NCBI GenBank assembly: GCA_048938445.1
Contig: JBHLME010000094.1
Location: forward strand, 1 to 17,517
Origin: Promethearchaeota archaeon
GTDB taxonomy: Archaea; Asgardarchaeota; Lokiarchaeia; Sigyniarchaeales; SOKP01
Reading direction: 5' to 3'
Length of the DNA: 17,517 bases
The notes under the pieces were generated by a model. That model saw nothing but the letters and a program-made list of their open reading frames with translations, searched no databases and was not told where the DNA came from. Position 1 is the first letter of the stretch. Every line of letters begins with the position of its first letter. Positions 1-17,517 of the stretch are shown here, piece after piece. The position numbers and the translations under genes are program-made.

Positions 1-1
1 C

Positions 2-3000
2 GACTCGGCTGGTAATCTCAACACCGGACCAACTTATACGCTCTATAAAGACACCGTTACTCCTTCGCTTACTGTTGATGCCCCTGGTGATGGCACCTAC
101 CATAATTCGATTTTTAATGTCCAAGCAACCGCCACTGACACCTACTTCGACTCGGTGTGGTATGAATATGGTGGCACCAAGTACCTGCTGACCAGCACCG
201 TGGCAGAACCCCTGAATGGTGGTATCTGGTCAAGTTTAGCTGATGAGCAATCGTTCACGATCCAATTCTTTGCCAACGATTCTGCAGGTAATCTCAATAC
301 AGGTTCCATTTACACTTTATATAAGGACGTTATTGCTCCACGATTAATTGTTAATTCCCCCACTAATTATTCCTATCTTAATGCTATACCATTAATCAAT
401 ATAACTGTTTTCGATGAATTCCTAGAAGAGGATTTTTTCACTTATACAGTAATGGGATATTTTCCAATTAATAACGATTTAACAAATAACACGGCAATTT
501 TATTAGATGTAAATATTTGGAATAACATTGATCCAGGACAGTTCGAAATCGTTATTTATAGTCGTGATAGAGCTAATAATATTAAACAAATATCTATTAT
601 ATTGCATAAAGATCTTCTTGCACCTCAAATTGATATTATAACTCCCGTAGATTTAACTTATTTAAATAGTATTCCAAATATTCAAGCTAATGTTAATGAC
701 ATGTACTTTGATTCATTATGGTACGTAATTGATGGAACCAAAATAATGCTCACTAATGGTATTTCAGAGCCACTTGACTCCGGAATCTGGTCTAGCTTGT
801 CAGATGAACAGTCATTCATAATCGAGTTCTATGCGAATGATTCTGCGGGTAATATTAACGGTTCATATTCCCTAACTTTGTTTAAAGATATTGTAACTCC
901 ATTGCTAACTATCATTGCACCTATAAATAATACTATAATAGATGCTATACCAATGGTGCAAGCAACGGCTTATGATACCTATTTTGATTCAATTTGGTAT
1001 GAAGTTGAGGGAACAAGAGTAATGCTGTCCAATGGTATTTCTGAAGCACTTGACTCTGGTATTTGGTCTAGCTTATCTGACGAAGAGTCCTTTATAATCG
1101 AATTTTATGCGAATGATTCTGCAGGTAATATCAATAATACTTTTTCACTAACATTACATAAAGATATTAAAACACCTGATATCACTATTGAAATTCCATA
1201 TCAAGATAACGATATTTTTGGGAAGGATGCACCTCCTTTTAGGATTTTTATTGATGAGACCAATCTAAATACCACTTGGTACTCGTTATTTATAAATGGA
1301 ACAATTTGGTCTGAAAATATAATCTTAGCACCAGGACAGATATCAGGTTATATTGATACAGATTTATGGAATAGTTGTAATGCAACTGTAATAATTAGGT
1401 TTTATGCCAATGATACCTTAGGGCATATTAATCATGCTGATAGGATAGTTTTTAGGGATATCGAAGCACCAGTTATTACAGTAATTGATCAAATACCTCC
1501 TAATGATTATGTATCAGGGGAGATCTCACCAACTTTACAGATACAAAAAGGTAATGATGTTAACTCTACATGGTATTCAATATTTATTAATAGTACCTAT
1601 TGGTCTGAGAATATTACTTTTACTGAGGATGTTGTTACAATTGATCAAGCAGAATGGGCTAAATGTGGAAATGGTACTGTAGAAATCATGTTTTATTGTA
1701 ATGACTCATATGGAAATATTGGTTTTAGTAATATATTGATGGAAAAAGATATGTATTCTCCTATGGTATTGATTGATATATATCCACTTGAGCAAGATCC
1801 TTACTGTAACGAACCACCATCATTTAATATATCCGCAATTGAACCTCATTTACATAAAGTTTGGTATGGAGTAGAACAAGGTACATTTGGTTATTGTAGT
1901 CAAAATATTTCATTATCAAATTATATTAATCAACAACTTGATATTGGAATATGGGATGATTTAGAAGATGGTGAATTTAAAATATATGTTTATATGAATG
2001 ATACTGCAGGAAATTTTAATTATACTTTGATTTCATTGAAGAAGGATACTTCAGCACCTCAATTTGTAATTAATTCACCTGATTTACCTGATCAATATTC
2101 CTGGAATTCAGAACCATGCCTTAACATTACAGTATTAGATCCAAATCTAGATGATTCTACTTTTATATGTATTGTTAGAGGATTTTGGTCTATGAGTTTG
2201 ACAAATAATACGAATGCATATATTGATTCAGATATATGGGATTTACTCGGTAATGGGGAATTTCTAATATGGATAGAGGCTGCGGATACTTTAGGACATA
2301 ATAATAGGATAAATTTTACTTTATATAAAGATACAAGTGCGCCAATTATATCAATAAATTCACCTGAAAATGGAACTTATTATAAGCAAGAACCAATATT
2401 GAATATCTCCTCCACTGATCTAAACCACGACACACTCTGGTATAGAGTCTTCCAAGAGCAAGGTTCCGTGGATTATTGGAGTGATGATATATCTCTAATA
2501 AATAATTCCGATCAGCAGCTTTTAAATGATATCTGGCTTGATTTAAATGAAGGAATGTTTATCATTTATTTATTTGCAAATGATACGTTTGGATATCTTA
2601 ATGATTCTTGTAGTTTAACATTTTATAAGGATACAGTATTGCCAACAGTATCAATCAATAGTCCGAGTGAATTCGATCTTTTTGGAAGCACCCCTCCAAA
2701 CATTATTATTGATATCAGCGACTCAAGTGGTATTGTTACAAGTTGGTATCGACTCATCGGGGACATCACGACTAGTAATTATCCTTGGACGGGTGAGATC
2801 GATCCTGCGGCATGGATCCAAGTAGGCAATGGCACGGTGACCATCCGGATTTATGCCAATGATAGTGCGGGAAATGTAAACTTTGACGAGGTTATCGTGA
2901 GAAAAGACATTACTCCGCCTGACATTCAAATCAATAACCCCGGAGAATTTGACTTGTATGGGCTCGATGGTCCCGGTGTTTCTGATCTTGACGTGGATTT

Positions 3001-4861
3001 TACCGACCCTAGTGGCATTGATACACGTTGGTATCGACTCATCGGGGACATCACGACTAGTAATTATCCTTGGACGGGTGAGATCGATCCTGCGGCATGG
3101 ATCCAAGTAGGTAATGGCACGGTGACCATCCAGATTTATGCCAATGACAGTGCGGGAAACGTGTACTTTGAAGAGGTGACCGTGAGAAAAGACATTACTC
3201 CGCCTGACATTCAAATCAATAGTCCAGGAGAATTTGACTTGTATGGGCTCGATGGTCCCGGCATTTCTGATCTTGACGTGGATTTTACCGATCCGAGTGG
3301 CATTGATACACGTTGGTATCGACTCATCGGGGACATCACGACTAGTAATTATCCTTGGACGGGTGAGATCGATCCTGCGGCATGGATCCAAGTAGGTAAT
3401 GGCACGGTGACCATCCGGATTTATGCCAATGACATTGCGGGAAACGTGTACTTTGAAGAGGTGACCGTGAGAAAAGACATTACTCCGCCTGATATACAAA
3501 TCAATAGTCCAGGAGAATTCGATTTGTTTGGAGAAACTGCTCCTTCTAGCGTTGATATGGATGTAGAAATCACGGATCCTAGTGGAGTTGATTCCATGTG
3601 GTATAGGTTATGGAATGGAACAATCTTTACAGATATAACTGACTGGTTAGGATATATTGAACAAGCCGATTGGGAGCAAGTTGGCAATGGTGATATTACA
3701 ATTTGCATTTATGCAAATGATACAGTTAACAATATTCAAAACACAAATATAACCGTAATAAAAGATATTGATGCACCAACAATTCAAATCAATGGACCAG
3801 ATGAAAATGAAAAATTTGGAATCAATCCTCCCGAATTTAATATTACTATTATAGAAGGAGGAGGTGCTACAAATTTAACTTGGTATCGTATATGGAATGG
3901 TACAAATTGGTCAGAAAATTATTACTTCACTGGAACTACTGGTACTATAAATCAAACAGCATGGTCTCTTTTAAGAAGTGGGATGATTACAATTGAATTT
4001 TGGATAAATGATATATTATCTAATGAGGGTTGGAGATCAGTAACTATTGAAAAAGACATAGATGGACCCATAATCACCATAATAAGTCCAGATGAAAATC
4101 ATCTGTGTGGAACCACACCTCCATCAATCTCAATAACTTTTAGTGATAGTTGTGATATTAATGAAACTTGGTATCAATTAATTGGTGATGATGCTACTGG
4201 TTATTATAACTGGACAGGTATGATTGATCCTGATTTATGGGGTTCAATATCGAATGGAACGGTTGAATTATGGTTCCTTGCTGAAGATAAATTAGGAAAT
4301 TATGAAGAAAAATCCTTATTATTACGTAAAGATTGTATTGCCCCTTCTATCTCAATAATATTACCTCAAAACAATCAATATGTAGATAGTGGAGCACCGT
4401 TTCTTGAATTATTTATTAGTGATCCTAATTTAGGTAATCAATGTGATTGTTGGTATTCTATAAATGGTGAAACCCCCTTGTATTATTTTTCATGGAAACC
4501 AAATATGATTATAAAGATAGATCAATCTTTATGGACAGGTATATGGGATACCTTATCGCATGGTGATACAATTGAAATTCAAATATTTGTTAACGATACA
4601 GTTGGCAATCTTGGCTCGGAAGTAGTGACGGTAATAAAATTTGTTGAGGAACCATTTGATTTGTTCAAAATATTATCAGGTCCAATGGGAGTAATTATAA
4701 CAGGTGCTATTGCGATTGGTATGACTCCATTATCCATTGGAGTTGTAAGGAGCAGGTTCTATAAATCATTGGCTAAAAAAGATAAGAAAAAAATTATAAT
4801 GATTTTCCTTTTTTCCTTTTTATTATTATCGATGATTTTAATATATTTACTAATACCATGA
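2..4861 (+). CDS. Giant cell-surface protein with tandem Ig-like/cadherin-like repeats and a C-terminal membrane anchor (5'-truncated by the window edge)
   Basis: The frame is open from base 2 (DSAGNLNTGPTYTLYKDTVTP...), so the GTG at 155 is an internal Val. About 16 complete ~92-100 aa repeats follow the pattern KDxxxP-x-I-x-I-x-x-P...WY...W...(Y/F)AND(S/T)xGN. There are many N-x-S/T sequons. The C-terminus has two hydrophobic segments separated by RSRFYKSLAKKDKKK. Confidence 0.9.
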   Translation, partial: DSAGNLNTGPTYTLYKDTVTPSLTVDAPGDGTYHNSIFNVQATATDTYFDSVWYEYGGTKYLLTSTVAEPLNGGIWSSLADEQSFTIQFFANDSAGNLNTGSIYTLYKDVIAPRLIVNSPTNYSYLNAIPLINITVFDEFLEEDFFTYTVMGYFPINNDLTNNTAILLDVNIWNNIDPGQFEIVIYSRDRANNIKQISIILHKDLLAPQIDIITPVDLTYLNSIPNIQANVNDMYFDSLWYVIDGTKIMLTNGISEPLDSGIWSSLSDEQSFIIEFYANDSAGNINGSYSLTLFKDIVTPLLTIIAPINNTIIDAIPMVQATAYDTYFDSIWYEVEGTRVMLSNGISEALDSGIWSSLSDEESFIIEFYANDSAGNINNTFSLTLHKDIKTPDITIEIPYQDNDIFGKDAPPFRIFIDETNLNTTWYSLFINGTIWSENIILAPGQISGYIDTDLWNSCNATVIIRFYANDTLGHINHADRIVFRDIEAPVITVIDQIPPNDYVSGEISPTLQIQKGNDVNSTWYSIFINSTYWSENITFTEDVVTIDQAEWAKCGNGTVEIMFYCNDSYGNIGFSNILMEKDMYSPMVLIDIYPLEQDPYCNEPPSFNISAIEPHLHKVWYGVEQGTFGYCSQNISLSNYINQQLDIGIWDDLEDGEFKIYVYMNDTAGNFNYTLISLKKDTSAPQFVINSPDLPDQYSWNSEPCLNITVLDPNLDDSTFICIVRGFWSMSLTNNTNAYIDSDIWDLLGNGEFLIWIEAADTLGHNNRINFTLYKDTSAPIISINSPENGTYYKQEPILNISSTDLNHDTLWYRVFQEQGSVDYWSDDISLINNSDQQLLNDIWLDLNEGMFIIYLFANDTFGYLNDSCSLTFYKDTVLPTVSINSPSEFDLFGSTPPNIIIDISDSSGIVTSWYRLIGDITTSNYPWTGEIDPAAWIQVGNGTVTIRIYANDSAGNVNFDEVIVRKDITPPDIQINNPGEFDLYGLDGPGVSDLDVDFTDPSGIDTRWYRLIGDITTSNYPWTGEIDPAAWIQVGNGTVTIQIYANDSAGNVYFEEVTVRKDITPPDIQINSPGEFDLYGLDGPGISDLDVDFTDPSGIDTRWYRLIGDITTSNYPWTGEIDPAAWIQVGNGTVTIRIYANDIAGNVYFEEVTVRKDITPPDIQINSPGEFDLFGETAPSSVDMDVEITDPSGVDSMWYRLWNGTIFTDITDWLGYIEQADWEQVGNGDITICIYANDTVNNIQNTNITVIKDIDAPTIQINGPDENEKFGINPPEFNITIIEGGGATNLTWYRIWNGTNWSENYYFTGTTGTINQTAWSLLRSGMITIEFWINDILSNEGWRSVTIEKDIDGPIITIISPDENHLCGTTPPSISITFSDSCDINETWYQLIGDDATGYYNWTGMIDPDLWGSISNGTVELWFLAEDKLGNYEEKSLLLRKDCIAPSISIILPQNNQYVDSGAPFLELFISDPNLGNQCDCWYSINGETPLYYFSWKPNMIIKIDQSLWTGIWDTLSHGDTIEIQIFVNDTVGNLGSEVVTVIKFVEEPFDLFKILSGPMGVIITGAIAIGMTPLSIGVVRSRFYKSLAKKDKKKIIMIFLFSFLLLSMILIYLLIP
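700..1146 (+). repeat. Older diverged intragenic duplication, 276-bp (92-aa) period
   Basis: TATGCGAATGATTCTGC occurs at 830 and 1106. Protein copies read NGISEPLDSGIWSSLSDEQSFIIEFYANDSAGNIN and NGISEALDSGIWSSLSDEESFIIEFYANDSAGNIN. Confidence 0.9.
2726..3527 (+). repeat. Near-identical intragenic tandem repeat, 285-bp (95-aa) period, about 2.8 copies
   Basis: TGGTATCGACTCATCGGGGACATCACGACTAGT starts at 2744, 3029 and 3314 (spacing 285). Copies differ by only scattered substitutions. Confidence 0.97.
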
Positions 4862-4942
4862 GAGGAATAAAGGTAATTTTATTATAATTAAAAATTCTTA
4901 TTAGATCCTAATTAGTAGATAAGAATTATAACAATCCATAAA

Positions 4943-5401
4943 ATGTCAAAAAAAGAAATTAAAACTAAAGAGTTAATTCGAGAATATTTATTAAATGAAG
5001 GGCTTCTGCGAGAAAATTTACCTGATCCTCAATCTAAATTTGAATTCGGATTTATCTTTTCTTTCCCACCGGGACAAGAGAAACAAAAAATGAGTGTTTT
5101 TAAACTAAAAAATAAAAACTTTATTATAATAGTACTTAGAACACAACTTTCTCAATCTCATATTAAATTTCTACAATCTTCAAAAGATGATATTGCTTCT
5201 AGATTTTTCAGAGCTTTAAGGAGATTTTTCATTATTAAAGAAGTTTATTTTCGAATTGAACTCCAAAATTATAGATATGAAATAAATGATCAAATTTTTA
5301 TTAATAAAGATGGATATATTTCAAAAAATAAGTTTTATAATAGTATTAAAAAGCTTTTTTATTGTTTTATATATAGAGGAATATTCATTAGGGAAACTTA
5401 A
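4943..5401 (+). CDS. DUF2299-like archaeal protein, probably frameshifted near its 3' end (natural end likely 5450)
   Basis: The N-terminus (IREYLLNEG...FEFGFIFSFPPG) and the FYNSIKKLFY segment resemble the archaeal DUF2299 family as I recall it. The +1 frame 5373-5450 encodes IEEYSLGKLKSPDKFYSNFDFSLYS*, a family-like C-terminus. Confidence 0.65.
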   Translation: MSKKEIKTKELIREYLLNEGLLRENLPDPQSKFEFGFIFSFPPGQEKQKMSVFKLKNKNFIIIVLRTQLSQSHIKFLQSSKDDIASRFFRALRRFFIIKEVYFRIELQNYRYEINDQIFINKDGYISKNKFYNSIKKLFYCFIYRGIFIRET

Positions 5402-5755
5402 ATCACCAGATAAATTTTATTCTAATTTTGATTTTTCTTTATATTCATAAATATTTTTAACATTTATTAAAAAGAAATGAAAATCTTAGTAGGATATTAT
5501 TTAAAATTAAAAATAAAAATCATTTTTAACCTAAAGGCTTATGTAAATTCAAAAGATATAAATAAGTTGATTTTATTTTAATTTCTAATCGAAATTTGAA
5601 GGTATTATGAAAATATTAAAGCAATTAATTAATCATATTTTAAAAGCAAGGACTAAATTAACAAAAAAGCAATTTTTTATAAGAATAAAAAAGTAAACCA
5701 TTAAGAAATATTAATCCCATTTTTTCATAGGACAAAAAGGAACCGCAAATTAATC

Positions 5756-5769
5756 AAAAAGTTTAAATA
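5756..5769 (+). promoter_or_regulatory. Putative BRE/TATA promoter for the 5879 gene
   Basis: Purine run AAAAAG followed by TTTAAATA (5762-5769), which would put the TSS near 5790-5797. SD-like AGGTGA lies at 5834-5839. The AT-rich background limits certainty. Confidence 0.45.
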
Positions 5770-5790
5770 CTGATAAATCATAACTATACA

Positions 5791-5816
5791 TTGATATTTC
5801 TTTAAAGAAATATCAA
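5791..5816. promoter_or_regulatory. Perfect 26-bp palindrome (operator or 5' hairpin)
   Basis: TTGATATTTCTTTAAAGAAATATCAA equals its own reverse complement. The palindrome is certain and its function is inferred. Confidence 0.7.
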
Positions 5817-5878
5817 GTTTTTATGAAATCCTAAGGTGATGAAAGCAGATTAGAACGGATGTTTCCAATGAAGAAACC

Positions 5879-6556
5879 ATGGAAAGTTATTCTAGAAATA
5901 CAAAATGGATACTTATTACATCTGTTCTTGTGAGTGTTATGTTTGGAGTTGGTGCTGGTATTGGTTTGGTTATTTTTTTTGAAGAAAATAATACAAATCA
6001 AATTGTATTACCTGAATTTATCAATGGGAATGAATACGTATCAATACGTCAACAATGTACGTCAGCTGATCACATTGTCCAACAAGGTTGGATTGATTGT
6101 ACAGTTAACATTCCTTATGAAATTCCTTACAATATAGAAGAAGCAGATCTTGCAGATTGGTCAATAGTCTGTGAGGTTATGGGAGGTTATGAACCTCTCT
6201 CAACTCAAGTTACTTTATACCAAGAAGTAAATGGTCAAACTATCTGGTTAGGCTTGCTCAAAGTTGAATGGGAGCACACCTTTGATCCAGGTACATGGCC
6301 TGTCCCATCAGTTGGATGTACACCAGACATTTGGACTGGTACTTTCCACTTATGGGATTGTAACAACCCTATATTATCATGGAGCAGTTATTACCCTGAG
6401 ATGTTGGGAGACTGCATTATATTAGGTGATAAATCAGGTTTATTAGAAGATGTCAAGCCAGTTGACATTGTGATCAACACCAATTGGGAGGGTTGCACTC
6501 CATTTGATGTAATATTGATACAAGAAAATTTATTCTCAAAAACCAACTCCATATAA
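5879..6556 (+). CDS. Hypothetical N-terminally membrane-anchored or secreted protein
   Basis: 225-aa ORF with a hydrophobic helix (WILITSVLVSVMFGVGAGIGLVIFF) followed by an acidic, Cys/Trp/Pro-rich, beta-type domain. No family recognised. The start could be the in-frame ATT at 5849. Confidence 0.8.
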   Translation: MESYSRNTKWILITSVLVSVMFGVGAGIGLVIFFEENNTNQIVLPEFINGNEYVSIRQQCTSADHIVQQGWIDCTVNIPYEIPYNIEEADLADWSIVCEVMGGYEPLSTQVTLYQEVNGQTIWLGLLKVEWEHTFDPGTWPVPSVGCTPDIWTGTFHLWDCNNPILSWSSYYPEMLGDCIILGDKSGLLEDVKPVDIVINTNWEGCTPFDVILIQENLFSKTNSI

Positions 6557-6585
6557 ATTTTCATCATCCATGTATCTAGAATTCC

Positions 6586-6612
6586 TTTTTCTAATTCTAA
6601 TCTTTTTTTTTT
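6586..6612 (+). terminator. Oligo-T archaeal terminator
   Basis: T-rich stretch including T10 at 6603-6612, shortly after the stop at 6556. Confidence 0.5.
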
Positions 6613-6886
6613 CATCTAATTTTTATGTATATTTTTCTAATTTTTTAAATTACTATTGATATTTTTAAGCTAATTAAATCTGTAGAAAATAATAATTTTC
6701 AGTAGATCCTTGTAGAAATCATGGATTAAAATAATTAGTTTAAGTTAATATTAGAATTTCTAATTTATCATAGGAAATAAAAGAATAATATTATTGGTTA
6801 CATTTAAGATTAGGCTTGAATTATTTAATTTATAATGAGGGATTGAAATGTAATAGACCTCAAGATGATCATAATATAATCTAAAA

Positions 6887-8728
6887 ATGATGCTTAACAA
6901 ACTTGAAGAAATTAATGGTATAGGAAAAATACTTCTTAATAGGCTTAGACATAAGGGGATTGATACACTAGAAAAAATAATATCAATGAATATTGATGAA
7001 TTAGAGAAAATCCCTGGGATTGGCAAGGCTACTGCTTTAAAATTAAAAAAGTTCGCGATTGATACTCTGAAAGAAAATAAATTTATTGATAAAAAATCTG
7101 AATTTAAAAACACGCTAAAAATTGTCAAACCTATTGTTCCTAAAAAAAGTGAAGAGAAAACCCCAATAAAACTTGAAAAACCCGTTATTCCAATTAATAA
7201 AAATTTAATCGAAATTAAGATCACCCCTAAAGCAATTAGTCCACAATTAACTAAAACAGAGGAAACTCTAAATAATTTAATGAAAAATCAAATTAGCAAA
7301 TTTCCTATCAAAAAACAGACAGTTGAATTACCAAAGGAAAAGGAAAAAATTAAATTACACAATAGAAATCAAAAAAATGAATTACCTAGAAAAAAGAAAA
7401 CAAAAAAATTACTTAAAAAAAATCATGAAACTAAAACTCCACTTAAAACATTTTTTCCACATGATATAATGCAAAAAATAAGATTTTTACATCATAAAAT
7501 TAAATATTTAGAAGATATTTTGAATAGAGGTAATGAACCAATCAAGTTAGATAACCTTGATTATATTTTAGATTATGTGAAAATATTAAATGTGAATTAT
7601 AAAACTCAAAGTCATGTAAGAATTTTTAAAGAATTAGAGTTCATTTCTAGTTTTCATGATCCACTGATTAATAAGAAAATTGAAATTTGGGATTTAATGT
7701 TTGAGTGTGCTTGGGCTTTATGGATTTTGGCACGAATTTATGCTGAATTCTCCCATAAATATGAATCGATTAAGGATTATAAAAACGCGCTTGTGTCTAT
7801 GGTCGAAGCTAGTAAATATTATAAAACCGCGGCGTATTTTAGTGCCGCTTGCACTCGCCAAGAAGATTTAGGGAAATCTCTCTCATGTGATAATCTTGAA
7901 TTAGAATCTGAAGAAGCACGCATTTTAGCACAAAGTCTTGCTGCTGAAAAAGAAGAAAAAGATGGAAATTACATTTTAGCTTCAAAGATATATTCTGGTT
8001 TGAGTGCACTATCAAAGAGATTTTTATATTTAAAAAAGCACGAAAAAATTAAAGAACACTCAATAACTGCCCAATATCATTATGATTATGGAATGGCTTA
8101 TTTTTTAAAAGCTAAAATGTTAGATTTAGGGTCATATTCTGATGAAGAAGAGAAAACAGCATTCCGTCAAAAATCGAACTATTATTTCTTTAAAGCAGAA
8201 GAAATTTGGCAGGATATGAGACATAATTTTGAAGATCTTTCATTGCGTGAACTGAAGAAAATAGATCATAACTTATTAATAGTAAATGATTATATTATCG
8301 AAAATGATGCTGAAATCTTACCAAATAAAGAACTTGATAATATTCCAGAAATTGAACCAATCATAGCAATTCCTGAAAATGTTGCTCCATTCCTTCCAAG
8401 AACTACCAATTATTTAACTAAATTCGGTCCTAAACATATTGAATTTAGCAATTATAGGAAATTTAAAAATATAAAGATTGAACATCATAGTAAGTCTAAT
8501 GAAATGGAAAGATTAAAGAACAAAAAAGCGGCTATTAAACAAACTATTAAAGAACTTAAAATGCTCTATAAAAAAAGTGATATTGATGTAAATAAGTTTT
8601 CAGAACTATTAGAAAAATATATCTTTGAATTAAAAACAATTGAAAACAATTTAAAAAAAATTAAAGAAAATTATCAAAACACAAACCAAGGAAAAGAACC
8701 AGTTAGAAGTGTTCGATTGATAAATTAA
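6887..8728 (+). CDS. HhH-domain protein with Bro1/ALIX-like helical domain and steadiness-box-like C-terminus
   Basis: The tandem HhH motifs LEEINGIGK and LEKIPGIGK are clear. A Lys/Pro-rich linker spans about aa 60-180. aa ~183-498 match Bro1 motifs in order and spacing (see findings). aa ~549-590 resemble the TSG101/Vps23 steadiness box. The CDS and HhH are secure, while Bro1 and SB are by-eye calls. Confidence 0.75.
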   Translation: MMLNKLEEINGIGKILLNRLRHKGIDTLEKIISMNIDELEKIPGIGKATALKLKKFAIDTLKENKFIDKKSEFKNTLKIVKPIVPKKSEEKTPIKLEKPVIPINKNLIEIKITPKAISPQLTKTEETLNNLMKNQISKFPIKKQTVELPKEKEKIKLHNRNQKNELPRKKKTKKLLKKNHETKTPLKTFFPHDIMQKIRFLHHKIKYLEDILNRGNEPIKLDNLDYILDYVKILNVNYKTQSHVRIFKELEFISSFHDPLINKKIEIWDLMFECAWALWILARIYAEFSHKYESIKDYKNALVSMVEASKYYKTAAYFSAACTRQEDLGKSLSCDNLELESEEARILAQSLAAEKEEKDGNYILASKIYSGLSALSKRFLYLKKHEKIKEHSITAQYHYDYGMAYFLKAKMLDLGSYSDEEEKTAFRQKSNYYFFKAEEIWQDMRHNFEDLSLRELKKIDHNLLIVNDYIIENDAEILPNKELDNIPEIEPIIAIPENVAPFLPRTTNYLTKFGPKHIEFSNYRKFKNIKIEHHSKSNEMERLKNKKAAIKQTIKELKMLYKKSDIDVNKFSELLEKYIFELKTIENNLKKIKENYQNTNQGKEPVRSVRLIN

Positions 8729-8775
8729 CATAAATATTTTTTATAGTTTATAATTTTACTTATACGGTGGTAATT

Positions 8776-9351
8776 ATGGTTAAAAAAAATTTCAAATTGT
8801 TTGATTTTTTCAGAACTCTTTGGCCATTTTTGGTAATAATCATAATAATTTTCTTTTTTTTTATAGATATCATCTTAGCAATATGGATTACATTTATCTT
8901 TTTAATAATTTCTTTGCTAGTTTACCTTCCTTCCCTTTCCTTCAAGTCTCGCTTAGTAAATTTAATGAATAAACACCTCAAAATTGAAGATATTGAAATA
9001 TCACATAAAGCTGGAAAGGTAATAGAAGAAATTAGGGAATACATGCATGAATTATCACTTAAACAAAAAAATAGAGATTGGTTAATCGTGCACTTGAATA
9101 ATCGCTATATCTATTATAATGCTGAAACTATTAAAGCATACACCCAACTTTATTATAGAGGCTATACTGATAAACAAATATTTGATAATATGAATGATCT
9201 TGTCAAGTTAAAAACAAGATCCGAAGTTAAGGCAATCGAAAATACTCTAAAATTACATGATAGACTTGTAAAAAGAGACATAATAATGGAAAAAAAACCT
9301 ATAAGAATTGATAAGTATCATCAGAATTTAAAAAAATTAGGAAAAACTTAA
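8776..9351 (+). CDS. Membrane protein: two N-terminal TM helices plus putative tandem winged-helix cytosolic region
   Basis: GGTGG SD at 8766-8770 favours the ATG at 8776 over the GTG at 8767. A hydrophobic hairpin runs LWPFLVIIIIIFFFFI-D-IILAIWITFIFLIISLLVYL. A helix-strand-helix-helix-hairpin pattern follows (KSRLVNLMNKH-KI-EDIEISHKAG-VIEEIREYMHELS-WLIVHLNNRYIYY), then a second HTH-like unit. Confidence 0.75.
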   Translation: MVKKNFKLFDFFRTLWPFLVIIIIIFFFFIDIILAIWITFIFLIISLLVYLPSLSFKSRLVNLMNKHLKIEDIEISHKAGKVIEEIREYMHELSLKQKNRDWLIVHLNNRYIYYNAETIKAYTQLYYRGYTDKQIFDNMNDLVKLKTRSEVKAIENTLKLHDRLVKRDIIMEKKPIRIDKYHQNLKKLGKT

Positions 9352-9404
9352 ACATTAACATAACATTCCACAGACTTTTTTTATATTTAATATTATTTAA
9401 TACG

Positions 9405-9701
9405 ATGGTATTTATTTTTTTACAAATTATTTATTGTAATGAATGTGGGGATTGTTGCTTATTAGATTGTAAAAGTGAATCTTATGATGGAGGTTCATGT
9501 ACCCATCCTGAAAAAAGTGTTTTTTGTGAAATGTTTCCAATATCCATTATTAGAAATAAATATTATCTCAGACAATGTAAAGGAGTCGCTTTTGATCTTC
9601 TTCCTATAAACATTTTAAATAGAATTATTGATCGCTTAAACCAAGGAGAAGAAAATTTTGAAGTAAAAACAAAGGAACTTCATTTTAGTATATCTTCTTA
9701 A
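9405..9701 (+). CDS. Small YkgJ-like CxxCxxCC cysteine-cluster (Zn/Fe-S binding) protein
   Basis: CNECGDCC motif, further Cys residues, CEMFP (compare the family CxxYP/FP motif) and a distal Cys. The start codon is uncertain. Confidence 0.7.
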   Translation: MVFIFLQIIYCNECGDCCLLDCKSESYDGGSCTHPEKSVFCEMFPISIIRNKYYLRQCKGVAFDLLPINILNRIIDRLNQGEENFEVKTKELHFSISS

Positions 9702-9731
9702 TAGAATTAAAGTAATAAAATAAATAAGACA

Positions 9732-9839
9732 TTATTCTACCATGCTAAAGGTTCCGTCTTCAGCTCCACAACTTGGGCATTTCTCAGGAATATCATCTAA
9801 ATCAAAATCGCTTCCGCATTTATCACATTTCCATTTCAT
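9732..9839 (-). CDS. 35-aa rubredoxin-like / zinc-ribbon microprotein (not in the ORF track)
   Basis: Manual translation gives MKWKCDKCGSDFDLDDIPEKCPSCGAEDGTFSMVE*. The WxCxxCG...PxxCPxCGA...F pattern is that of rubrerythrin-type short rubredoxin domains. The stretch is a GC-richer island in an AT-rich spacer. Confidence 0.85.
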   Translation of the reverse strand: MKWKCDKCGSDFDLDDIPEKCPSCGAEDGTFSMVE

Positions 9840-9961
9840 GGCTCATAACTCGTCTATTCTAATAGAAAAAATTTTAACTATAAAATTAAAATAGTTAGAT
9901 ATTATAAATTTTTGCATAAAGTATTAGTTCCAATTACTAAATTGATTTAACTCTATTTATT

Positions 9962-10792
9962 TTAAATATTTGAATATAATGTTTCAAGTTCTGCTTGGGA
10001 AAGATTTATTTCAGCAGCTTTCGCATTTGACTCAATATGTTTAATGTGCATTGCTTTAGGAATTGTAATAACATTGTCATGATTAATTAACCAAGCAATT
10101 GCTATTTGCTGAACTGTGGCATCATGTTGAGAAGCTAATTTTTCCATTTTTTCTTTCATATCGCCTCTCAATCTTTTTAATCCTGTATGTCCTAGTGGAC
10201 TATATGCAGTTAAAGTTACTCCTTCTTTTTGATAGTATGGTAATGAATCATGAATGTGTTTTTGTTTGCCAATATTTGCATGTAATTGATTACAGACTAA
10301 TTCCGCTTTTTTTAAAATGCTATTTCCCTTTTTAAACTGTTTTACAGAATAATTACTTACTCCAACATACCTGACTTTCCCTTCATTTAAAAGTTCTTCA
10401 AGTAAAACCATGTGTTTCTTTATTTTACTTCCAAAAAATGAAGGAAAATGAATTAAATATAAATCAATCGTGCTGATACCAAGCCTTTCTAGACTTTTAT
10501 AACACGCTTTTTTCATTGAGTTATATCCAAAGTGTCCAGGGAAAATTTTACTCGTTATAAATAAATCATCACGATTGTAATCCTTGATGACCTCTCCTAT
10601 AAGTCTTTCTGAAGCACCAAGACCATAAAATTCTGCTGTATCTATATGCGTGATTCCTAATTCAATACCTTTTCTCAATGACTCTTTCCATTTCTCATAA
10701 TAATTCTTATCTTGACCTTTCTTTATTCCCCATGTACCTTGACCAAGAACAGGAATCATTTCTCCTGTTTTCCCTAATTCTACCTTTCTCAT
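9962..10792 (-). CDS. Aldo/keto reductase (NADPH-dependent)
   Basis: Motifs LGQGTWG, IDTAEFYG, FITSK, DLYLIHFP, GVSNY, AYSPLG and IPKA. The catalytic Asp-Tyr-Lys-His tetrad is present. Confidence 0.95.
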   Translation of the reverse strand: MRKVELGKTGEMIPVLGQGTWGIKKGQDKNYYEKWKESLRKGIELGITHIDTAEFYGLGASERLIGEVIKDYNRDDLFITSKIFPGHFGYNSMKKACYKSLERLGISTIDLYLIHFPSFFGSKIKKHMVLLEELLNEGKVRYVGVSNYSVKQFKKGNSILKKAELVCNQLHANIGKQKHIHDSLPYYQKEGVTLTAYSPLGHTGLKRLRGDMKEKMEKLASQHDATVQQIAIAWLINHDNVITIPKAMHIKHIESNAKAAEINLSQAELETLYSNI

Positions 10793-10980
10793 AATAATAA
10801 CAAGTGTAATTTATATTAAATCTTATAATGCGTCTTTATTTAATATTATCATTTAAGGTTTTAAATTCTAAATTAATCATACAAAAATAAAAGAGTATTA
10901 TTCCTTTTTTTTCAAATCATATCCAGATTTATATTTGGTTATAATTTAATATATAATAACTTTATAAGGAAGTGCAAATA

Positions 10981-11925
10981 ATGGCAACAAATATAAAAAG
11001 TTCGACCTTCACGTACAAAGACCAAGATGGAATAGAAATCAATGTATATAAATGGGAACCAGAAAGTTCACCTAAGGCCGCAATCCAAATCATACATGGG
11101 ATGGCAGAGCATGGTAAAAGATATGAAAGAATTGCAGGTTTTTTGTGTAATAATGGATATATATGTTATGCTGATGATCATCGAGGTCATGGAAAAACTA
11201 TTGAATTAAATAACATGCCCCCTGGATATTTAGGAGAAAGTGGATGGGATGGAACGGTTAAAGCAATTCATCAATTATCTACTATTATTAAAGAACAACA
11301 CCCTCAAATTCCACTCTTTTTGATTGCTCATTCGTGGGGGTCATTTATGTGTCAAGATATAATGCAAAGATGGAGCCCTGAATATAATGGTGTAGTTTTA
11401 TCTGGTTCAAGTGGTAGTCAAAGTAGTACTCAGCTTAAAATAGTAAAAACCATTGCTAAAAAACAAATCAAGAAGCTTGGACCGAAGGAACCGAGTGAGA
11501 AGATGGATGACTTAATTTTTGATAGATATAATAAACCTTTTAAAAAGGAACCTGGAGCAACGAGGCATGAGTGGTTATCGAGAGATAAAGGAGAAGTACA
11601 AAAATATATAGATGATCCCTTATCTGGATTCATATGTCCTGCGTCTTTTTGGCTTGAAATGTTTACGGCATTTGATAAAATTTGGGATATTGAAAATGAA
11701 CGCAAGATATCCGTAGATTTACCAATTCTATTTATTTCAGGTACTTTTGATTCTAATAGTAATAATACAAAGAATTTAAAACCCCTTCTAGAACGATATA
11801 GAAAAGTCGGTATAAGAGAAGTAGGAGTTAAATTTTTTGAAGAAGCACGCCATGAAATTTTTAATGAAATTAACCGCGAAGAAGTTTATAATTTTGTTTT
11901 AGATTGGCTTAATTCTCATTTGTAA
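10981..11925 (+). CDS. Alpha/beta hydrolase, lysophospholipase / monoacylglycerol lipase family
   Basis: HGMAEH, DHRGHG, nucleophile elbow AHSWG, acid in ISGTFD and His in ARHEI. The ATG at 10981 with upstream AGGA is preferred over the GTG at 10972. Confidence 0.93.
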   Translation: MATNIKSSTFTYKDQDGIEINVYKWEPESSPKAAIQIIHGMAEHGKRYERIAGFLCNNGYICYADDHRGHGKTIELNNMPPGYLGESGWDGTVKAIHQLSTIIKEQHPQIPLFLIAHSWGSFMCQDIMQRWSPEYNGVVLSGSSGSQSSTQLKIVKTIAKKQIKKLGPKEPSEKMDDLIFDRYNKPFKKEPGATRHEWLSRDKGEVQKYIDDPLSGFICPASFWLEMFTAFDKIWDIENERKISVDLPILFISGTFDSNSNNTKNLKPLLERYRKVGIREVGVKFFEEARHEIFNEINREEVYNFVLDWLNSHL

Positions 11926-11928
11926 AAC

Positions 11929-11945
11929 CTTTTTTTTCTTTTTTT
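11929..11945 (+). terminator. Oligo-T terminator CT8CT7
   Basis: CTTTTTTTTCTTTTTTT begins 4 nt after the hydrolase stop codon. Confidence 0.6.
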
Positions 11946-12048
11946 GTATTATTTCTTATAAATTTCAATTTGAGCTAAAGTTTTTTAATGAATATTTTAT
12001 TAATATGTAAGAGAATAGATTTTAATTACGAGGTGGAAATTTGAAATC

Positions 12049-13002
12049 ATGAGTAATGAAAATGAGAACATTAATTATAATGAAATAAATAAAGATTTAG
12101 ATAATGAAAAATTACGAAATGAAATTAAACATCTAAATTCTCAAATTATAGAAAAAATAAACTCTATAAACACGATAGATACTGAATCTATCGATAAATT
12201 CCATATTATGAATATATTAAAAGATATCATAATTGCACAAAGACAAGAAATTATATGGAAACATGATGATATTAAAAAGTTAGAATTGGATGTTATTGAT
12301 TTAGCACATAAAATAACTTCGTTGGGAGAACCTCATGAACAAGAAAATAAAAGAGTAGACATTGCTAAAGATTACCATAGGAAAATAGATGAGATGAATA
12401 TTACCATTGAAGAATTATTAAAAAAAAATGCTGACAATCAAGAAATCATAAATAAATTGAGAGAAGAGAGCAATCCGGAATTCTGGGAAAATCAAATAAG
12501 TGAATTAAATAAAGTAATTATCGATCTAACGGATGAAAATGCATCACTTCGGAAAAACCTTAAAAATGCTGACAATACATCTAACAAGGAACAATTGGAG
12601 ACAGAATTATCGGACTTAAGGCAACAAATTATAGAATTAAAAGAAGAAAATAAAAAAATAGAAGAAAAAAATAAAATGTTGAAAGCCGCCCTCCTCATGA
12701 CTGTTGATACTGAGACTAAAAATTTGACAGATTCCCCTGAAACATTGACGGACGATACTGTTATAGAATTTGAAACTACTGGAGATAAAAAGGTTGCTAT
12801 TCATGAAGGACCAAGCGCAGTTAAAGCATTCCAAGAAAGTTTAGAATCATCAGAACGGAGGAGGCAATGTCCAAATTGTGGTGCATCGGGAGCATTCATT
12901 CTCGAAATTGATGATAAGTCAAACATCATATATCAAGATATGGGTAACAAAATATACGGTAAAAAGTATAAATGTGGCGAGTGTAGGCATGAATGGAAAT
13001 GA
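12049..13002 (+). CDS. Long coiled-coil protein with C-terminal Cys4 zinc ribbon
   Basis: Heptad-rich E/K/N/I/L sequence over about aa 10-215, an acidic linker, then CPNCG...CGEC..W at the C-terminus. SD GAGGTGG lies at 12030-12036. Confidence 0.85.
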   Translation: MSNENENINYNEINKDLDNEKLRNEIKHLNSQIIEKINSINTIDTESIDKFHIMNILKDIIIAQRQEIIWKHDDIKKLELDVIDLAHKITSLGEPHEQENKRVDIAKDYHRKIDEMNITIEELLKKNADNQEIINKLREESNPEFWENQISELNKVIIDLTDENASLRKNLKNADNTSNKEQLETELSDLRQQIIELKEENKKIEEKNKMLKAALLMTVDTETKNLTDSPETLTDDTVIEFETTGDKKVAIHEGPSAVKAFQESLESSERRRQCPNCGASGAFILEIDDKSNIIYQDMGNKIYGKKYKCGECRHEWK

Positions 13003-13385
13003 AATTGAATTAAAAAAAAAATCTCAAACTTTAAGTTTTTCTTTATCAAAAAAATTAGAGAAAATTATTAATTAGATTAAAATAAGTGAATTTATTCCAT
13101 TTTTTATATTATCTCTATTCTAAATTGACTTAATTTTAAATGAAAATATTTAGATGGGTTATAATTGACATGAATCAAGTTATATTTGGGTCTAGATCTC
13201 TTTATAGATTTTTACAAATTTATACTGATTTTTATAAGTGTTTTGATTAGTCATAAAATTCCCATAATAGAATTATTGATTTTTTTTCTCTACAAAAAAG
13301 TATAATATTTATATTTTATTGACAATTTTGTCTTTTAATTTTTCAATATTGAATGCATATTTCTAAATTTTCGAGGGAAGAAATA

Positions 13386-15698
13386 ATGATAAGACATTCA
13401 AAAAAGCAATTATTAGTCCTATTTGTAGTGACTTTAACAATCTTTAATTTTACTCTATATGTTGATAATAAAATTACTTTTACTAATTCTGAAAATGCCA
13501 TTAAAACTTCATCTAATCTTTTAATTCAATGGAATTATACGTGGGGGGGAAGTGAAACTGATTATGGGGGTGGAATGGTCTGGGATCCGGCAGGTTACGC
13601 ATATGTTTCTGGAACTACAAGAAGTTTTGGAGCGAATGAATCTGATATGTGTATAATAAAATATGGTTCTACAGGAAAGGAATGGAATCATACGTGGGGT
13701 GGAAGCGGAATTGATTATGGTAATGATGTAGCTGTCGATTCATTGGGAACTGCATATGTTGCTGGACAAATGACTAGCTTTGGAGCGCCTAATGGTGATA
13801 TTAGCTTAGTAACATTTAATTTCTGGGGTAAATCAATGAATTACTCATGGGGAGGAAGTGGAAATGATTATGGGAATGGTGTAGTTTTGGACTCATCAGG
13901 TAAAGCATATGTCGCAGGATATACAGATAGTTTTGGACTGTCTAATATAAGTATATGTTTAGTTAAATTCAATTATACTGGATTTACAGGAGTGGAATGG
14001 AATAGCACGTGGGGTGGGGATGGAGTTAGCGTAGGGCTTGATGTAGCCTTAGATAATTCAGGAAATGCCTATGTTGCTGGACACACCACTTGTTTTGGAG
14101 CGAAAGAGAAAGATTTGTGCATAGTGAAATTTAACACCACGGGAGGTGTAGAATGGAATAACACGTGGGGTAGAGCTGGATGGGATATTGGGTATGGTGT
14201 GGCTGTTGATTCTAATGGCAATGCATATGTTACAGGTTCTACAGAAAATACTGAAACGGGAGATCTGGATATGTGCTTGGTGAAATTTAACACCACGGGA
14301 GGTATTGAATGGAATTATACGTGGGGTGGAGATGAACATGATAATGGATATGGTGTAGATTTGGATTCTTCAGGTAATGCATATGTGGTCGGAGAAACAA
14401 CTAGTTTTGGAGCAATATATATTGATGTTTGTATAGTGAAATTTAATTCGACCGGAGTGGAATGGAATTACACCTGGAATGGAAGTGGAATGGATACTGG
14501 TAGGGATATAGCTTTGGACTCGTTTGGTAATATATATGTTTCTCTATCTACTAATAGTTTTACAATAACTAATATGGATATCGGTTTATTCAAATTTGTA
14601 TTTGATACATCTGAAGATGGCTCTCAATTACCTCCAGATCTTTTACTCTATATTATAATTGGAAGCATAATTGGAATTGCTGGAATCTCAACAATTACAA
14701 TGCTAGGAATAATTCGAACAAGAAACAAAAGAGTTCGAGCTTTATCTACTCCTCAATTCTTTATTAAGGATGTTGAGGTAGTTAGGGGTGGTGATTGGAT
14801 GGTTGAAGCAGCTCAGAGTGTTTTTCAGTTTAAAATTAAAATTAAAAACACCTCTCACTATGTCATTTCCAACATTCAAGTCATAATATCAGCAGTGCCT
14901 CCAGGATTAGAATTATTATCAGATAAATCCTATAATTTTTCGGACTTGAGCCAAAATTCATTCGTAAGTCCCACGTTTAAATTTAAGGCAAAAGAAAGCT
15001 GTGTTGGCAATACTATTGAGAGCCTTGTATCATTTAGAGATATCGAAGGGCATATTCAGACCATTAATGTTGAACCATTCGAAATTAAATATGTATGCAA
15101 TCTTTTAGTGCCCAAGCCAATAAGTAAACAAGAATATGAACAGAAAACGGCAAAAATGAGTGAAAAGAAGATTGTTCTAGATTGCGATATGTCTCCTGAA
15201 GAAATGGAACGAGAACTTTCAGATATCTTGCGGGTCAATAACTTTTACGTGCTTGATAAGACACCAGAACCGTTAGGATCTGAAATCAGGAGCTTGGAAG
15301 GGTATGCTGAGGGTAAGTATGATAAAAAGGATGTGGCTTTATCCGTGATGATGCAAAGAGTAGCCGCTCAAACCACGAAATTAATCGTCAAGGCGATGAG
15401 TGATAGAGAAGAAAAAGTAGTCGACCTTCTTAAAGATATAAACTTAAAATGTGATGACTTAAAGACCAGTAATGAGCTCATCTTGGAATATTCACAAAAG
15501 ATAGAGGAGGTGCTTGATGAAATTGATGACCTCGAAGAATTTTTAATGAGAAGACTTGGTTCTTTATGGGATAGAATAAAAGATGTGTGGAAAAAGTATA
15601 AGAGCGGAGAAGTCGGGAAGCTTGAATTCATAAAATTAGGAACGGAAGTAATCGGGAAGAAGTTTATCAAGATCTTTTTAGGAAAAATTATAAAATAA
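13386..15698 (+). CDS. Single-pass membrane protein: extracellular 7-blade SBBP-type beta-propeller, TM helix, cytosolic adaptin/COP appendage-like domain plus helical tail
   Basis: GAGGGA upstream favours the ATG at 13386. A signal peptide or anchor reads KKQLLVLFVVTLTIFNFTLY. Seven ~51-aa repeats follow the pattern WNxTWGG..D.G..V.LDS.GNAYV.G.T.SFG....D...VKF. The TM at ~14640-14714 is followed by RTRNKRVR (positive-inside). About 320 aa of cytosolic region follow. Confidence 0.85.
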   Translation: MIRHSKKQLLVLFVVTLTIFNFTLYVDNKITFTNSENAIKTSSNLLIQWNYTWGGSETDYGGGMVWDPAGYAYVSGTTRSFGANESDMCIIKYGSTGKEWNHTWGGSGIDYGNDVAVDSLGTAYVAGQMTSFGAPNGDISLVTFNFWGKSMNYSWGGSGNDYGNGVVLDSSGKAYVAGYTDSFGLSNISICLVKFNYTGFTGVEWNSTWGGDGVSVGLDVALDNSGNAYVAGHTTCFGAKEKDLCIVKFNTTGGVEWNNTWGRAGWDIGYGVAVDSNGNAYVTGSTENTETGDLDMCLVKFNTTGGIEWNYTWGGDEHDNGYGVDLDSSGNAYVVGETTSFGAIYIDVCIVKFNSTGVEWNYTWNGSGMDTGRDIALDSFGNIYVSLSTNSFTITNMDIGLFKFVFDTSEDGSQLPPDLLLYIIIGSIIGIAGISTITMLGIIRTRNKRVRALSTPQFFIKDVEVVRGGDWMVEAAQSVFQFKIKIKNTSHYVISNIQVIISAVPPGLELLSDKSYNFSDLSQNSFVSPTFKFKAKESCVGNTIESLVSFRDIEGHIQTINVEPFEIKYVCNLLVPKPISKQEYEQKTAKMSEKKIVLDCDMSPEEMERELSDILRVNNFYVLDKTPEPLGSEIRSLEGYAEGKYDKKDVALSVMMQRVAAQTTKLIVKAMSDREEKVVDLLKDINLKCDDLKTSNELILEYSQKIEEVLDEIDDLEEFLMRRLGSLWDRIKDVWKKYKSGEVGKLEFIKLGTEVIGKKFIKIFLGKIIK

Positions 15699-15700
15699 AT

Positions 15701-15717
15701 CTTTTTTTTCTTTTTTT
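15701..15717 (+). terminator. Oligo-T terminator CT8CT7
   Basis: CTTTTTTTTCTTTTTTT begins 3 nt after the stop at 15698, in the convergent spacer with dnaJ. Confidence 0.6.
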
Positions 15718-15799
15718 ATTCAAAATGAGATAATCTAGAGGTTATTATTAAATTTAATTTCCCATTTAGAATTTATAATCAAATTTAGCAACAAAAGAA

Positions 15800-16948
15800 T
15801 TATTTTTCACTCAATTTTTTAAATTCTTTTAATAATTCTAATTGCTTATCAGATAATCGTGTTGGCATCAAAATGTTCGCAATAACATATTGATCTCCTC
15901 TTCCTTTACCCCTTAAATAAGAAACACCATGATTTTTAATTCTAAATTCAGTTCCAAATTGAGTTCCTGCGGGTATGTCCAATTCTTTCTGAGTAATTTT
16001 TTGATTTTTGTAATCTAATATAGGAACTGTAATTTTTCCACCTATTATAGCGGTTATAATATCAATGTCAGCCTTTGTATAAAGATCATTTCCTCTTCGA
16101 ATGAAATCATTATTATCTTCCACGTCAATTCTAAGATACAAGTCTCCTGGTATGGCATTGGAGGATGGTATATGACCAGCACCTTGCATCTTTAGATGCA
16201 CTCCATTTTCAACTCCAGGAGGAATGTTAACTCCCTTTATTGTCTTAGTTTCTTCAATTACTTTTCTGCCTTTACACGTCTTACATTTATTGACCACGAT
16301 TTCTCCAGTACCCCGGCAATTACTACATTCTGTTTCTCGAATTATCGTTCCAAATCCTGATCGAGTCATTTTTCTCTCCCTACCAGTCCCATTACAATCT
16401 GAACACGTTGATATATTAGATTTTTCTCCATTTAAAGCTCCAGTTCCCTCACAATCATCACACGGTACAAATCTTTGAACAACTACGTCTCGCTTTAAGC
16501 CAAACATTGCTTCTTCAAAACTTAACTTTATTCGATGTTCAATATCTTGACCAACTTCTCTTCGAGGTTGAGCTCTTCTCGCTCGAGATCCAAATCCTCC
16601 AAAACCCCCTCCAAAAATATCTCCTATACCTCCAAATCCACCACCACCAAATATCGATCGAAACAATTCATCAATACCTGGTATTCCACCGCTGAAAAAA
16701 TCACTCATGTCTACATCTACTCCACTGAATCCAAATTGGTCATAGTTTCGACGTTTTTGTGGGTCACTCAATACTTCATATGCTTCTTGTAACTCAATGA
16801 ACTTTTCTTTGGCATTAGGGTCAGTCTTATTCATATCAGGATGAAGTTTTCTCGCCAATCGTCGATAAGCAAGTTTAATGTCTTTCTCTGTAGCGTCTTT
16901 CTGAACTCCTAATACCTCGTAATAGTCTCTCTTGTTTTTGCTACTAAT
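15800..16948 (-). CDS. dnaJ: Chaperone DnaJ (class A Hsp40)
   Basis: The J-domain ([10 protein letters not shown]...[12 protein letters not shown]) extends upstream of the ORF-track start at 16858. A G/F-rich region, four CxxCxGxG-type repeats and a C-terminal domain (GDLY, RGDQYV) follow. No in-frame ATG/GTG/TTG lies upstream of the J-domain, so the start is ATT at 16948 or 16951. Confidence 0.97.
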
Positions 16949-16957
16949 AATTCATCA

Positions 16958-16962
16958 ACCTC
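16958..16962 (-). promoter_or_regulatory. Shine-Dalgarno site of dnaJ
   Basis: GAGGT on the minus strand, 6 and 9 nt upstream of two in-frame ATT codons. Confidence 0.65.
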
Positions 16963-17260
16963 GTTATTACGTTTAAGAATCAATTAGAAATCATAAACTG
17001 TTAAAAATTATAAATATAAATCCTCGATATAATATATCTTTTTAGTTAATTAATCTGCTATTTAATACTTTATAATCGTTGTTTTTATAATTGTATAAAA
17101 TAATTATATCATAAAATTCTTACTGATATAGAGATCTTTAAATAAAAAAATTTAAAATTGTTATTTCATAATTTTAGATAAGATAAAACCGTGTAAAATC
17201 AATTTAAAATAAAGTTTAAGATAATAAAAAAAATCATAAAAATAGAAAATGTGAAAAATT

Positions 17261-17517
17261 ATGACTGAAAGTGGTGAAAAAAAATCAACCAGAAAAGAAA
17301 AAATCATTGGTATCGATTTAGGAACGTCCAATAGTGCTTGTGCGATATTAAATGCAATAACAAGACAACCTGAAATTATCCCTGCAGCAGAAGGGAGAAC
17401 TCTTGGTGGTAAAGCCTTCCCTTCTTACGTGGCTTTTAATGAAAGCGGACAAAAAATCGTTGGTGAACCTGCTCGACGTCAGGCAGTCTCCAATCCTGAA
17501 GGAACAGTTTACGCTAT
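17261..17517 (+). CDS. dnaK: Chaperone DnaK (Hsp70), N-terminal fragment cut by the window edge (not in the ORF track)
   Basis: Manual translation gives [30 protein letters not shown]...[49 protein letters not shown]. It contains the Hsp70 signature IDLGTxNS and the PSYVAF motif. Confidence 0.97.

Follow-up and report, generated by a model that had tools for sequence, protein, structure and literature searches.

A single-pass SBBP propeller protein of a Loki-type Asgard archaeon with a predicted coat-appendage-type cytosolic tail

Results

A membrane-anchored propeller protein

The gene lies on the forward strand of a 17,517-nt stretch of DNA (hereafter the window) from a Loki-type Asgard archaeon. 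The open reading frame (13353..15698, +, frame +1) encodes 781 residues, while the alternative start at Met12 (13386) gives the 770-residue form of the public protein P0002. A signal/anchor is followed by a 7-blade SBBP β-propeller, one transmembrane (TM) helix, the basic sequence RTRNKRVR just past it, and a tail of 310 residues (472–781, which with the stop codon occupy 14766–15698). Every peptide quoted in a sequence-only reading of this DNA was located in this frame. The features are as follows.

13353..15698, + strand: whole gene, type-I membrane protein (ORF call, sequence)
13407..13463, + strand: N-terminal hydrophobic signal/anchor, residues 19–37, with basic residues ahead (hydropathy scan, sequence)
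13530..14627, + strand: SBBP-type β-propeller, predicted extracellular (Pfam, NCBIfam, repeat and sequon count)
14640..14714, + strand: single TM helix, residues 430–454, LLLYIIIG...MLGII (hydropathy scan)
14715..14765, + strand: basic stop-transfer RTRNKRVR inside the 17-residue linker between TM helix and tail, residues 455–471 (sequence)
14766..15113, + strand: appendage subdomain 1, GAE/Ig-like β-sandwich, tail residues 1–116
15114..15158, + strand: inter-subdomain linker with a short helix (AF2, family alignment)
15159..15449, + strand: appendage subdomain 2, α/β platform (TBP-like), tail residues 132–228
15450..15695, + strand: compact four-helix domain, tail residues 229–310, separately mobile (AF2, fold searches, own-genome copies, Pfam RST)

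The ectodomain matched Pfam SBBP (PF06739) over six stretches (E 6.2e-28, 96.9 bits against a cut-off of 20.5), and NCBIfam SBBP/delta-60 models matched the same region. Seven blades of about 52 residues carry the motif W-N-x-[ST]-W-G-G, six of them found by regular expression and the seventh (MNYSWGG) by eye. With 14 N-x-S/T sites in addition, the ectodomain is predicted from sequence to be a sequon-rich propeller.

The tail of this receptor probably lies inside the cell. The 14 sequons fall within 392 ectodomain residues, compared to 2 in the 310 residues of the tail. Acidic residues are found on the N-terminal side of the TM helix and five of the eight residues of RTRNKRVR, just past it, are basic, a pattern that fits the positive-inside rule. 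The tail is also likely to be cytosolic because most of its copies form the C-termini of TPR, WD40, LRR, PCI or Ras-GTPase proteins that lack a predicted TM segment. The cytosolic placement given by the sequence-only reading is thus supported, and an extracellular tail was rejected in view of the sequon and charge topology and of the relatives without a predicted TM segment.

Neighbouring genes in the window encode a coiled-coil Zn-ribbon protein, a hydrolase, an aldo-keto reductase and DnaJ/DnaK, and the 20-kb neighbourhood of a soluble paralog consists of housekeeping genes. No ESCRT, GTPase or coat genes were found beside either the receptor gene (within the window) or the soluble paralog (within 20 kb).

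The tail is predicted to contain a two-subdomain appendage

The AlphaFold2 (AF2) model of the tail, calculated with no templates, had a mean pLDDT of 94.8 and a pTM of 0.81. The strands of the sandwich span tail residues 3–116, and two cysteines of this subdomain, C79 and C111, are invariant. The linker 'LLVPKPISKQEYEQK' is covered by a helix at 121–128, and the α/β unit (132–228), in which N-F and G-x-A-x-G-K-Y-D-K are conserved motifs, ends in '...KLIVKAMSDREEKVVDLLKDI'. This succession of sandwich, linker, α/β unit and helices is the one that had been read from the letters.

We compared the model with known structures. Every one of the top 14 Foldseek matches was a COPI or AP-2 appendage (E 1e-11 to 3e-8), the outcome of the AlphaFold and Foldseek comparison with AP-2, COPI and BBSome structures that had been suggested as a check on the appendage proposal. 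In a Foldseek-independent scan of 48,161 chains, the COPI/AP-2 appendage families again occupied ranks 1–5, and only coat/adaptor appendages and BBS9 aligned over both subdomains. A structure search of the ESM Atlas retrieved β-COP clusters (TM-score 0.61–0.64 over about 225 residues). The two-subdomain alignments to the ears have an identity of 9–15% and a rigid-body RMSD of 12–14 Å, indicating that the inter-domain angle differs from that of the ears. A lone CARDB/NEW3-type Ig domain lacking a platform was rejected on the basis of these two-subdomain alignments.

Sequence profiles gave sub-threshold matches that fall on the proper subdomains in the correct order, GAE on the sandwich and Coatomer_b_Cpla on the platform. 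PTHB1_GAE matched the sandwich of the query (E 0.0086, 17.0 bits against a cut-off of 27.4) and of 5 of 51 relatives, sub-threshold and with a best E of 1.6e-4, while Coatomer_b_Cpla matched the platform in 2 of 48 relatives (E about 1e-4, 22.3–22.8 bits against a cut-off of 32.7). For the query itself, Pfam returned no match at E<=0.1 to Alpha_adaptinC2, Alpha_adaptin_C, B2-adapt-app_C, Coatomer_b_Cpla or Coatomer_g_Cpla, and a sequence profile run against PDB chains gave four rows, all at E>=0.11 and none meaningful. Taken together, the model and the fold searches support a β-COP/adaptin-type appendage (β-sandwich and platform) followed by a small four-helix domain, and the platform proposed in the sequence-only reading is borne out.

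The FxxxW motif is conserved at the subdomain junction of adaptin and COPI ears. The linker of the tail family follows C-[ND]-L-L-x-P-x-x-[IV]-[ST]-x-x-E-[FY]-x-x-K-[LTIV]-x-x-[ML]. An ear-type linker had been proposed, and its aromatic position holds, being F or Y in 49 of the 51 relatives aligned. The tryptophan occurs in none: position +4 is L, T, I or V and never W, and position +7 is M or L in all 51.

A compact four-helix domain ends the tail

The terminal helices in the AF2 model (tail residues 235–252, 256–279, 285–296 and 299–309) pack as a compact four-helix domain and not as the extended coiled coil that had been expected. The isolated domain is without a clear known fold in fold searches, which gave weak RST-like signals and listed no BBS chain and no Vps28 chain, so that a BBS-like hairpin or coiled coil is unsupported. 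Pfam RST (RCD1-SRO-TAF4) matched the terminal helices weakly in 5 of 51 relatives, and we describe the domain as weakly RST-like. It is found alone on two other proteins of the same genome, encoded by ORFs of 196 and 407 residues.

Searches for a Vps28-C identity of these helices gave negative results. No VPS28 or CdvA match was found in the Pfam scan of the query at E<=0.1, the hhalign probability against the Vps28-C of the same genome was 0.2%, and a jackhmmer search started from that Vps28-C matched 0 of 150 relatives. At the level of sequence the domain is therefore not detectably a Vps28-C domain or steadiness box, and the published link to ESCRT-II is not simply transferable to it. We found no published description of the domain. 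It represents an unannotated, separately mobile Asgard domain; sister architectures have Vps28-C or a zinc ribbon at this position.

The tail is a mobile Asgard-wide module

Homologues of the tail form 399 clusters at 50% identity (E<=1e-3), 70 of them at E<=1e-30, and matches occur in 40 of the 151 genomes of the phylum. The source names of the family are Heimdall-, Hermod-, Sigyn- and Promethearchaeota. Fusion partners include TPR, WD40, LRR, PCI, TIR and Ras GTPase domains; as an observation offered as a lead only, one Thorarchaeota cluster in the ESM Atlas has HEAT_2. Among the 150 best relatives, at least 42 have a TM-like segment ahead of the tail. PADLOC, run on six tail-bearing proteins, matched the tail to no defence model, the only match being the TIR domain of P0035. 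A search of genome contigs for related loci, started from the single protein, gave 68 pattern matches, none of them confirmed.

A 790-residue protein of the same genome, with PCI, E3_UFM1_ligase and VPS28 domains (the last at 27.1 bits against a cut-off of 24.5), was matched by the family profile across sandwich and platform (E 6.5e-20). The tail, a C-terminal module that moves between proteins across the Asgard archaea, is homologous to the appendage of the published Asgard proteins with a PCI/UFL1-appendage-Vps28-C architecture.

A tree built from 56 full tails places the query in a clade with 97% support, made up of five rows that all have a TM segment. The ectodomains in this clade are SBBP or SBP_bac_5, which answers the question raised earlier of whether other Asgard ectodomains carry the same tail. 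Within the clade, the tail has stayed constant while the ectodomain has been exchanged, between an SBBP propeller and an ABC-type solute-binding domain.

Discussion

The appendage domain is itself known from Asgard archaea, in the published text of Liu 2021 (bioRxiv 10.1101/2020.10.19.343400), Eme 2023 and Makarova 2024 (PMC10936438). Since the domain had already been described, the sequence-only reading implied more novelty than the tail has. For the receptor form, with ectodomains swapped on a constant tail, we found no published description. The literature searched, which included the texts, as distinct from the figures, of Makarova 2024, Eme 2023 and Liu 2020, yielded no Asgard TM receptor-appendage fusion, nor did the consulted parts of a 2026 paper on Asgard motility and a 2026 structural-clustering preprint. 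In Makarova 2024, the main text, Figure 6B aside, mentions no receptor, TIR or β-propeller and no Asgard appendage linked to a TM segment.

Eukaryotic ears are hubs for short linear motifs. By analogy, we propose that the tail may be a built-in adaptor hub, coupling the propeller's ligand in cis to cytosolic sorting or membrane-remodelling machinery, a reading to which we would give an even chance. The appendage, and possibly also the terminal helical domain, would dock soluble cytosolic partners, and binding outside the cell by the propeller would thereby be coupled to the machinery within. Such coupling would be in cis, whereas in eukaryotes it goes via a separate adaptor complex. The helical domain would be the likeliest piece for module-to-module docking. 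The housekeeping neighbours of the gene and of its soluble paralog, the undetected Vps28-C or steadiness box and the missing FxxxW tryptophan speak against the hub.

The TIR, LRR and WD40 fusions fit equally well with a receptor for signalling or defence, in which the propeller senses a ligand and clustered tails scaffold a signalling or immune output with no vesicle sorting; we consider this unlikely. The BBS2/7/9 proteins of eukaryotes have GAE-platform units that serve as assembly pieces, not ligand hubs, and in a comparable way the receptor could be structural, a surface or adhesion protein tied by its appendage to the cytoskeleton or a sub-membrane lattice. However, most of the family has no predicted TM segment and its TPR/WD40/LRR partners fit a general docking module better, the solute-binding SBP_bac_5 ectodomains of the nearest relatives suggest that ligands are captured, and no cytoskeletal gene is linked, which makes such an anchor quite unlikely.

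The resemblance to ears could also be one of fold only, an ancient generic two-domain unit used in an unrelated role such as receptor regulation or quality control. The low identity to the ears (9–15%), the position of every Pfam appendage match under its curated cut-off, the missing FxxxW tryptophan and the differing inter-domain angle implied by the RMSD are all compatible with this. Against it, coat/adaptor appendages and BBS9 are the only ones of the 48,161 chains to align over both subdomains, the ESM Atlas model superposes on β-COP, the weak sequence matches are independent and lie on matching subdomains in the right order, and the module co-occurs with the trafficking-type partners Vps28-C, PCI and Ras GTPase. 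We regard a shared fold alone as very unlikely.

The adaptor hub in cis remains our preferred reading. A bolder extension, which we rate as quite improbable, would see an Asgard receptor family with a coat ear in cis as a one-chain precursor of cargo receptor and adaptor. Interchangeable ectodomains (SBBP propeller, ABC-type solute-binding domain, β-helix) would sit on a constant β-COP-like tail, which also has soluble siblings whose fusion partners are TPR/WD40 repeats or a Ras-family GTPase. If true, ligand capture at the surface could have been tied directly to uptake or the remodelling of membranes, at a stage when these roles had not yet been divided, as in eukaryotes, between cargo tails and soluble AP/COPI complexes.

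The origin of vesicle-coat adaptors is a question in eukaryogenesis, and Asgard appendages have so far been placed only in soluble ESCRT-associated proteins. The receptor gene offers a concrete, testable object, a surface receptor with an ear as its cytosolic end. Recruitment of sorting machinery by the tail would be direct evidence that the archaeal relatives of eukaryotes couple membrane trafficking to receptors; without such recruitment, the ear fold would predate coats as a general docking module.

Comparison with known systems

The β-COP and γ-COP appendages (PDB 9qpq_H, 5nzr_B, 1pzd, 1r4x) share the sandwich and platform with the tail, at an identity of 13–15% and under the Pfam cut-offs. 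The tail differs in the missing FxxxW tryptophan, in the additional C-terminal four-helix domain and in its attachment, 17 residues from a TM helix, whereas in the heptameric COPI coat a hinge connects the appendage with a HEAT-repeat trunk. The AP-2 α/β2 ears and AP-4 β ear (PDB 1w80, 1b9k, 1e42, 3h1z, 2mj7) are at 9–11% identity, and relative to these the receptor, a membrane-anchored archaeal protein, lacks trunk, hinge and clathrin box. A HEAT/ARM trunk and hinge in a multi-subunit adaptor was not found for the family; the relatives carry TPR, WD40, LRR or PCI instead.

BBS9, BBS2 and BBS7 (PDB 6vbu, 6xt9) have the pair of GAE and platform in common with the tail. The Foldseek alignments to BBS9/7/2 run over 329–353 columns, while VIA-align covers only model residues 1–234 and leaves the terminal helices unaligned. 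The propeller of the receptor is of the SBBP type and, in contrast to the BBSome, is predicted to be separated from the GAE-platform pair by the membrane.

Asgard proteins with an appendage and a Vps28-C domain or steadiness box are described in the text of Liu 2021 and Makarova 2024, the latter (mBio) proposing appendage proteins as interaction hubs that feed ESCRT. Their IG and TBP appendage is homologous to the tail (E 6.5e-20), and the partner repertoire given there (TPR, Ig-like, HTH/PCI) is the same as that found here. The receptor differs in having another four-helix domain, with no Vps28-C or steadiness box detected, no longin domain and no ESCRT neighbourhood, and in being membrane-anchored with an ectodomain.

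Methanosalsum zhilinae WP_013898578.1, of the Meth_adaptin system, has according to the text of Makarova 2024 an appendage joined to GOLD by a TM linker, with an HHpred probability of 98% to the β-COP and AP-2 β appendages. Its gene sits among Vps4/ESCRT-III genes of a methanogen, whereas the receptor gene is without ESCRT neighbours, and the order in the methanogen protein is reversed, with the appendage N-terminal (1–220) and GOLD C-terminal, compared to ectodomain, TM helix and appendage in the receptor. The likeness, drawn from that published description, is that in both proteins an archaeal appendage and a cargo-type domain flank one TM segment.

The receptor gene and its topology

The receptor gene (13353-15698, + strand) is one uninterrupted frame of 781 codons, while public protein collections contain the same protein beginning at Met12, with 770 aa. 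Positions 14766-15698 encode residues 472-781, the tail, together with the stop codon, and every peptide that the sequence-only reading cited for this stretch lies within these residues. The only Pfam matches above threshold on the full protein are SBBP β-propeller repeats (E 6.2e-28, 96.9 bits, six stretches), and NCBIfam returned SBBP and delta-60 repeat models only. The propeller blades span ~52 residues; six fit the pattern W-N-x-[ST]-W and a seventh (MNYSWGG) was recognized by eye. The protein has two hydrophobic stretches and no others, at aa 19-37 near the N-terminus and at aa 430-454.

The 392 residues between these hydrophobic segments carry 14 N-x-S/T sequons, relative to 2 in the 310-residue tail, and the TM segment is preceded by acidic residues (DTSEDGSQLPPD) and followed by RTRNKRVR. 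A stringent hydropathy scan placed a TM-like segment ahead of the tail in 42 of the 150 best relatives, and in relatives lacking one the fusion partners are TPR, WD40, LRR, PCI or Ras domains. Thus, the tail faces the cytosol and the propeller the outside of the cell, as had been supposed, a call made from the positive-inside rule and the family argument rather than with a specialized topology predictor.

Fold of the tail

We predicted the structure of the tail with AlphaFold2, without templates, from a family alignment of 51 sequences (mean pLDDT 94.8, pTM 0.81). The model comprises, in tail numbering:

3-116, β-sandwich
121-128, short linker helix
132-228, α/β unit (platform)
235-309, four helices

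Foldseek against the PDB placed the COPI β/γ appendages and AP-2 α/β2 ears at ranks 1-14 (E 1.1e-11 to 2.9e-8, 229-257 alignment columns), followed by FA-core and BBSome chains. The global TM scores of these matches are low (~0.3) with rmsd of 12-15 Å, indicating that the angle between the subdomains differs between the tail and the ears. VIA-align was run on the best 996 Foldseek chains.

VIA-align comparison of the tail model (structure, score, aligned residues)
β-COP appendage, 16.1, 221
AP-2 α ear, 15.3, 206
γ-COP appendage, 13.8, 212
β2 ear, 13.3, 195
AP-4 β platform alone, 12.9, 116 (rmsd 2.5 Å)
BBS9 residues 410-625, 12.5, 183

A Foldseek-independent search of 48,161 representative chains gave the same families at ranks 1-5, and among the chains listed all alignments of at least ~180 residues (183-210) were to ears or BBS9. 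The ESM Atlas model of the receptor matched β-COP clusters with TM 0.61-0.64 over ~225 residues. At the sequence level, PTHB1_GAE matches the sandwich (E 0.0086 in the receptor; 5/51 relatives at E<=0.01, best 1.6e-4) and Coatomer_b_Cpla the platform (2/48 relatives, E ~1e-4); these matches are weak and all under the Pfam cut-offs but fall on the correct subdomains. The tail profile found no meaningful match among PDB sequences (all E>=0.11). The feature at 14766-15698 is real, and the coat-appendage fold of sandwich plus platform, first named from the sequence, is borne out by AlphaFold2, Foldseek and VIA-align.

Two cysteines of the sandwich, C79 (15000-15002) and C111 (15096-15098), show no variation across the 50 aligned relatives spanning these positions, although the domain is cytosolic; they might form a metal site or a buried pair. 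Separately, a Thorarchaeota cluster in the ESM Atlas (407 aa, HEAT_2 in 80% of members) matches the appendage with TM 0.57 over 233 aa. As a lead from these models, HEAT repeats and an ear on one chain would constitute a mini-adaptin-like layout.

A modular tail with exchangeable partners

Searched exhaustively with HMMER, 1.84 billion representatives yielded 399 clusters of tail relatives at E<=1e-3, 70 of them at E<=1e-30. In the 150 listed, which range from 108 to 2,943 aa, the matching region is C-terminal or nearly so. Source taxa are named Heimdall-, Hermod-, Sigyn- and Promethearchaeota, the proteins are annotated as 'hypothetical', 'TPR' or 'LRR protein', and precomputed Pfam domains over the tail were absent in the relatives. 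Of 151 genomes sampled from the phylum, 40 gave a match at E<=1e-5, with a very patchy spread: 11/25 in one family (f1), 24/26 in another (f7) and 0 in most.

N-terminal partners of the tail in 48 relatives scanned with Pfam
TPR, 12
WD40, 5
LRR, 4, plus one WD40+LRR
PCI, 4
NosD/β-helix ectodomain, 4
SBP_bac_5 ectodomain, 2
TIR, 2
LVIVD, 1
TSP3, 1
no Pfam family, 11

Beyond these 48, relative P0171 joins a Ras-family GTPase (E 5.7e-38) and TPR repeats to the tail. In relatives P0035 (LVIVD repeats) and P0059 (NosD/β-helix), TIR is placed between the TM segment and the tail, and this ectodomain-TM-TIR-tail order resembles that of a Toll-like receptor.

The tail is itself modular. Sandwich, platform and helical domain occur together in 49 of the 150 best relatives, sandwich and platform only in 75, platform and helices in 8 and helices only in 7. 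Where appendage-only relatives have a C-terminal extension (64 relatives; P0037-P0151), the platform leads in 52 of them into a CxxC...CxxC zinc-ribbon-like segment (~45 aa); this segment, not a helical domain, is the commonest C-terminal partner of the appendage.

We built a quick maximum-likelihood IQ-TREE phylogeny of 56 full-length tails (rows spanning tail residues <=10 to >=295, with the long branch P0075 retained). The receptor falls in a five-member clade with 97% support, in which all five have a TM segment. The ectodomain is SBBP (with a Kre9_KNH Ig) in one of its four neighbours and an SBP_bac_5 solute-binding domain in three, at 59-65% tail identity, so ectodomains have been swapped on the tail; the suggested check for the tail on other ectodomains thus gave SBP_bac_5 and NosD/β-helix. 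Across the tree the membrane-anchored state requires at least 6-9 changes, against a shuffled mean of 14.1 (0/500 shuffles as low); anchoring is therefore clustered yet was repeatedly gained or lost. The TM labels were set by a crude hydropathy cut-off. At least one 'soluble' row (P0162, which has NosD domains) probably carries the wrong label, and the TM counts are accordingly lower bounds.

The terminal four-helix domain

The four-helix domain is unannotated and, among Asgard proteins, mobile in its own right. In the same genome it is found C-terminally in a 196-aa soluble ORF (contig C242; L003 1126-1716, + strand) and N-terminally in a 407-aa polytopic membrane ORF (contig C17; L004 122-1345, + strand), while the whole tail recurs at 52% identity on a 492-aa ORF without a predicted TM segment. 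Three weak leads hint at an RST-like α-α hub: a Pfam RST match in 5/51 relatives, two of them marginally over the cut-off; weak RST-like VIA-align rows; and RST clusters in the ESM Atlas at TM ~0.5, 'under the bar'.

Gene neighbourhood

We found no informative neighbourhood for the receptor gene in the window, and housekeeping genes occupy the 20-kb neighbourhood of the soluble tail paralog. Other genes of the window include:

2-4861, + strand, a further very large surface protein, 5'-open ORF of 1,619 aa with Big_3_3, Big_7 and Big_13 Ig-like domains
6887-8728, + strand, 613-aa protein with an N-terminal helix-hairpin-helix pair (HHH_5, E 2.3e-11)
12049-13002, + strand, 317-aa coiled-coil protein with a C-terminal C4 zinc ribbon, 350 nt ahead of the receptor gene
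upstream, same strand, α/β hydrolase
upstream, opposite strand, aldo-keto reductase
upstream, same strand, DUF2299 protein
15800-16951, - strand, dnaJ, downstream
from 17261, + strand, dnaK, divergent from dnaJ and leaving the window

Pfam assigned no family to the ~550 residues after the helix-hairpin-helix pair, and the window contains no tRNA. The dnaJ frame extends 31 codons upstream of its first ATG/GTG/TTG (16858) and includes there the conserved J-domain start (..DYYEVLGV..), and two ATT codons (16951, 16948) immediately follow the upstream TGA; from this sequence, dnaJ probably uses a non-canonical start. The window DNA recurs in sediment metagenomes from more than one study, with no RNA runs among those listed.

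Proposed role

We propose that the tail may act as a cis-acting docking hub through which a binding domain outside the cell is coupled to partners in the cytosol. On this reading, the helical domain at the end of the tail would be the exchangeable docking piece, in place of the Vps28-C or zinc ribbon of sister proteins. We hold this hub or adaptor reading with about even confidence.

A scaffold for signalling or defence-type receptors would fit the occurrence of the tail alongside TIR, LRR and WD40, but PADLOC gave the tail no match and we consider this unlikely. Slightly less probable is a structural anchor with a BBS-like role in assembly, and we give least credence to a likeness to ears in fold without a functional parallel. 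The receptor-anchored appendage is of fair interest for the study of eukaryogenesis and lends itself readily to testing.

Comparison with known Asgard appendages

Asgard archaea were already known to carry the domain class of the tail. Liu et al. (bioRxiv 2020, 10.1101/2020.10.19.343400) reported Asgard proteins in which Vps28/Vps23 are fused to adaptin/COPI-subunit C-terminal domains and E3 UFM1 ligase, and Eme et al. (2023) include α-adaptin C-terminal and β2-appendage domains, 'not fused to each other', among the Asgard ESPs. Makarova et al. (mBio 2024, PMC10936438) describe adaptin-appendage regions as IG + TBP, co-occurring in Asgard archaea with Vps28-C, steadiness box, longin, TPR and PCI, and propose appendage proteins as ESCRT-0-like hubs; a methanogen protein there has an appendage joined to a GOLD domain via a TM linker.

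The receptor's own genome encodes a 790-aa ORF (C127:15257-17629; L005 832-3204, - strand) that combines Zn ribbons and three PCI stretches with an E3_UFM1_ligase-like region, a homologous appendage and Vps28-C (VPS28 27.1 bits, cut-off 24.5), the same architecture as that outlined in Liu 2021 and Makarova 2024. EAP30/Vps22-like and Vps28-C domains were found in searches of this genome. The 790-aa ORF and the soluble tail paralog lie ~7 kb apart on one contig, with unrelated genes between them. The tail-family profile matches the 790-aa ORF over sandwich and platform (E 6.5e-20), and both share a platform-exit motif (K-A-M-S-D-x-E-K in the receptor, K-I-R-S-D-E-R-E-K in the ORF). Therefore, the receptor appendage is homologous to the published Asgard appendage and is no new domain. 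The difference from the published proteins lies in the receptor context, with an appendage anchored to a receptor, together with an undescribed terminal helical domain.
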